A DNA stretch of 64,000 nucleotides, from contig OZ253442.1 in assembly GCA_965261085.1 (NCBI GenBank), positions 704,001 through 768,000 on the forward strand, written 5' to 3'. Within the stretch, counting starts at the first letter, position 1, and each line of letters begins with the position of its first letter. Position numbers and translations under genes: made by a program. Positions 1 to 64,000 of this stretch are shown piece after piece. The DNA is from a bacterium (GTDB taxonomy: Bacteria > UBA8248). Under the pieces are notes generated by a model that did not search any database, had not been told where the DNA came from, and worked only from the letters and a program-made list of their open reading frames with translations.

Positions 1-98
1 TCGTCGATCAGTGCGGAGGCGGTCGACCAGCGGGTATCGTCCAGCGCCGCCTCGTGCAACGATGCCAGGATACGCTCGAACACCTCCCGTTCGCTCAT
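1..98 (-). CDS. 5' part of a probable LuxR-type helix-turn-helix regulator (runs off window start)
   Basis: Minus-strand ATG at 98 opens MSEREVFERILASLHEAALDDTRWSTASALID..., resembling the N-terminus of sensor-LuxR HTH regulators; not in the ORF track because truncated. Confidence 0.55.
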   Translation of the reverse strand, partial: MSEREVFERILASLHEAALDDTRWSTASALID

Positions 99-1108
99 GA
101 CAGCGTCCTCGCTTGCGGATGCCCGGGCGAGAAGGGTCTTCCTATGTTGCCCATATGCCCCGCTGCAATCCTGGGCACCGGCATCGCCGGGGCCAGACCG
201 AACCGTGTCACCCCCTGTCCGGCGACATCGACGGCGTTATGCGCGCGCTGCCGGGACGCGACGAGTGTTGCCCCGGAAGCGGGGACGCAACGCACCACCA
301 GAGATTGAAGGCCCCGGAGTACAATGCCCTGGCGGAACTGCGGGTGGTCGGCAAGCAGGGTGACCCGTGAGAATCACTCAAGCAACATATCGAGAGCGAT
401 ACGACATTCCACATCACCGGTATTCTACTCCGTTTCACCTTCCAGTGCGGAGATGTCTATCCATTTCTGTTCTGCGTGTTCAGGCCGAATAACAATAATT
501 AAAGTATAGGAAATCGCGCGCTTCTTCGCCTCCCCAATATTGGGGAGATCCAGCGAAATTATTCGCAGTGTCTTAGGTATTTTCGGGAAAACGGACGACG
601 TCGGCGCCGGCCCAGGGCATCGGGCTGGATCCGGGTCGGAACCACCCAGAGACGTGGGCGTTACGACAGGCGCAAACACAACAGAAAACCGAAAAAGGAC
701 ATCTGGCTGCGGCCGCTGCTGAGAAATTAGAAGCAAATCCTCAATCGGAAAATTAATTAGCCTGTCACGGCTCGGAAGAACGCTTACCTTCGCGTGCGCG
801 CCGAGATGCGCAGGAGTTTGAATTGGCCCGCTTGCGTTTTGATTACATATTGCGGAAAGCGGGTTCCAGATGAGATTCAAAATAATGAATATCGATAATA
901 ATATCAATAAGGTAGAAGGGTTTCAGGACGAAGGAAACGATTTTCTGTCTCAAAAAGGAGCGATTGCGGAGGGGTGGAAATGAATGCCTCCCGGAGGGTC
1001 AGGCATATATATCCGCTGCCTGGGTGTCCGCTCTGTTCGATCCTTCCGTGGGTTTAAGCTGAAATATGGGGTCGGCAACCTCAAAAACGGGTGCTACAAT
1101 GAGGCGTT

Positions 1109-2578
1109 TTGATGGGAAAGGAGCGCATCTTGGAAAGAAACCTGTTCGACCAGGCGGAAGACGGCGAAAGCGGCGGCGAAGCGCAAGACGCACGAGTCGA
1201 TCCGGGCGCTCCTTTGGCCGAGCGCATGAGGCCGCAAACGCTCGATGAGGTGTTGGGCCAGGATCATTTAATCGGCCCGGGCCGCGTGCTTAGGTGCGCC
1301 GTGGAGGAAGACAGCTTGCGCCCGCTCATCTTCTGGGGGCCGCCCGGCACGGGCAAAACGACGCTCGCGCGCATCATCGCCAGGAGGACGAACGCGCATT
1401 TCATCACGCTGAGCGCGGTGCTCCACGGGGTGAAGGAATTAAGAGCCGCCGTGGTCGAGGCGAAGCGCATGGCGCGCAGGAAGGTGCGGACGATTCTGTT
1501 CATCGACGAGATCCACCGCTTCAACAAGGCCCAGCAGGACGGCCTCCTGCCGCACGTGGAAAACGGCACGCTCACCCTCATTGGTGCTACGACGGAAAAC
1601 CCCTCCTTCGAGGTCATCGCGCCCCTGCTCTCCCGCGCGCGCGTATTCGTGCTGGAAGGCTTGAAGGAAGAGCACGTCGTCGCGCTGCTCACCCGCGCCC
1701 TGGGAGATAAGGAGCGTGGCCTGGGCGCCATGGGTCTTCGTGCGGAGGATGATGCCTTACGCCGTGTCGCGAGTTTAAGCAGCGGGGATGCGCGCTCTGC
1801 GCTCAACATCCTGGAGGCCGCCTCAGGCTTGGCCGGTGTGAACGGCTGCATCGATTCGAAGTTGGTGGGAGAGGCCGCCCAGCGCAAGACGCTTCTCTAC
1901 GATAAGGCGGGCGAGGAGCATTACAACCTCATCTCGGCGCTTCACAAGACCATGCGGGCTTCTGATCCCGACGCCGCTCTCTACTGGCTCGCGCGAATGC
2001 TCGAGGGAGGCGAAGACCCCATGTACATATTAAGACGCATCGTGCGGTTCGCCTCCGAAGACGTCGGCATGGCGGACCCGAATGCGCTCGCCGTGGCGAC
2101 GGCGGCCCAGCAGGCGTTTCACTTCATCGGCCCCCCCGAGGGGAAGCTCGCCATCGCGCAGGCGGTGGTCTATCTCGCCCAGGCGCCCAAGAGCGATGCG
2201 GTCTACCGTGGCTTCGGGGCCGCCGAGCGCGCCGTGCGGGAGCAGGACGCCGCCCCCGTACCGCATCATTTGAGGAACGCGCCCACCGGCCTCATGCGCG
2301 ATTTGGGCTACGGCGCCGGCTACCAGCACGCGCACGAGTTCGACGAAGCGGTCGTGGAGATGGAGGGAATGCCGGAGGGCTTGGAGGGGACGCGGTTTTA
2401 TCATCCCACCTCCCGGGGATTCGAGGCGGATGTTCAGAAGAGACTGGCCACGCGAGAGGAGATACTGAACGATCGCCTGGGCGAGCGCCTGAACGTGCCC
2501 GATGAGAAATCCATGGACGACCGCCGTCCTTCCGATCCCGCCATGCCGGGAAGAAGGGCGAGAAGAAAGGATAAGTGA
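1109..2578 (+). CDS. rarA: Replication-associated recombination protein A (MgsA/RarA AAA+ ATPase)
   Basis: PLAERMRP, Walker A GPPGTGKTT, FIDEIHRFNKAQQD, GATTENP, YDKAGEEHYNLISALHK, FASEDVG motifs; start may be ATG 1112. Confidence 0.96.
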   Translation: MMGKERILERNLFDQAEDGESGGEAQDARVDPGAPLAERMRPQTLDEVLGQDHLIGPGRVLRCAVEEDSLRPLIFWGPPGTGKTTLARIIARRTNAHFITLSAVLHGVKELRAAVVEAKRMARRKVRTILFIDEIHRFNKAQQDGLLPHVENGTLTLIGATTENPSFEVIAPLLSRARVFVLEGLKEEHVVALLTRALGDKERGLGAMGLRAEDDALRRVASLSSGDARSALNILEAASGLAGVNGCIDSKLVGEAAQRKTLLYDKAGEEHYNLISALHKTMRASDPDAALYWLARMLEGGEDPMYILRRIVRFASEDVGMADPNALAVATAAQQAFHFIGPPEGKLAIAQAVVYLAQAPKSDAVYRGFGAAERAVREQDAAPVPHHLRNAPTGLMRDLGYGAGYQHAHEFDEAVVEMEGMPEGLEGTRFYHPTSRGFEADVQKRLATREEILNDRLGERLNVPDEKSMDDRRPSDPAMPGRRARRKDK

Positions 2579-2673
2579 AAAAGAAATTCCGCGCATGACT
2601 CGCCGTACGAAAATCGCTTCACATTTCTCCGGTCTTAAGTGAACAATTCATCCTTGAAGCGCGCTTCGAAATC

Positions 2674-2844
2674 ACTCCCCCCTTGAGGGGGAGTCGCAGA
2701 AGCCGAGTGGATTGTGCGAAGGCTGATGCGGTGGGGGGTCAGACCCGGCTGAGAAGGGAGAGCTTGCTACAATAAAAGCACCCCCCACCGACTCGTTTGC
2801 GGGCTTGCGCCCTTATCTCGTCGACTCCCCCTCAAGGGGGGAGT
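2674..2844. repeat. MITE/REP-like palindromic element, copy 1 (complete)
   Basis: Perfect 23-bp terminal inverted repeat ACTCCCCCCTTGAGGGGGAGTCG...CGACTCCCCCTCAAGGGGGGAGT with inner CGGTGGGGGG/CCCCCCACCG; related copies at 51443 and 59480. Confidence 0.85.
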
Positions 2845-3001
2845 TATTTAGAGGAAATTCTGCCGATCAGTTTCAATTCTTCGCTACTAGATCTTCAATT
2901 TCGAAAAGCATTTCCATCCATGAAGTTTTCGTTTTGACATTTCCGCTAAGGCGGGAGATATTTCTGTTGCCGCTGTATTGAAATGCGAGAGGGAACGAGA
3001 A

Positions 3002-3502
3002 ATGACGGAATTCCAGATGGCGACGCTCGAATTGCAAAGGTGGAGCATTTATGTTGCCGCTGGAGTCGGCATCGCCCAGTGCGCCTTGATAGGATGCGGG
3101 CTTTTCATGATGCACAAGGCGTCAAAACATAGAGACAGGGTTCTGGACAATCAGACCAAAGCGCTGGACGCGTTGCTCGAACGCACCGCAGTCAGCACGA
3201 AATCGCTGGAAGCTACGCTTACACGCACCGAGGGTAGTTGGAAGGCGCTGATCGAACGTGTCGAGAGTGGCGTGAAAGCAACGGATGAGTTGATCGAGCG
3301 CACCGGGGCCAGTACGAAGGCGCTGATCGAACGTGTCGAGAGTAGCGCAAAAGCAACGGATGCATTGATCGAGCGCACCGGGGCCAGTACGAAGGCGTTG
3401 ATCGAACGCGTCGAGAATGGCGCGAAAGCAACGGACGCGTTGATCGAACGCACCGAGGATAGCGCGAAGGCGCTTCGGGTATTGCTGGAAAGAACCGGAT
3501 AG
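3002..3502 (+). CDS. Membrane-anchored coiled-coil protein with 25-aa tandem repeats
   Basis: N-terminal hydrophobic helix (WSIYVAAGVGIAQCALIGCGLFMM) followed by three KALIERVExxxKATDxLIERT units (75-bp repeats). Confidence 0.75.
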   Translation: MTEFQMATLELQRWSIYVAAGVGIAQCALIGCGLFMMHKASKHRDRVLDNQTKALDALLERTAVSTKSLEATLTRTEGSWKALIERVESGVKATDELIERTGASTKALIERVESSAKATDALIERTGASTKALIERVENGAKATDALIERTEDSAKALRVLLERTG

Positions 3503-3644
3503 GCGCAGGGGGTCGGGCATCCGAGGATCACCGAATTACACCGGCGTCGCCGAAACCATTTTCTAAGTCAAATTCCCACGTCAAGATAAATTTGGATGTT
3601 CGGCCGCAAGCGGTTTTCCTGGAAAGATCCGGCGGCGCGAAAGA

Positions 3645-4424
3645 TTAACCCGTCGCCACAACGGAGTTGTCGGAATCAAGCGCTTCATCCATCTCGTCGA
3701 TGATCGCTTTCGCCGCGGCGAACGGGTCGTCGCTTTTCGTGATGGGCCTGCCCACGACGAGATAGTCCGAACCCATGAGAATGGCTTCCGCCGGGGTCGT
3801 GAGTCGTTTGTGATCATCCGACCCGGACCATGCCGGCCTGATGCCCGGGCTTACGATATCGGCATTCGGGAATCTTTCGCGGCAGGCCTTGATGGCGTCG
3901 CCTGAAACGATCAACCCGTCACAACCCTCAACGAGCAGCTTTTCCCCTCGCTCGAGGATGTACTGCGTCGAATCCGTTCCTGCAATTCCTTCGCTGAGCA
4001 AATCATCATCACTCAGGCTCGAAAGCAGCGGCACCATCAGGAGTTTGGGGTGCTCCGCTTGCCCTCGGGTTTTCAGCGCGGTTTCGATCGTCCTGATCGT
4101 CATCACATACGGCATGGACTCGGTAAGCGTAACGAACTTGACGTTCAGGGCCATACACCCCTCGATGAACTTGGAGATCGTGTTGCCGATGTCTCCCGAG
4201 AGCTTCAGGTCGACGAACACCCCGCCCTGGCCGGAGCGGCGCTCCTGAAGTTCCTTGATGAATCCAAGCAGGTTTCCCGCCAGAAAGAGTTCAAGACCGA
4301 CCTTGAAAAAAGAGACGTTCTCCAGTTTTTCAACCAGTGTGAGCGCTTCCTCGTGCGTCGGCACGTCCAGCGCAACGATAAGGCGGTCCTTGCCGCTCAG
4401 GCTCGCCGCTGGTCTCTCCCCCAT
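3645..4424 (-). CDS. pyrF: Orotidine-5'-phosphate decarboxylase family protein (divergent)
   Basis: RLIVALD, FFKVG, DLK..DIGNT, SPGIRP, GSDYLVVGRPIT motifs; catalytic motif carries an insertion (see findings). Confidence 0.8.
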   Translation of the reverse strand: MGERPAASLSGKDRLIVALDVPTHEEALTLVEKLENVSFFKVGLELFLAGNLLGFIKELQERRSGQGGVFVDLKLSGDIGNTISKFIEGCMALNVKFVTLTESMPYVMTIRTIETALKTRGQAEHPKLLMVPLLSSLSDDDLLSEGIAGTDSTQYILERGEKLLVEGCDGLIVSGDAIKACRERFPNADIVSPGIRPAWSGSDDHKRLTTPAEAILMGSDYLVVGRPITKSDDPFAAAKAIIDEMDEALDSDNSVVATG

Positions 4425-4652
4425 CGACGCTCCTCCTGTTTGGTCGGGCAGGTGGTTTCGGTGATTTGTGGGCGAAAATGCAAAGACCTTATCTTATATT
4501 TCGTATGGGAAATCAAACGCGTATCCCCGACGCTTCGGAACGAGGCGAGGGCCATGAGCAGGGGTTGCCCCGAAAGCGGGATTACCTGAAAATCGAGAAA
4601 AGCAATTCCTGTAACGCCGCTTGGGCAACCTGGCGGACAATCATTTATTTAG

Positions 4653-5054
<402 letters not shown>

Positions 5055-5077
5055 CCCGTCTCCCGCGTTTTCCCCGA

Positions 5078-5950
5078 CTAGCGGAAGAGTTCGATTTCGG
5101 CTTCCGCCTCTCCGTGATAGACCGTCTTCGCCTTGAGGAGATCGTCTAATACCAAGCGCTTGTCGCGCGGGTTTCTCAAGAGATAAGCCGGATGGTACGT
5201 CGCGAGACAGGGGATTCCCTGGTAGCGTCCGAACTTCCCCCGAAGCCTGCCTATGGGCGTCTTCGTCTGGAGCAGCCACTGCGCGGCGAATTTCCCGAGC
5301 GCCAGGATGAGTCTGGGCCGGATGATGGCGAGTTGCTTGTGGAGATAAGGCTCGCAGCAGTCGATCTCGTCCGGTTCGGGGTTGCGGTTGCCCGGCGGGC
5401 GGCACTTGAGGATGTTGCAGATGTAGACCTTCTGGCGGGGAACCTCGATGACGTTTTCGATCATCTTGGTCAGCATCTGGCCCGCCCGGCCCACGAAGGG
5501 AATCCCTTCCGCGTCTTCGTTGGCCCCGGGCGCTTCGCCTACAATGACGAGGTTCGCCGCCGGGTTCCCCACCCCGAACACGAGGTTCGTCCGGCCCTGC
5601 CCCAGCTTGCAGCGCAAACAGCCGTCCACGGCGGCCTGGAGTTCGTCGAGCGACATCTCCGAATCCGGGTCGAAGGGCAAGGGCGGCGGCTCGGGCCCGG
5701 GGCTTCGGCGTTTCGCCATCGGGGCCAGGGTGGGTTCAGGTACAGGCGCAGCTTGAGGAATCAGGGCCTGTTGCTCGTGATTCTCATGAGGTTCAGGTTC
5801 CGGTGCTCGTGCAGGAGGAACTTCAGTGGCGTGCGTGACCTCGGAAGCGATATTATGGGGCGCCCCCAGGCTCACGTAACCGATGCCTGCAGCGCGTTGG
5901 TTTCTTAAGTGTCCCAGAATTTCTCTGGCCAGTTCTGCGCAGTGGTTCAT
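5078..5950 (-). CDS. Uracil-DNA glycosylase, family 4 (Fe-S)
   Basis: CLRC, VFGVG, IVGEAPG, PFVGRAG, NILKCRPPGNRNP, TYHPAYLLR. Confidence 0.93.
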   Translation of the reverse strand: MNHCAELAREILGHLRNQRAAGIGYVSLGAPHNIASEVTHATEVPPARAPEPEPHENHEQQALIPQAAPVPEPTLAPMAKRRSPGPEPPPLPFDPDSEMSLDELQAAVDGCLRCKLGQGRTNLVFGVGNPAANLVIVGEAPGANEDAEGIPFVGRAGQMLTKMIENVIEVPRQKVYICNILKCRPPGNRNPEPDEIDCCEPYLHKQLAIIRPRLILALGKFAAQWLLQTKTPIGRLRGKFGRYQGIPCLATYHPAYLLRNPRDKRLVLDDLLKAKTVYHGEAEAEIELFR

Positions 5951-5983
5951 CGTCTCGACCGGCGGGCGCGTCGGAAATAGAAT

Positions 5984-7222
5984 TCAGGTGCTAATGTTTT
6001 GCCACATTTTGGCGAGCCGGTCGAGGATGCGGCCCGCCAGAACCCTTTTTTCGAGTACGGGGAGAGCTTCAGTATCGCTTTCGTCGATAAGCCAGGCGCA
6101 CGAAGCGTCCGCGCCCATCGCGTCCTCAGCGCCTGCGACCTTGTTCGCCACGATGAGGTCCAGTCCTTTTCGCTCGAGCTTATCCTTCGCGCGCTCGAGC
6201 ACCTCATCGGTTTCAGCGGCGAAGCCGACCAGGATTCTGCTTCCCTTGTCCACCCCGAGTTCGGCGAGTATGTCGGTCGTTCGCTCAAGCTCAATCGCGA
6301 GAGGCCCGTCGCCTTTTTTGTGTTTCTGGATCGATGGATCGACCGGGCGGTAATCCGCCACGGCGGCCGCCATGACGAGGGCGTGGGCATCGGTCCATTC
6401 GTTCTTCACCGCCTCATACATCTCGGCGGCAGATTCCACGCGCACCACGCGCACGCCCGGCGGGTCTGCGAGAGTGGTGGGACCGCTCACGAGGACGACG
6501 TCCGCCCCGCGCCTCGCGGCCTCTCCCGCCAGGGCGAAGCCCATCTTGCCGCTCGAGCGGTTCGAGAGATAGCGCACGGCGTCCCACCGCTCCCGCGTGG
6601 GTCCCGCCGTGACGAGCAGCTTCATGCCGGCGAGGTCTGGATTCGGCAAAAGAATCCGGCGCGCGGCAAGCAGTATTTCCTGCGGCTCGGGCATGCGTCC
6701 CCGGCCGGTTCCCTCCTCCGCGCGGGCCATCCGCCCTACGCCCGGCTCCATCACGACGTGGCCCCTCTCGCGCAGGGCGGCGACGTTTTCCTGAACGGCG
6801 GGCGAGGCCCACATGCGCGGGTTCATGGCGGGAGCGATGAGGACCGGCGGCTTTGCGGACAACAAGAGCGTAGAAAGAAAATCATCCCCCACCCCTTGCG
6901 CGAATTTCCCGATAATGTTCGCCGTGGCCGGCGCAATGATGATGAGGTCCGCATGATCCGTCAGGGAAATGTGCGGCATGTCGCCCGTGGATTCGCCTCC
7001 CTCGATGGGAAACATCCGCTGGATGGGCGTCTTGCCCGTGAGCACCTCGAAGGGCAGCGGCTGAACGAACGAGGCGGCGCTTTGCGTCAGAACCGTCTGA
7101 ACCTCGGCCCCGTCCAGCACGAGAAGGCGCGCCAGGTCGATAGATTTATACGAGGCGATGCCGCCCGATACGCCCAAGACAGTTTTCTTGCCGGAAAGGG
7201 GGGCCGGGGCGTTTTCGCTCAA
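5984..7222 (-). CDS. coaBC: Phosphopantothenoylcysteine decarboxylase/synthetase
   Basis: GVSGGIASYK, APATANII, APAMN, VTAGPTRE, SNRSSGKMG, AAAVADY, VGFAAET. Confidence 0.96.
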   Translation of the reverse strand: MSENAPAPLSGKKTVLGVSGGIASYKSIDLARLLVLDGAEVQTVLTQSAASFVQPLPFEVLTGKTPIQRMFPIEGGESTGDMPHISLTDHADLIIIAPATANIIGKFAQGVGDDFLSTLLLSAKPPVLIAPAMNPRMWASPAVQENVAALRERGHVVMEPGVGRMARAEEGTGRGRMPEPQEILLAARRILLPNPDLAGMKLLVTAGPTRERWDAVRYLSNRSSGKMGFALAGEAARRGADVVLVSGPTTLADPPGVRVVRVESAAEMYEAVKNEWTDAHALVMAAAVADYRPVDPSIQKHKKGDGPLAIELERTTDILAELGVDKGSRILVGFAAETDEVLERAKDKLERKGLDLIVANKVAGAEDAMGADASCAWLIDESDTEALPVLEKRVLAGRILDRLAKMWQNIST

Positions 7223-7800
7223 CGCGAATCGACCTCCCCGCGATGTTGCAGAATGATTTTTCTCAGTTCCTGGGAGGCGACGTCCAAGTCGTCGTTGATG
7301 ATGACGTGGTCGAACTGATGGCTTTGCGCCATCTCTTCTTCCGCCCTCGAGAGCCGGAATTGGACGTCTTCGCCGGTTTCCGTCGCCCGGTGTTCGAGGC
7401 GATTGGCGAGTTCATCCAGCGAGGGCGGCATGACGAAGACGAGGCTCGCCTCCGTTCGCTTTCTCTTGACTTGTAAGGCGCCCTGGACGTCCAGGTCCAT
7501 GATGACGGCGTTTCCCCCGGCCAGGTGCGCGTCGACCGCATCGGTGGGCGTTCCGTAGCATTCCTCGAAAACGTGCGCCCATTCGAGGAATTCGTTTCTG
7601 GCGATCATTTCGTCGAACTGCGGTTGCTCCAGGAAATAATAATGAACCCCGTCCTGTTCATAATCGCGTCTTGGGCGCGTCGTCGCGCTTATCGAGTGCC
7701 AGATATTAGGAAGCTCCCGGCAGGAGCGGTCGATGAGCGTGGATTTGCCCGCCCCCGAAGGAGCGGAGAGAACGAAGAGATGGCCTCTGCTTTGCATCAT
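7219..7800 (-). CDS. gmk: Guanylate kinase
   Basis: SAPSGAGKST, SISATTRPRR, FLEWAHVF, YGT, DLDVQGA; start overlaps yicC stop. Confidence 0.96.
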   Translation of the reverse strand: MMQSRGHLFVLSAPSGAGKSTLIDRSCRELPNIWHSISATTRPRRDYEQDGVHYYFLEQPQFDEMIARNEFLEWAHVFEECYGTPTDAVDAHLAGGNAVIMDLDVQGALQVKRKRTEASLVFVMPPSLDELANRLEHRATETGEDVQFRLSRAEEEMAQSHQFDHVIINDDLDVASQELRKIILQHRGEVDSR

Positions 7801-8681
7801 TCGGCGTTCTGAACTTGTTCGCGGATTTTCTCGATGGCGCTTTTCACATCGACTGCGCACTGGGTGAGGGTCAAGTCGATGGATTTCGACGATATCGTAT
7901 TGGCCTCGCGGTTCATCTCCTGGGTGAGGAAATCGAGTTTGCGGCCGATGGGGCCTTTCTCTTCGAGCATCTCGCGAAACTGGACGACGTGGCTGTCCAG
8001 ACGGCTGAGTTCCTCGCTGATGTCCCCGCGCTCGGCGGCGTAAATCATCTCCTGCTCGAGACGCCCCTCGTCCACCTCGACGCTGCCTGCGATTTCATGA
8101 ATCCGCTCGCGCATCCGCTCGGTGAGCAGCCTGCGCGCCTCGGGCAGGCGTTCGCGTATCTCGCCGCATCGCTCCTTCACCGTGGCGAGGTGATCGTGGA
8201 TGTCTTTCGCGAGCGCGCCGCCTTCTTTTTCGCGCATGAGGCCCAGCGCGCCCAGCGCATCGCCCAGCGATTCCATCAGGACGGCCCGGAGATCGTCCTT
8301 GTCCGGTTCGGGCTCCGCGCTTTTGAGCAGGTCCCTGAAGCCGGTGAGTATCGATAGATCGATCTCGCCCGCGATTCCTAACTCATCCTTTAAGGATTTC
8401 AAGGTGGCGAGAAGGGATTTCGCGGCTTCGGCGTCGATGGGAGACGTGTGGTTGCCCTCCTCGCCCGAGCGGATATAGATGTCGAAGCGTCCCCGGGAGA
8501 AGCGCTTTTTCACCGCCTCGCGCACCTCGTTCTCCAGAGCGAGCGACCAGCGCGGCCCCCGGCAGGAGACCTCCAGATAGCGGTGATTCACCGAGCGTGC
8601 CTCCACGCTGAGCGAAGCCTCGCCCAGCGCCCTCTCTCCCGCACCGTAACCCGTCATGCTGTCTATCATGTTCCGCCCCAT
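7797..8681 (-). CDS. yicC: YicC/YloC family endoribonuclease
   Basis: SMTGYG, RSVNHRYLE, DISEELSRL, GRKLDFLTQEMNREANTI, EKIREQVQN. Confidence 0.95.
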   Translation of the reverse strand: MGRNMIDSMTGYGAGERALGEASLSVEARSVNHRYLEVSCRGPRWSLALENEVREAVKKRFSRGRFDIYIRSGEEGNHTSPIDAEAAKSLLATLKSLKDELGIAGEIDLSILTGFRDLLKSAEPEPDKDDLRAVLMESLGDALGALGLMREKEGGALAKDIHDHLATVKERCGEIRERLPEARRLLTERMRERIHEIAGSVEVDEGRLEQEMIYAAERGDISEELSRLDSHVVQFREMLEEKGPIGRKLDFLTQEMNREANTISSKSIDLTLTQCAVDVKSAIEKIREQVQNAE

Positions 8682-8784
8682 GATGCGTTGTTAACAGCCC
8701 ACCTGAAAGAGTCTACAATAATTTTCCGGTCGGAGCCTGTCAATTTATGCGCTCCGTGAAGATATTCTCGCATTCGGGTGGTAT

Positions 8785-10560
8785 ATGGATACTTTCGTGC
8801 TTCAGGCGATAGCGGCGGAATTGAACGAGAACCTTCTGGGCGCGCGTCTCGATAGGATATCTCAGTCCGACGCGCACACGATCGTCCTTTTTTTCTCGGG
8901 CGCGAGTAGACAAAAACGCGCCCTTCTCATGAGCGTGGACCCCGCGCACCCGAGGGTTCATCTGGTAGCAGACCCACCCTCGAGCCTGCCCGAGGCGCCC
9001 ACTTTTTGCCGCGCGCTCAGAAAACACATAAGCGGCCTTCGCCTCACCCGCGCGGCGGCGGGAGAGTGGGAGCGCGTGCTGCAGTTCTCCTTCGAGCGAG
9101 GGGGCGGCTCAGGGCTTGGTGGTTCCTTCGCGCTCATGGCGGAGGTGATGGGCCGGTGGAGCAACCTCGTACTCTTGGGCGGCGCGACGGGCGAGATTTT
9201 AGAAGCCAAAAGGCTGGTTCCGCCCGGCCCGCACACGCCGAGGCCGCTCGAGAGAGGGGGCAGGTATCAGTTGCCGCCCGAGCAGAAAAAAGCCAATCCA
9301 GCGGAACTCACGAAAGAGACCATCCAAAAGATGATAGCGGAGGCGAACCTCTCCTCCGCCACCCGGGAGGAATTCGCAAAATGGCTGGTTCGCTTGGTCA
9401 CGGGCGTGAGCCCTGCCCTTGCGCGGGAACTCTCTCTCCTCTCCGGCGCCGATGAGGAATGGGCGGGTGCTGCGGACGCGCTCATGGGGGCGATCGAGAG
9501 CTACCGGAAAAAAGAGTTCACCCCCGCCTGGGTGCTGGGGGCGGACGGAGAACCCGTTGGGTTGAGCGCGGCCCGAATCCCCGGCATGGTCACAGCTTCA
9601 TACCGGAGTTTCAGTTCCATGAACGAGGCGGCGGATGCGTTTTATGGAAGTCTCGTGAAAGACGCCCGACTGGGTGAGCAAAAAAAGAGAGTCTCAAAGA
9701 CTCTCCGCCGCGCGGGGGAGAGGGTGCGTTCCTCCATCGAGGCGGTGCGGAGGGATTTGGCCTCCGCCGAGGAGGCGGAAGACATTCTGCGAAAAGGGGA
9801 GCTTTTGCTCGCGCATCTGGGCGAGGTGGAGGAAAAAGCAAAAGTTTTCTCCGTACCGGATAAGGAGGCGCCTCTCGAAATCGCGCTCGACCCCAAGCTC
9901 ACGCCCTCTGAAAACGCGCAGAAGTATTTCCGCCGCTACAAGAAGTTAAAGCGCCGCGCCTCTACCAGTATGGTGCGCTTACACGAGATGGAAGAAGATG
10001 AGAGGTTTATCGGCGCTTTGGGGTTCGATCTCGAAACGGCGGATGAGGCCGGGGACCTCGCCGGTGTGGAAGAAGCGCTGGCGCAGGCGGGCTACGCCGG
10101 GCGGAGGGGAGAGAAAAAAGCGGAGAAAGATGCGCGTAGGAAGGGCAGGCAGGCAGCCCGAGCCAGGCCCTACAGGCGGTTCGCCTCTCCTGCGGGCTGG
10201 GAGGTCATCGTCGGCAAGAACGCCATGGGCAATGACGAACTGCTCAAAAGTGTGGGCCGGGCGAGCGATACTTGGCTTCATGCCCGGGGGGTTCCCGGCA
10301 GCCACGTGCTCCTTCGCCGCGCAGATGGTGAGCCTGCGGAGCCGGATGAGGAGATTCTCGCCCATGCGGCGGCGTTCGCGGCGTATTTCAGCCGTGGCCG
10401 GACGGATTCAAAGCTCACCGTCGCCTACCTCCCTTTCTCGCGTTTAAGGAAGCCGAAAGGGCGGCGTCCCGGACAGGTGCTGATCGGCAGCCACCAGACG
10501 ATTCTCGTCGACCCGGATATGGGCCGACGCCTGTGTGCGGAATGGGAGGAGGTTTCGTGA
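8785..10560 (+). CDS. rqcH: NFACT/FbpA family ribosome quality-control protein
   Basis: FCRALRKHI, EVMGRWSN, LDPKLTPSENAQKYF, VGKNAMGNDEL, WLHARGVPGSHV. Confidence 0.9.
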   Translation: MDTFVLQAIAAELNENLLGARLDRISQSDAHTIVLFFSGASRQKRALLMSVDPAHPRVHLVADPPSSLPEAPTFCRALRKHISGLRLTRAAAGEWERVLQFSFERGGGSGLGGSFALMAEVMGRWSNLVLLGGATGEILEAKRLVPPGPHTPRPLERGGRYQLPPEQKKANPAELTKETIQKMIAEANLSSATREEFAKWLVRLVTGVSPALARELSLLSGADEEWAGAADALMGAIESYRKKEFTPAWVLGADGEPVGLSAARIPGMVTASYRSFSSMNEAADAFYGSLVKDARLGEQKKRVSKTLRRAGERVRSSIEAVRRDLASAEEAEDILRKGELLLAHLGEVEEKAKVFSVPDKEAPLEIALDPKLTPSENAQKYFRRYKKLKRRASTSMVRLHEMEEDERFIGALGFDLETADEAGDLAGVEEALAQAGYAGRRGEKKAEKDARRKGRQAARARPYRRFASPAGWEVIVGKNAMGNDELLKSVGRASDTWLHARGVPGSHVLLRRADGEPAEPDEEILAHAAAFAAYFSRGRTDSKLTVAYLPFSRLRKPKGRRPGQVLIGSHQTILVDPDMGRRLCAEWEEVS

Positions 10561-10744
10561 GGGGGGATGGAAACGCCCGGCGAAGAACAACGCTGCTCCC
10601 GCAGGTTCTTCTTGGAGGATGACGAGTAAAGGAAAAACCAAGAGGACACGGGGGTGTGGGTATATATGTCTGCCACTGCGAAGGTGTAATCTTTCCCCCT
10701 TTGGTCTTGAGTGCACGATGCGAGAGCGAAAGATTCACTCTTGC

Positions 10745-10828
10745 TTGACGATCCATGACTATTCCGATATTATTACCTGATAGGTAACAAAATAGAGTCG
10801 ATTTGTCGTTATCGCCTGAAAGATAACG
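10745..10828 (+). promoter_or_regulatory. Sigma-70 promoter and palindromic operators of higBA
   Basis: TTGACG-17-TATTAT (10745-10773), palindrome TTACCT-gat-AGGTAA (10773-10787) and CGTTATC-N8-GATAACG (10807-10828). Confidence 0.7.
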
Positions 10829-10830
10829 AA

Positions 10831-11166
10831 GTGGAAATTGCCTTCCGAACCCGAAAACTTGAAAAGACACTCAACTCGGAGAGTGAGCTCCAAAAGACGT
10901 ATGGCAAACCCATGGCGGAGAAGCTGATGTCGAGGCTGGCGGTCTTGAAACACGCCCGCACGTTGGCGGAAGTGCCATCGAGTCCGCCGGATCGGTGCCA
11001 TCCCCTGAAGGGCGAGCGTGAGGGACAATACGCCGTCGATCTCGCTCATCCCCGCAGGCTCGTCTTCGAGCTAAACCACGAACCGGTTCCCAGGAAGCAG
11101 GACGGCGGAATCGACCTGGATAAGGTCACTGCGATCATTATCGTTGACGTGGTCGACTATCATTGA
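10831..11166 (+). CDS. higB: HigB/RelE-family toxin
   Basis: KLEK..YG..AEKL..RL, CHPLKGEREGQYAVDL..RLVF; toxin-first order. Confidence 0.85.
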   Translation: MEIAFRTRKLEKTLNSESELQKTYGKPMAEKLMSRLAVLKHARTLAEVPSSPPDRCHPLKGEREGQYAVDLAHPRRLVFELNHEPVPRKQDGGIDLDKVTAIIIVDVVDYH

Positions 11167-11179
11167 GGAGGTGGAGAAC

Positions 11180-12277
11180 ATGACCGGACCAACCAATGCG
11201 TACCAACCAGACTACGCTGTTGCGCCCGGAGCGGTACTTGCGGAACGTCTCGAAGCGCATGACATGTCGTATGCGGACTTCGCCCGCCGATGTGGTCGTT
11301 CACCCAAGCTCATCAGCGAAATAGTCGCGGGAAAAGCCCCAGTGGAACCGAAAACGGCCCTTCAATTCGAAAAAGTTACAGGAGTCGCCGCCCATATCTG
11401 GCTTGGAATCGAAGCCGACTACCGGCTTCATAAGGCGCAAGAGGCTGAAATGAAACAAGTTGAAAAATCTACCTCGTGGGCGAAGTGTTTTCCCGTGAAC
11501 GCTCTAGTCAAGCGCGGGGTGATGGATAAACTGCCTTCGTCCGCCTCCAAGGTTTCGGGCCTGCTCTCCTTTTTCGGTGTCGCATCGGCCGAAGCTTGGA
11601 AGATCGAGTATGGGGCGGGGAGTGTCAGCTACAGGCATTCTCCGAGCTTCGAGAGCGACGAATACGCTCTGGCGACCTGGCGTAGGCTGAGCGAGTTTGA
11701 AGCCGAAAGGCAAACTTGCGCCGAATTTAATGCGACTAGATTCAAACAATCCCTTAAGGAAATCCGTGCGCTTACGCGCGAGCCGTTCGAGGAGGCGATA
11801 GGGAAGGCGAGCGAATGTTGCAACGAATCGGGCGTCGTACTGGCTTTGATTCCGTCTTTACCGAAAATTGCAATCAGCGGCGCCGCATGGTGGCTGTCGA
11901 GCCAAAAAGCAGTGATCGCCCTGAGCGCGCGACACAAGACGGACGATCATTTATGGTTCACCTTGTTCCACGAAGCCGCGCACATCCTGTTGCATGGCAA
12001 AAGAGAAGTCTTCGTCGATTCGGAGGGAAACAACGCCGAAGGGCATGAAGCCGAAGCGAACCGATGGGCTTCTGATTTCCTGATTCCGAGTGAGGATTGG
12101 GAGCGGTTCGTCGCGGATGGACCGAAAACCCTCCCGGCTGTTCGCCGATTCGCCGAGGAGCAGGGTATCGCCCCCGGTATTGTGGTCGGCAGGCTTCAGC
12201 ACGAACGCCATCTGCCTTGGAGGCACCGCATGAACAAGCTAAAAAACCGTCTGGAGTGGGTTGAAGTGAATGGCTGA
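11180..12277 (+). CDS. higA: HigA-type Xre antitoxin fused to ImmA/IrrE metallopeptidase domain
   Basis: N-terminal PG..L.E.LE..MS..FARR HTH; WFTLFHEAAH (HExxH); E.EANRWASDFLIP. Confidence 0.88.
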   Translation: MTGPTNAYQPDYAVAPGAVLAERLEAHDMSYADFARRCGRSPKLISEIVAGKAPVEPKTALQFEKVTGVAAHIWLGIEADYRLHKAQEAEMKQVEKSTSWAKCFPVNALVKRGVMDKLPSSASKVSGLLSFFGVASAEAWKIEYGAGSVSYRHSPSFESDEYALATWRRLSEFEAERQTCAEFNATRFKQSLKEIRALTREPFEEAIGKASECCNESGVVLALIPSLPKIAISGAAWWLSSQKAVIALSARHKTDDHLWFTLFHEAAHILLHGKREVFVDSEGNNAEGHEAEANRWASDFLIPSEDWERFVADGPKTLPAVRRFAEEQGIAPGIVVGRLQHERHLPWRHRMNKLKNRLEWVEVNG

Positions 12278-12328
12278 CCGGGAATGAAGATGGGCGCGAA
12301 CGAGATCCAGATTCTTTGGAATATCAGG

Positions 12329-12385
12329 CTGGTCGATCCGGATTTGGGAAGACGGCTGTGTGAAGAATGGGAGGAGGTTTCGTGA
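12329..12385 (+). pseudogene. Diverged duplicate of the last 57 bp of rqcH
   Basis: Encodes LVDPDLGRRLCEEWEEVS* versus LVDPDMGRRLCAEWEEVS* at 10504-10560. Confidence 0.85.
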
Positions 12386-12446
12386 GTGGGGGAGAAGATA
12401 CTATGTTGTCCGCCCTTACGGAACTTTCACTTCCTCTCCGAGATTG

Positions 12447-12526
12447 CCGTCATTCCGGCGAATGCCGGAATCCAGAACCGACGCATTTCTCACCCGTCTA
12501 GATTCCGGCATTCGCCGGAATGACGG
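12447..12526. repeat. REP-like inverted repeat pair (GTCATTCCGGC type)
   Basis: CCGTCATTCCGGCGAATGCCGGAATCCAG ... CTAGATTCCGGCATTCGCCGGAATGACGG, near-perfect 29-bp inverted repeat of self-palindromic units. Confidence 0.8.
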
Positions 12527-12540
12527 TCAAAAGCAAAGCC

Positions 12541-12566
12541 GGGCGGACATGTGGATCCGCCCCTAC
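12541..12566 (-). repeat. GTAG-family REP
   Basis: Minus strand reads GTAGGGGCGGATCCACATGTCCGCCC: GTAG foot plus GGGCGGA/TCCGCCC hairpin. Confidence 0.6.
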
Positions 12567-12581
12567 GAATTAGGTACCCCC

Positions 12582-13004
12582 CTACCCGCTTCCCTCCAGA
12601 ATTCTCTTCAAATTCGCGAGTTCGCGGATGTTTCTGAGCGTGCCGTCGCGGTGTTTGGCCTGGTTTTCATATTCGTCGCACTCGACCGTGTGGAGAACGT
12701 GGGTGTAGGGGCCTTCTTCCTCGAAGTAGTAGCTGATGATCATGACGGGCGTTTTCTCAGCGCCCTCGAAGTTGTGCCAGACGATTTTTCGGTTCGGCTC
12801 CCATACCATGATTTCCGAGGCGTGCTCGGCCCCGCTCGTGTAGACCTGGTGAAAGCGCATCCCCACCCCTGTTTTTTGCTCGGATATAATCTTTATGCTT
12901 TGGCTGAAATCCGCGATTTTGGGATGCGTTTCCACGTGGCCGATGAAGTGGAACACTTTTTCTGCGGGGGCGCGTATTTTTTCGATGACCGCTACGGGAG
13001 GCAT
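12582..13004 (-). CDS. SRPBCC (START-like) family protein
   Basis: IRAPAEKVF, GVGMRF, WEPNRKIVW, LANLKRILE. Confidence 0.8.
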   Translation of the reverse strand: MPPVAVIEKIRAPAEKVFHFIGHVETHPKIADFSQSIKIISEQKTGVGMRFHQVYTSGAEHASEIMVWEPNRKIVWHNFEGAEKTPVMIISYYFEEEGPYTHVLHTVECDEYENQAKHRDGTLRNIRELANLKRILEGSG

Positions 13005-13015
13005 GAGGCTCTCCT

Positions 13016-14179
13016 TTACAAGAATTTCGCCAACACGCGGTTGGCCAGAAGCGTTCCCTTTTCCGACAAGAGAAGGTGGCCGTTTTTTCTCGCCACCAGG
13101 CCTGAGTTCTCCAACTCTTCAAATAATTCCCCGAACGAATCTTCGGGGTCTGCGCCGCATTCTTGCGCGATTCGCTTTAGCGAGACGCCCTCTTTCATGC
13201 GGAGTCCGAGCATCAGGGACTCGCCGATCGCTTTTTGCGGTTCATCCACACGCTCGGCGCCGGCGGTGGGGTCGCTCGCGTTCTGCGCGTAGACATCGGG
13301 TCTGGCGTGGTTCCACAAGCGCTTCCCGTCCAGGAGGGAATGCGCGCCTGCGCCTAAGCCGAGATAGTCTCCCCGCCGCCAGTAATTCAGGTTGTGCTTA
13401 CACGCGAAGCCGGGTCTTGCGAAATTGCTGATCTCATAACGCTCATAGCCGGCGGCGGCCAGGGCGGAATCCCTGAGCTCCCACATACGAAGCGCCGTCT
13501 CCTCATCAGGCAGGCCGCTCAACTCCCCGCGCGCCTGGCGCGCGTGAAAGGCCGTGCCCGGCTCTATGGTCAACTCATAGGCGGAGAGGTGCTCGGGCCC
13601 TAAATCGAGGGCGCATTCGACGTCTTGTGCGGCTGCCTCTATCGTCTGATACGGGATGCCGAACATGAGATCCAGCGAGACGTTGGAAAAACCCGCCTCG
13701 CGGACGGATTGAAATGCTTTTTGCGCGTCATCGCCCGTGTGCACCCGGTCGAGTCTTTTGAGCGCTTCGTCGTCGAACGTCTGGACGCCGATGCTGATCC
13801 GGTTGATGCCCGCCTCGCGCAGTGCGGCGAAGCGCTCGGCTTCCGCCGCCCCGGGGTTCGCCTCCAGCGTGATTTCGCAATCAGGATCCAGGTCGAACAA
13901 CGCGGTGACGAGGTGCAGAACGCGCTTCGTTTCTTCAGGTGGAAACAGCGAGGGTGTGCCCCCGCCGAAAAATATCGTCTCTATCCTCCGGCCTTCCAGG
14001 GAGAACTCCTCGATGCGGCTTTTCACCTCCTCCATCAGCGCATCCGCATAGCGGCGCGCCCAGTCCTCACTCGCGTGGCCTTTTTCCAGCAGGGTATCGA
14101 GGGCGTAGGAGTTGAAATCGCAATACCCGCATTTGGCGATGCAAAAAGGAATGTGGATGTAAAGTGATAGTGGTTTCAT
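13016..14179 (-). CDS. hemW: Radical SAM heme chaperone
   Basis: LYIHIPFCIAKCGYCDF, FFGGGTPS, TLEANP, YEISNFA, HNLNYW. Confidence 0.93.
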   Translation of the reverse strand: MKPLSLYIHIPFCIAKCGYCDFNSYALDTLLEKGHASEDWARRYADALMEEVKSRIEEFSLEGRRIETIFFGGGTPSLFPPEETKRVLHLVTALFDLDPDCEITLEANPGAAEAERFAALREAGINRISIGVQTFDDEALKRLDRVHTGDDAQKAFQSVREAGFSNVSLDLMFGIPYQTIEAAAQDVECALDLGPEHLSAYELTIEPGTAFHARQARGELSGLPDEETALRMWELRDSALAAAGYERYEISNFARPGFACKHNLNYWRRGDYLGLGAGAHSLLDGKRLWNHARPDVYAQNASDPTAGAERVDEPQKAIGESLMLGLRMKEGVSLKRIAQECGADPEDSFGELFEELENSGLVARKNGHLLLSEKGTLLANRVLAKFL

Positions 14180-14274
14180 GGCATGATCTTTTTGTCGGTA
14201 AAATTATGAATCCCAAACCCTTTTTTGTATGATAGCCTTCCTTCCAATCATTTTATAAGCCAGGGGGAGCAGAG

Positions 14275-15837
14275 TTGGTCGTTCATACACTATCCACCGA
14301 GGAGAGACTGCGCGTCATCCAGCGGGTGGGCCATGTGCTGAATTCGAGCCTGGACCTGGAGGTTGTCCTGAGCCGCGTGGCGCACGAAGCGAAGGCGATA
14401 TTCCCGCTGGAGCATTTCGTGCTCTATCTCGTCAACCCGGACAGGAAGACCTACACCATCCGGGCGCTCGTATCGAGTGACGAGATAATCGAAGCGCCTC
14501 GTGAAAACATACCGCTCGAGGGCGGCACGCTGGGTTGGCTCATCGAGCACCGTGAAGCACCCTACGTCATCTACAGGGATTTGGACAGGGAGCGTCCTTT
14601 CGCCGAGGATGAAGGCGTTTTCCGGCGCGGACTCAGGAGCGGGATTCGCGCGCCGCTGGTCATCGGCGATGACGTTTTCGGGGAAGTCGCCGTGGCCAGC
14701 AGTTTGCCCGACCAGTTCACCGAGGAGATGGCCGAGTTTCTCTGTGAACTCACGCCGGCCATCTCCACGGCCGTGGCGAACGCGCGGACGTACACCCAAC
14801 TCGAAGAGGTAAAGAATGGTTTTCATCAGGAGACGCTTCATCTGCGGGATCAGATAAAGGAGATTCACAATCCGGATGAACTCACCGGCTCGAGCCGGGC
14901 GGTGGAGGAAGTCAGGGAATTGATCGCCCAGGTCGCGCCCACCGACGCCACGGTGCTCATTCTGGGCGAGACGGGAACGGGCAAGGAGTTGGTCGCGCGC
15001 GGCATCCACCATATGAGCGCGCGGAGAGACCGCGTGCTGGTGAAGGTGAACTGCGCGGCTTTGCAGGAGACGCTGCTCTTGAGCGAATTGTTCGGCTATG
15101 AGAAGGGTGCGTTCACCGGAGCCGTGGGCAGAAAACAGGGCCGCTTCGAGATTGCGGACAAGGGCACGATTTTTCTCGATGAAATCGGGGAAATCTCCCC
15201 CGAGGCGCAGGTGAAGATTCTCAGAGTCATGCAGGAGCGGGAGTTTGAGCGGGTCGGCGGCAACCAGACGCTGAAAGTGGACGTGAGAATCATCGCCGCC
15301 ACGAACAGGGATTTGGAGGAAGAAGTCCGCCGGGGCCGGTTTCGCGACGATCTCTACTTTCGCCTGAACGTGATACCCATCGAAACGCCTCCGCTCAGGG
15401 ATCGCAAGGAGGATATCCCCGAACTGGTCGATTATTTCGTGAGAAAACACGGACCCCGCATGAACCGGCGCATCGAATCCGTCGACCCCCGCGACCTGGA
15501 GCGGCTCATGCGATACGACTGGCCCGGAAACATCCGCGAACTCGAAAACGTGGTGGAGCGCGGGCTCGTTCTGGGGCGAGGCAGGGTTCTCCGGTTCGAC
15601 AGGCAGCTTCTGGGCGAGGCTCCCCCATCGGCGAGAGAGAGCGAGTTCACGTCGCTCGAGGAGTACGAAAGACGCTATATTCTGCGGGTGCTGGAGCATG
15701 CGGGAGGCCGGGTTTCCGGAGAGAGGGGGGCCGCCCGCATATTGGGAATGAAGCCCACGACGCTTCAGAGCCGGATGAAGAAGCTGGGCATCGAACCCCG
15801 CCGCGAGTTCAGGAGAGCGAACGGCAAGGCGGAATGA
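14275..15837 (+). CDS. GAF-domain sigma-54-dependent activator (FhlA-like)
   Basis: N-terminal GAF, GETGTGKE, ELFGYEKGAFTGA, FLDEIG, WPGNIRELEN, C-terminal HTH. Confidence 0.93.
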   Translation: MVVHTLSTEERLRVIQRVGHVLNSSLDLEVVLSRVAHEAKAIFPLEHFVLYLVNPDRKTYTIRALVSSDEIIEAPRENIPLEGGTLGWLIEHREAPYVIYRDLDRERPFAEDEGVFRRGLRSGIRAPLVIGDDVFGEVAVASSLPDQFTEEMAEFLCELTPAISTAVANARTYTQLEEVKNGFHQETLHLRDQIKEIHNPDELTGSSRAVEEVRELIAQVAPTDATVLILGETGTGKELVARGIHHMSARRDRVLVKVNCAALQETLLLSELFGYEKGAFTGAVGRKQGRFEIADKGTIFLDEIGEISPEAQVKILRVMQEREFERVGGNQTLKVDVRIIAATNRDLEEEVRRGRFRDDLYFRLNVIPIETPPLRDRKEDIPELVDYFVRKHGPRMNRRIESVDPRDLERLMRYDWPGNIRELENVVERGLVLGRGRVLRFDRQLLGEAPPSARESEFTSLEEYERRYILRVLEHAGGRVSGERGAARILGMKPTTLQSRMKKLGIEPRREFRRANGKAE

Positions 15838-15874
15838 ATCATTACTTAAGACATGAGGTGTGAGGAGAGATTTG

Positions 15875-16606
15875 ATGGATAGGGCAATTTGGGCGACGTG
15901 GTACGACCTGCCGGACGAGGGGGCGAAAGAGTACATCGCATGGCTTCACGACGTGCATCTGCCGGAAATGCTGGAGCGATCCGGCTACCTGTGGGCGGCG
16001 CACGTGGACAACGACAAGAGCGAGGAGCGCAAACAGAACGTGAACAGGCGCCTCACGCATACGGACGACCCCTCCGTGCCGGACGGCAACGGGTATCTGA
16101 TGCTTTTCGGGGCGGAGAGCGTACACACGTTCCTGAACCCCTCTCCTGCGCAGTTGGCTGAAAAGTGGGGGCCGGATGAGCGCGAGATGCTGGGGATGCG
16201 CTTAGGCGTCCGCGAGTGCGTTTTCGTGGAGACGGGGCGCATCGACGGCCCCGAGATTGCGCAGCGCGCGCCGGGCATCACGCCGGGTCCGAGAATCCAG
16301 ATGGGAAGCTTCAACAGCAATGCGCTCGCCAACGAGGAGGGAATGGGCGCGTGGTACGTGCAGCTTCGCTTTCCCCGGATGCGGACGCTCGAGGGTTGCG
16401 TGGGCATGCGGAAGCTGGTTTCGGTGTGCGGATGGGCGAAACACGCCGTGCTCTATGAGTTCGACCTGAACACGTCGGTCGAGCATTATTTTCAAAAAGA
16501 ACTGGAGAGTGAGGACTGGTCGCGCGAGATGGTGGGCAGTCTCGTTCATGCGCCCGGATCCCCAAGCACGGGGAGGCGCATCTGGCCGCCGGTGGCGGGT
16601 TCCTGA
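15875..16606 (+). CDS. Hypothetical protein, possibly two EthD/DUF4286-like ferredoxin-fold domains
   Basis: GAGGAG RBS; EYIAWLHDVHLPE and GAWYVQLRFP half-repeats; followed by terminator. Confidence 0.65.
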   Translation: MDRAIWATWYDLPDEGAKEYIAWLHDVHLPEMLERSGYLWAAHVDNDKSEERKQNVNRRLTHTDDPSVPDGNGYLMLFGAESVHTFLNPSPAQLAEKWGPDEREMLGMRLGVRECVFVETGRIDGPEIAQRAPGITPGPRIQMGSFNSNALANEEGMGAWYVQLRFPRMRTLEGCVGMRKLVSVCGWAKHAVLYEFDLNTSVEHYFQKELESEDWSREMVGSLVHAPGSPSTGRRIWPPVAGS

Positions 16607-16618
16607 GAGTTTATAGAG

Positions 16619-16657
16619 AAACCGCCGGGGCCTCGCGCGAGGCCCCGGCGGTTTTTG
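16619..16657 (+). terminator. Intrinsic terminator
   Basis: AAACCGCCGGGGCCTCG-cg-CGAGGCCCCGGCGGTTT hairpin followed by T-rich tract. Confidence 0.85.
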
Positions 16658-16709
16658 TTGGAGAGGCTTATTTTTTCTTCGAGGCACGTGATTTTATGAG
16701 GAGAGGGAT

Positions 16710-17147
16710 ATGTTCGAGACCACGCGCGGCGGTGTGGATATAGGGCTTTCGACGAGAAACTTACGTAAGATGAAAAAATTCTACACCGAGGCGCTCGGCT
16801 TGGAAGAGGCGGCGACTATCGAGGTGCCGGGTGATTTCGTGCGCGCGGCGGGTTTCGCGCGAGACGGCGTGAAGCTGCACGCCTTGAAATCGGGAGATAT
16901 CCTGATCAAGCTGCTCGAATTCACGGAAACACCCGCCGCAAGCGATGGGCCGGCGGATTCGGCGGGCGGGTTTCGCTACCTCACCTTCTGGGTGAAGGAC
17001 ATGGAGGCGGCCGTGGCGCATCTACGCGATGCGGGCGTGGAGCTGCTCTCCGGCATTTTGTCCCGCGTGCCCGAGAGAAAAACGATTTTTTTCAAAGACC
17101 CCGACGGCAATCTGCTCGAACTCAACTGGGTGGACCCGGCGGTTTGA
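16710..17147 (+). CDS. VOC family protein
   Basis: FYTEALGL, GFRYLTFWV, FFKDPDGNLLEL. Confidence 0.88.
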   Translation: MFETTRGGVDIGLSTRNLRKMKKFYTEALGLEEAATIEVPGDFVRAAGFARDGVKLHALKSGDILIKLLEFTETPAASDGPADSAGGFRYLTFWVKDMEAAVAHLRDAGVELLSGILSRVPERKTIFFKDPDGNLLELNWVDPAV

Positions 17148-17200
17148 GGGAAACGAAACGCAGGTATTTTCAATCAACACTCAACAGGAGATGAGAAAAA

Positions 17201-17584
17201 ATGAAGCTGACGTTCGATCATATTCATTGCGTTCACACCGACGTGGACGAGGCGGTTGCCTTCTACATGAACGTGCTGGGAGCGACCGAGACGAACCGCA
17301 TCGACAGGGGCGGCGCGCCGCAGGTCTATCTCGACGTTCACGGGGCGAGCATCATCATTCGTGGCAAGCGCGACGGCGAGGAACTCGCGGCGGGGCCGGG
17401 CGGCTGGCCGCGCTACAGCATCGATCACTATGCGTATTGCGTGGAGGGCAAACTCGGTGATGCGGTCGCCGAGGTCCGCGCTCGTGGCGGAAACGTCGTG
17501 GCCGAAGGCGAGGCGGATGAGCTCTATTTCGCCTACGTGGAAGGGCCCGACGGCGTCGTCATCGAGATGATGGAGATGAAGTAA
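17201..17584 (+). CDS. VOC family protein
   Basis: FDHIH, FYMNVLG, IDHYA, EGPDGVVIE. Confidence 0.88.
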   Translation: MKLTFDHIHCVHTDVDEAVAFYMNVLGATETNRIDRGGAPQVYLDVHGASIIIRGKRDGEELAAGPGGWPRYSIDHYAYCVEGKLGDAVAEVRARGGNVVAEGEADELYFAYVEGPDGVVIEMMEMK

Positions 17585-17633
17585 GTAGATTTAAGGCCGC
17601 GCCCTGTGTTTACGGACGACCGGGGGAGCTGAG

Positions 17634-18290
17634 GTGTTTCAGAAAATCTTTTTTGCGGCTGTCGTCTCGGGCGTAATGGCGGGGCTTTTCGCCACCGCCG
17701 TCCAGTCGATTCGCGTCATCCCCCAGATTTATGAGGCGGAAAAATACGAGAAGCGAGAACCCGTCCCTCACCCCCAAACCCATGAAGACCATGCGGATGA
17801 GGGGGATGGCCTCTCGCGCTTCGCGCTCACGCTCGTCTCGAACGTCGTCTCGGCGATTGGTTTCGCGCTTTTGCTCGTCGGTTGTTTCGCCCTTTACGGG
17901 GAGGTGGACTGGTGGCGGGGAATCCTCTGGGGGGTGGGCGGATTCATCGTTTTTTCTCTCGCGCCCGCGGTGGGGTTGCCGCCCGAACTCCCCGGAGCCT
18001 CGACGGCCCCCCTGCCGCACAGGCAGCTTTGGTGGATTCTCACCGTGGCGGCCACGGGCTCAGGGCTTGGTCTGCTGGCCTTCAAGCCGGGGACGGTTTT
18101 CAAGGCGCTGGGAGTCGCCCTCATCATTTTGCCGCAAGCCATCGGCGCCCCGCACCCTGAGGCGCATGGCGGCTCGTCTCCCCAGGCGCTCATGGGGAGT
18201 TTCATCCTCACGGCGCTCGCCGCCTCGGCGGCTTTCTGGGTCGTTCTGGGTCTTTGCGCCGGGTATTTTTATGGCCGCCTGAGCAGGTAG
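17634..18290 (+). CDS. cbtA: Cobalt transporter subunit CbtA
   Basis: P.I..AE.YE, His-rich loop, APAVGLPPELPG, RQLWW, IGAP. Confidence 0.88.
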   Translation: MFQKIFFAAVVSGVMAGLFATAVQSIRVIPQIYEAEKYEKREPVPHPQTHEDHADEGDGLSRFALTLVSNVVSAIGFALLLVGCFALYGEVDWWRGILWGVGGFIVFSLAPAVGLPPELPGASTAPLPHRQLWWILTVAATGSGLGLLAFKPGTVFKALGVALIILPQAIGAPHPEAHGGSSPQALMGSFILTALAASAAFWVVLGLCAGYFYGRLSR

Positions 18291-18540
18291 CAAACGGCTT
18301 TCGGGACTGTAGGGGATTGATGCTCTAAACTTCAGCTAGATAGCTTCGGTAGTCTCGTTTTTCAACTCCCGCTACAATCTCCATCCTCGTCGTTTCCGAC
18401 AAAAATCAAGCCGGAAGAAATATTGAATAATCGTAGAATTACGTATTATCGTGTGACATGCGCCTTTTTTCACCTCCTCTCTTCCGACGTATGATTTTAT
18501 AAACCCTTGTAAATATAATGGTTCATGGTATTCGTCAGTT

Positions 18541-18557
18541 TTGGCACGGATATTGCC
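18541..18557 (+). promoter_or_regulatory. Sigma-54 (-24/-12) promoter
   Basis: TTGGCAC-GGATA-TTGC matches TGGCAC-N5-TTGC, 60 nt upstream of the 18617 ORF. Confidence 0.82.
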
Positions 18558-18616
18558 TATTTATATAGGCAATGTTGTTTCCTGATTGTCGCAGCATGAG
18601 GGAAAGGAGGCGCGAG

Positions 18617-18817
18617 ATGGAATTTATCAAGGTGTACGCGATGACGGCTATCCCTGTGTTTTTCGCTTTCGCCGCGATCTGGTGGTTCATGACCATCAGC
18701 ATCATCCATCATCCTCCGGCGAAGGCCGCACGCGCGAACGACGCCAGAGTGGACCTGGTCGAATCGAAATTGCTGGAAGCCATTGCCCCACCGGAGGAAT
18801 GGCGCAAAGCCGCCTAG
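18617..18817 (+). CDS. Small single-TM hypothetical protein
   Basis: AAGGAGG RBS; 66 aa with one hydrophobic helix; downstream of sigma-54 promoter. Confidence 0.7.
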   Translation: MEFIKVYAMTAIPVFFAFAAIWWFMTISIIHHPPAKAARANDARVDLVESKLLEAIAPPEEWRKAA

Positions 18818-18854
18818 AAACGTAGCTTACGAGTTCAGGAAACGGAGAGAAACA

Positions 18855-19331
18855 ATGTATGAGCGAATACTGATACCGCTGGATGGCTCGCAAGATGCGG
18901 AAGCCGCCGTGCATGAGGTGGTTCACCTCTCGGCGAACCCGACGATCGTTCATCTGCAATTGGTGGAAAGCGGCGTCATGCAGTCGAGGCAACTGGAAGG
19001 CTACACGCTGTACGCCGATCAGATTCAGGAAGCGCGAACGCGCTCGGGCGAAGCGTATGTACAGCCCTTGCGGCAAAAACTCGAAGACAGGGGCCTGCGT
19101 GTGGAGGTTTCCATCACCAACGGCGCTCCACTGCATGAGGTGATAGAGGCGGCGGAGAAATTCGACGCCGATCTCATTCTCATCGGCGCCGGGGAAGAAG
19201 GATGGCTGGGACGCCGCTATGGATTGGCGCGTCTCGCCCCGCGTCTTGTGAAAAGACTGAACGCCCATGTTCTGCTGGTTCAGAGGCAGGAACGGGTGCA
19301 ACCGAAAGAGGCTCTCCAGAGAGCCGCATAG
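18855..19331 (+). CDS. Universal stress protein
   Basis: MYERILIPLDGS, G.P...I.AA...ADLILIG. Confidence 0.88.
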   Translation: MYERILIPLDGSQDAEAAVHEVVHLSANPTIVHLQLVESGVMQSRQLEGYTLYADQIQEARTRSGEAYVQPLRQKLEDRGLRVEVSITNGAPLHEVIEAAEKFDADLILIGAGEEGWLGRRYGLARLAPRLVKRLNAHVLLVQRQERVQPKEALQRAA

Positions 19332-19514
19332 AAATTCCTGCCGTGGCCCAACCATTGGGCCGCGCCCCCACATACCTCCCCCCTGGTGGCCCACGCCATC
19401 CGGCAACGGGCCACCGGGAGGGGAATCCTCACTTTCCATCTTTAGAGTCGTTCCGAAGACATCGACCGGATGCTAGAATCTCGCCTCATCCATGATTCGC
19501 GTAAGGAGTGAGGA

Positions 19515-20411
19515 GTGAGAATCGGAATCCTGTGCCGGGACAAGACACTGCACGGTGTGCGTAGAATTTCAGAGAGCGCCAGGCTCAGAAAGCACCGGGT
19601 GCGTGTGCTGGATCCCTACCGGTTTTTGCTGAAGCTGAACGAGGCGGAAATATCACTCGAATTTCAGGGGAAGCCCTTTTCGGGGGCGGACGTTTTTCTG
19701 CCGCGCCTGGGAGCGAACATATCCGAGCACTCCCTGGCGCTTATCCGTCACCTGGAAGCATCCGGCGCTTTGGTGATCAACGGCTCGGGCGCACTCGAGA
19801 CGGCGCGGGATAAACTCCGCACCTTACAACTTCTGGCGCAAAACGGATTGCCGGTGCCCAGGACGGCGTTCGCGCCCGACCCGGCGTATCTGCGCGCCGC
19901 ACTCGATAGCGTGGGCGGTGCGCCCGTCGTGATGAAGCTGCCTCGCGGCACGCAGGGCAAGGGCGTCATGCGCGCCCACGATATTGAGGAGGCGCAAGCC
20001 ATCTCCGACGTGATGTGGAACTTACAGCGCGACGCCATCGTTCAGGAATATGTCAAAGAAGCGAGAGAGGGAGATTTGCGGGTCATCGTCGTCGGCGGTG
20101 AGGTGGCGGCCGCCGTGAGAAGGAGTGCGTCCAGCGATGAGTTTCGCACGAATCTGCATCGCGGCGGCTCCGTCCAGAAAGTTACCCCCACCCGTCGGGT
20201 TGCGGAACTCGCAAAAAGCGCGGCGAAGCTGTGCTGTCTCGAAATCGCAGGCGTAGACCTGCTGGAGACGAAAAGAGGCCCTTTGGTACTGGAGGTGAAC
20301 GCCGCCCCCGGTTTCGAGGGGGTGGAGCGCGCCGGCGGCCCTGAGGTCGCGCCCGTCATCCTCGATTACGCCGAGCGGCGTTACGAAGAATGGAAGCAGG
20401 GAAAAACCTGA
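19515..20411 (+). CDS. rimK: RimK-family ATP-grasp ligase
   Basis: ARDKLRTLQLL, GAPVVMKL..GTQGKGV, VQEYV, FRTNLHRGG, AGVDLL, LEVNAAPG. Confidence 0.85.
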   Translation: MRIGILCRDKTLHGVRRISESARLRKHRVRVLDPYRFLLKLNEAEISLEFQGKPFSGADVFLPRLGANISEHSLALIRHLEASGALVINGSGALETARDKLRTLQLLAQNGLPVPRTAFAPDPAYLRAALDSVGGAPVVMKLPRGTQGKGVMRAHDIEEAQAISDVMWNLQRDAIVQEYVKEAREGDLRVIVVGGEVAAAVRRSASSDEFRTNLHRGGSVQKVTPTRRVAELAKSAAKLCCLEIAGVDLLETKRGPLVLEVNAAPGFEGVERAGGPEVAPVILDYAERRYEEWKQGKT

Positions 20412-20484
20412 ATCGTTTGCCGGTCATTTCGTCTCGGCCTATAATCCACAGCCGGTCTGAAAGATTCGATAAGGGAGATTCACC

Positions 20485-21798
20485 TTGAGTGATATCGACG
20501 CCATATGCCTTGCGGCGAGGAGCGCAGCACTCGCGCTGGCGCCCTTGAGCGATGAGGTGCGGAATCGCGCCTTGGCCGCCGTGGCGGACGCGATTGATGA
20601 GAACGTACAGCGAATCCTGGATGCGAACGCGGAAGACGTGGCCGAGGCGGGACCGCTCGTTGCGAGCGGGGAGATGTCCGAGCCTTTGCTCAGGCGTCTG
20701 GAACTCAGCGAACGCAAAATCGCGCAGATGGCGGACGGCGTGCGCGCGGTGGCCGCTCTGCCCGATCCTCTGGGCGTGGCGCGCATGGCGACGCTGCTCG
20801 ATGAGGAGCTCACGCTCAGGCGCATCACCTGTCCCTTGGGCGTCATCGCCGCCGTGTTCGAATCGAGGCCCGACGCGCTGGTGCAGATAGCCTCGCTTTG
20901 CCTGAAATCGGGAAACGCCGCCATCCTGAAGGGGGGGCGTGAGGCCGCGCACACGAACCGCCTGATGACCGAATTGCTGAATGACGCGGCTTCAACAGTG
21001 GCCGAAGCACCCACCGACGCGCTGCAACTCGTCGAGGCGCGCGAGGACGTGCATGCGCTCCTCTCTCGCGACGATGCGGTCGACCTGGTCATACCACGCG
21101 GGAGCAACGAGTTCGTCCGCTACATCAAGGAGCACTCGAACATTCCGGTTCTGGGCCACGCGGACGGCATTTGTCATTTATACGTGGACGAGGCGGCGGA
21201 GACGGCGATGGCCGTGCGCTTGGCTCTCGACGCCAAGACGCAGTACCCCGCCGTCTGCAACGCCATTGAGACGCTTTTGGTGCACGAGAAAAAAGCGGGC
21301 GAATTCCTCCCCCTGGCCGCAAAGGCGCTCGACGAAAAGGGAGTGGCCATCCGGGGCTGCGATGCGACGCGGGCGATTCTCGAAAATGCGGGTGCGGCTT
21401 CCGAAGAAGACTGGAAGACGGAGTATCTCGACCTCATCCTCTCCGTCCGGGTGGTGGAATCACTCGCGGAGGCCGTCGATCACATCAACCGCTACGGCTC
21501 GCGCCACACCGATGCCATCGTCACGGCGGACGAAGCGGCGGCGCGGACTTTTCTTTCGAGAGTGGACGCCGCCAGCGTCATGTGGAATGCATCCACGCGC
21601 CTGGCGGATGGCTTCCGTTACGGCTTCGGCGCCGAGGTGGGGATCGCCACGGACAAGATACACGCGCGCGGCCCCGTCGGCCTGGAAGGTCTGGTGACCT
21701 ACAAATACCAGCTCGAGGGAAACGGCCACCTCGTCTCCGACTACGAGGGGGCCGATGCGCGCGCGTTTCTCCACAGGCCTCTTCCCTTAAGCGAATAA
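20485..21798 (+). CDS. proA: Glutamate-5-semialdehyde dehydrogenase
   Basis: PLGVIAAVFESRP, KSGNAAILKGG, AVCNAIETLLV, NASTRLADG, HARGPVGL. Confidence 0.96.
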   Translation: MSDIDAICLAARSAALALAPLSDEVRNRALAAVADAIDENVQRILDANAEDVAEAGPLVASGEMSEPLLRRLELSERKIAQMADGVRAVAALPDPLGVARMATLLDEELTLRRITCPLGVIAAVFESRPDALVQIASLCLKSGNAAILKGGREAAHTNRLMTELLNDAASTVAEAPTDALQLVEAREDVHALLSRDDAVDLVIPRGSNEFVRYIKEHSNIPVLGHADGICHLYVDEAAETAMAVRLALDAKTQYPAVCNAIETLLVHEKKAGEFLPLAAKALDEKGVAIRGCDATRAILENAGAASEEDWKTEYLDLILSVRVVESLAEAVDHINRYGSRHTDAIVTADEAAARTFLSRVDAASVMWNASTRLADGFRYGFGAEVGIATDKIHARGPVGLEGLVTYKYQLEGNGHLVSDYEGADARAFLHRPLPLSE

Positions 21799-21820
21799 AG
21801 CGCTCAGGACGCCTCCGGAC

Positions 21821-22144
21821 TTGGGTAAGTGGGTCGTCGTCTCGTTCCTCATCCTGGGCGGGGCGTTCGTCGTTTTTTTGTTCATCTTCCAGAGCCCCCG
21901 GCAAGAAGAAGCGCTCCTCACCACGGGTGAAGGCGCTACGATCTTCGCGCAGACCTGCGCCGTCTGCCATGGTGCGCGCGGCGAGGGGAAAGGCGGACTG
22001 GGAAACCCCCTGCGCGGCCGTAAACTGCCCGCGGCCTACGTGAAAGAGGTCATCAAGCGGGGGAAGAACAAGATGCCCGCTCTGTCCCATATCCAGGGCG
22101 AGGCGCTCGAGAACGTGGCGAGGTACGTGAATCGTCTGCGGTGA
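21821..22144 (+). CDS. Monoheme cytochrome c with N-terminal membrane anchor
   Basis: CAVCH motif, distal MP, hydrophobic N-terminus. Confidence 0.88.
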   Translation: MGKWVVVSFLILGGAFVVFLFIFQSPRQEEALLTTGEGATIFAQTCAVCHGARGEGKGGLGNPLRGRKLPAAYVKEVIKRGKNKMPALSHIQGEALENVARYVNRLR

Positions 22145-22230
22145 GTTTTATACTTGGGCGTTATTTTGCCTTCCACGGCCCTTTGCCGTCATCCCCATCT
22201 ATCTCGAGGTCTGTATTTTGAGCCTTGGGC

Positions 22231-23010
22231 TCATCCCTCGCTTTTCTCTGCGGTTCTCACCGCGAAAGCGAAGCAGACCCCACCAAAGATGATCATGATG
22301 AGGAGGGAGAGCCAAAGCCCCGGCAGGGTGGCCACGGCGTCCGGCGCGCTCAGGTAGAGGGTTCTTCTTAAAGCCGCCACGCCGTAGGTGAGCGGGTTCA
22401 CATGCATGATGAACGAGATGAGCGGGTGCGCGCCCGAGACCGGGAACACCGCGCCCGAAAGCAGCCAAAGCGGTATCAGCAGCAGGTTCATGATGGAGTG
22501 AAACCCCTGGGTGGATTCGATTCGCCAGGCGAGCAGAAGGCCGAGCGCAGTCAGCGCGAAGCCGATTAAGCCCATCACCAATACCGAGGCGAGGGCGGCT
22601 TCCAGCGTGAGCGGAACGCCCGCCAGCGGGGTGGCGATGAGCAGGAGAACGCCTTGTAAGAGCGCCAGCGTGGCGCCGCCCATCACTTGCCCCAGCACGA
22701 TGGCCGAGCGCGGAACGGGGGCTGCGAGCACGCCCTGTAAGAAGCGCGCCTTTCTGTCGTCCACCACGGCGAAAGTCGAGAAGATGGCCGTGAAGAGCAC
22801 CACCATGGCGATGATACCCGGGTAGAAGTATTCCAGATAGCCCTCCCCCCCTCCGCCCGCGTAGCGGAAGTTTCGCCCGAAGCCGCTGCCCAGCAGCAGC
22901 CAGAACAGGATGGGCTGGCCGAACGCGCCGATGATGCGGCTGCGCTGGCGCACGAAGCGCACAATTTCGCGCTGCCAGATCGTTCCCATGCAAAGGAGAT
23001 AGGGGGTCAT
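22231..23010 (-). CDS. ABC-2 type transporter permease
   Basis: WQREIVRF, FYPGII, LLSGAVFP, NPLTYGV. Confidence 0.9.
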   Translation of the reverse strand: MTPYLLCMGTIWQREIVRFVRQRSRIIGAFGQPILFWLLLGSGFGRNFRYAGGGGEGYLEYFYPGIIAMVVLFTAIFSTFAVVDDRKARFLQGVLAAPVPRSAIVLGQVMGGATLALLQGVLLLIATPLAGVPLTLEAALASVLVMGLIGFALTALGLLLAWRIESTQGFHSIMNLLLIPLWLLSGAVFPVSGAHPLISFIMHVNPLTYGVAALRRTLYLSAPDAVATLPGLWLSLLIMIIFGGVCFAFAVRTAEKSEG

Positions 23011-23966
23011 TGTTTCCGCCCCTCGGGGAGGTCTTCGTCCGCGTCGGTGAAGCGCTTGCCCGTCTGGTTGATGAACACGTCCTCGAGCGTGGGCTTGCCC
23101 AGCGTGATGGAGCGCACTTCGCCGGGGAACGCCTCGGCAATTTTCGGGATGGCCACATGGGCGTCACGCATCTCGGCGCGCAGGGAGCCGTCCACGCTCT
23201 TCACCTCGCAGGAGAACATTTCCGCAAGTTTCTGGCGCAGGGATTCGGGATTTTGCGCCTCGATGGTCAGCACCTCGCCGCCCACTTCTTTTTTGAGCGC
23301 GTCGGGCGCGCCGATGGCGACGAGATTCCCTTCGTGGATGATGCCCACCCGGTCTGCGTGGTCAGCCTCTTCGATGAAGTGCGTGGTGAGCACGACCGTG
23401 GTGTTCGTTTCATTTCTCAATCTTTTGAGTTCGTTTCTGAAATCGATTCTGGCTCCGGGGTCGAGGCCCGTGCTGGGCTCATCGAGAAACAATATCTCGG
23501 GTCGGGGCAGCAGCGCTTTGGCGAGTTCCACCCTGCGCTGAAGCCCGCCGGAGAGGGTCTCGACGTAATCCTTTTTCCGGTCGCTCAGGCCGAATTGCGC
23601 GAGGAGCGCGCCGGCGGCGTTTTGCAGGGAGCTCCCAAGCATCCCGTGGAGCCGCCCGTGATGGATCATGTTCTCAAACACGGTGAGTTTGGGGTCGAGA
23701 GCTGGTTGTTGAAAGACGACGCCGATTCTCTTTCGCACCGCGTGGGGCGCATTGCGCACCGAATGGCCGAAGACCTGCGCGTCGCCCGCCGTGGGTCGCA
23801 TGAGCGTGGTGATGATGCGGAACAGAGTGGTTTTGCCGCCCCCGTTCGGGCCCAGGAGTGCGAATATCTCACCCTCTGAAACCTCGAAGCGCACGTCCTT
23901 GAGCGCCACGCGATTTCCGTAGCGGTGGGTGACGCCTTGTACGGAGAGGGCGGGATTCGGGTTCAA
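23007..23966 (-). CDS. ABC transporter ATP-binding protein (DrrA/NodI-like)
   Basis: GPNGGGKTT, LSGG, FLDEPSTGLDP, PTLEDVF. Confidence 0.93.
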   Translation of the reverse strand: MNPNPALSVQGVTHRYGNRVALKDVRFEVSEGEIFALLGPNGGGKTTLFRIITTLMRPTAGDAQVFGHSVRNAPHAVRKRIGVVFQQPALDPKLTVFENMIHHGRLHGMLGSSLQNAAGALLAQFGLSDRKKDYVETLSGGLQRRVELAKALLPRPEILFLDEPSTGLDPGARIDFRNELKRLRNETNTTVVLTTHFIEEADHADRVGIIHEGNLVAIGAPDALKKEVGGEVLTIEAQNPESLRQKLAEMFSCEVKSVDGSLRAEMRDAHVAIPKIAEAFPGEVRSITLGKPTLEDVFINQTGKRFTDADEDLPEGRKQ

Positions 23967-24340
23967 TTCGCTGAATCCTCATTATCGTCGGGTGAGAATT
24001 TCCGGCTGAAGAAATAATCCGCGTTCAGCCAGATGGCGCGCGAGTAGCGAAACGAGAATAGCGGAATCAGGATGCAAAGCCCACCCCAGATGATGAGCTG
24101 CGCCGTGAGGCCGGGCGCGATGAAGATTTCGGTCAAGAAATAACCACTCAGGCAGATGATGATCGTGATGGCGTAGTTGACGTAGATGGCGCCGATGAAA
24201 TAGCCCTGCTCACGCTCGATGAGGTAGCCGCAGCCCGGGCATTTTTGGTGCATCTGGAACAGACCGGTGAAAAGGGGTTCGGGACACCTCGGGCACACCA
24301 GCATGCTCCCGCGCCTAAGGGCGCGCAGGAACCCTCTCAT
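23963..24340 (-). CDS. DUF983-like membrane protein
   Basis: CPRC...LF...CPGCG followed by two TM helices; ATG overlaps upstream stop. Confidence 0.75.
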   Translation of the reverse strand: MRGFLRALRRGSMLVCPRCPEPLFTGLFQMHQKCPGCGYLIEREQGYFIGAIYVNYAITIIICLSGYFLTEIFIAPGLTAQLIIWGGLCILIPLFSFRYSRAIWLNADYFFSRKFSPDDNEDSAN

Positions 24341-24762
24341 GCCCTCGGGTAGAACACATAGAGGAGCAAGTAGACTATGACGCCGGTGAACGAGACATAG
24401 AGCCAGATGGGATACGTCCAGCGCGCGATGCGGCGATGCCGCTCGAAATCCCCCCGCCACGCCCTGTAGAGGGTGATGATCGCCATGGGCGGCACCAGGA
24501 CGGCGAGGACCGAATGCGTGATAAGGATGAGGAAATACACCGGACGAATCCAGCCCGTGCCGGTGAAGCCCACCGAACCCACGTTGAAGTGATAGACGAG
24601 ATAGGAGATGAGGAACAGGGTGGAGACCACGAAAGCGCTCACCATGAAGCGCTTGTGGGCTTCCACGTTTTTGGCGTAAATCTGCTTTACGCCCAGCATG
24701 AGCAAAGCCGCGCTCGTGGCGTTCAACAAGGCGTTCAGGGTGGGCAGATATCGAAGCGACAT
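24337..24762 (-). CDS. DUF420 (CtaM-like) membrane protein
   Basis: LPTLNALLN, HKRFM, FLISYL, LITHSVLA, HRRIARWTYPIWLYVSFTGV. Confidence 0.9.
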   Translation of the reverse strand: MSLRYLPTLNALLNATSAALLMLGVKQIYAKNVEAHKRFMVSAFVVSTLFLISYLVYHFNVGSVGFTGTGWIRPVYFLILITHSVLAVLVPPMAIITLYRAWRGDFERHRRIARWTYPIWLYVSFTGVIVYLLLYVFYPRA

Positions 24763-24793
24763 AAACTTTCTTTATGAAACGACCGGCTGCGGA

Positions 24794-25090
24794 TTAAAAA
24801 TCCGGCAGCAACATCAACACGACGAACACGCACAGCACGAGGGGTATCATGGCGATGAAGCCCAACGCTGCTTTCTCGAATTTGAGGTGCATGAAGTAAA
24901 GGGCCACGAGCGCCGCCTTGGCCACGGCCATGCCGACGAGGAGCGCTCCCTTCAGAAGCTGCGGATAGGCGGGACTCGCCTGCGGCACGCCGGCCATGAT
25001 TTCGAGTATCGTGAGCGCCAGGAGCCACCAGAAGATGGTCATGTAGCTCACGTGATGAACGTCGTGGTTCGTGTGGCTTGCGCTGGCCAT
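24794..25090 (-). CDS. Cytochrome c oxidase subunit IV
   Basis: LLALTILE, KAALVALYFMHLKFE. Confidence 0.88.
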   Translation of the reverse strand: MASASHTNHDVHHVSYMTIFWWLLALTILEIMAGVPQASPAYPQLLKGALLVGMAVAKAALVALYFMHLKFEKAALGFIAMIPLVLCVFVVLMLLPDF

Positions 25091-25147
25091 GATGTATGTG
25101 CTCTCCCTCGAACGAACCCGAGCGCGCCCAGGACGCGCCCTGGATGG

Positions 25148-25771
25148 TTACAATAGATAGATGAATGTGAATACGAGAATCCAGACGAGGTCCACGAAGT
25201 GCCAGTAAAGGCCCGCGATTTCCACCTCGTTCCAGCTATCCGCCGAATACACGCCCTTGGCGCCGCGCATCGCGATGACGGACAGATAGATGACGCCGCC
25301 GGTCACGTGCATCCCGTGGAAGCCCGTGATGATGTAGAAGGTGGTGCCGAAGAGGCTGTCGCCCCACTTGTTGGCGGAAAGGTGGAGACCCTCGTGAATC
25401 AGATGGGTCCACTCATAGGCTTGTAAGCCCAGGAAGATGAGGCCGCTCCCGACGGTGAGCCACATGAACTTCACCAGGCCCGCCTGATCGCCTCTTTTGA
25501 TGGCGTCCAGGCCCTTCACCATGGTGACGCTGCTGCATATAAGCAAAAACGTCATGAACGCGGTGAGCGAAATGCCCAGCACGTCCACGGGCACCGGCCA
25601 GTTCGCGCTGTTGCCCCGCATGATGGCGTAGCCCGCCAACAAGGTTCCGAACGACATGGCGTCGCCCGCCAGAAATACCCACATGCCCAGCTTGCCCCAG
25701 CTTTCGGGGGTAAGCGGGGTTTCTGCTGGTTCCACTCCGTGGGCGTGATCCACGGCGGCGGCTTCACTCAC
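25148..25771 (-). CDS. Cytochrome c oxidase subunit III
   Basis: KLGMWVFL, SSVTM, TGFHGMHV, GLYWHFVDLVW. Confidence 0.92.
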   Translation of the reverse strand: MSEAAAVDHAHGVEPAETPLTPESWGKLGMWVFLAGDAMSFGTLLAGYAIMRGNSANWPVPVDVLGISLTAFMTFLLICSSVTMVKGLDAIKRGDQAGLVKFMWLTVGSGLIFLGLQAYEWTHLIHEGLHLSANKWGDSLFGTTFYIITGFHGMHVTGGVIYLSVIAMRGAKGVYSADSWNEVEIAGLYWHFVDLVWILVFTFIYLL

Positions 25772-25786
25772 TGCGCCTTCTCCTTC

Positions 25787-26023
25787 TTATTCAGTAAAAA
25801 TGCGTTTATCCACCGGCGGCTTTTTTGCGCGCCGGGAATTGTACACGAAATAACCGCCCGTAACCGTCGCGATCAGGAACGGCATGCTGATCAGAAAACC
25901 CATGCTCCAGAGGAAACCCGGCTCGCCGTCCACCCCGCACACCGCGCAGGCGAGCGCGAACCCCGGGGCTAGTAATTGCGCGCCCAGGGCTGTGACGATG
26001 AGCATGGTAACGACCGGTTTCAC
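25787..26023 (-). CDS. Small exported CxxC membrane protein in cox operon
   Basis: AAGGAG RBS plus GTG; signal peptide ending ALA, then CAVC and one TM helix. Confidence 0.7.
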   Translation of the reverse strand: MKPVVTMLIVTALGAQLLAPGFALACAVCGVDGEPGFLWSMGFLISMPFLIATVTGGYFVYNSRRAKKPPVDKRIFTE

Positions 26024-26094
26024 TTGATTCTCCTTGAGGCGAGTATGCCACCCGCTTCGGGAAAGTGTCAACGTTTTCGGCGGTTCCTACGCCG

Positions 26095-26793
26095 CTACAA
26101 CAGGTAGACCAGATAAAACAGAATCGGCCACAGCCCCACCACCAGATGCCAGTACATCGCGCATGCGATGACGCCGGCGGGCTTTTGCGCGGAATACCTG
26201 CACAGATGCGCGTGAACGAGAACCACGACCAGCCAGACGACAGCGCTCAGCACGTGAACCCCGTGCGTGCCGATGATGGTGTAGAAGATGGAACCATAGA
26301 CGTTCGCCGATGCGGTGAGCCCGAAACTGACCAGCCGAATCCACTCGTAGCCTTGTATCGCGAGAAACAAAACCCCCAGAGCGCCCGTGATGGTGAGCAG
26401 CCGCGGCAGAGCGTTTGCGTCGTTTCTTTTGAGCGCAAGCTGGGCGCGGACCATCGTATAGCTGCTCAGCAGAAGGAAGAGCGTGTTGACGGCGGTGACT
26501 TCCACCGGCAGGCGCGGCTGAAAGGGCGGCGGCCAGGGCTTTCCGCTGAAGCGGAACACGAGAAAAGCCCCCACCAGGCCCGAGAAGAACATGACTTCGG
26601 CCGCGATGAGAACCAGCATGGCGAGTTGGGTGTTTCCGAGCAGGGGCTTTCCGGCGGAAGGCGAATCCGGGGAGTCGTCTCCTCCTCCTCCGTTTCCCCC
26701 ATTGTCGTCCGGTGGCTCCGGTGGCGGCGGAGGGGGCGAGCCTTCCCATCCCTTTATGACTTCCTTCGGGGGCACATCCAGTACCGGACTCAC
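26095..26793 (-). CDS. Cytochrome c oxidase subunit III family, second paralog
   Basis: EVMFF, NTLFLLLSSYT, GTHGVHV, YWHLV; Pro/Gly-rich N-terminus. Confidence 0.9.
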   Translation of the reverse strand: MSPVLDVPPKEVIKGWEGSPPPPPPEPPDDNGGNGGGGDDSPDSPSAGKPLLGNTQLAMLVLIAAEVMFFSGLVGAFLVFRFSGKPWPPPFQPRLPVEVTAVNTLFLLLSSYTMVRAQLALKRNDANALPRLLTITGALGVLFLAIQGYEWIRLVSFGLTASANVYGSIFYTIIGTHGVHVLSAVVWLVVVLVHAHLCRYSAQKPAGVIACAMYWHLVVGLWPILFYLVYLL

Positions 26794-26808
26794 CCAGACC
26801 TCTCCCGT

Positions 26809-26919
26809 CTAGTTTTTGATGATGGCCACGGTCCACGCGAAGCCGGCCAGGCACACGATGAAGAGAAAAAGTAAAACGCCAGTGCGCCGGTTCTTGTTCT
26901 TTGTTTGCGTCTTGTCCAT
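26809..26919 (-). CDS. 36-aa single-TM protein, possible oxidase assembly factor
   Basis: MDKTQTKNKNRRTGVLLFLFIVCLAGFAWTVAIIKN; GAGG RBS; fills gap between ctaB and subunit III. Confidence 0.6.
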   Translation of the reverse strand: MDKTQTKNKNRRTGVLLFLFIVCLAGFAWTVAIIKN

Positions 26920-26927
26920 CGGCGGCC

Positions 26928-27818
26928 TCAACCGAAAATCATCGCCAGCAGGAGCGCCGGCAGATAAATCAGCGAGTAGTAGAACAGACGTCTCGCGGAT
27001 GCGACGCCTTTTTCTCTGGCCATGTGAATGCCGTAACCGAGATACACGAACCCCAGTATGGTGGAGATCGCGAAATAGACCGGGCCCGCCATGCCGATCA
27101 GGGCCGGGGCCATGCCTGCGGGAATGAGGGCCATGCAGTAGGAGATGACCTGCCTGCCCGTGCTCGCGCCGCCGGGGTCCTCGACGGGCAGGAGCTTGAT
27201 GTCGGCTCTCTCGAAATCCTCTCGGTACATCACGGCGATCGCCAGCGCGTGTGGGATTTGCCACAAGAACATGATGGAAAACACCACGAACGGCTCAATC
27301 GAGAGAGCGCCCGTCGCCGCCGCCCAGCCGATGACCGGGGGCATTGCTCCTGGAACCGCGCCCACCACGCTGTTCAGCGAAGTCGTGCGCTTGAGCGGCG
27401 TGTATAAAAACAGATAAAGCCCTCCGGTGGCCGCGATGAGGAGCGCCGTGAAGGGGTTCACGAAAACGCCCAGATAGGCCACGCCCAGAAGCATGATAGC
27501 GGAGCCGAACAAAAGCGCGTCCAGTTTCAGGAGGCGTCCATCGGGCAGCGGGCGCTTTTGCGTGCGGATCATCCGCGCGTCCAGGTCTTCCTCGGACGCC
27601 TGGTTCAGCGCCAGCGCGCCGCCCGTCGCAAGGGCCGAGCCGATGAGCGTGTGGATGAGCAGGAAGATTTCAAGGACTGCGCCCGAGGCGAGATAAAAGC
27701 CCGCGGCGGTGACGACCAGCACCATCGGTAGGATGCGCGGTTTCGTGAGTTCCAGATAATCCACCGCCCTTCTTTTGGCGGCATCGAGTTTGAGCGCCTC
27801 GGTCGGCAAGTTCGTCAT
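26928..27818 (-). CDS. cyoE: Heme o synthase (protoheme IX farnesyltransferase)
   Basis: LTKPRI, LNQ..E.D.DARM.RT..RPLP.G, YTPLKR, GAVPGAMPP, FLWQIPH. Confidence 0.95.
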   Translation of the reverse strand: MTNLPTEALKLDAAKRRAVDYLELTKPRILPMVLVVTAAGFYLASGAVLEIFLLIHTLIGSALATGGALALNQASEEDLDARMIRTQKRPLPDGRLLKLDALLFGSAIMLLGVAYLGVFVNPFTALLIAATGGLYLFLYTPLKRTTSLNSVVGAVPGAMPPVIGWAAATGALSIEPFVVFSIMFLWQIPHALAIAVMYREDFERADIKLLPVEDPGGASTGRQVISYCMALIPAGMAPALIGMAGPVYFAISTILGFVYLGYGIHMAREKGVASARRLFYYSLIYLPALLLAMIFG

Positions 27819-28759
27819 GCGCGCGCGCCTCCCGCCGCAACGGGCGCTTCAGGCGTTTTGAGTGTGAACAAAGCACCCTTGTTCAGGCGAAGGGCCACGA
27901 CGAGCGAGGCCGCGAAGAGCATTGCGCCCACCACGACGTGGGCGGAGGTGAGTGCGATGATGAGGCCGGGAGTGAAGGCGTCGCCCATAGCGGCGTATTT
28001 CCCGACCCACGAAGCGCCGCCGAGCGCTAGTTGAACGAGCAGCAAGACCCAGAGGCAGTTCACCTCTTTTGTGAGAGCGCCCGGGTTCGGCAGCTTCAGT
28101 ATCTTGTAAGCGAGTAGGATGACGTGGATGCTGCTCAGCGCGGCGAAGAGCAGATGGGCGTCCAGCCTGTTTCCGGTGTGGCGCAGAACTGCGCCGAAGA
28201 TGATTTGGATATAGATCAGTGAGACCGTGATGAGGCCCAAACGCGCCAGGCCCTTATCGCTCACTTCACTGGTTTCCTCCCGCCAGCCGCGGGAGGTGAA
28301 CAGCGCCGCGCTCACCATGAGGCCGAAGAAAATCTGGGCGACGCAGGCGTGGACGATGGCCAGGTTGAGCTTGATGAGCACCACCCGCATGCCGCCGAGC
28401 ACGCCCTGGAGAATCACGAGGCCGACCGCGAACAGGCCGAGGCGGCGCATCCATTTCCGCTCATCCGTTCTCCAGATGGAAGCGGCCGTCAGGATGGTGA
28501 AAAGCCCGACCAGCGAGCCGAGCAGGCGGTGTGAGTGTTCGATGAAAACGCCGCCCACCATCTTCGACCACGGGAAGAGGAACATGTTGTAGCCGAACGT
28601 GGTGGGCCAGTCGGGAACCGCGAGGCCCGAGCCCGTGCTCGTCACCAGGCCGCCCGCGAGAATGAGGGCGACGGTGAAGATACAGGTCAGCAGGGCGAAA
28701 CGATGCGGCCAGACTCCCCCTATCGTGGCGGGGAGGCTGGCATGGCGGGTAGATGCCAT
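27815..28759 (-). CDS. ctaA: Heme a synthase COX15/CtaA family
   Basis: GGLVTSTGSGLAVPDWP, EHSHR, QGVLGG.RV, conserved His in TM helices. Confidence 0.9.
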   Translation of the reverse strand: MASTRHASLPATIGGVWPHRFALLTCIFTVALILAGGLVTSTGSGLAVPDWPTTFGYNMFLFPWSKMVGGVFIEHSHRLLGSLVGLFTILTAASIWRTDERKWMRRLGLFAVGLVILQGVLGGMRVVLIKLNLAIVHACVAQIFFGLMVSAALFTSRGWREETSEVSDKGLARLGLITVSLIYIQIIFGAVLRHTGNRLDAHLLFAALSSIHVILLAYKILKLPNPGALTKEVNCLWVLLLVQLALGGASWVGKYAAMGDAFTPGLIIALTSAHVVVGAMLFAASLVVALRLNKGALFTLKTPEAPVAAGGARA

Positions 28760-28792
28760 GCGCGTTCTCTCCCGGGGTAGCGTGCGTCGGAA

Positions 28793-30766
28793 CTAGTGTC
28801 CGTATTCGGCGTACGCTGGGTCGATGGGTTCTGTCTGCGGCGCCCAGTCCGCTTCCTCGCCGGGGACGCTGTATTCATAGGGTCCGCGCCGGACTACAGG
28901 CAGCGTGGGGCCGAAGTTGCCGTGCGGCGTCGGCGTGGGCGCCACCCATTCGAGCGTGTTGGCTTCCCAGGGATTCTGGGGCGCGTCGGCTCCGAACGGG
29001 GCCATGTTCTTCTCCAGATAGCGGTATATCAAGGCCGCCAGGACGACGAAGACGATCGTGCCGAGAATGCGAGCGACCGTCGAGGGTTCCGGTTCCATGA
29101 AGCCCTCTATCAACGACGCCGTGCCCTTGTAGCCGATGAAGCCGACGACGAGAGCGGAAACCGCCTGGGTGAGTACCCGGAACCACTTCGCGTTCCAGCG
29201 GAAGACGGTGGCGAAGAAGTTGAAGACGAAGGGAATCTGCGAAAGCCCCAGGGCCAGGGCCGAGAGGGTGATCATCACGTTCATCGGCTGCATCCCTTGT
29301 AAGAACTCATACTGCATGGGGTTGTAGATGCGCCGCATGTGACCGCCCACGCCCAGGATGTGCATGGGGAAGAACACCATGTTGAAGAAGATGAACGTGA
29401 GCCAGAAGTGCACCTTGCCCAGCGCCTCGTCCATGGCCCTTCCGAACATTTTCGGGAACCAGTATTGAATGCCGCCGAACAGGGCGAAGACGCTCCCGCC
29501 GAAGATGACGTAGTGGAAGTGCGCCACGATGAAGTAGGTGTCGTGGATGTAGATGTCCACCACGTTCGACGCCATGAAGATGCCGCTCAGCCCGCCGATG
29601 ACGAACAGAATGACGAAGGCCAGGGCGTTGAGCATCGGCACGGTGAAGCGGATCGATCCGCCCCACAGGGTCCCGAGCCAGTTGAAGGTCTTGATGGCCG
29701 ATGGTATCGCGATGACGAGCGTCGTCATCATGAAGGCGGAGCCCAGGGCGGGGTTCATGCCGGACTGGAACATGTGGTGGCCCCAGACGATCCACGACAA
29801 AAAGGCGATGGAGAGCATGGAGTACACCATGGCCCGGTAGCCGAAAATCGGTTTTCTGCAAAAAACGCTCAAAAGCTCCGAAGCGATGCCCATGCCCGGA
29901 AGAATGAGGATGTAGACCTCCGGATGGCCGAAGTACCAGAACAGGTGCTGCCACAGGAGGGGTTCGCCCCCCTTCAGGGGATTGAAGAAGTTCGTCTCGA
30001 ACACGCGGTCGAAAATCATCATCGCGCCGGCGGAGCCGAGAATGGGCAGGGCCAGGAGGCCGAGAATGGCGGTGACGAACAACGACCACACGACGAGCGG
30101 CACCCGGAACCAGGTCATGCCCTCCGTGCGCATGTTGATGAGCGTGGTGATGTAGTTGATCGAACCCATGAGCGATGAAAAGCTGAGCACGAACAGACTC
30201 ATCGCCCATAATGTCTGCCCCATATAGACGCCGGTGTATTCCGGCACGGTGGATAAGGGCGCGTAGCTGGTCCAGCCGGCGGCGGCGTGTCCTCCCTCGA
30301 CCAGGAATCCCGCAGTCATGATGACGGCGCCCAGAACGGCGACCCAGAACGAAAGCATGTTCAGCAGCGGAAACGCCATGTCGCGCGCGCCGATCATCAG
30401 CGGGATGAGGAAGTTCCCGAAACAGCCCACCAGAATCGGCATCACGACCAGGAACACCATGATCGTCGCGTGCATGGTGACCGCCATGTTGTAGAAGCTC
30501 GGCGTGACGTAGCCCTCGGGCATGCCGTCGCTCTCATCCGATATCCACTCGAAGCCCCAGACCTGCGTTTCCGGCCAGGCGAGCTGCCAGCGGAAGATCA
30601 GGGCGAGGATTCCGCCGACGACCATCATGATGAGGCCGAGCCAGAGGAACTGCCTGGCGATCATCTTGTGATCCGTCGAGAAGACGTATGTGCTCCAGAA
30701 CCCACCTTCGTGGTGGTCGTGAGCGCCGTGTGCATCTGCCGTGGTTTCACTCATGGTTTCCTGCAT
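28793..30766 (-). CDS. ctaD: Cytochrome c oxidase subunit I, A1 type
   Basis: STDHK, TMHATIM, WYFGHPEVY, WGHHMF, HDTYFIVAHFHY; start may be ATG 30754. Confidence 0.96.
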   Translation of the reverse strand: MQETMSETTADAHGAHDHHEGGFWSTYVFSTDHKMIARQFLWLGLIMMVVGGILALIFRWQLAWPETQVWGFEWISDESDGMPEGYVTPSFYNMAVTMHATIMVFLVVMPILVGCFGNFLIPLMIGARDMAFPLLNMLSFWVAVLGAVIMTAGFLVEGGHAAAGWTSYAPLSTVPEYTGVYMGQTLWAMSLFVLSFSSLMGSINYITTLINMRTEGMTWFRVPLVVWSLFVTAILGLLALPILGSAGAMMIFDRVFETNFFNPLKGGEPLLWQHLFWYFGHPEVYILILPGMGIASELLSVFCRKPIFGYRAMVYSMLSIAFLSWIVWGHHMFQSGMNPALGSAFMMTTLVIAIPSAIKTFNWLGTLWGGSIRFTVPMLNALAFVILFVIGGLSGIFMASNVVDIYIHDTYFIVAHFHYVIFGGSVFALFGGIQYWFPKMFGRAMDEALGKVHFWLTFIFFNMVFFPMHILGVGGHMRRIYNPMQYEFLQGMQPMNVMITLSALALGLSQIPFVFNFFATVFRWNAKWFRVLTQAVSALVVGFIGYKGTASLIEGFMEPEPSTVARILGTIVFVVLAALIYRYLEKNMAPFGADAPQNPWEANTLEWVAPTPTPHGNFGPTLPVVRRGPYEYSVPGEEADWAPQTEPIDPAYAEYGH

Positions 30767-30859
30767 CCCTCGTAGTTTATAGGACGAAAGACTTTTTCTT
30801 TCCTTCCGACACGTTTCAAGATAAAAGAGGGCTCGCGCGCCCCCATGAAATACAGCCGC

Positions 30860-31528
30860 TTATTTGTCTTTCTCCGCCCACGCCTTCTTGCGCCATTTCG
30901 CATAGTCCGCCTCGGAGTGAACGACGAGCTCTCCCTTCATGCCGGAGTGCCCGAAGCCGCAGAGCTCGGCGCAGGGTATCTCGTATTTGCCCACCTTGAA
31001 CGGCGTGAACCACAGCGGAATCGTCCGGCCCGGAACCACGTCCTGCTTCATGCGGGTCTGCGGGATGAAGAAGCTGTGGATGACGTCGGTTCCTTTCAGC
31101 GAGATGAGCACCTGCTTGTTCACCGGCACGTTCATCTGGTTGTCCAGCACGAGGTCGTCCTTGGTGCCGAATTTGTCGTCGTCTCCGGGGTAGCGGATGA
31201 TCCAGTTGAACTGCTTGCCGGTCACCTCGACGCGCACGTGGGGGTTCTGGGGAATCGCCATCTTGAGCTTCGCCCAGGAGGTCTGTGTCATCAGGACGAA
31301 TACGAGCAGGATGAAGGCGGGAATCACCGTCCAGAGAATCTCCAGGGTGTTGTTGCCGTGCACGTATTTCGCCTTCACGCCCGGTTTGGCGCGGTATTTG
31401 ATGAGGAAATAGATCATCGCGGCGGCGACCATGATGAAGACGACCGACGTCAGATAGTATGAGATATAGAAGAGGAAGTCGATTTCCTCTCCTTCGAGAG
31501 AAATGTTCTCTGGGAGCCAACTCATCAT
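30860..31528 (-). CDS. coxB: Cytochrome c oxidase subunit II
   Basis: LEILWTVIP, DVIHSF, CuA motif CAELCGFGHSGM. Confidence 0.96.
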   Translation of the reverse strand: MMSWLPENISLEGEEIDFLFYISYYLTSVVFIMVAAAMIYFLIKYRAKPGVKAKYVHGNNTLEILWTVIPAFILLVFVLMTQTSWAKLKMAIPQNPHVRVEVTGKQFNWIIRYPGDDDKFGTKDDLVLDNQMNVPVNKQVLISLKGTDVIHSFFIPQTRMKQDVVPGRTIPLWFTPFKVGKYEIPCAELCGFGHSGMKGELVVHSEADYAKWRKKAWAEKDK

Positions 31529-31825
31529 GAGAAGCGTATCCTCCGGTGCTTGCCTTGTGAAAAGCGGGTCGGGGCGTCACATTCCCCCGAAACCGCGATA
31601 AATAAATGGTTGCCGTAGTAAACGCAAGGCGAGTCTAAAGGATAAGCGGATGTTTTTTCAAGCGCGCACGGGGAAACTTTTCGCATCGCGGGAGCAGGCG
31701 CAGGCCCCGCCATCGGGAGGAGGATGAAAGAGCGCGCCGCCCCTTGACTCCGGGTTCCGGCAGGGGGTAGTTTCCCCGCTTTTGTTTGCAAGATGCGCGT
31801 CCTGCAGGCTATAAGGAAATGGCGA

Positions 31826-31902
<77 letters not shown>

Positions 31903-31913
31903 TCGAATATAAG

Positions 31914-31944
31914 AGGCCGGGGCCACAAGGCCCCGGCTTTTTTG
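31914..31944 (+). terminator. Intrinsic terminator after tRNA
   Basis: GCCGGGGCC-acaa-GGCCCCGGC followed by T run. Confidence 0.85.
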
Positions 31945-31988
31945 GTTTGTGGGGGCAAGTTTTGATTCGTTGGTCGGGATGAATTTGC

Positions 31989-32432
31989 TCAGGTATGTTT
32001 TTTAGCGGATGGATATACTCGATGTTCGGGGTCCCACCACAACAATCGCAAAATCCCCTTTTCTAAAATGCCGAATATGCGCTCGCGACTACTTACCGAC
32101 AATGACACCAACTGGTCTACGTCCTGTTCGCCGATCTTCCTGAGAAGCTTTTGGTTTTCGCCGGGAAGATCGGCAACTTGAATTGTATGATTTCGTTTTT
32201 TGTCTTTTACGAGTATCTCGTTCCAGGTCATTGTTTCAAAGTTCGCAAGCCTCTTTCTGATTCGCTCCAGCTTTTCATTGTCGAGGACATCCCAACCAAA
32301 AGGCCCTTGGGTTTGAAGGAGGCGGATTTGCCAGGAGGGGTGTGTTTGCCCAAAATCTGGATTTTCAGCGGTCGTGGGTGTTTTTGATGAAGGTGGTTGC
32401 TCCCGCCGGCGTACCTGTTTCGACTTGGCCAT
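31989..32432 (-). CDS. Putative toxin partner of Panacea antitoxin (possible RelE-like fold)
   Basis: Basic 147-aa ORF 16 nt downstream of DUF4065 gene; TWNEI, SL...ERIFG, LLWWDPEHRVYP. Confidence 0.65.
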   Translation of the reverse strand: MAKSKQVRRREQPPSSKTPTTAENPDFGQTHPSWQIRLLQTQGPFGWDVLDNEKLERIRKRLANFETMTWNEILVKDKKRNHTIQVADLPGENQKLLRKIGEQDVDQLVSLSVSSRERIFGILEKGILRLLWWDPEHRVYPSAKKHT

Positions 32433-32448
32433 CTATAGAACGGTGCAA

Positions 32449-32877
32449 TTAGATACTGTCGTAGTATTCAAAAATTGATTCGTGAGAAATCGGGTTCGTA
32501 CTGCGTTTACCCGGGAGAATGCCTTTTCTGGCATCCTTCCATGGCGCTTCGAGGTGGGTCAAATCCTTGAGCCATTGAGACGATTTGTCGCCATAGTACT
32601 CAAGAACTGCATCTATAGTTTCTTTTTCAACCTTCGTAAGATTGCCGATTTTCCCGCGCGGCCAACTGGAAACCTGAAACTTGCCCTTATGAAGGCGATA
32701 CAATTCAGGCACTACGGGACCATTCGCCCAGGCTTCGATTCTCGCCTGGAACAAAGGAGCCTCATCCCACACCAATGACCATGCCTGGCAATAATAGACG
32801 AGTTTTTGCAGCTTCCAGGTAGTTAGAAGCCCGCTTTTTTTCAGGATGTATTTACTTACATCGTGCACACTCGCCAT
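32449..32877 (-). CDS. Panacea (DUF4065/SocA/GepA) antitoxin
   Basis: KLQKLVYY, LF..IEAW.NGPVV.ELY, L..LTH.E.PW. Confidence 0.92.
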   Translation of the reverse strand: MASVHDVSKYILKKSGLLTTWKLQKLVYYCQAWSLVWDEAPLFQARIEAWANGPVVPELYRLHKGKFQVSSWPRGKIGNLTKVEKETIDAVLEYYGDKSSQWLKDLTHLEAPWKDARKGILPGKRSTNPISHESIFEYYDSI

Positions 32878-33520
32878 TATTTCTCCCCTGTGGCGGTGAT
32901 TCTAAATCTGCTCGAAATCTAGCTCGATTTATCTAGCAAAGCAACTCCGGTGTATTTTGGGGTTAAATTTATATGGAATGAACAATCCCGCAGAAAAACG
33001 CATAGACGGGCGCGAAGCTGTGGGGGATACTCCCCCCTAAAAAACCACCTTGCCTATCCTTGCGGGATGCCCCTGCGATATCCTCATGTTCTTCATCGTT
33101 CCGGCGCGCGCCCCTTGCCGGCATCGGGCCTCACCCCCCTCGCCCGGATGTTTAAGGATTTTCACCTGATTCAACCCGGAAAAAGAAGCCGCTCGTCGGG
33201 AATTCTTCCACCGGCCACCCCCTCGCGAGAGGATTGTTTTTGCTGGAAATAACGCTATATGGAGGATTCCGGAGAAGTGCTCCGTTTTTTTCTGTTTTGC
33301 ATTTTGTTACGAAAAGGTTACAATATGGACATATTGCAAAAGTATTTATATATACGCCAATAAAAATTTCGCCCTGTGGATGTTCGGTGTTTTCGTCAAG
33401 TAGGGAGGAATCTTTATTAGAGGAAGCTCAATGTTTGCGGCGCGGGATTTTGCTCCTGAGTCCCGCGTTCATGGTGTGCGGCATAATTGGGATGTTTCCT
33501 ATCAATAAGGAGGCGCTTGA

Positions 33521-35494
33521 ATGAATGCAAAGATTTACTGGCTATTCGCCTTCGTCGTGCTCTATTGGGCCTACTGCATTTTCTGGGGCCTCAAGTGCGC
33601 GAGGATGGCGAGAACGGCTGGTGACTACTTCATTGCGGGTCGCCAGCTATCTATGTGGGTGTTCGTCCTGGCGGCGACGGCGACGTCGTTTTCGGGGTGG
33701 ACGTTCATGGGACACCCGGGACTGGTCTATCGAGACGGGTTCCAGTACGCCTACGCTTCTTTCTACACCATCACCATCCCCTTTACCGGGGTGATGTTCC
33801 TGAAGCGCCAGTGGATGCTGGGCAAACGCTACGGATATGTCACGCCCGGTGAAATGTTCGCCGACTACTTCCAGGGAGACGCCATACGCATCCTCACGGT
33901 GCTCGTGGCCCTGTTGTTCTCGATTCCCTACCTCGGCGTGCAGTTGGGAGCCTCGGGCTTCTTGTTCAACGTGCTGACTGATGGTGCTTTCGGCATCAAC
34001 GTGGGCATGTGGATGCTCTCGGCCGTCGTGCTCATCTACGTCGCGGCAGGAGGTCTGCGCGCCGTGGCCTACGTGGATACGCTCCAGTGCATTCTCCTCG
34101 CGCTGGGCATCGTGATTACGGGCTTCATCGCGCTGAACATCGCCGGCGGATGGGGTGCGCTGAACGAGGGTCTCGCCAAATTGGCGGCCTCCCCGGTGGG
34201 TAAATGGGGGACGACGAAAGGATACGGCGGCGGCGATTACAACGCCTATTTCGCCATCCCCGGCGTCATCCAGTTCACGGCCGGCCTGGGCAAGCAAACC
34301 CCGGTGGGCGGTCTGTGGACGGGCGTCATGTGCCTGACCTACATGTTCGCGCTCATGGGGATTCAGTCTTCCCCGGCGTTCTCCATGTGGGCGTTCTCGA
34401 ACAACAACCCGCGCCCCTTCGCGCCCCAGCAGGTCTGGGCGTCTTCTGCGGGCATCGGGTTCATCCTGTTCTTCTTCACCGCGTTCCAGGGAATGGGGGC
34501 GCATCTTCTCGGTGCGAACCCGGCGGTGACCAAAGCGGGACTTGCGATATCGGACGTGCTCGCCGCGTCCATTGCGAAAAAGCCCGACTCGCTGGTGCCG
34601 TACTATTTCAACTACATTGCGACTGCGGCGCCCTGGCTGGTCGGTCTTCTCGCGGTCTGTGCGCTGGCCGCCATGCAGTCCACAGGTGCCGCGTACATGT
34701 CCACGGCGGGCGGTATGCTCACCCGCGATCTGTACAAGAGGTATCTGAACCCCGGCGCCTCGCATGAAACCCAGAAGATCGCGGGCCGGATCGGCGTTTT
34801 GATCATCGTGGTCTCAGCGCTCCTTGTGGCGACGTTCTCGCGAGACGCGCTTGTGTTGCTTGGAGGACTTGCCGTCGCCTTCGGCTTCCAGATGTGGCCG
34901 CCGTTGGTGGCGGTGTGCTGGTACCCGAAGATTACGAGACAAGGCGCGACCTGGGGACTGGCGGCCGGCCTGCTCGGCGTAATCTTCACCGAGAACTTCG
35001 GCCTCACCATTCTCAAGGGAATCGGCATCGACATCTGGGGGCGCTGGCCGTGGACGATTCACTCCGCCGGCTGGGGCATTCTCTTGAACGTGGCGGTGTG
35101 CTGGATCGTATCGGCGAATACGCAGGACGCGGCGTCGTCGGCCCACCGGCAAAAGTACCACGACTTCCTGGCCGAGCACGCTTCGCTCTCGCCGGAAAAA
35201 CAGGGTCTCGTCCCCGTGGCATGGGGCATTACGCTGGCCTGGATGTTCTTCGGCATCGGTCCGGGCGCCGTCATCGGCAACTGGATCTTCGGCGCTCCCG
35301 ACGCGGGGCGGGCAGGATGGACGTTCGGCATGCCCTCTATTTGGGCCTGGCAGATACTCTTCTGGGCCCTTGGCGTGGGTATGATGTGGATGCTCGCCTA
35401 CAAGATGGAAATGTCCACGGTGCCGGATACGGATATCGAGGCGCTCGTGGAGGACATCGGCGACGTGGTTCCGCAGCAGGCGGGATCGTCCTAG
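33521..35494 (+). CDS. Sodium:solute symporter family protein
   Basis: DYFIAGR, ATSFSGWTFMGHPG, GGLRAVAYVD, AAMQST; many TM helices; AAGGAGG RBS. Confidence 0.93.
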   Translation: MNAKIYWLFAFVVLYWAYCIFWGLKCARMARTAGDYFIAGRQLSMWVFVLAATATSFSGWTFMGHPGLVYRDGFQYAYASFYTITIPFTGVMFLKRQWMLGKRYGYVTPGEMFADYFQGDAIRILTVLVALLFSIPYLGVQLGASGFLFNVLTDGAFGINVGMWMLSAVVLIYVAAGGLRAVAYVDTLQCILLALGIVITGFIALNIAGGWGALNEGLAKLAASPVGKWGTTKGYGGGDYNAYFAIPGVIQFTAGLGKQTPVGGLWTGVMCLTYMFALMGIQSSPAFSMWAFSNNNPRPFAPQQVWASSAGIGFILFFFTAFQGMGAHLLGANPAVTKAGLAISDVLAASIAKKPDSLVPYYFNYIATAAPWLVGLLAVCALAAMQSTGAAYMSTAGGMLTRDLYKRYLNPGASHETQKIAGRIGVLIIVVSALLVATFSRDALVLLGGLAVAFGFQMWPPLVAVCWYPKITRQGATWGLAAGLLGVIFTENFGLTILKGIGIDIWGRWPWTIHSAGWGILLNVAVCWIVSANTQDAASSAHRQKYHDFLAEHASLSPEKQGLVPVAWGITLAWMFFGIGPGAVIGNWIFGAPDAGRAGWTFGMPSIWAWQILFWALGVGMMWMLAYKMEMSTVPDTDIEALVEDIGDVVPQQAGSS

Positions 35495-35523
35495 ACGAGA
35501 CCGTGATGTAAAGGTATCGCCAT

Positions 35524-35563
35524 GCGGGGGAGGGGCGCGAGTTCCTCCCCCGCGTTGTTTTTT
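35524..35563 (+). terminator. Probable intrinsic terminator
   Basis: GCGGGGGAGG...CCTCCCCCGC stem followed by T-rich tract. Confidence 0.7.
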
Positions 35564-35589
35564 CGCCGCCAAGATGGCTAAATGACGCC

Positions 35590-35829
35590 ATGACCGAGAT
35601 ATTCACCGCAAAATACACGCTGCTCTGGACGTTCGGGCTGGTCGCCGCGCTGTTCCTGCCCGTGCGCCGGCTCATCTGGGTGCTCTACATCAGGCGCGCG
35701 GAGAGAGACGGCGCGGAGAGCTCGGACGAAGAACGCCTGGCGCTCAAAAAGCGCGCCGGGATAACGACGCTGCTGCTCTGCTTCGTGTTCTCTTATTTTT
35801 ATACGATGCATCTTTTCCGGGGACCGTGA
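35590..35829 (+). CDS. Small two-TM hypothetical protein
   Basis: 79 aa, two hydrophobic segments; stop overlaps next start. Confidence 0.7.
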   Translation: MTEIFTAKYTLLWTFGLVAALFLPVRRLIWVLYIRRAERDGAESSDEERLALKKRAGITTLLLCFVFSYFYTMHLFRGP

Positions 35830-36440
35830 TGGATCCGCGCGTACTCAAGCGTTTCATCAAGAACATGGCGATTCTCATCTTCGTCATGTTCTCCGCGTGG
35901 GCGCTGTGGGAGATGTATTCCGACGAGAAACCGGGGGATTACGACACCCGCCAGGGCGACATCCGGCTGAGCGAGAGGAACTTCGAGGAGGCGCTGGCGA
36001 GCTTCAACCGGGCGTTGCGCGATAGGCCCAACCACCGGGGCGCGCTGATGGGCCGCGCGCTGGTGTTCGTCCAGACGAAGCAATACGACAAGGCCTCGGC
36101 CGAACTCACCTACCTCATAGATTATCTCAAGAAAAACTTAGACCTCACCGACGCGACGGGCACCGCCACGATTGCGGCGGCCTACGCCAACCGGGGCATC
36201 GTCCACGACAGGAAGGGCCGCTACAAGGAGGCGCTCGCCGATTATATCGAAGCGCTCAAGACCGACCAGGGAGCGGTGGATGGACCGGGCATCATAGATA
36301 AAGTGGTCTACGGCACGTCGAACGCCTCCACGGTGCGCAAGCGCGCCATATACCTGAAAGAACAACTGGCGCTCCCGCCGGAAAAACGCCTGTTTCGCGT
36401 GCCGGAAATCGATGCGGAACAGCGCATGCACAAACCCTGA
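35829..36440 (+). CDS. Membrane-anchored TPR protein
   Basis: N-terminal TM; TPR-like EALASFNRAL, AYANRGIV, EALADYIEAL. Confidence 0.85.
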   Translation: MDPRVLKRFIKNMAILIFVMFSAWALWEMYSDEKPGDYDTRQGDIRLSERNFEEALASFNRALRDRPNHRGALMGRALVFVQTKQYDKASAELTYLIDYLKKNLDLTDATGTATIAAAYANRGIVHDRKGRYKEALADYIEALKTDQGAVDGPGIIDKVVYGTSNASTVRKRAIYLKEQLALPPEKRLFRVPEIDAEQRMHKP

Positions 36441-36483
36441 GCATCCGTATCGAAACGGCTCGGCGTATCAGTGGGCCTTTGCG

Positions 36484-36684
36484 TTAGAAACGGATGACGC
36501 CGAGCACGTCCTGGAACAGGACCAGAAAGAAGAACACCGCGGCGATACAGCCGAAGAGCAGGTGAATGTAATCCGACCCGCCGTCCGGATTGCGCGTGCG
36601 GATGGCCTTGATGGCGATGAAGCCCGTGGTGAACAGGAAGATGAAGTTTACGGCTTGTTGATACTCGCCTGTGAATTCGAACAT
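36484..36684 (-). CDS. Small two-TM hypothetical protein
   Basis: GAGGT RBS; 66 aa with two hydrophobic helices. Confidence 0.65.
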   Translation of the reverse strand: MFEFTGEYQQAVNFIFLFTTGFIAIKAIRTRNPDGGSDYIHLLFGCIAAVFFFLVLFQDVLGVIRF

Positions 36685-36714
36685 GACGACCTCGTGTAGA
36701 AAGTTTGTTCCACG

Positions 36715-37230
36715 CTATCTGTTGTAACGCCCCGGCGCCAGGGACGTATCCTGGATTTTGCGCTCCTTCGCCATGGCCTTCATCTCTTTTTTCGTGAAAT
36801 AGGGCGGCAGAAAAGAGGTGCTCTCCCCTGCGACCAGATGGCTGAGCCAGAAAATGCCGGTCATCACCGACACCATGATGGCGGCGGTCACGATGAAGCG
36901 CTTGATGTCCCGGGGGAGCTTTTTGCCGTAATCCCTGTCGTACCTGTGATACGCGGGGTCGTTCTCGTTCAGTTCGCCTTGTTCGTCCAGGGCCAGTATT
37001 TGGTGCGCATGGCGGCGCGCCCAGAAGGGCACCTGATCGTAGAGCATATAGGCCATGAAGAGATGATTGATGAGTTCTTCGGACATCTCCTCGCCGTGCC
37101 ATTTGCTGTAGGCGAGCTGTAAGAACTGAAACTCCCCCACCTGCAGCAGGTTCGCCGCCTTGGCGACTTCCGCGCGCTGGGCGCTTTCCTCCCGATCCGG
37201 GCGGATGAGCGTCTGAAAGAAAGTCACCAT
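36715..37230 (-). CDS. Hypothetical protein with C-terminal TM helix
   Basis: AAGGAG RBS; AANLLQVGEFQFLQLAY..W, VPFWAR. Confidence 0.75.
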   Translation of the reverse strand: MVTFFQTLIRPDREESAQRAEVAKAANLLQVGEFQFLQLAYSKWHGEEMSEELINHLFMAYMLYDQVPFWARRHAHQILALDEQGELNENDPAYHRYDRDYGKKLPRDIKRFIVTAAIMVSVMTGIFWLSHLVAGESTSFLPPYFTKKEMKAMAKERKIQDTSLAPGRYNR

Positions 37231-37609
37231 AGCGACTCCTTCGCTGATGAAACGAGCACTCCCGGCGGCTTTTGCGTCGAAACATGAAGGCCGAAAACCA
37301 TGCTTCAGCCTAAACCCATTGCCGCGCCGCGTCAATTTTCCCCTTCGAGCGGAAATTTCCGTACCGATGAAAGGGTACGGGAGTGGTGGAGTCGCTCGCG
37401 TGACCCCTCTTGAAGGAGAGATGCTTGTGCGGACTCCCGGCGGAAAGGATGCAATTATCTTGCGTAATTTTCATTTTGAGGCTTCGGAACACCTTGTGCT
37501 ACAGTGCTCCCATCACAACCATGTGTAATTTGATTTTTCGGGTTTTATTTTCATTCCGGGCGCCTCTGTTTCGAGCGAGGTTTTTCCGGCATTTTCCCGA
37601 GGAGGTAAG

Positions 37610-38581
37610 TTGATGAAACGGTCATGTTTGAGCATCGCCGTCGCGGTTTCGGCCGTATTCGTTTTCGCCGCCGCCGCGTCCGCGCAGTCGGTCACCATTC
37701 TGGGCGGCGGCCTCAAGGGCCAGCCCTATCAGTTCGCCGTGGGGCTGAGCAAAATCCTCAAATCCAAAGCGGGCATCAGCGCCACGCCGCAATCGGCCAA
37801 GGGCATGGTGGCGCAGGCGCGCATTATCGCCAAAGGCCAGGCGCAGTTCGCGTGGGGCCTCGGCGGCCCGGTGGGCGCATGGGCCTACAAGGGAGAGAGG
37901 CGCTTCAAGAAAGAAGGACCCAAGAAGAACCTGCGCGCCGTTCTGGGGTATCCCTTCGGGCAGTTCCAGTGGCTGACCCTGGCGGATTCAGGCGTCATGA
38001 GCGTCAAGGACTTCAAGGGCAAGAAGGTATCGGTGGGCTCGGCCGCCAGCACCACCCAGACGTATGCACGCTACTTCATCCCCGCGCATGGCTTGAAGAA
38101 AGGCCAGTACAAAGAGAGCACGCCCGGTTTCCGGGGCGGATTCGGCCAGTTGAGAAACGGCAACGTCGCCGCCCACCTCACGATGGGCATGGCGCCGATG
38201 GGCCTGGTGCAGGAATTGGCCGTGCTCAAGAAAATCCGCCTGGTGGACATGGACGAGGCGGCCGTGAAGCACGTGGTGGCCACCTACGGCCCCGGCCTCA
38301 CGGCGACCACCATCGCGCCGGGCATGTACGGGAAAAACCAGGTGAACAAAAAGCCGGTGCGCACCATCTTCATCAACTTCGGCTTTTCCACCAGCACCCA
38401 CGTGAGCGCCGACACCGTCTACAAGGTCACGAAAACCCTGTTCTCCAATCTGAAGGAATTCTACGGCACGTCCAAGGCGGCGAAAAACGTCACGCTTGCG
38501 GGCGCCTGCCAGGGGCTTTCCTTCCCGCTGCACGACGGCGCCAAGCGCTACTACAAAGAAGTGGGCGCCAAGGGCTGCTAG
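37610..38581 (+). CDS. TAXI-family TRAP solute-binding protein
   Basis: Signal peptide; DFKGKKVSVG..S, VYKVTK, PLHDGAKRYYKE. Confidence 0.9.
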   Translation: MMKRSCLSIAVAVSAVFVFAAAASAQSVTILGGGLKGQPYQFAVGLSKILKSKAGISATPQSAKGMVAQARIIAKGQAQFAWGLGGPVGAWAYKGERRFKKEGPKKNLRAVLGYPFGQFQWLTLADSGVMSVKDFKGKKVSVGSAASTTQTYARYFIPAHGLKKGQYKESTPGFRGGFGQLRNGNVAAHLTMGMAPMGLVQELAVLKKIRLVDMDEAAVKHVVATYGPGLTATTIAPGMYGKNQVNKKPVRTIFINFGFSTSTHVSADTVYKVTKTLFSNLKEFYGTSKAAKNVTLAGACQGLSFPLHDGAKRYYKEVGAKGC

Positions 38582-38684
38582 GGCGTTCTGCGCGTTCTGA
38601 AAATCAGGAAATCTCCCCTCGCGGGATCGAAAAATCCGCGAGGGGGGAGGATTCTTCGCCTCATTTCCGAGGGTATGAAGCGCA

Positions 38685-41093
38685 TTGAACGCCTACCGCA
38701 GGATTTGTGCCAAAATCATCTTGGCGCTCGCGCTGGGGTTTTCCCTGTTCGAACTCTACACCGTGGGTTTCGGGATTCTCTCCCCGTTCGCGCAGCGCGC
38801 GACCATGCTCACCTTTGCGAGCGTGCTGGTCTTCTTGACGAAACCGATGCTGGATTGGGACAAGCGCGAGGACGTGGCCCCGCCCGCCCGCGCGTTCGCT
38901 ATCGGGTGGGACGCGCTCCTCATCGGCCTTGCCCTGTATTCCTGCATCTACCTCGTCACAGAAGAAGAGGCGCTGGCGGACAGGAGCGGGGCTGAAACCA
39001 CGCTCGACCTCATCGTCGCAGGGCTCGGTCCCGTCATGCTGCTCGAGATGGTGCGCCGCGCGGCGGGCATCCCCCTGTTCCTAGTGACGCTGTGCATCGT
39101 GGTCTACTCCTACCTGGGCGACGTGACGCTCATCTTTTACTCGGGCGTCGTCATATTCTTAGGGTTAAAGCGATTCGCGGATATTAAAATCGCCTGGGGC
39201 TTCGTTATCCTCGCCGTCTTATTTTTGCTCCTGCCCGGACGCGGTTTTCTCGATCCCGCCATCTATACTTTCAAGGGCGAGGAGCACAGCCGGCTGGCCG
39301 CCTACCTGTGGCTCACCTCGGAGGGCACGTTCGGCACCATCTCGGCCATCATGAGCGAGTTCATCTTCATCTTTATTTTGTTCTCAGCCCTCCTGGAAGC
39401 GACGGGTACCGGGCAGATACTCATCAACCTGGCCTTCGCGCTCACGGGCCGTTTCCGCGGAGGACCCGCACAGGCGGCCGTCGTCGCCAGTTCGATGTTC
39501 GGCATGGTCTCGGGCTCCACGATGGCCAACGTGGTGAGTACGGGCACGTTCACGATACCACTGATGATCCGCACCGGGTTCTCGCGCCTGTTCGCGGGCG
39601 CGGTGGAGGCGGTGGCCTCCTGCGGCGGGCAAATCGTGCCGCCCATCATGGGCGCGAGCGTCTTCATCATGTCCGAGATCATCGAGGTGCCTTACGTCTA
39701 CTTGATGCTCTACGGGTTGATTCCCGCTTTTCTCTATTACTTCAGTCTTTCCACGTCGATTTATTTCGAAGCGCGCAGGCTCGGCTTGGAGAGAATGGAC
39801 GCTTCTCAGATACCCGACGCCCGGGAGCAGGTGCAGCAGGGGGGCTACCTTCTGATCCCCGTGCTGATCCTGCTGGCCAGCATCGTGAGCGGCGAGACGC
39901 CGGGCCTGGCGGGATACAAGGCGGTGGTCTCCCTCCTGGTCATGGTGGACATGGTGCGCTCGCTCAGGCTCATCCGGGCGAGGTGGGGGAATCGGTGCGT
40001 CTATCTGGCGGGCGCTCTGATTCTGGCGGCCATCTTCTTCGCTTTCGGGCCGATAAGCGCACCCGGTGTCATTTCTCAGAACGTCGCCCTTCCCATGTGG
40101 GGAGAGGTTCCGCTGCACAGGCTGGCCCTGGTGTTGCTCGGGGTCTGCTTCGCGCTGGTTCCGGGGTGGAGGGGTCTGCCGATTATATTCCCCATCGCGC
40201 TGGGTCTGGCGCGCTGGAAGATACCCACCGAACTCTCGTGGATGGGGCAGATTCCCTTCATCGGGCTTTTGCTGCCCATCGCGTTGTTTTGTATGGCGGT
40301 TTATCTGATCGCGCTGCCCGTGTTCCGTGCGGGGGAGACGCCCGACGCGAAAAAAAGCGCTGGCGACTTGGGCCGCGCCGTACTCGATAGCCTGGAGAAG
40401 GGAGCCAAAAACTCCCTGGGATTGGTCGCGGCCACGTCCGCCATCGGACTCATCGTCGGCCTTTTGGTGCTCGCCGCGGTCGGTGTGCGTATATCGATTC
40501 TGGTCACGGAGATGGCGGCGACGTCTTTGTTCCTCGCGTTTTTCCTGGTGATGATCGCCTCGCTCGTGATGGGCATGGGGCTGCCGACCATCGCCGCCTA
40601 TTTATTGTTGGTGATTGTGGTGGCGCCCTCGGTCACCAGTCTGGGCGCGCCGCTGGTGGCCGCGCACTTTTTTATCTTCTATTTCGGGGTCATCAGTTCC
40701 ATCACGCCGCCGGTGGCGCTGGCCGCCTATGGCGCGTCCGGCATATCGGGCGCGAACCCGATGCAGACGGGATTCACCGCCTGCAGGCTGGCCATCACCG
40801 CCTTCATCGTGCCCTACCTGTTCGTGTACTACCCCGAACTCCTGTTGCTTCAAGGGACGTTCTGGACGGTGGCCTACCGCCTGGCCGTCAGTTGCGCAGG
40901 CATTGCGCTTCTCTCGATGGCGACGATGGGATTCGGCAGAGCGCCCATGAACGCCGCCATGCGAACCGTGATGACAGGCGCATCCCTGCTCCTGTTCCTG
41001 GGGCCGGCATGGCTGCACGTTCTGGGACTGGCCGCAGGGGGTGTGGTCTTGTTCCGGCAAAAGGTGGATACGAGCGCGGCGAGCAATTCTTGA
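38685..41093 (+). CDS. TRAP fused permease (4TM/12TM)
   Basis: GGPAQAAVVAS..FGMVSGS..ANVVSTG.FTIP, GGQIVPPIMG, GMGLPT, ITPPVALA. Confidence 0.93.
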   Translation: MNAYRRICAKIILALALGFSLFELYTVGFGILSPFAQRATMLTFASVLVFLTKPMLDWDKREDVAPPARAFAIGWDALLIGLALYSCIYLVTEEEALADRSGAETTLDLIVAGLGPVMLLEMVRRAAGIPLFLVTLCIVVYSYLGDVTLIFYSGVVIFLGLKRFADIKIAWGFVILAVLFLLLPGRGFLDPAIYTFKGEEHSRLAAYLWLTSEGTFGTISAIMSEFIFIFILFSALLEATGTGQILINLAFALTGRFRGGPAQAAVVASSMFGMVSGSTMANVVSTGTFTIPLMIRTGFSRLFAGAVEAVASCGGQIVPPIMGASVFIMSEIIEVPYVYLMLYGLIPAFLYYFSLSTSIYFEARRLGLERMDASQIPDAREQVQQGGYLLIPVLILLASIVSGETPGLAGYKAVVSLLVMVDMVRSLRLIRARWGNRCVYLAGALILAAIFFAFGPISAPGVISQNVALPMWGEVPLHRLALVLLGVCFALVPGWRGLPIIFPIALGLARWKIPTELSWMGQIPFIGLLLPIALFCMAVYLIALPVFRAGETPDAKKSAGDLGRAVLDSLEKGAKNSLGLVAATSAIGLIVGLLVLAAVGVRISILVTEMAATSLFLAFFLVMIASLVMGMGLPTIAAYLLLVIVVAPSVTSLGAPLVAAHFFIFYFGVISSITPPVALAAYGASGISGANPMQTGFTACRLAITAFIVPYLFVYYPELLLLQGTFWTVAYRLAVSCAGIALLSMATMGFGRAPMNAAMRTVMTGASLLLFLGPAWLHVLGLAAGGVVLFRQKVDTSAASNS

Positions 41094-41151
41094 GTGAATA
41101 AACAGGCTTTGCGCGCCCCGCATCGGGGTAGATGTCGCGACGGAGAACGCG

Positions 41152-42759
41152 CTACTCGACGCCCGCCTTTTCGGCTTTTTCGGGAAAGAGCGCCGCGTGG
41201 GTTTCCTCGAACAGATGTTTCCCCACGGCGAGTTGCATGGTGGCCGGCATGACCTTTTTCGCGAGCCTTATCATCTGTGTCGATTTATCGCGGATATCCC
41301 ACTGCGCATGTGGGTCTTCCCTGAGCCTCGATACGTGGTAGAGCTCGCGCGCGTTCGATGAGAACAGCACGCGGCGCTTGTGCGCGTTCGTGAGCACATA
41401 GGGCGCGGCCAGTGGTGTTTGCTCGGCGATTTTCTCGTACGCAGCGTTGGTTTCATCCACAGCGGCCTGAAATTCGGGCACGGCGCCCGCCTCGGCGATG
41501 GCGGGCGGCATGGTCACGCCCAATGCGATGTCGTAGGGCTGGGTGTTCAGGGTGGACATGCGGTGGCGTTTTAACTGCCCGAAACACGCGGCTGAGAGCG
41601 TCACCTCGAACACGCAGCGCACGTTCTCGAATTCGCGGAGGACGGCGTCGTGTCCGCGCATGAGCTTGAAGGTGGAGGCGATGAAGCGCGTGCGCTCATC
41701 CTCGCTCATGTCCCGGGTCGCCGCTTTGCAGCGCGACATGGTTTTTCCAGAGGATGAATGGAGAAGGGCCGCGGCGATGAGCGCGTCCGCGTCCGGGGTG
41801 GCGTCGATGAGTGAGACGTCTTTTTCCTCGGCGATGGGTGGAATCGGTTCGAGTTCCTCGCCGGTTCGCCAGAAGATGTCCGAAGCCGTCTCCCGGAGCG
41901 CCGCCCGGGTGTGGGTGTTGAATTCGGTGGGGTCGGTGTATTTCACCAAAGAGGGTGCTACGCCCTTGATGGAATCGTACAGACGACGCCCGTATTCGCG
42001 AACCTCCGCGAGAGGGTGGGAGGCGCAGCGGCAGATGACGTGCTCCAAGCTCCTCGCGCTGAGCGTCATGCCGATTTGTGATTCCGTGGCGAAAGAAACG
42101 ATGTAGCGCGCGTCTTCCTTGGCCCAGCCTTCGAGCGTCTTGTGGTTTCTTTTCTTGGCGGCGAGTTCCGGGTTCTGGTCGAACACCCAGGGTCTGAGCT
42201 TCTCGTAAAGCGCGTGGTAGCAGGCGTTCTGGGTTTTTATCGTCCGCACGAAGAGGTTCTTGAGACCTGCGTTTTCGATTTCTTCAGGGATGACGAAGTC
42301 GTCTTCGAGCAAAATGTAGCGCTGGCTCTTTTCGGTGTAAGCCAGGAGCCTGAACTTCTGGATCTCCTCCACCGCGTAGCGGCTCACGCCGATGACATCG
42401 ATGTTGAAGATCGCGTGTTCGGCCACGGAACTGTGCCCGTAACCGAAGATGATGTTCTGGTTGCTCTTGCGCGCCTTTTCCACCTCGACGCGCGCGATGG
42501 CGCGAAGCTCGTCGATGGGCCGCGGATCCCGGCTGATGCGCGCGTAGGACGCGCTGATGGGTTCGGGCGTCAGGTTGTCGCGATCGAGAAAATCGGCGGC
42601 CCTGCGCTGGAGTTCCGCCGCCTGCGCGCGCAGTTCCGCCTCGCTCATGGCGTCGAGGCGGTTCTCCTCCCAGCCGTGGGCGGCAGGTTCGAGTATCTCT
42701 TTTTTCATCTGGCGGAGCACGTCGACGTCTACGTTGTGACCGGCGAGAACGATGCGCAT
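41152..42759 (-). CDS. thyX: FAD-dependent thymidylate synthase, tandem two-domain form
   Basis: YARISR, GYGHSSVAEH, EKSQRY, EDARY, QLKRHR, HAQWDIR. Confidence 0.88.
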   Translation of the reverse strand: MRIVLAGHNVDVDVLRQMKKEILEPAAHGWEENRLDAMSEAELRAQAAELQRRAADFLDRDNLTPEPISASYARISRDPRPIDELRAIARVEVEKARKSNQNIIFGYGHSSVAEHAIFNIDVIGVSRYAVEEIQKFRLLAYTEKSQRYILLEDDFVIPEEIENAGLKNLFVRTIKTQNACYHALYEKLRPWVFDQNPELAAKKRNHKTLEGWAKEDARYIVSFATESQIGMTLSARSLEHVICRCASHPLAEVREYGRRLYDSIKGVAPSLVKYTDPTEFNTHTRAALRETASDIFWRTGEELEPIPPIAEEKDVSLIDATPDADALIAAALLHSSSGKTMSRCKAATRDMSEDERTRFIASTFKLMRGHDAVLREFENVRCVFEVTLSAACFGQLKRHRMSTLNTQPYDIALGVTMPPAIAEAGAVPEFQAAVDETNAAYEKIAEQTPLAAPYVLTNAHKRRVLFSSNARELYHVSRLREDPHAQWDIRDKSTQMIRLAKKVMPATMQLAVGKHLFEETHAALFPEKAEKAGVE

Positions 42760-42978
42760 GGGAGAAAGCCGTTTTCGAGGGCGGGGTAATCTTCAAAATG
42801 TATCGAAGCGCCATTATGAACCTTGAGCCGCCAAAGAACAAGAGGAAAATGAGAGAACGCCCCCCCCCGGTGTGTTCCCACTCGATGTCTCTGCTCCTTA
42901 GTTGCGGTTGTTCAAAGGTTTTGGGATGATACTTCAAATAATTGCCGCTGACGGCACGGCGCGCGTCGCGCGCCCCTC

Positions 42979-44376
42979 ATGGGAAAGAGGAGATACGTGA
43001 ACTCTCTCATCGCCCGAACCATCCTCGTAGTCACTACCCTTGCATGTTTCGGTTTGGATATCGCCGCATCCGAGGCCGGACGTCCGCGCAAGCGTCCCCC
43101 GCCGATGGTGTCCGTGGCGAAGGTGATCGAGCGCCAGGTGAGAAGCCGCCTCACCGCCGTGGGCAGCGTGGCGCCCTACCGCCGCTCTATCGTGAGCAGC
43201 GAACTCGAAGGCCGGGTGCAGTCTGCCCCGCTCCAGGTGGGCGATTTCGTCCGCGCGAACAAGACGATTCTCGCCACGGTGCAGCGCTCGGGTCTCCAGA
43301 TTGACCTGCGCATCCTGCGGGCGGAACTCGAAAAAGCGCGCCAGGATTTGTTGCGCCTGGAACGCGGCAAGCGCCCGGAGGAGATCGCGGCGCTTCAGGC
43401 GAAAGTGCGCGAGCGCGAAGCGCAGATGAGGAACAACGAGCTCGAACTGAACCGCGCGCGGGATCTGTATGAGAAAAAAATACTGGACAAGGCCAGCCTC
43501 GACCGCGCCGAGGCCGCCTACGAGGCCAGTTGGCAGTTGTACGAGGAGGCCTCCCGCAATCTGGACATCGCCAAACTCGGTCCCAGGGATGAGGAAAAGG
43601 CCAGCGCCAGGGCGGAGGTGGACCGGATGCGGGCGCGGATAGCCCGGGTGCGCGACGATCTGGCCAAGACGAAGATTCGCTCCCCGCTCACGGGCTTTGT
43701 TACCCAGGAGTGGGTGGAAGTCGGCCAGTGGCTGACCAAGGGGGGCCGTGTGGCCGAGGTCATCGAACTCGACAGGGTGCTGGTGCAGGCCCCGATTGCG
43801 GAGCGGCGCATATCCCTGGTGCGCGTAGGAGATGAGGCGCGCGTCGTCATCGACGCCTTGGGGGGACGGATTTTCAAGGGCCGGGTGCGCGGCGTTATCC
43901 CCCAGGCGGACCCCAAGAGCCGCACCTTCCCGGTGGAAGTCGAAATAAAGAACACCAAATCCTATGACTTAAAGGCCGGCATGTTCGCCCGCCTGAGCCT
44001 CGAATACGGTAAGGCGGCCAGGATGGTTCTGGTGCCCAAGGACGCGTTGATCCTGAGAGCGCGGGGAGCTTCTGTTTTCGTCTTCGGGAACGGGCGCGTT
44101 CGCGAGGTTTCCTTCGCGCAGGGCCGAAGCGTGGATTCTTTTACGGAAGTTCCGGGCGGCGCGCTCAAGGCCGGCATGCAGGTGGTGGTGAAGGGGAACG
44201 AGAACCTGAGAGCCGGTATGCCCGTTCGCCTTCAGGGACAGGGCGGATGGCCCGGCAGGGCGCGCGGCCCCGGAGGCGGCGGCCCCCCAAGAGGCGGTGC
44301 TCCTCGCGGAGGCGGCCCCCGAAAAGGCGAGAAACCCGCTGCGAATGCTGCGCCCAAACGAAAAGCCGGGGGATGA
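42979..44376 (+). CDS. RND efflux periplasmic adaptor subunit
   Basis: Signal/anchor, lipoyl halves (VGDFV, IRSPLTG), coiled coil, DPKSRTFPV, LKAGMFAR. Confidence 0.92.
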   Translation: MGKRRYVNSLIARTILVVTTLACFGLDIAASEAGRPRKRPPPMVSVAKVIERQVRSRLTAVGSVAPYRRSIVSSELEGRVQSAPLQVGDFVRANKTILATVQRSGLQIDLRILRAELEKARQDLLRLERGKRPEEIAALQAKVREREAQMRNNELELNRARDLYEKKILDKASLDRAEAAYEASWQLYEEASRNLDIAKLGPRDEEKASARAEVDRMRARIARVRDDLAKTKIRSPLTGFVTQEWVEVGQWLTKGGRVAEVIELDRVLVQAPIAERRISLVRVGDEARVVIDALGGRIFKGRVRGVIPQADPKSRTFPVEVEIKNTKSYDLKAGMFARLSLEYGKAARMVLVPKDALILRARGASVFVFGNGRVREVSFAQGRSVDSFTEVPGGALKAGMQVVVKGNENLRAGMPVRLQGQGGWPGRARGPGGGGPPRGGAPRGGGPRKGEKPAANAAPKRKAGG

Positions 44377-44457
44377 TGCGGCTGTGTCTCAAGTCGGTCA
44401 GCCGTCTGTAATGGTGTAAATAGGCCCGCCTCTTGATGAATTTTTAAGCTTGAATTT

Positions 44458-45237
44458 TTATGCGGCCATGAGTATACGTTCGAGTTCATCTGGTCGAGAC
44501 CAAAGAGCTATCTCCGAGTGTTGCTCCACCAATCTGAAATCTTCTTCCCGCCATACGTCTTCTGTGTCGTCAAAGAGAGAAATCAGCCCTAAATGAGATT
44601 GACTGACTTTTAGATGATTAAGATCGACACACCCCGCGAGGACGTGTTCCGTAATCCCTCGCGCCGCCCCCCGAGAGCCAGTGCTCAGCAAAAAAATAAG
44701 TGAAGTGCGGTCATTCGTACGGGTTTGGTAGTCAACTACCCAGTGTCGTCCCGATCTACCGTTTAGTTTTACACCCCGATCAAAAGGGATCTCTTTTTCA
44801 AGGAGCCACTCGTTTACTTCGTCCATAACTGTTTCAACTGCCCGCGTACGCAGCGTGAACCACAAGTCAGAAACGCGCACGGCTGCCTGCGCGAGACGGA
44901 GGATTGACTCCCCTAGAATATTGACTGTTTCGGATCGTAGTATGAGTTGGCCACGATACAGTTCTACACCCAATGTCTGGCATGTATCATGGACCATGCG
45001 ATTCTGCTTTGGAGACCGTTTCTTACTCAAGGATTGCATACGCAACCAGCCCAGAGTCTCTCCGAAATCGGTCACATGGTAGTGTCCATCTTTCTCTACT
45101 ACGAACACATCCACCATGCCTCCGTCGGGATACATGAGCGGAGTGCGCACGCGCATACCCTCGTGCGGAGCAGATGAGCACTCGAACAGAGGAGGCAGCG
45201 TTGTTCGAATAGAATCACACAGTTTCTCTATGTTCAT
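44458..45237 (-). CDS. DUF1828/DUF1829-like protein
   Basis: VRTPLMYPDGG.VDVF, VTDFGETL.WL, KLNGRSGR.W.VD; start overlaps upstream stop (ATGA). Confidence 0.75.
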   Translation of the reverse strand: MNIEKLCDSIRTTLPPLFECSSAPHEGMRVRTPLMYPDGGMVDVFVVEKDGHYHVTDFGETLGWLRMQSLSKKRSPKQNRMVHDTCQTLGVELYRGQLILRSETVNILGESILRLAQAAVRVSDLWFTLRTRAVETVMDEVNEWLLEKEIPFDRGVKLNGRSGRHWVVDYQTRTNDRTSLIFLLSTGSRGAARGITEHVLAGCVDLNHLKVSQSHLGLISLFDDTEDVWREEDFRLVEQHSEIALWSRPDELERILMAA

Positions 45238-45689
45238 ATCGGCAACTCCTCTTGGATGCCGAGCGGATACATTCTTCCCTTGTGTTGAATATTCGCCTCC
45301 GCACAGAACTGGCTCCAAACTTCCATTGGTTGATTCCAAGGCGCGGTAATGTCCTCAGGCACATACGCTTGTTTATCGCGAAAGCCCTCCTGCCAGCGAT
45401 GCTTATGTTTTTCACCTATGCGATTGCAATCTGGATTATGGTGGTCGGCCCCTAGGTCGAGCGCATAAATCCGACCCGCGCTACGATGAACAAGAGCGTA
45501 AGATAAAGTCCCAGTAAGGTAGTTGTAGCGACCAATCAAGAAAAGAGGATAGCCAGCCTCAGATTCGACATTTACCCTAAACTCACGTGCAGGAGAGTGA
45601 TCCTCGTCTTCAGTCCATTTAATTCCTTCGACAATTGACTTAGTGTCGTCGTCAAGGATTGTCTCGAATTCCTGTTGACTAATCGTCAT
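45234..45689 (-). CDS. DUF6978-like His-rich protein
   Basis: LD...HHNPD...I...HKH.W.EG...AY.P, FC..ANI motifs. Confidence 0.7.
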   Translation of the reverse strand: MTISQQEFETILDDDTKSIVEGIKWTEDEDHSPAREFRVNVESEAGYPLFLIGRYNYLTGTLSYALVHRSAGRIYALDLGADHHNPDCNRIGEKHKHRWQEGFRDKQAYVPEDITAPWNQPMEVWSQFCAEANIQHKGRMYPLGIQEELPI

Positions 45690-45928
45690 GAATCTTTCCT
45701 TTTTTTCAGAATTCACCCCAATAACGATGCTACCAGACATCGTCCAGAACTCTGTAGTTAGTTTTTCCATGCGGGGATTATGGCATGGCGAATGAGATAA
45801 TCAACCTTCTTTCCGAGGTATGGCCCTTGCCGCACGAATGGGATATCCTATCCAAGAGCCAATAGGCAAGGTGAACGCCGTTTCACCCTGAGGGACTCAA
45901 AAGCAGAGCCGCCGAAGAAGGAGAGGGC

Positions 45929-48900
45929 ATGAATCTGCCCCGCGCGAGCGTCAAATACCCCGTGACGACCACCGTCGGCGTGATACTGGCGGTGCTCTTC
46001 GGCGCTATCAGCCTCTACCGGATTCCTGTGCAGATGACGCCCACGGTCGACAGGCCCGTCATCACCGTGGAAACCGAATACAAGGGCGCCGCACCCCTCG
46101 AGGTGGAAGAAGAGGTGTCCAAACCCATCGAGGAGAAACTCACCTCGGTGGAGGGCCTCAACCGGATGACCTCGCGCAGCGAGGAGGGTAAATCGCGCGT
46201 CGTCCTCGAGTTCGACTGGGACGTGGACAAGGACGTGGCCCGCCTCGACGTCTCGGAAAAACTGGGACTCGTCCGCAACCTGCCCGATGATTCTGACCGC
46301 TCCACCATCAGCGCCCTCAACTCCGACTCGGAAAACCCCATCGCCTGGGTGATCGTCGAAACCAAACTCCCCATCAACGATGTCCGCGTGGAGGGAGACG
46401 CCGTCATCCGGCCCAAGCTCGAGCGCGTGGAGGGCGTGGGACAGGTGTGGATGTTCGGCGGCCAGGACAGGGAGGTGCGCGTCACGCTCGATTACGCCGC
46501 CATGAGCGCGCGCGGAATCACGGTTACCGCACTGCGAGAAGCCCTGCGGCGCGAGAACAAAAACACCAAGGCGGGAAGGATCGACGAGGGCAAGCGCCGC
46601 TACGCGGTGCGCACGGTGGGCAATTTCACGCGCCTCGATCAGGTGCGCAACACCATCATCGCGCAAAACGGAAACAGCGCGGTCTACCTGCGCGACGTCG
46701 CGAAGGTTTCCTTCGACTACGGGGATCCCGAGCGGCGGATCCGCATCCGGCAAGTGCCGACCATGGGTTTCGGTGTTTTGCGGAAAACGGGCGCCAACAC
46801 CATCGAGGTGATGGCGGGGGTCAAAAAGGCGATCGCCGAGGTCAACGAAATCTACGCGGGGCGCGGCATCAGGCTCAGGCAGGTCTATGACGAGACCGAC
46901 TACATCCACCAGTCCCGCTCCCTGGTGATCAACAACATCTTCGTAGGCGGCGCGCTGGCGATAGGCGTGCTGCTCCTGTTCCTGGGGAGCCTCTCGAGCG
47001 TGATGGTCATCGGCGTCGCCATACCGGTCACCGTCGTCTCCACGTTCATTTTGATTTTCGTGCTGGGCCGCTCCATCAACATCATCTCTCTGGCGGGCAT
47101 GGCGTTTGCCGTCGGCATGGTGGTGGACAACTCCGTCGTGGTGCTGGAGAACATCTTCCGGCACCGCGAGATGGGAAAAACCAAGCGGAACGCCGCAATA
47201 GACGGCGCGCAGGAGGTCTGGGGAGCCGTGCTGGCCTCGACGCTGACCACGCTGGCCGTATTCATCCCCGTGGTGTTCGTCCAGGACGAGTCGGGCCAGC
47301 TCTTCCGCGACATCGCGATCGCCATCAGCGTGGCGGTGGCGCTTTCACTCGTGGTGTCGATCTCCGTGGTTCCGATGCTGAGTTCGCGCATCCTGGGCGA
47401 TGCGGGAACAACCTCCCCGCTGGCCCGCCTGTTCCGACTCCTGGGCGTTTACGCTTTGGGGAGGTTTTGCCGGCGGATCTACGTGGGCACTCTGGGCTGG
47501 CTGCTCAAAGGGGTGATCAGGCGTCTCCTGGTGGCTACGATGATCACGGCGGGCGCCATCGTTCTGGCGGTTCAGTTCTTCCCTCCCATCGACTATCTGC
47601 CCAAGGGCAACCGCAACCTCCTGTTCGCGTTTCTGCGTACGCCTCCGGGCCTGAACCTCGACGAGATGGACAGAATCGTGCGGAACCTCGAGGCGCGGCT
47701 CGCGCGCGTCGAGGAGGTCGACCGTTTTTTCGCCGTGGCGCGCGCGCAAAACCCCATCATCGGCATGATCGTGAAAAAAGAACATTCCGATCTCGACTCC
47801 ATGCGGCGCCTCGTGGGCAAATTGTTCGGAACCCTCCAGGGAACGCCCGGGGTGCGCGCGTTCGTCACCCAGGCGTCGTTGTTCAGGCGGCGCGGTTCGG
47901 GCTTCATCGGCGGGATCAACTTACAGGTCGACATCACCGGAAACAGCCTGAACGAGATTCAGCGCATCGCCGCCGACGTGAGCGCCCGCGCGCGCGGGCT
48001 CGAGGGCGTGCGTTTCGTGAACTCGAGCTTCGACCTCGGAAACCCCGAACTTCAGGTGCACGTGGATCGCCAGAAGGCGACGGAGTTCGGCCTGTCGGTC
48101 TCTGAAATAGGAGGGGTCGTGGAAACGCTCGTGAACGGGACCAAGGCGGGAATTTTCCGCGATCGCGGAGAGGAACTCGACATCATACTGCGCGGGCCGC
48201 TTTCCGATTTCACCAGGACGCAGCGGATATCAGAGATCAAGGTGCACACACCCGAGGGCCAGGTCGTCGCGCTCGGGGACATCGCCGAGGTCCGGGCGGC
48301 TCTGGGGCCGACCAAGGTCGAGCATATCGACCGCGACCGCTCCGTGTCGCTTACGGTCAACATCGGAAACGAACTGCCGCTTCAGGTGGCGATAGACAAG
48401 ATGAAACAAGAAGTCATCGACCCGATGCGCAAGACGCTTCCGCTCGGCTATTCGCTGAACGTGAGCGGACGGGCGAAGGATTTGGAGAGAACCTGGGGGT
48501 CGCTCAAGTGGTCGCTTTTGCTCGCGATTCTGATCACCTATCTGTTGATGGCGGCCTTGTTCGAGGCGTGGAGCTATCCGCTCATCATCATGTTCAGCGT
48601 ACCCTTCGCCGCCACGGGCGGCGTGCTGATGGTGAGCCTCATGAACTCGATAGAATCCTCGGTGAAGATGGACACGCTCACGATGCTGGGCTTCATCATC
48701 CTGACGGGTATCGTGGTGAATAACGCGATTCTGCTTGTCCACCAGGCGCTGAACCATTTCCGCGCAGGTCTCCCCATGCGCGAGGCTATCTTGGAGAGCG
48801 CGCGGGACAGAATGCGCCCCATCTTCATGACGACCACGACGACCGTGCTCGGCATGCTACCCCTGGTGCTCTCCTCAGGTTCGGGCAGCGAACTCTACCG

Positions 48901-49147
48901 GGGGCTGGGCTCGGCCGTGCTGGGCGGACTGGCCATGTCCACGCTGTTCACCTTGTTGCTGATACCGGTCGTCTTCTCCTTGTGGGTGGATTTCCTGGAG
49001 TTCATCCGGCCGGCCGGCTTCGCCGCGGCCGCCGCCGCGCCGAGCGGCGCCAGCGGTGCGCCCTCTGCTCGCGTAAGACCCCGGAAAGCCGTCAACCTCA
49101 TCGAGGAGGAGGAAGAGGAAGCTGGATGCGTCAAGCGAGGAATCTAA
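45929..49147 (+). CDS. RND efflux permease (AcrB/AcrD/AcrF family)
   Basis: 1072 aa; GMVVDNSVVVLENI, GIVVNNAILL, RMRPIFMTT. Confidence 0.95.
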   Translation: MNLPRASVKYPVTTTVGVILAVLFGAISLYRIPVQMTPTVDRPVITVETEYKGAAPLEVEEEVSKPIEEKLTSVEGLNRMTSRSEEGKSRVVLEFDWDVDKDVARLDVSEKLGLVRNLPDDSDRSTISALNSDSENPIAWVIVETKLPINDVRVEGDAVIRPKLERVEGVGQVWMFGGQDREVRVTLDYAAMSARGITVTALREALRRENKNTKAGRIDEGKRRYAVRTVGNFTRLDQVRNTIIAQNGNSAVYLRDVAKVSFDYGDPERRIRIRQVPTMGFGVLRKTGANTIEVMAGVKKAIAEVNEIYAGRGIRLRQVYDETDYIHQSRSLVINNIFVGGALAIGVLLLFLGSLSSVMVIGVAIPVTVVSTFILIFVLGRSINIISLAGMAFAVGMVVDNSVVVLENIFRHREMGKTKRNAAIDGAQEVWGAVLASTLTTLAVFIPVVFVQDESGQLFRDIAIAISVAVALSLVVSISVVPMLSSRILGDAGTTSPLARLFRLLGVYALGRFCRRIYVGTLGWLLKGVIRRLLVATMITAGAIVLAVQFFPPIDYLPKGNRNLLFAFLRTPPGLNLDEMDRIVRNLEARLARVEEVDRFFAVARAQNPIIGMIVKKEHSDLDSMRRLVGKLFGTLQGTPGVRAFVTQASLFRRRGSGFIGGINLQVDITGNSLNEIQRIAADVSARARGLEGVRFVNSSFDLGNPELQVHVDRQKATEFGLSVSEIGGVVETLVNGTKAGIFRDRGEELDIILRGPLSDFTRTQRISEIKVHTPEGQVVALGDIAEVRAALGPTKVEHIDRDRSVSLTVNIGNELPLQVAIDKMKQEVIDPMRKTLPLGYSLNVSGRAKDLERTWGSLKWSLLLAILITYLLMAALFEAWSYPLIIMFSVPFAATGGVLMVSLMNSIESSVKMDTLTMLGFIILTGIVVNNAILLVHQALNHFRAGLPMREAILESARDRMRPIFMTTTTTVLGMLPLVLSSGSGSELYRGLGSAVLGGLAMSTLFTLLLIPVVFSLWVDFLEFIRPAGFAAAAAAPSGASGAPSARVRPRKAVNLIEEEEEEAGCVKRGI

Positions 49148-49224
49148 CCCGTCGTCGATCTCATCTGACTTCTTGATCTTCTCGACCGTGCTATGAGGCA
49201 CGGCAAGATGGTCAAGAGGTCAGG

Positions 49225-49638
49225 TCAGGTGCTTTTCAAGTTGCGGTAGTCATCCGCAGTCAAATCCGTACCGGGCTTGAGATCCCGTCTCAGACTAATC
49301 ACGAATTCCGCAAGAGCGCGCTCCCTCTCTTGATCGGAAGACGTGGCGGTATCAGAAACGGTTGCGAGAAATGCGTAACCTGCCCTTATCACTTCGTCGG
49401 GACAGTACAACCACGCGAGGCGGATCTGCTCAATGAAACGCTTCTTCTCCACGGCATTCTGGGAGGCCACATAGAAACCGGGCAGCGACTTGAGCAGGAT
49501 CAGGTATCTTTCCTCTTTGCGTTTGTAGTTTTCCCAGCGGCGCTTGGCCCATTCATTCAAGCACCATCCTATGATCACCACACCCAACGGGACGATCACC
49601 GCCAATGATGGACTCATGTCCTTCAACGACTCCCACAT
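49225..49638 (-). CDS. Hypothetical protein with N-terminal TM helix
   Basis: AAGGAG RBS; TM then KRKEERY, AWLYCPDEVIR, LRRDL. Confidence 0.7.
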   Translation of the reverse strand: MWESLKDMSPSLAVIVPLGVVIIGWCLNEWAKRRWENYKRKEERYLILLKSLPGFYVASQNAVEKKRFIEQIRLAWLYCPDEVIRAGYAFLATVSDTATSSDQERERALAEFVISLRRDLKPGTDLTADDYRNLKST

Positions 49639-49831
49639 GGGTTCGATCCTCTCCTTGATCTCGAATCGTCTAAAGTGATTCCCAACCTTTGGGTACGTGG
49701 TCGCACAGGCCCTATCAGTCTCACGGCAGTCCATTTGACGCCTGACCCAAGTCGAAACCCTCTCGCCGCTACGAGCCCTCCCACGGGCACCCACGTCCTG
49801 TTTCCTTGGAGTTTAGGTTGTAGGCAGACCT

Positions 49832-50692
49832 TCACACTTTACTCACTATTCGTAATTCTGTGTCTAAAAACCAATCCCGTATTTGCGCCCAACTGTCGTA
49901 CTCTCCGAGATCTATATGTCGGGTTAGTACGAGAATATTCCTTGACACTTCATCATAACTCCACTCTGTATTTGTGAATGTTTCTGAGAAATCCGTCGCC
50001 AGTCTCTTGCAATAGGAATTGACATGCTTTATGCGTTCTCTTCTTCCGAATCCCTTGAAACACCAGACAACAACGCTAATTCTTGCTTCATTAATGTCGA
50101 CCGAGCGACATATAGTAGCTTTCACACGTTTGCTGATATTGAAAGGTTTCACGGGTCGGCTACCCCATTGATTCCAAAACTCTTTCATCAATCTTCTTTT
50201 TATAGTTCTCTCGTCATCTGTAAATAAAACTTTATCAATTTGTGATTGTGTAGGTGCTAAATCCAGGAATAGGACTACTTTGTGTTTCTCATCTTTGCTT
50301 CGAGCGATCTTCAACAGGTAGTATATTGCACCTTCTGGCTTTGATTCTTCCTTCATATTTTCATGAGAAGTCAGCCTCCGAAATTTCTCGCTGAAAGATG
50401 AAGCAACCCATATCCTGATCCTCGCTTCCAAGCTCTCTCCATAAGCCACCAGCTGTTGAAAATGTCTGGCATTGGCCGACTCAATCTGATTCTCGATTAC
50501 GACTTTAGTATTGCTTTTGGTTTCCCACGCGACGATATCCGCCCTTCCGCCAGCCGCAGATACCTCTTGTCCCAATTGAGTCAGTTCGAGTCCCGTAGAA
50601 TTCGAAACGAGTTCAAGATTGTTCTTGAGCCAAGGAGTAAAATTGTTGGCCTCGTGGGGCCACCGGTCTCGAATCCATTTTGCGTGGCTCAT
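49832..50692 (-). CDS. NucS-like PD-(D/E)xK nuclease-domain protein
   Basis: W.HEA..FTPWL..NL, E.....GRADI, VVIENQ....H..Q...Y; AT-rich gene. Confidence 0.7.
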   Translation of the reverse strand: MSHAKWIRDRWPHEANNFTPWLKNNLELVSNSTGLELTQLGQEVSAAGGRADIVAWETKSNTKVVIENQIESANARHFQQLVAYGESLEARIRIWVASSFSEKFRRLTSHENMKEESKPEGAIYYLLKIARSKDEKHKVVLFLDLAPTQSQIDKVLFTDDERTIKRRLMKEFWNQWGSRPVKPFNISKRVKATICRSVDINEARISVVVWCFKGFGRRERIKHVNSYCKRLATDFSETFTNTEWSYDEVSRNILVLTRHIDLGEYDSWAQIRDWFLDTELRIVSKV

Positions 50693-51222
50693 GCCGACTT
50701 TTCCTTCTTGGATCACAGCAACTAGCGAGGCGCAACGGTCGGCATCCACAATCCATTAGCTGACCAACCCTGCGAACGATGGGTCTGGAATTTGCAATCC
50801 ATCCTCCCGCCGAATAATGCTCAGTCGCGCATCCGATGTTTGCCACGCGGGACACATGGTTTAGATGAACCTCTTGCCGGATGACGACTTCTGGGAACGT
50901 GTCGGCCCCGACCGCCGTCTCCAGCTTTACCTTCATCTGTCGCTGAGCGTTAGCACGGTTTAAGATGTCGTCTAGACCGACCATACCCTAAATATTGCGG
51001 ACGGGGAAGCACGCGATGCTACGGGAAAAACCCACAATCCTCCTACCGCCCGTTTAGAGACACTAGGGAATTGCCAACAGTAAAAAATCCCGCTATCCCA
51101 TTGATATCATTGAGAAATACTAACTCTTCTCATTCTAGTTCGGAGTGTGTTTTCTGAAATATGTAATCAATCCGGAAGCGGAAGAATTCAAACTCCCGCG
51201 TATTTTGGAGAGTCCGTGTCGG

Positions 51223-51264
51223 GTCGGATAGGTAGGAGGGAGTCGTTACCGAGCCCCTCCTACC
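51223..51264 (-). mobile_element. Possible group II intron domain VI / 3' end remnant
   Basis: Minus strand GGTAGGAGGG-GCTCGGTAACGACT-CCCTCCTACC hairpin followed by TATCCGAC; domain V and RT gene not seen. Confidence 0.4.
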
Positions 51265-51442
51265 CGGCCCCCTGTCAGTAACCATTACGCCCCCAATCTT
51301 TCCCCTTCAAACCAGTCCAGCCTAAGGGTATCGAAATTTCTCCTATTCAGCATGGACCGGTTTAAAGGAGAAAGATTATTGCTCGATCACATGGTCTTGA
51401 GACACATCGGTTCGCAATTTCTCACTCATCGATCGAAATTGA

Positions 51443-51506
51443 CCCCCCACCGACTCGCTTGCGGGCTTACGCCCTTACCTCGTCGACTCCCCCTCAAGGG
51501 GAGAGT
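51443..51506. repeat. MITE/REP-like element, half copy
   Basis: Nearly identical to right half of the 2674-2844 element (CCCCCCACCGACTCG...CGTCGACTCCCCCTCAAGGG). Confidence 0.85.
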
Positions 51507-51607
51507 ATCTTTCTTTCTCATCAGTTGCCAATGCTGTTCAAGAGCGAAGTCCGCAGCCACGCCTATGGGGGTGAATTCCGAGCGAGGAGAGCTTTTTCAA
51601 CAACCCC

Positions 51608-52405
51608 CTAGCCTCCCGCTTCTGCCAGAAACGCATCCACGGCCGCGTTCCATTCCGTGTGGGAGCGGCGATAGCTGTAATGGCCTCCCTCCTCCAGGAT
51701 CACGAGCTTAGAACCCGCAATCGCCTTTTGTAAGTCCTGGGCGAAGTACGGCGGGGTGAGGGCGTCGTCTTTCGCGGCGATGATGAGCGCCGGCTTGTCG
51801 ATGTTTTGAATCTCGGCGGTTCTGTCGTGGGTAAGCGTCATGTCGAGGCGCGCGGTGATGACCTCAACGGGCGCGATGGTGTCCTTCTGGCGCGCTTCCA
51901 GGTCGAGCAGGTTCTCGTACATGTTCCTGAACTGCGTCCACCCGCACGTCCACAGCGAGCTGAACTTGATGTATTCCTCCAGTCCGTAGGCCTCGGCGAT
52001 CTGCTTGCGCGAGGTCTGAAGGCGCGTCATGTAGGGGTCGGCCTTCGTCCAGGTGTTGGTGAACACACAACAATTTATCCGTTCGGGATAGTCGAGCGCC
52101 AGGTTTTGCAGTATGCACCCGCCCGTGGAAGTGCCCGCCACGTGGGCCTTTTCGATTCCCAGCGTGTCGAGCAGGGCGATGGCGTCCTGCGCGATGATGC
52201 CGGTGGAATAAGCGTCTTTTGGCTTGTCGCTCTCGCCCGTGCCCCTGTGGTCGAAGGTGATGCATCGGTAGCGATCCGAAAAATGGGGAATCTGGAAATC
52301 CCAGGCGTCCAGAAGGCCCATGAGACCGGGGATGAACAGGAACGCCTCCCCCTCTCCACTTTCCGCGTAGTTGAGTTGCACCTCACCGGCTTGAATGCGT
52401 GGCAT
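51608..52405 (-). CDS. Alpha/beta hydrolase
   Basis: FDHRGTG.S, nucleophile elbow GTSTGG, GGH. Confidence 0.9.
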   Translation of the reverse strand: MPRIQAGEVQLNYAESGEGEAFLFIPGLMGLLDAWDFQIPHFSDRYRCITFDHRGTGESDKPKDAYSTGIIAQDAIALLDTLGIEKAHVAGTSTGGCILQNLALDYPERINCCVFTNTWTKADPYMTRLQTSRKQIAEAYGLEEYIKFSSLWTCGWTQFRNMYENLLDLEARQKDTIAPVEVITARLDMTLTHDRTAEIQNIDKPALIIAAKDDALTPPYFAQDLQKAIAGSKLVILEEGGHYSYRRSHTEWNAAVDAFLAEAGG

Positions 52406-52430
52406 GGTTTCTCCTTTTAGATTTTATGAT

Positions 52431-53444
52431 TTATTCGTTCGGGTCATTGAGGATTTCGGCCACCTCCACGCGGCGGCCCTCACGCGCGGAGCGCACGCCC
52501 GCGCGGATGACGGCGAGAGAGGATACGGCGGCCTCGCCTTCCATCTCGGGCGGCGCGCCGCCGCGAACGGCGTCCGCGAATTCTTCGAGTTCCTCGACGA
52601 TGGTCTCGTTCTTCTCACAGGCCACCGCCCGGGGCGATTTCTCGCCCCGGTAGAGGACGCGCAGGCCGTCAAAAAGCGTGTAGTAGGCCGTGGCCGTTTT
52701 CCCGTAGATGTTCATGAGGTAATACTCGGACGCCGAGGCGTAGCTCGCCGTCAGGTTCGAGATGGCGCCGCATTCATGCTCGAGAATCAGGTTCGCCACG
52801 TCGGGGTTCTCTCCGGGCAGGACGAGTTGGGCCGTCCGGCCCGAGACGGCGGCGATCGGCCCCATGATGTAGGTCAGCACGTCGGTGTAGTGGATGCCTA
52901 TCTGGAGCATGACGCCGCCCGGCATGGCATCGGCCTGATAGCGCCAGTGGCCGAGTTCGAACTGCCCCTCCCTGTCTCTGCTGATGTTGCACTCCGCCTG
53001 CACGAGTCTGCCGAATTCACCCGCATCGATCTTGTTCCTGATCCAGCGGAAGTGGTTCTCCCGCCGCCTCTGGTAGCCGATGGCGAGCACCACGCCCGCC
53101 TCTGCGCACGCGCGGGTGAGCGCCTTGCCGTCTGCGACCGTGTGGGCGATGGGTTTATCGAGAAAAACGTGTTTGCCCGCCTCGGCCGCCGCTTTTGTGG
53201 ATTCCAGGTGAACGTGGTTCGGCGTGGTGTTGATGATGGCCTCGATGGTATCGTCCGCCAGGATTTCCTCGTAGCTTCCCGCCGCCTCGCAATTGTATTT
53301 TTTCGCAAAGGCCGCGCGCTTGTCTTCAGAGCGCGTGAAGCATGCGGCAATCTCGATTTTATCGGTCTTTTGAATCGCATCGGCCAGAACGTCCGACCAC
53401 CAGCCCATGCCGAGCGACGCCACCCTTACAGGTTTGGAACTCAT
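52431..53444 (-). CDS. Gfo/Idh/MocA oxidoreductase
   Basis: GMGWW, TPNHVH, GKHVFLDKP, GYQRR, IGIHYTD. Confidence 0.92.
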   Translation of the reverse strand: MSSKPVRVASLGMGWWSDVLADAIQKTDKIEIAACFTRSEDKRAAFAKKYNCEAAGSYEEILADDTIEAIINTTPNHVHLESTKAAAEAGKHVFLDKPIAHTVADGKALTRACAEAGVVLAIGYQRRRENHFRWIRNKIDAGEFGRLVQAECNISRDREGQFELGHWRYQADAMPGGVMLQIGIHYTDVLTYIMGPIAAVSGRTAQLVLPGENPDVANLILEHECGAISNLTASYASASEYYLMNIYGKTATAYYTLFDGLRVLYRGEKSPRAVACEKNETIVEELEEFADAVRGGAPPEMEGEAAVSSLAVIRAGVRSAREGRRVEVAEILNDPNE

Positions 53445-53532
53445 TTTTCCTGTGACTCCTTCATATGATGCCGATACAAGGGATGAAAAATGTTTTTTGC
53501 GGGCTTTCGCAGAGGCGCAGCGCGCCATAAAA

Positions 53533-53970
53533 TCAAAAAGAAGCGCCCACCGCCTCGACGGCCACGCGCGCGATGGCCTCATCCTGCGCCCAGTCGCCCC
53601 CGCTCACGCCGATGCCGCCCAGACACTCACCCTCATAAAGAATCGGAAAACCGCCTTCCATCGCCGTCCATCGCTCGGGACCTGCGGCGAGGGCCAGGCC
53701 CAAGGCGTGGGCGGTATCCAGATGCTGGGCCTGCGCGCCCTGCGTGGTGGTGGGCCGCTTGTTCGAAGCCGAACACACCGCCTTGGTGGTGGATGAATGC
53801 ACGGTGTGGAAGCGCCCGCCGTCCATGCGCTCGAGGAGCACCAAGTGTCCGCCAGCGTCGGCGATGGCCACGGTGACGGGGATGCCGAACTCCTCCGCCT
53901 TGGCGATGGCGGCCGTCATCATCAGTTTGGCCCCCTTGGTGGTGAGGCGATGGGTGCGGGCGAATGGCAT
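53533..53970 (-). CDS. GlcG/HbpS heme-binding family protein
   Basis: VAIADAGG.L..L.RMDG, KA, GGFPI, GGIGVSGG...D. Confidence 0.9.
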   Translation of the reverse strand: MPFARTHRLTTKGAKLMMTAAIAKAEEFGIPVTVAIADAGGHLVLLERMDGGRFHTVHSSTTKAVCSASNKRPTTTQGAQAQHLDTAHALGLALAAGPERWTAMEGGFPILYEGECLGGIGVSGGDWAQDEAIARVAVEAVGASF

Positions 53971-54163
53971 GGATGCGTCTCCTATGGCTGTGGGCTTCCC
54001 GTTAAGCAGAAAATTTTCCCCTTGTAACAATTCAACCATCTTTTGTCGACGTTTAGGGTCTCCCTTCCAAAGGGAGCGAATTCCCTCGCGCCCGCCTCAC
54101 CCTTGTCATCGGCCAGAGGCTCCCCCATCATGCGCCTCGTTCTGGATTTTGAGAGAAAGGGGA

Positions 54164-54943
54164 ATGGTAGTGTCCGATATCGTTTCGTTCATGGAGGAGA
54201 CCGCCCGTAAGGCGGGCGCGCGCGCCATAGAGTTGTTCGGTCATGTTGAAAGCGAACCCAAAGGACGCAGCATCGTCTCGCGCGCCGACAGGGAGGTTGA
54301 GCGCATCATCATCGAGGAGATTCGCGCGGCCTATCCTGATGATCCCGTACTGGCGGAGGAAAGCGGCGTGAGCGGCGCGGGCGATATCGGCCCCGACACC
54401 CGCTGGTGGGCGATAGACCCCATCGACGGCACCGGCCCCTACTTGAAGGGACTCCCCTTCTGGGCGGTCTCCATCGCGTGTCTTAGAGGCTCGCATGTAG
54501 AGGCGGGCGTCGTCCACATGCCGGCAATGGGCGAGACCTTCACCGCCACGATCTCAGGCCCCGCCATGAGGAACGGAGAGCCTATCCCCAAAGTCGATCA
54601 GGGAGTGCCCACCGCGCACGATTATCTCTTCATTCCGTGCGGTGAGGTAGAGGGCCTCTCGCACCGATTCCCCGGTCGTTTTCTGGCGCTGGCATCCGCC
54701 GCCTGCCATATATGCCTCACGGCGGCGGGTTCGGCCTTTGGAGCCTTGATGGAGCCCATACGCGCGTATGACTTCGCCGCCGCCGCCCTCATCTATGAGC
54801 GCGCGGGCGGAGCGGTGGGCTATCTATCGGGAGCGGGAATCGACTACACGGCGCTGGCGGATGGACGCCGGGCACCTGAACCCGTACTCGCAGCCCCGGC
54901 AGAGCGAATCGACTGGCTGAGAGAAAAAGTTTCCTGGGGCTAG
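54164..54943 (+). CDS. Inositol monophosphatase family protein
   Basis: ADREVE, LAEES, WAIDPIDGT, YDFAAA. Confidence 0.88.
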   Translation: MVVSDIVSFMEETARKAGARAIELFGHVESEPKGRSIVSRADREVERIIIEEIRAAYPDDPVLAEESGVSGAGDIGPDTRWWAIDPIDGTGPYLKGLPFWAVSIACLRGSHVEAGVVHMPAMGETFTATISGPAMRNGEPIPKVDQGVPTAHDYLFIPCGEVEGLSHRFPGRFLALASAACHICLTAAGSAFGALMEPIRAYDFAAAALIYERAGGAVGYLSGAGIDYTALADGRRAPEPVLAAPAERIDWLREKVSWG

Positions 54944-54961
54944 ATTTTTCGGAGCTTGAGC

Positions 54962-55765
54962 CTACATCCACATGCCCGCGCGCTGCATCATCTGGTCGAG
55001 CTGGAAGCTCACGCGATCGGCGCATTCGAACGGCGTCGTGTGGCCTGCGCCGTCCACCAACTCCAAGACCGAATCGCTCAGCCCCTCGTGTAAGGCGGTC
55101 ATCTGCGCGTGCGGCACCAGCGCATCGCCCGTGCCGCCGAAGACCACGCAGGGAACGGTGATTTCGCCCAGGCGCGGCGTCATCTCCTCGCGCGTGCGTA
55201 GAGCGTCGATGAGCGAGGCGATGTAGTCGGGAATCTGTGAGAGCACGACTTTTTTCGTGGCCTCTATTTCGAGCGGATGGGAGGCGATGTAGGCCGGCGC
55301 AAACAGGCTCTCCAGGAAATGCTGCGCAAAACCCGCCATTCCCTCGTTGATGACGGTCTGCATGTGCTGTAGGCGCACCTTCTTGCCTTCTTCTGAATCC
55401 GCCGTCGCCCGGGTGCTGATGAAGCCGCACGCGCGCACCTTGAGCGGGTGGCGCACCACCATCTGGAGCAGGATGTAGCCGCCCAGGGAGAACCCCGCCA
55501 CGGCGGCGGCGCTGATGTCGAGCGCGCCGAGGAAGGCCGCCATGTCGTCGGCCATCATCTCGATGGTGATGGGGCCGCCCGAGTGCGCCGTCCGCCCCAT
55601 GCCGCGCATGTCGGGAGCCAGAACCCGGTAGCTTCTTTGCAGCGCTTCGACTTGGCGGTCCCAGATGGTGTGATCCAGCGAAAACCCGTGCAGGAGCAGG
55701 AGCGGCGCCCCGCTTCCCGATTCCTGGTAGGCGATATCGATTCCGTTTACGGATACGGTTTTCAT
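54962..55765 (-). CDS. Alpha/beta hydrolase (PcaD-like)
   Basis: LLLHGF, PDMRGMG, GFSLGG, GAGH. Confidence 0.9.
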   Translation of the reverse strand: MKTVSVNGIDIAYQESGSGAPLLLLHGFSLDHTIWDRQVEALQRSYRVLAPDMRGMGRTAHSGGPITIEMMADDMAAFLGALDISAAAVAGFSLGGYILLQMVVRHPLKVRACGFISTRATADSEEGKKVRLQHMQTVINEGMAGFAQHFLESLFAPAYIASHPLEIEATKKVVLSQIPDYIASLIDALRTREEMTPRLGEITVPCVVFGGTGDALVPHAQMTALHEGLSDSVLELVDGAGHTTPFECADRVSFQLDQMMQRAGMWM

Positions 55766-55938
55766 GGCGCGCTCCCATCGTGTTTGAACCGGCTTCAAAA
55801 GGCCGAGTTGTTTTTAGAGGTTAAGATTCTAGCACACGAGAGATGCCGCCGGAACGCCGGGGAGGGGGTTGGGGCGGGGGGGGGGGGAATGTAGAGTTGT
55901 TTCGGGAAAAGGATATTCACTTTTGGTGAACAAACTTT

Positions 55939-56382
55939 TCAAGAACGAAGAATTCTCTTGAAAGGGCTTGTCCTTAAAAAATACTTTCCCGGTTTTCCAG
56001 CGAGTAAAAACCCGGAACCCTTTGGAGCCTTGGTAAGGGCAAACAAATCCTCTTTCACTTGCAATATCGCGCACGCTTTTTCAAATTGATTGTCATGCAG
56101 GATGGATTTGGTCATTAAAACATGTGTAACTCCGTTTTGTTCGCAGATTACCCTGAATGAAACACTTCTGTTCTTAATACCCCAATCCGTGCTTATGACT
56201 ATCCAACCATCCGTTGCCGCTTTGGGTATCCATTCCGGATCTTTTTGGTGATCCCACCCCAAGTCGAATATAGAAGCAAAAGTAATGTCTCTATTTCTGT
56301 CTTTTTCGGCGAGTTCTTGTAGTGGGGGAGCAATTTTTTTGCTAATGCACTCGTCCAGAAGAATTTTGATGGGGTCGGTCAT
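55939..56382 (-). CDS. PIN-like toxin (VapC45-like)
   Basis: ILLDECI, DPEWI, GWIVISTD; follows DUF433 gene. Confidence 0.75.
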   Translation of the reverse strand: MTDPIKILLDECISKKIAPPLQELAEKDRNRDITFASIFDLGWDHQKDPEWIPKAATDGWIVISTDWGIKNRSVSFRVICEQNGVTHVLMTKSILHDNQFEKACAILQVKEDLFALTKAPKGSGFLLAGKPGKYFLRTSPFKRILRS

Positions 56383-56390
56383 GCAGCCAA

Positions 56391-57062
56391 TCAATCCTCC
56401 AGATAATGGTCCACATAATTGCAGGCTGCTTCTACCGCATCAATTTCTACGCCAAAAACATCGGCGGCACGCTCTATTCCTCCTTCGGAAGATACGGCTG
56501 ACCACAGTGTTTTCACTGTGTAGCCGGAATCTTCGATTATAGGCTCGCCAAATCTCACCTCGGGGTCTAAGAGGACGTTCCAGTTTTTATAGTTGTAAGG
56601 ACGAATTTGCGTTGCCAGAAAGGTTTTATCAAAACTAATTTTCCTTTGATAAATTTCTACGAATGCTGGAATCACTAAATTTCCTCTGGATCTCCCAGAT
56701 GCCTGATAGTAGTTCTTATTATCGGGGTCGCCTCTGAATACAATATTCTTTCCTACGATATGCCAGACTTCTCCATATTTTCTGGCTAATGGGCGGTCAA
56801 TACCCAGTTCTTTTGCGTACGAAAGGGCTTGCTTTATTCTTGTAAGAGATACGCCTGCCTTTCTAGCTGTGCGGATGGCCCCAAGTTGGATGAAATCAGC
56901 AAATGTGATAAGCCGCTGTTCGGGTATGTCGACTCCCGACTCTAAGACGGGATCAGTATAGAACCAACGAGTTACGAGGTGAGGCGAAACTTGTGCGTAA
57001 TATGCTGCCTCTCGGGTAGTGTAGAGTCCAACACCAAGTAAATTTTCTGTCGTCGCAACCAT
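56391..57062 (-). CDS. DUF433 antitoxin (VapB45-like)
   Basis: GLYTTREAA, ITFADFI, LDPEVRFGEPII..G; GGAGGT RBS. Confidence 0.82.
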   Translation of the reverse strand: MVATTENLLGVGLYTTREAAYYAQVSPHLVTRWFYTDPVLESGVDIPEQRLITFADFIQLGAIRTARKAGVSLTRIKQALSYAKELGIDRPLARKYGEVWHIVGKNIVFRGDPDNKNYYQASGRSRGNLVIPAFVEIYQRKISFDKTFLATQIRPYNYKNWNVLLDPEVRFGEPIIEDSGYTVKTLWSAVSSEGGIERAADVFGVEIDAVEAACNYVDHYLED

Positions 57063-57192
57063 CGGCGGACCTCCTTGCAAAACTACTTCCATTATAGTCG
57101 AAAAAGTACGAGTGGAATAATCTCGCAGAGAGGACTTTCTTGAAGTTGTGAGCGATAGATTTTCTCACATTCACAACATAGCTGTTTTTTCC

Positions 57193-58434
57193 TCATTCCT
57201 CCCACCCCAAAACAGGCAGCGACAGCAGGGCGAATTCGCCGAGCGCCAGTTCGATTTCCTCGCGCACCCAGGCGTCTCTTTCGACTTCGAGTCTGGCCTC
57301 AAGAGCGAAGCGCGCGCGCTCATCGCGAATTCGCTTGCCGACGCGGGCGAGCGCCCACGCGGCGTGGCCGCGCGCGAGGGGTTCCCGGTGACCGAGGGCG
57401 CGGGCCAGGGGCGCCATGCTCTCCGCACCCCCCGTGTTGCCGATGGCGACGATGACGTTTCTCAAAAAACCCCCGTAGCGCGCCCGCATGATGGGCGTGC
57501 CGCGAAACGCCTTTTGGAACCCGATCTCGCTCATCGCAAGGAAATCGAGCAATTGGGGATTCCGCGCCGCCGGTCGGGGGGCGAACCTAGGCTCGCGCGC
57601 GGTGGGCGCGTCGTCCTTCCAGGGGCAGACCTCCTGGCAGATGTCGCAGCCGAAGACGTGCGCGCCCACCGGAGCGCGGAGTTCTCTCGGAATCGGGCCT
57701 CTGAGCTCGATGGTGAGGTATGAGATGCAGCGCCTCGCGTCCACCACGCCCGGCGCGACGATGGCGTCCGTCGGGCAATCGTCGATACAGCGCGTGCACG
57801 TGCCGCAGTGCTCATCCGTGAAGGGCGCGTCCACTTCCAGCGCCCTGTTCAGGAGCAGGCAGCCCAGGAAGAAATAGCTCCCCAACTTGCGCGAGAGAAG
57901 CAGGGAGTTCTTTCCTTTCCAGCCCAGGCCCGCCAGGACGGCCAGATCGCGCTCGAGCAGGGGGCCCGTGTCCACGTAGCTTCTGCCATTGATGCCCGGG
58001 TCGATACTTTTCAGGTCGCGCAGAACGCGGATGAGCCTTTTCTTCATGAACTTGTGGTAATCCCCGCCGTGGGCGTAGCGCGCGATTTTTCCCTGTCCCT
58101 CCGCATGGGGGGTTTCCTGCTCGGGCCTGTAGCACATGGCGACGACGAGGGCCGCGCGCGTCTCCGGCCAGAGGCGGCGCAAATCCCCGCGCACATAGGG
58201 GTTTCTGCTCAGATAGCTCATCTCGCCCGCGTAGCCTCGCTCGATCCACTCGACGTATCGCCCGTGCGCTTGGCCCAGGCCGGGCGGGGCGATGGCGGCA
58301 ACGTCGAAGCCGTGCGCCAGGGCGCATTCTTTGACCTTCCTTGTGAGTTCGCCCGCGCTCATGCGGCTCTCCCCTGTATGCGGGAGATTCGCACCGGGGT
58401 CTTCGGGAAGTGGGTTTGCGCGTTCGTTCGCCAT
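57193..58434 (-). CDS. queG: tRNA epoxyqueuosine reductase
   Basis: IARYA.G.DYH, VDTGPLLER, CGTCTRCIDDCPT, CISYLTIE, FGCDICQEVCPW. Confidence 0.95.
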   Translation of the reverse strand: MANERANPLPEDPGANLPHTGESRMSAGELTRKVKECALAHGFDVAAIAPPGLGQAHGRYVEWIERGYAGEMSYLSRNPYVRGDLRRLWPETRAALVVAMCYRPEQETPHAEGQGKIARYAHGGDYHKFMKKRLIRVLRDLKSIDPGINGRSYVDTGPLLERDLAVLAGLGWKGKNSLLLSRKLGSYFFLGCLLLNRALEVDAPFTDEHCGTCTRCIDDCPTDAIVAPGVVDARRCISYLTIELRGPIPRELRAPVGAHVFGCDICQEVCPWKDDAPTAREPRFAPRPAARNPQLLDFLAMSEIGFQKAFRGTPIMRARYGGFLRNVIVAIGNTGGAESMAPLARALGHREPLARGHAAWALARVGKRIRDERARFALEARLEVERDAWVREEIELALGEFALLSLPVLGWEE

Positions 58435-58610
58435 GTCTTCTCCAAGCGATACGAGAATGTCTCGTGAAGCGTCGATCTTGGCGGGCGGGCGGCTCTGTGT
58501 CAACAATTAGGCTGAAAAGAGTTTTATTGTTACCATGCGGGGGATTTGGTGGTATGTATTGATTCGCTTTGATTCCAAGCATTTGATCGCCTGCAAAAGG
58601 AAAACCCAAG

Positions 58611-59318
58611 TTGAACGGCAAGACGAAAATTCTGTGGGCGGCGGGCGTCTGCCTGCTGGCGACCGCCCTGCTCGTTTACCTCTTCTGGGGAGAGATAGAC
58701 GACGCCTGGGTGCACCTGGTGAAGCTCCAGGACAAGAAAGAGAAGTTCAGGGACTGGATTCATTCGTTCGGCCCCTGGGGTCCGGTGGTGTTCATCGGGG
58801 TGCAGGTGTTCCAGGTGGTTTTCTCTCCCATACCGGGCGAACTCACGGGATTTCTGGGCGGCTACGTGTATGGCGCGTTCGTGGCGACGATCTTCAGCAC
58901 CATCGGCCTGACGGTGGGGAGTTTCCTCGCGTTCTACATTGGGCGAAGGCTGGGCCGTCCTTTCGTGGAGAAGCTCATACCACCCGTGGTTCTCGATAAA
59001 TTCGATTTCCTCATTACGAACAGGGGCGCTTTTCTCGCCTTCATCCTGTTCTCGGTTCCAGGCTTTCCGAAGGACTATATGTGCTACCTGCTGGGCCTGA
59101 GCCCGCTGGGGACACTGACTTTCGTACTCATCTCCTTTCTGGGCAGGATTCCCGGCACCATCATGCTGGGCATCCAGGGAGCCGGGATGTACAAGGAGCA
59201 ATACGGTATGGTGGTCGCCCTGCTGGTGGTCACGGTGATCTGCGGGGCGGCGGCGGTCTACTTTCAGGAGCCTTTGAGGCTCTGGCTCAAGAGCAAGGCA
59301 GGCCACGGGGAAACTTAA
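58611..59318 (+). CDS. TVP38/TMEM64 (DedA/VTT) membrane protein
   Basis: QVVFSPIPGE, GGYVYG, PGFPKD, GRIPG. Confidence 0.9.
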   Translation: MNGKTKILWAAGVCLLATALLVYLFWGEIDDAWVHLVKLQDKKEKFRDWIHSFGPWGPVVFIGVQVFQVVFSPIPGELTGFLGGYVYGAFVATIFSTIGLTVGSFLAFYIGRRLGRPFVEKLIPPVVLDKFDFLITNRGAFLAFILFSVPGFPKDYMCYLLGLSPLGTLTFVLISFLGRIPGTIMLGIQGAGMYKEQYGMVVALLVVTVICGAAAVYFQEPLRLWLKSKAGHGET

Positions 59319-59479
59319 GGCCAGGCGCGCGCGACTCCTAAGGGGCTGTTGAAAAGTCCTGATTTCGTGATTTGGCGTATGTAGCCGACCGGGGAGGGAG
59401 GAGACAACATAATCCCTCCCGCCTTGGTCGGGATTGACCCCTTGAGGGGGCCATCCTCCCGATAGAGTATGGCGGAGCC

Positions 59480-59649
59480 ACTCCCCCCTTGAGGGGGAGT
59501 GGCAGAAGCCGAGCGGTTTGTGCGAAGGCTGATGCGTGGGGGGTATGGTTCCCAAAACAAAAGCTCCCCCCACCGGCGCGACTTCAGACTTCGTCCTCGT
59601 CTTGCCGACGGACTTTCCCCTCGGAAAGCCCGACCCTCAAGGGGGGAGT
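59480..59649. repeat. MITE/REP-like element, copy 3
   Basis: Left half nearly identical to 2674-2738; ends CCCTCAAGGGGGGAGT. Confidence 0.85.
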
Positions 59650-59733
59650 TATTTCATAAGCGTATGCCGATTGAGAAATCCATATAACGGCTGCATGATT
59701 GAGGTTTGGCGATAATCCCTGCCCATATGAAAT

Positions 59734-60618
59734 CTAGGACACTCCGAGATACAGCAGAAGCAGGGGCGTGGTGATGAGGCTCAGCGCCGTACCCGTGAAC
59801 ACGATGGAGGCGGCCAAGGAGCCTTCCTCCCCGTAGCGTTCTGCGAAAATATAGTTCAGCACGGCGGGCGGGCTGCACGACATCAGGAAAAGCGCCGCGC
59901 GGAACACGCCCGTGAGCGCGAAGGCCTCACACAGCGCCCAGGCCAGCGAGAAGCCGATTCCGAAGCGGAGCGCCGCCACCAGGAGGCTGACACGGAAATC
60001 CGACACCCGGATGGAGCGAAGCCTGTAGCCCAGCGTGAAGAGCTCCACCGGGAACATGCCGCGCCCCGTCAGGTGCGTGAAGCGCATGATGAACTTGGGG
60101 ACGGGAACCGCCGCCAGCGCCACGATGATGCCCGCTATCGCCGCATAGAGGGCGGGCATCTTGAGGGGTTCCTTGATGCTCGTGCCGCCGCCGTGGGCCA
60201 TGATGCCCAAGGAGAAGGTGATGAAGACGTTCGGGATGGAGAGCATCACCACATGCGCCAGGCCCTCCTCGCCGAAGGCCAGAAGCGCCAGGGGATAGGG
60301 CAGCGAGACGGAGTTCATGAGCATCACGCTGGGCACGAAGGAGCGATGCGTCATGCCCGTCGCGCGCTTGACGGCGTAGGCGATTGCGCCGGGAATGATA
60401 TGAATCAGAATGGAGAAGACGCCCACCTTGAGCAACTCCTCCCACAGAATGTGCTGGCGCGCCAGGGCGTCGAACATCACGGCGGGCGCGAGCAGAAACA
60501 GGACCATTTCGGCCAGGACCCTGGGTTCGAGCTTTTTCCACCGGCCGTAGAGGAAGCCGATGCAGACCAGGGCCATGACCGGAAAAACGATGTTCAAAAG
60601 CGGTAAGATGGAAGACAT
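59734..60618 (-). CDS. AEC family transporter
   Basis: Multi-TM; N...L.YPL...AFG.EG, P..LFTLG, PPAV..Y.FA.RY. Confidence 0.88.
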   Translation of the reverse strand: MSSILPLLNIVFPVMALVCIGFLYGRWKKLEPRVLAEMVLFLLAPAVMFDALARQHILWEELLKVGVFSILIHIIPGAIAYAVKRATGMTHRSFVPSVMLMNSVSLPYPLALLAFGEEGLAHVVMLSIPNVFITFSLGIMAHGGGTSIKEPLKMPALYAAIAGIIVALAAVPVPKFIMRFTHLTGRGMFPVELFTLGYRLRSIRVSDFRVSLLVAALRFGIGFSLAWALCEAFALTGVFRAALFLMSCSPPAVLNYIFAERYGEEGSLAASIVFTGTALSLITTPLLLLYLGVS

Positions 60619-60667
60619 GCTTTTGTTGAAAATCCCCTTGTTACGCAAAAGAGGCTGAGTATACATA

Positions 60668-60804
60668 CCGCTCCTTCGGGTAGCCACCCCTAAGAGGTGG
60701 CTACGGCGTCAAGAGCTTTCTCCCGAACGCACTCCGCCGAGGGCCATCCTTTCGGTTGGGGGTCTTTCATACTCACGGGGGAAGCCGCCCGGGCCGGGGA
60801 GAAT
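60668..60804 (+). ncRNA. Candidate structured RNA of unknown family
   Basis: Perfect GTAGCCACC/GGTGGCTAC hairpin and TTCTCCC/GGGAGAA long-range helix downstream of TTGTTA...TATACA promoter-like hexamers. Confidence 0.35.
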
Positions 60805-60894
60805 TTGCGCGTACGCGCAAGCGCGAGTTAGCCTGTGGATGGTTCTCGCAGGATCGTTTTTTTGCGTTTCTTTATTCCGGAGGAGTTTTGAAAA

Positions 60895-61332
60895 ATGCCG
60901 AAAGTGGATCACCTGGGTTACGCCGTGAGCAATCTGGATGAGAAGAAGAACGTGATGGAGGATTTGCTGGGTTTCCGGTTTCTGGAGAGGAAGGTGTATG
61001 AGCGGCCCGGCAACACCGCCCGCCTCGATTTCTACGAGGCCGAAGGCGCCGTGATGGAATTGGTGGAGGCGAGCAATCCCGATGCGCCGCTCAATCGGTT
61101 CATCGCCGCACGCGGCGAGGGGCTGCACCACATCTGCTTCGTCGTCGAGGATTTAAGAGCCACGATGGCCGAATGGGAAGCCAAGGGGGTGGAGTTCACC
61201 CTCGCGCCCACCTATGGTTCGCGCGGCGGCGTCATCGCCTTCACGAACGCCGCCACCACGGGCGGCCTCGCGATAGAGCTGGTGCAGTACGTCCCCGAGG
61301 GGGAGGAAATACCCGACTGGGCGCAGAAGTAG
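60895..61332 (+). CDS. VOC family protein, methylmalonyl-CoA epimerase-like
   Basis: VDHLGYAV, MELVE, RGEGLHHICF.V, GG..IELVQ; GGAGG RBS. Confidence 0.85.
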   Translation: MPKVDHLGYAVSNLDEKKNVMEDLLGFRFLERKVYERPGNTARLDFYEAEGAVMELVEASNPDAPLNRFIAARGEGLHHICFVVEDLRATMAEWEAKGVEFTLAPTYGSRGGVIAFTNAATTGGLAIELVQYVPEGEEIPDWAQK

Positions 61333-61580
61333 GGGAGCGTCTTTCATAAAGGCGGGCCTTGCGTGCGAGGCGAAACCGGATGCCGGGTGGTTCTACCGGA
61401 AAATGATGCGTGGATTCGATAAAGAGGGGAGGTGGTGTTTCCCGGTTTATTCGTATCCTCATGTGATGAAGAGTGTGTCCGTAAAGAAACGGTGAAGCCC
61501 CGCTAAAGAAATTGTAAAGCTTGTTCAAAAACACCTTTTTACGCTTGACAAGTCAGGTTCAATCCCCCACTATTTTACCC

Positions 61581-61697
61581 GGCATACAATCCATGTGTGG
61601 TCGGTTTCACGGGCTGCCCGTTGAATACAAGACGACTCTTCCCGAGAGTTGAAATAGGCGGGAACCCACTTTTCTTCCAAATCGTGGATTGTATGCC
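61581..61697 (+). ncRNA. Candidate multi-hairpin RNA
   Basis: 13-bp perfect closing stem GGCATACAATCCA/TGGATTGTATGCC enclosing two hairpins each followed by TGAA; TTGACA at 61545. Confidence 0.45.
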
Positions 61698-61968
61698 AAC
61701 CAGCCCGGACTTTGTCCGCAGGCTCGAATGAATCAATCCGCGTGTGGAATTGGGAGGATTGTATGGGTCATGCGGCTTCATGATGAGTGCAACCATCTAA
61801 AATTATAAAAGCGGCTTTTTGTTTATGAAATTGATGTCAGGAGTGCATTTTAGGAGATAATGACCGTTTGGTCAAATGGGGGAATCAGTTGTTGCGGTGG
61901 AAGCGCCGCCGCTTGCGGGACGAGCTTCAAGAGCGTGTTCGGAACGAACAGGAGAAGACGGAGTATTT

Positions 61969-62066
61969 GGGGGTTACTCATTAACCGCTTGACCTCGTGG
62001 AGTCGCACTTCATTTCTTGTCGGATGGAATTCTTAGGCATGGAATGGAAAGTAATGAGTAACCCCC
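61969..62066 (+). repeat. Structured element copy A
   Basis: GGGGGTTACTCATTA...TAATGAGTAACCCCC 15-bp inverted repeat enclosing GCTTGACCTCGTGGAGT and a long hairpin. Confidence 0.85.
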
Positions 62067-62148
62067 TTCCTGTTCCGGCGCCGAGGCGGTGGACGGAGGG
62101 TGATTTTTCAAGGCGCATTCAGGGCGCGCAGGCGAAGAAGAAGAATCT

Positions 62149-62248
62149 GGGGGTTACTCATTAGCTGCTTGACCTCGTGGAGTAGCAAGTACCATTCCCT
62201 GTTCGAGTTGGGTCCTCTGGCGGGGAGTGGGAATAATGAGTAACCCCC
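62149..62248 (+). repeat. Structured element copy B
   Basis: Same 15-bp arms and 17-nt core as copy A, 180 bp downstream, different but pairable inner hairpin. Confidence 0.85.
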
Positions 62249-62635
62249 TCCTTCATCTTTCGGCGATGCGCGAGCGAGATTCAATGCGAAGCTGCGGAAA
62301 AGTTCCGACGGTTTTTTCATCAAGAGAAGCCATTCCGCGCTCCGGCCTCATCTTCTTTACCATTGCAGGTTTCGTACCTTCGATGTTAGCCGTTTTCGCG
62401 GTGGTCGGCAACAGGCCCGCTATCGGGTTCTCGCTCGATGTGAATGTTGGACGGCGTCCGCCCGGGTTTCATGTGGATTACTGTGCGGTTTGTTTCCATG
62501 GTGGCCGGCCATGGATAATGGATGGCTGCGTTCGGGGAGGATGATGATATAATTGCGAGGAAATGCAGCAGTTTCCCGAACAGCATGAAACAAGGATTTT
62601 TTCTCGAAAATAGAAATCCACGTAGGAGACCGGGA

Positions 62636-62941
62636 ATGACATGCTATCGTGTGGAAATCAAAATGAAGGTTCCCATCCTGGTGGAAAAGGATGCACCGGG
62701 ATACGTTTCGCATTGTCCACCCCTTGATATCTTCAGCCAGGGAAAAACTAAAAAAGAAGCCAAGGAAAACCTCATTGAAGCGATGCAGTTGTTCATCGAA
62801 TCCTGCTTCGAACGCGGCACGTTGGATTCTGTTCTCAAAGGTTGCGGGCTTGCTCGTGATGGTGAAAAAATCCCTATAAGGAAAGATGTCGATTCAACGT
62901 ATATCAACCTTCCCTTGGTAGCTTCCGTCGGTAGTGAATAA
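62636..62941 (+). CDS. hicB: HicB family antitoxin (short form)
   Basis: YVSHCPPLDIFSQGKT..EA.ENL.EA..LF; AGGAG RBS. Confidence 0.85.
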   Translation: MTCYRVEIKMKVPILVEKDAPGYVSHCPPLDIFSQGKTKKEAKENLIEAMQLFIESCFERGTLDSVLKGCGLARDGEKIPIRKDVDSTYINLPLVASVGSE

Positions 62942-63164
62942 ACTTTCTCCCGTTGATTGGCGCAAACTCGTCAGGATTTTCGAAGCCGTGGGTTTCAGAA
63001 TAGACCGCCAGCGCGGTTCGCATATCGTCATGGTGAAAGACGGCGTGAATAGGCCAGTTGTAATTCCCAGAGTGAATGATGTGAAGGTGGGAGTTATCAG
63101 GGCCAATTTGAGGACGGCGCGAATCACGCTGGAAAAATACTTTGAATTGCTGGAGAAAGCGTAG
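62934..63164 (+). CDS. hicA: HicA family toxin
   Basis: GF...RQRGSH..M......VVIP; overlaps hicB end. Confidence 0.9.
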   Translation: MNKLSPVDWRKLVRIFEAVGFRIDRQRGSHIVMVKDGVNRPVVIPRVNDVKVGVIRANLRTARITLEKYFELLEKA

Positions 63165-63227
63165 ATCTCCTCCCGCTCTTCATGCAACGACTAGCTTCCA
63201 TGCCTCTCGATGAGCCGCTCACCCGCT

Positions 63228-64000
63228 TTATGACGCCCCGTCTTCTCCCGCACCGAAAAACGCGGCGATTTTGCCCAGCGACGCGGGAATATCCACGTCC
63301 CACTGGCGGTTCGAGCCGCCGCCGGTGTGGGGCAGCAGCACGGCGTTGGGCATCCCGATGAGCGGGCTGTCCGCAGGCAGGGGTTCATAGCGGTAGACGT
63401 CGAGCCCCGCCGTGGCGATCTCGCCCACTCTGAGCGCTTGGGCGAGCGCTTCTTCATCCACCAGGGCGCCCCGGCCCACGTTGATGAGGGTGGCCGTATT
63501 CTTCATGCGCGCGAGCTGTTCGGCGCCTATCATCCCCTCGCTCTCCTCTGTGTGCGGGAGGACGAGCACGAGATAATCCACACGCTCAAGCAGGTCGTCA
63601 AAGCCCAGATACGCGGCCTGGTATTCCGCCTCCACGTCGGGCGCGTGCCGCGTGCGCTGGTAGTAGAAGATTTTCATGTCGAAGGCCGCACAGCGCTTGG
63701 CGATGTCCATGCCGATGTCGCCCAGGCCGATGATGCCCACGCTCTGCCCGAAAAGTTCCGCCACGCCCGTGAGTTCCGGCCAGTTCGGGCGGATGTTCCA
63801 CTGGCTGGTGGCGACCGGTTCCTGCCCCATCTCGCGGTAGACGCCCGCCTCGACCGCCTTTTGCCCCAAAATCGTCTTGCGCTCGCAGCAGAGCATGAGG
63901 ACGAGGGCCTGCTCGGCCACCGTGGCGTTTCGCATGAGCGATTGCGTGCCGAGGGGGATTCCGCGCTCACGCGCCGCTTCCAAGTCGATGTTCTTGCAGT
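63228..64000 (-). CDS. D-isomer-specific 2-hydroxyacid dehydrogenase (5' truncated by window)
   Basis: VAEQAL, GIIGLGDIG, INVGRG.LVDE, AGLDVY..EPL, LLPH. Confidence 0.92.
   Translation of the reverse strand, partial: CKNIDLEAARERGIPLGTQSLMRNATVAEQALVLMLCCERKTILGQKAVEAGVYREMGQEPVATSQWNIRPNWPELTGVAELFGQSVGIIGLGDIGMDIAKRCAAFDMKIFYYQRTRHAPDVEAEYQAAYLGFDDLLERVDYLVLVLPHTEESEGMIGAEQLARMKNTATLINVGRGALVDEEALAQALRVGEIATAGLDVYRYEPLPADSPLIGMPNAVLLPHTGGGSNRQWDVDIPASLGKIAAFFGAGEDGAS

Follow-up and report, generated by a model that had tools for sequence, protein, structure and literature searches.

Organization of the A/B locus

Close to the right-hand end of the window (the whole 64,000-nt stretch of DNA analysed here) two units of about 100 nt, which we term A and B, follow each other on the + strand. 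The first-pass annotation had put their starts 180 bp apart, at 61969 and 62149, had closed both with a common helix, GGGGGTTACTCATTA / TAATGAGTAACCCCC, and had given A an additional flank helix, GAACAGGA / TCCTGTTC. The spacing is as described, the strands of the common helix are complementary at 15 of 15 positions in both units, and the flank helix is found at its sites. A 17-mer, GCTTGACCTCGTGGAGT, has two exact occurrences in the 4,267,820-base genome, one in each unit. The features of the locus are the following:

61834-61861, + strand: promoter-like site (ATGTCA, 16 nt, GATAAT), about 100 nt upstream of A, a 9/12 consensus match only
61946-61953, + strand: 5' strand of P0 (the outer flank helix) of A, GAACAGGA, pairing with 62068-62075
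61969-62066, + strand: unit A, 98 nt, with a P1 of 15 bp, a P2 with loop GACCUCGUG and a P3 with a species-variable apex
62068-62075, + strand: 3' strand of P0 of A, TCCTGTTC
62138-62148, + strand: 5' strand of P0 of B, purine-rich, part of an inverted repeat (26 nt, 85%), pairing with 62249-62259
62149-62248, + strand: unit B, 100 nt, likewise a three-way-junction RNA and the most strongly conserved of the family
62249-62259, + strand: 3' strand of P0 of B, pyrimidine-rich, of the same inverted repeat, conserved in the downstream alignment
62295-62317, + strand: terminator-like hairpin with T run, the likely 3' end of a B or A+B transcript

The surroundings of the units are the same in 17 loci: queG, a DedA-like gene, a transporter gene and mce (methylmalonyl-CoA-epimerase-like; all neighbours were named by reading of their ORFs) are followed by a gap of 0.6-1.9 kb, by A/B, by a variable stretch and then by a gene for a 2-hydroxyacid dehydrogenase. 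The stretch from B to this next conserved gene differs between genomes, and across the 17 loci no protein gene other than the housekeeping neighbours is conserved beside A/B.

The promoter-like site is overlapped by a palindrome, ATGACCGTTTGGTCAAAT, which is conserved in eight of the 17 loci. Upstream of it lies a second RNA-like module (61548-61830) that is homologous to the 5' part of the leaders of lipoprotein genes elsewhere in the genome. Metatranscriptome contigs from three studies cover B with a tail of about 70 nt (62149-62307, 62153-62326 and 62135-62322), and one from a fourth study, from a related strain, spans both A and B (61698-62357). The contig ends at 62307, 62322 and 62326 fall near the terminator-like site; parts of 61300-62700 that were uncovered (A in three runs; 62381-62662) were not counted as evidence. 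Coverage by RNA-library contigs accords with the transcription that had been postulated for the units, though such contigs give neither strand, ends nor level and the libraries can hold DNA, and they offer a weak hint of a B transcript of ~170 nt. As a whole, the A/B locus looks like a cassette devoid of an ORF, in which a leader-type RNA and a promoter-like site precede A, B and a terminator.

The units had at first been interpreted as a small array of guide-, decoy- or antitoxin-like RNAs upstream of hicBA, and hicB and hicA indeed begin 390 nt downstream of B in this genome. These genes occupy the variable stretch: in a search with an in-frame hicA query, DNA of >80% identity was recovered in one of the 16 other syntenic loci, with two more giving weak or partial matches (the corresponding hicB matches denote DNA similarity only). 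Against an array that works with hicBA also stand the terminator-like site that separates B from hicB, the protein-protein (type II) nature by which HicAB pairs are generally known, and the distribution of the family described below, with 107 of its 112 copies in other genomes and three further copies in this one (G000) placed behind lipoprotein genes. With a strong hicA match in a single one of the other loci and a variable stretch after B, the functional tie to hicBA does not hold: hicBA is a variable neighbour of A/B, not its partner. The guide-like and antitoxin-like roles are left without support, and we regard a hicBA-linked array as very improbable. The RNA of a type III toxin-antitoxin system was likewise rejected, on account of the terminator-like site between B and hicBA and the lack of conservation of hicBA beside the units; type III antitoxin repeats measure about 36 nt, versus the 100-nt units and 180-nt spacing of A/B. 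A retron msr-msd would have a reverse transcriptase gene immediately behind an ncRNA with a1/a2 repeats; here no long ORF comes after the units, the next ORFs being hicB and hicA.

Fold, strand and covariation of the RNA family

The minimum-energy folds of both A and B are three-way junctions, in which P1 (15 bp) closes a P2 hairpin and a long hairpin, P3. The folding energies on the + strand are -40.1 kcal/mol for A (z -5.0) and -57.6 kcal/mol for B (z -8.2), none of 200 shuffles being as good in either case; the folds of the - strand are weaker (A -28.2, z -2.8; B -41.9, z -4.8). By hand count the 36 nt upstream of A and of B are ~67% alike; the pair is thus an old tandem duplication whose scaffold has stayed the same. 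The P3 apex of B, GAG-UUGGGUC-CUC, is unchanged in 16 of the 17 family-positive genomes; in the exception, G021, the apical stem of the best-scoring B copy is altered at one position, and the apex is retained by a further B-like copy in tandem with it. The apex of A differs between species and has lost CCUC in this genome.

The status of the outer P0 helix is less firm. In another species (L036) both strands of the P0 of A are altered with pairing retained, as read by eye; when P0 duplex energies are scored against shuffled 3' flanks, the median z is -0.5 and 11 of 65 fall below -2. Since purine/pyrimidine composition explains most of this signal, we hold P0 as plausible only. The 3' P0 strand of B additionally contains CCCCCUCCUUC, an anti-Shine-Dalgarno-like sequence. 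A reading of the units as the end of a small ORF ('...LGVTH*' closes both) was discarded: the stop codon is lost in other species and in a further copy, C, and the differences in unit length are not multiples of three.

Comparison of homologs speaks for the P1/P2/P3 fold. Pairs were counted on a structure of P1 (15 bp), P2 (7 bp) and P3 (12+3 bp). In a plain MAFFT alignment of 35 distinct copies, fitted to no structure, 92.3% of the cells are paired (86.0 +/- 0.5% in shuffles) and 14 of the 37 pairs vary on both sides (8.6 +/- 1.4 in shuffles); none of 500 shuffles attained either the paired fraction or the count of two-sided changes, and slid controls had 40-53% of cells paired. Among 58 distinct rows of an alignment that was fitted to a covariance model, and hence favours the structure, and that includes one reverse-strand row, 23 of the 37 pairs vary on both sides, and P1 itself covaries (AU/GC 36/20, UA/CG 35/18, AU/GC 37/18). 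Covariation is seen in all four helices, and the P1/P2/P3 fold is under selection. The comparative data of both alignments also back the view that the pairing of P3 is kept despite sequence change, and the covariation among homologs that had been called for is present. Sequence is conserved as well as pairing: 12 of the 15 P1 pairs are invariant among the A, B and C copies, P1 is near-invariant within each type, and all types have in common the P2-loop UCGU and the junction strands GUA and GGGAA.

A covariance model built from the 35-copy alignment, R1, scores A at 71.7 bits and B at 110.3 bits; for B the + strand reaches 110 bits versus 34 bits for the - strand. G-U pairs are frequent in the family copies, and these pairs together with the strand scores identify the + strand of the window as the folded one. 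The earlier proposal of structured RNAs on this strand is upheld by the G-U asymmetry, by the scores of B and by the position of the terminator-like site on the + strand. The structured-RNA family to which A and B belong is very probably real.

Phyletic distribution, copy types and known RNA classes

In one genus, labelled Nitrospinota, 17 of 23 genomes carry the family, G000 included; a hand count of the listed hits gives 112 sense copies, 3-16 per genome. The implicit picture of two copies has to be given up, as this genome holds five. A covariance-model search of 29 genomes from 14 other genera of the phylum returned no copies, and 17 of the 51 genomes of the phylum that were examined are family-positive. 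Within the taxonomic family, 17 of 42 genomes have the helix pattern, among them 16 of the 22 other genomes of the same genus; all 19 genomes of eight other genera lack it. A degenerate pattern scan over one genome each for 185,579 species gave 81 stretches, the titles of which are those of Nitrospinota, Nitrospinaceae or plain 'bacterium' MAGs, with the exception of one 5.4-kb Candidatus Binatia contig. The family is confined to one group of sponge-associated bacteria.

The copies fall into types. The B type is found in all 17 positive genomes; the A type, in 11 of the 17, lies ~180-190 nt upstream of B, with three tandem copies in one genome; the C type occupies a separate locus in 11 genomes. 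The D type, found by R1, has a different P1, GGGGGTTGCCCGTTG / CAACGGGCAGCCCCT. The remaining copies of G000 are:

copy C: contig C1, 2084749-2084853, + strand
copy D1: contig C1, 1668692-1668795, - strand
copy D2: contig C1, 254891-254986, - strand

A search of the window against Rfam 15 at gathering thresholds returned only the tRNA at 31826; at E<=10 the only overlap with a unit was a 31-nt, 10.9-bit RNaseP_arch match on the - strand, for a gathering score of 84. The statement that A and B belong to no recognised family therefore stands with respect to Rfam. ARAGORN found no tRNA or tmRNA gene in 61400-62500, and A and B form a three-way junction as against the four-way tRNA cloverleaf. A bacterial Y RNA of the YrlA type was rejected because G000 has no match to the TROVE/Ro protein domain (PF05731; positive controls match in two of 14 control genomes) and there is no Rfam Y_RNA match. 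A literature search at the level of titles did not find this RNA. The family is previously undescribed and specific to one lineage, a single genus.

Linkage to lipoprotein genes

Each of the copies C, D1 and D2 of G000 lies behind a lipoprotein gene, the product of which has a signal of the form ...LAGCGGGGGG and a C-terminus of the form ...GAFGAxR/KQ. The same arrangement recurs in five other genomes: of 24 D copies taken from them, 18 are preceded, at a distance of 11-137 nt, by the end of an ORF that encodes a lipobox, and at least three more of the 24 have a C-terminus of this lipoprotein family at an incomplete locus. A GC-rich hairpin lies between the lipoprotein stop codon and the element, the D copies are always in one orientation relative to the lipoprotein gene, and at their loci a terminator is always found 60-130 nt 3' of the element. 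Most family members are located 10-140 nt behind a lipoprotein stop codon and ahead of a terminator.

Pfam gave no match for two of these lipoproteins. As a lead only, lipoprotein-like clusters in a protein atlas have a TbpB beta-barrel domain in 10-16% of their members, and the paralogous surface lipoproteins might on this lead be TbpB-like. With a 510-aa query the lipoprotein family was detected in 16 of the 42 genomes, 15 of them RNA-positive; the exceptions are G021 and G024, which are RNA-positive without a lipoprotein match, and G015, which is RNA-negative with a weak match. As the genomes are kin and the genes physically linked, this co-occurrence does not constitute an independent test.

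The multiplicity of copies brings up a DNA-level element folding as single-stranded DNA, either a MITE-like repeat or the boundary of a recombination or gene-conversion cassette. The family has terminal inverted repeats and up to 16 copies per genome, some identical (three at 68.6 bits in G008), some at contig ends and some clustered in islands (G005, G019, G023), and the DNA downstream of B is variable between genomes. On the other hand, the loci of A, B and C are fixed and syntenic across as many as 17 species, the orientation relative to the lipoprotein gene is constant, compensatory changes and one-strand G-U pairs point to RNA, and RNA-library contigs end at the terminator-like site. The unit flanks show no target-site duplication, as had been noted from the outset, and the ends of a MITE or IS were rejected on this ground, on the synteny of A, B and C and on the fixed position of other copies behind lipoprotein genes. 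The concern that numerous dispersed copies would betray an autonomous IS was justified as to their number and not as to their nature: the additional copies are not IS ends, and at least 18 of the 24 examined lie behind a lipoprotein gene. An integron attC site was also rejected. Such sites lie in cassette arrays next to intI, and the attC consensus has the inverse core RYYYAAC at the 5' end and the core GTTRRRY at the 3' end; the arms here, GTTACTC ... GAGTAAC, are by eye in the opposite order and two positions off that consensus. A DNA-level element is quite improbable.

Complementarity of the hairpin loops to ribosome-binding sites

In the C and D types the apical loop of P3, 5'-UUUGAGUCCUC, is perfectly complementary over 9-12 nt to an extended, family-specific RBS, GGAGGACUCA(AA). 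The lipoprotein gene at G000 2083101, which carries copy C on its 3' side, has in its leader a real RBS, AUAUCACGAGACUAGGAGGACUCAAAAAGUGAUG, and decoy sites (...UAUCACGAGGCUGGAGGACUCAAAC...); the P3 apices GAGUUUGAGUCCUC / GAGUUGAGUCCUCC of C, D1 and D2 are 12-nt exact complements of this RBS and its decoys. The P2 loop of D1, CCUCGUGAUA, complements UAUCACGAGG, just upstream of the RBS and decoys; for the D type the P2 loop is CUCGUGAU. As a control, complementarity was scored in 5000 random genomic windows equal in length to the 2083101 leader plus RBS:

C, P3 apex: 12 nt; 3 of 5000 random windows as good
D1, P3 apex: 12 nt; 2 of 5000 as good
D2, P3 apex: 12 nt; 0 of 5000 as good
D1, P2 loop: 10 nt; 26 of 5000 as good
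B, P3 apex: 9 Watson-Crick nt; 181 of 5000 as good
A, P3 apex, and P2 loops of A, B, C and D2: 6-7 nt; 1732-4582 of 5000, at chance

The 2083101 leader is thus matched by C, D1 and D2, marginally by B and not by A. In a 4.3-Mb genome some 6 matches to a 12-mer would arise by chance, and the argument hence rests on the position of the match, at the RBS of the linked gene family.

The sites concerned have a restricted distribution. Among the 42 genomes, the box TCACGAG-N3-9-AGGACTCRA was found in 12 only, 39 times in all; it is always at one locus, on the same strand, 1.6-4.2 kb upstream of the C copy (11 genomes). With these same boxes B could form 10-13 bp if G-U pairs are allowed (by reading). 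In G000, GGAGGACTCA stands ahead of the start codon in three lipoprotein genes and in their decoys; beyond the gene at 2083101, the GGAGGACUCA core is found before the start codons of the lipoprotein genes at 1672525 and 68713, with a decoy at 68929. Among 18 genes linked to D copies, nine have a matching RBS, seven have an RBS of the GGGGGCAA type, which does not match, and two have another type. The P3 apex is constant whatever the RBS of the gene in cis, and pairing in cis therefore cannot be general. A two-sided change is seen in G017 (2580487-2580592), where the loop is UCGAGUCC and the RBS of the linked gene GGACUCG; as both loop and RBS are near-invariant, this is the only compensatory case.

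By eye, the P3 loops of all types start with a YUNR-like turn (UUUG, UUGG, UUGA, CUGA, UUCG), and YUNR turns are typical of antisense recognition loops. The segments complementary to P2 and then P3 come in the same order in the RNA and in the mRNA, which precludes a continuous duplex and would require two separate loop contacts. The lipoprotein leaders also hold same-sense 'anti-site' sequences that resemble the loops of the RNA.

Several searches for targets of A and B gave nothing specific. Across 17 loci no complement of >=10 nt was found between A/B and their own 1-kb upstream regions, and a genome-wide search for 10-mer complements was set aside as uninformative, with hundreds of chance matches. 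Two candidate sites were rejected. The first, CACGAGGACCCAAC (G000 804335-804348), proposed for B, is exact in G000 only and has one mismatch in G022, and sites of this type occur in other genomes at the level of a reversed-pattern control; the second, GGAGGACCCAAAAG (3972626-3972639), recurs in some genomes, including the RNA-less G015, with controls equally frequent. A search for A-type targets with two mismatches allowed was far too loose, its sole exact match being the element itself. In sum, the upstream-region and cross-genome pattern searches found no conserved target specific to A or B.

A proposed role in lipoprotein translation

Among the mechanisms considered, regulation of lipoprotein translation by the loops of the family is the best supported, with a likelihood that we put just short of even. 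In this scheme the RNA would act as the 3' end of a lipoprotein mRNA, or as a small RNA after its release; the exposed P3 loop would kiss the ribosome-binding region of lipoprotein mRNAs, with the P2 loop (CUCGUGAU in the D type) and the CCUCCUU tail possibly taking part; and the pairing would alter translation, most simply by blocking the 30S subunit. The A/B cassette has a fixed chromosomal site and appears to lack an ORF, for which reason A and B would have to act in trans. Our tentative view, then, is that the family regulates lipoprotein cassettes by anti-RBS pairing and that A and B are copies without an ORF which act in trans. On this reading A and B are two paralogous small-RNA genes of ~100 nt from a family that travels with lipoprotein gene cassettes. 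For these two units the link to a target is weak, being marginal for B and absent for A.

The RNA could also be a structured element with another job, either binding a protein as a scaffold or ending lipoprotein transcripts as a module for their processing or stability. On that view the conserved P1, the UCGU, the GUA/GGGAA strands and the P3 loop would be there for tertiary contacts or for a protein, and the RBS match would follow from common descent with leader hairpins. The invariance of 12 of the 15 P1 pairs among A, B and C copies, the conservation of UCGU and the junction strands in all types, the independence of the P3 apex from the RBS in cis, the loop-like 'anti-site' sequences of the leaders and the terminator that always follows 60-130 nt downstream are all in keeping with such a job. 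Indeed, P1 is conserved beyond the needs of pairing, a hint of a protein or processing enzyme that the anti-RBS model leaves unexplained. Set against this, no partner protein is indicated, the genome having no TROVE/Ro protein and only housekeeping genes being conserved beside A/B; the A/B locus has no ORF to terminate or stabilise; and an exact complement of 12 nt to the linked gene's RBS would seldom arise by chance. We consider another job somewhat unlikely.

The anti-RBS reading admits a more far-reaching and distinctly improbable extension, by which the 3' RNA of every cassette silences the shared RBS of its sister cassettes and forms, with the decoy-RBS leaders, an RNA-only circuit. Were this true, the symbiont would show one or a few surface lipoproteins at a time, an exclusion akin to antigenic variation without DNA rearrangement, and the ORF-less A/B locus would be a constitutive master copy that sets the threshold.

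Whatever its mode of action, this is a well-supported structured-RNA family in a phylum for which the literature search, at the level of titles, found no regulatory RNA, and it is tied to fast-evolving, expanded surface lipoproteins of uncultured sponge symbionts. If the anti-RBS reading holds, the cassettes would be controlled by RNA at both ends, with decoy-RBS leaders at the 5' end and an anti-RBS RNA at the 3' end; such two-ended control, if true, would be an uncommon design for the coordination of surface-protein paralogs at the interface with a host. The system is also a clean test case, in which loops and target boxes are both defined, for reporter assays in a model host.

Relationship to known RNA regulators

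The tandem arrangement of A and B finds a parallel in PrrF1-PrrF2 and OmrA-OmrB, which are tandem sRNA paralogs: in all of these, paralogous sRNA genes lie head-to-tail, ~80 nt apart, with a constant scaffold and a divergent part. They differ in that there is no homology between them and A/B, and in that the A/B pair, with one promoter-like site, may be a single transcript.

In the hok mRNA the 3' end folds back to pair with the 5' end, and translation is off. The C-type element similarly lies at the 3' terminus of an mRNA and is complementary to the translation start region of that same mRNA; unlike hok, no toxin-antitoxin pair is involved, nine of the 18 D-linked genes have no matching RBS and A/B have no ORF.

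The C-rich hairpin loops of Staphylococcus aureus RNAIII and of the Rsa sRNAs bind Shine-Dalgarno regions; RNAIII makes two loop-loop contacts on rot mRNA, and OxyS-fhlA is a two-site kissing complex. The present family shares with RNAIII and the Rsa sRNAs an anti-SD sequence (CCUC) in hairpin loops and two loops that could contact neighbouring sites around one RBS. It has no sequence or structural homology to them and comes from a different phylum, and its predicted pairing runs 5-8 nt past the SD into a family-specific ACUCA(AA).

Base-pairing sRNAs derived from 3' UTRs include CpxQ and MicL, the latter of which represses the lipoprotein Lpp. NarS, from narK, is reported as one more such 3' UTR-derived sRNA, by which one mRNA regulates others (PMC7038943). 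As with NarS, CpxQ and MicL, the RNA described here comes from the 3' end of a protein gene, whose terminator also marks the end of the RNA, and a short conserved stretch of it can pair with the translation start regions of other mRNAs; common to all is the idea of cross-regulation among mRNAs. The family departs from them in its closed three-way junction with a 15-bp stem, as opposed to a linear seed plus terminator, in being multi-copy and attached to a whole family of paralogs, and in its ORF-less A/B copies. An anti-SD small RNA borne on a 3' UTR is an already known principle; what appears to be new here is the combination of a three-way-junction scaffold, linkage of multiple copies to paralogs, proposed pairing with decoy-RBS leaders and free-standing tandem copies.

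A second RNA-like module and a palindrome upstream of unit A

The stretch 5' of A, the first of the two tandem three-way-junction RNA units A and B, carries a second RNA-like module, followed by a palindrome:

Window 61548–61830, +: second RNA-like module, with TTGACA, a closing helix and conserved inner blocks
Window 61860–61877: palindrome ATGACCGTTTGGTCAAAT, overlapping a promoter-like site upstream of A

The TTGACA, at 61548, lies 5' of a 13-bp closing helix (strands 61581–61593 and 61685–61697), and the conserved inner blocks are TGAATACAAGACG and GGAATAGGCGGGAACCCAC. At least three homologs are found in the genome of the window (4008438–4008319, 1673044–1672938 and 804040–803941), the latter two lying within the long 5' leaders of lipoprotein genes; a stretch near 804345 also resembles the module. 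The sequence of the closing helix varies among the copies while its pairing is retained, and assembled metatranscriptome contigs cover the module at 61622–61786 and 61641–61708. Of the 17 syntenic loci, 8 conserve the palindrome, which resembles an operator site for a dimeric regulator.

Arrays, tails and flanking genes

In genome G021, three units follow one another in tandem at a spacing of about 186 nt (L037:5626–6098, contig C7); hence, the number of units per array ranges from one to three across species. The related D-type copies (L083–L098) have two alternative downstream tails: a short one that bears a strong terminator (GGGACTGCCCCCCTCTC...), or a long-range hairpin of about 110 nt (GCCGACACCCC ... 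GGGGTGTCGGCC) that includes CCTCGGGGATTGTGTCGCAGCAA, a sequence similar to the leader module's 3' strand. Two further D-type copies, 440 nt apart, occur on a 5358-base contig labelled Candidatus Binatia, one of them 3' of a C-terminus of the lipoprotein-family type (...GAFGVNKQ). Mis-binning of a fragment from the same sponge sample series, and not a second phylum, probably accounts for this contig.

Downstream of B, the variable stretch is occupied by a toxin-antitoxin-type gene pair:

Window 62637–63164: hicB-hicA pair, between B and the 2-hydroxyacid dehydrogenase gene

At this position, other genomes have different small ORFs, indicating that the spot takes up small gene modules. A candidate site complementary to B lies elsewhere in the same genome:

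C1:3972626–3972639, −: GGAGGACCCAAAAG, about 20 nt upstream of the ribosome-binding site of a small ORF (MEVKEAVKTAKEY...)

The P3 loop of B is perfectly complementary to this site over 10 nt, and the site is found again in several genomes, one of them without the RNA.

The lipoprotein paralogs

The genome of the window encodes about 10 lipoprotein paralogs that share the signal LAGCGGGGGG and the C-terminus GAFGAxR/KQ, among others:

C1:2083101–2084633
C1:2085913–2088126
C1:1672512, −
C1:68685, −
C1:257073, −

Several share an extended ribosome-binding site, GGAGGACUCA, with decoy copies upstream. The lipoproteins have no match in Pfam; a protein-atlas lead points to TbpB-like barrels.
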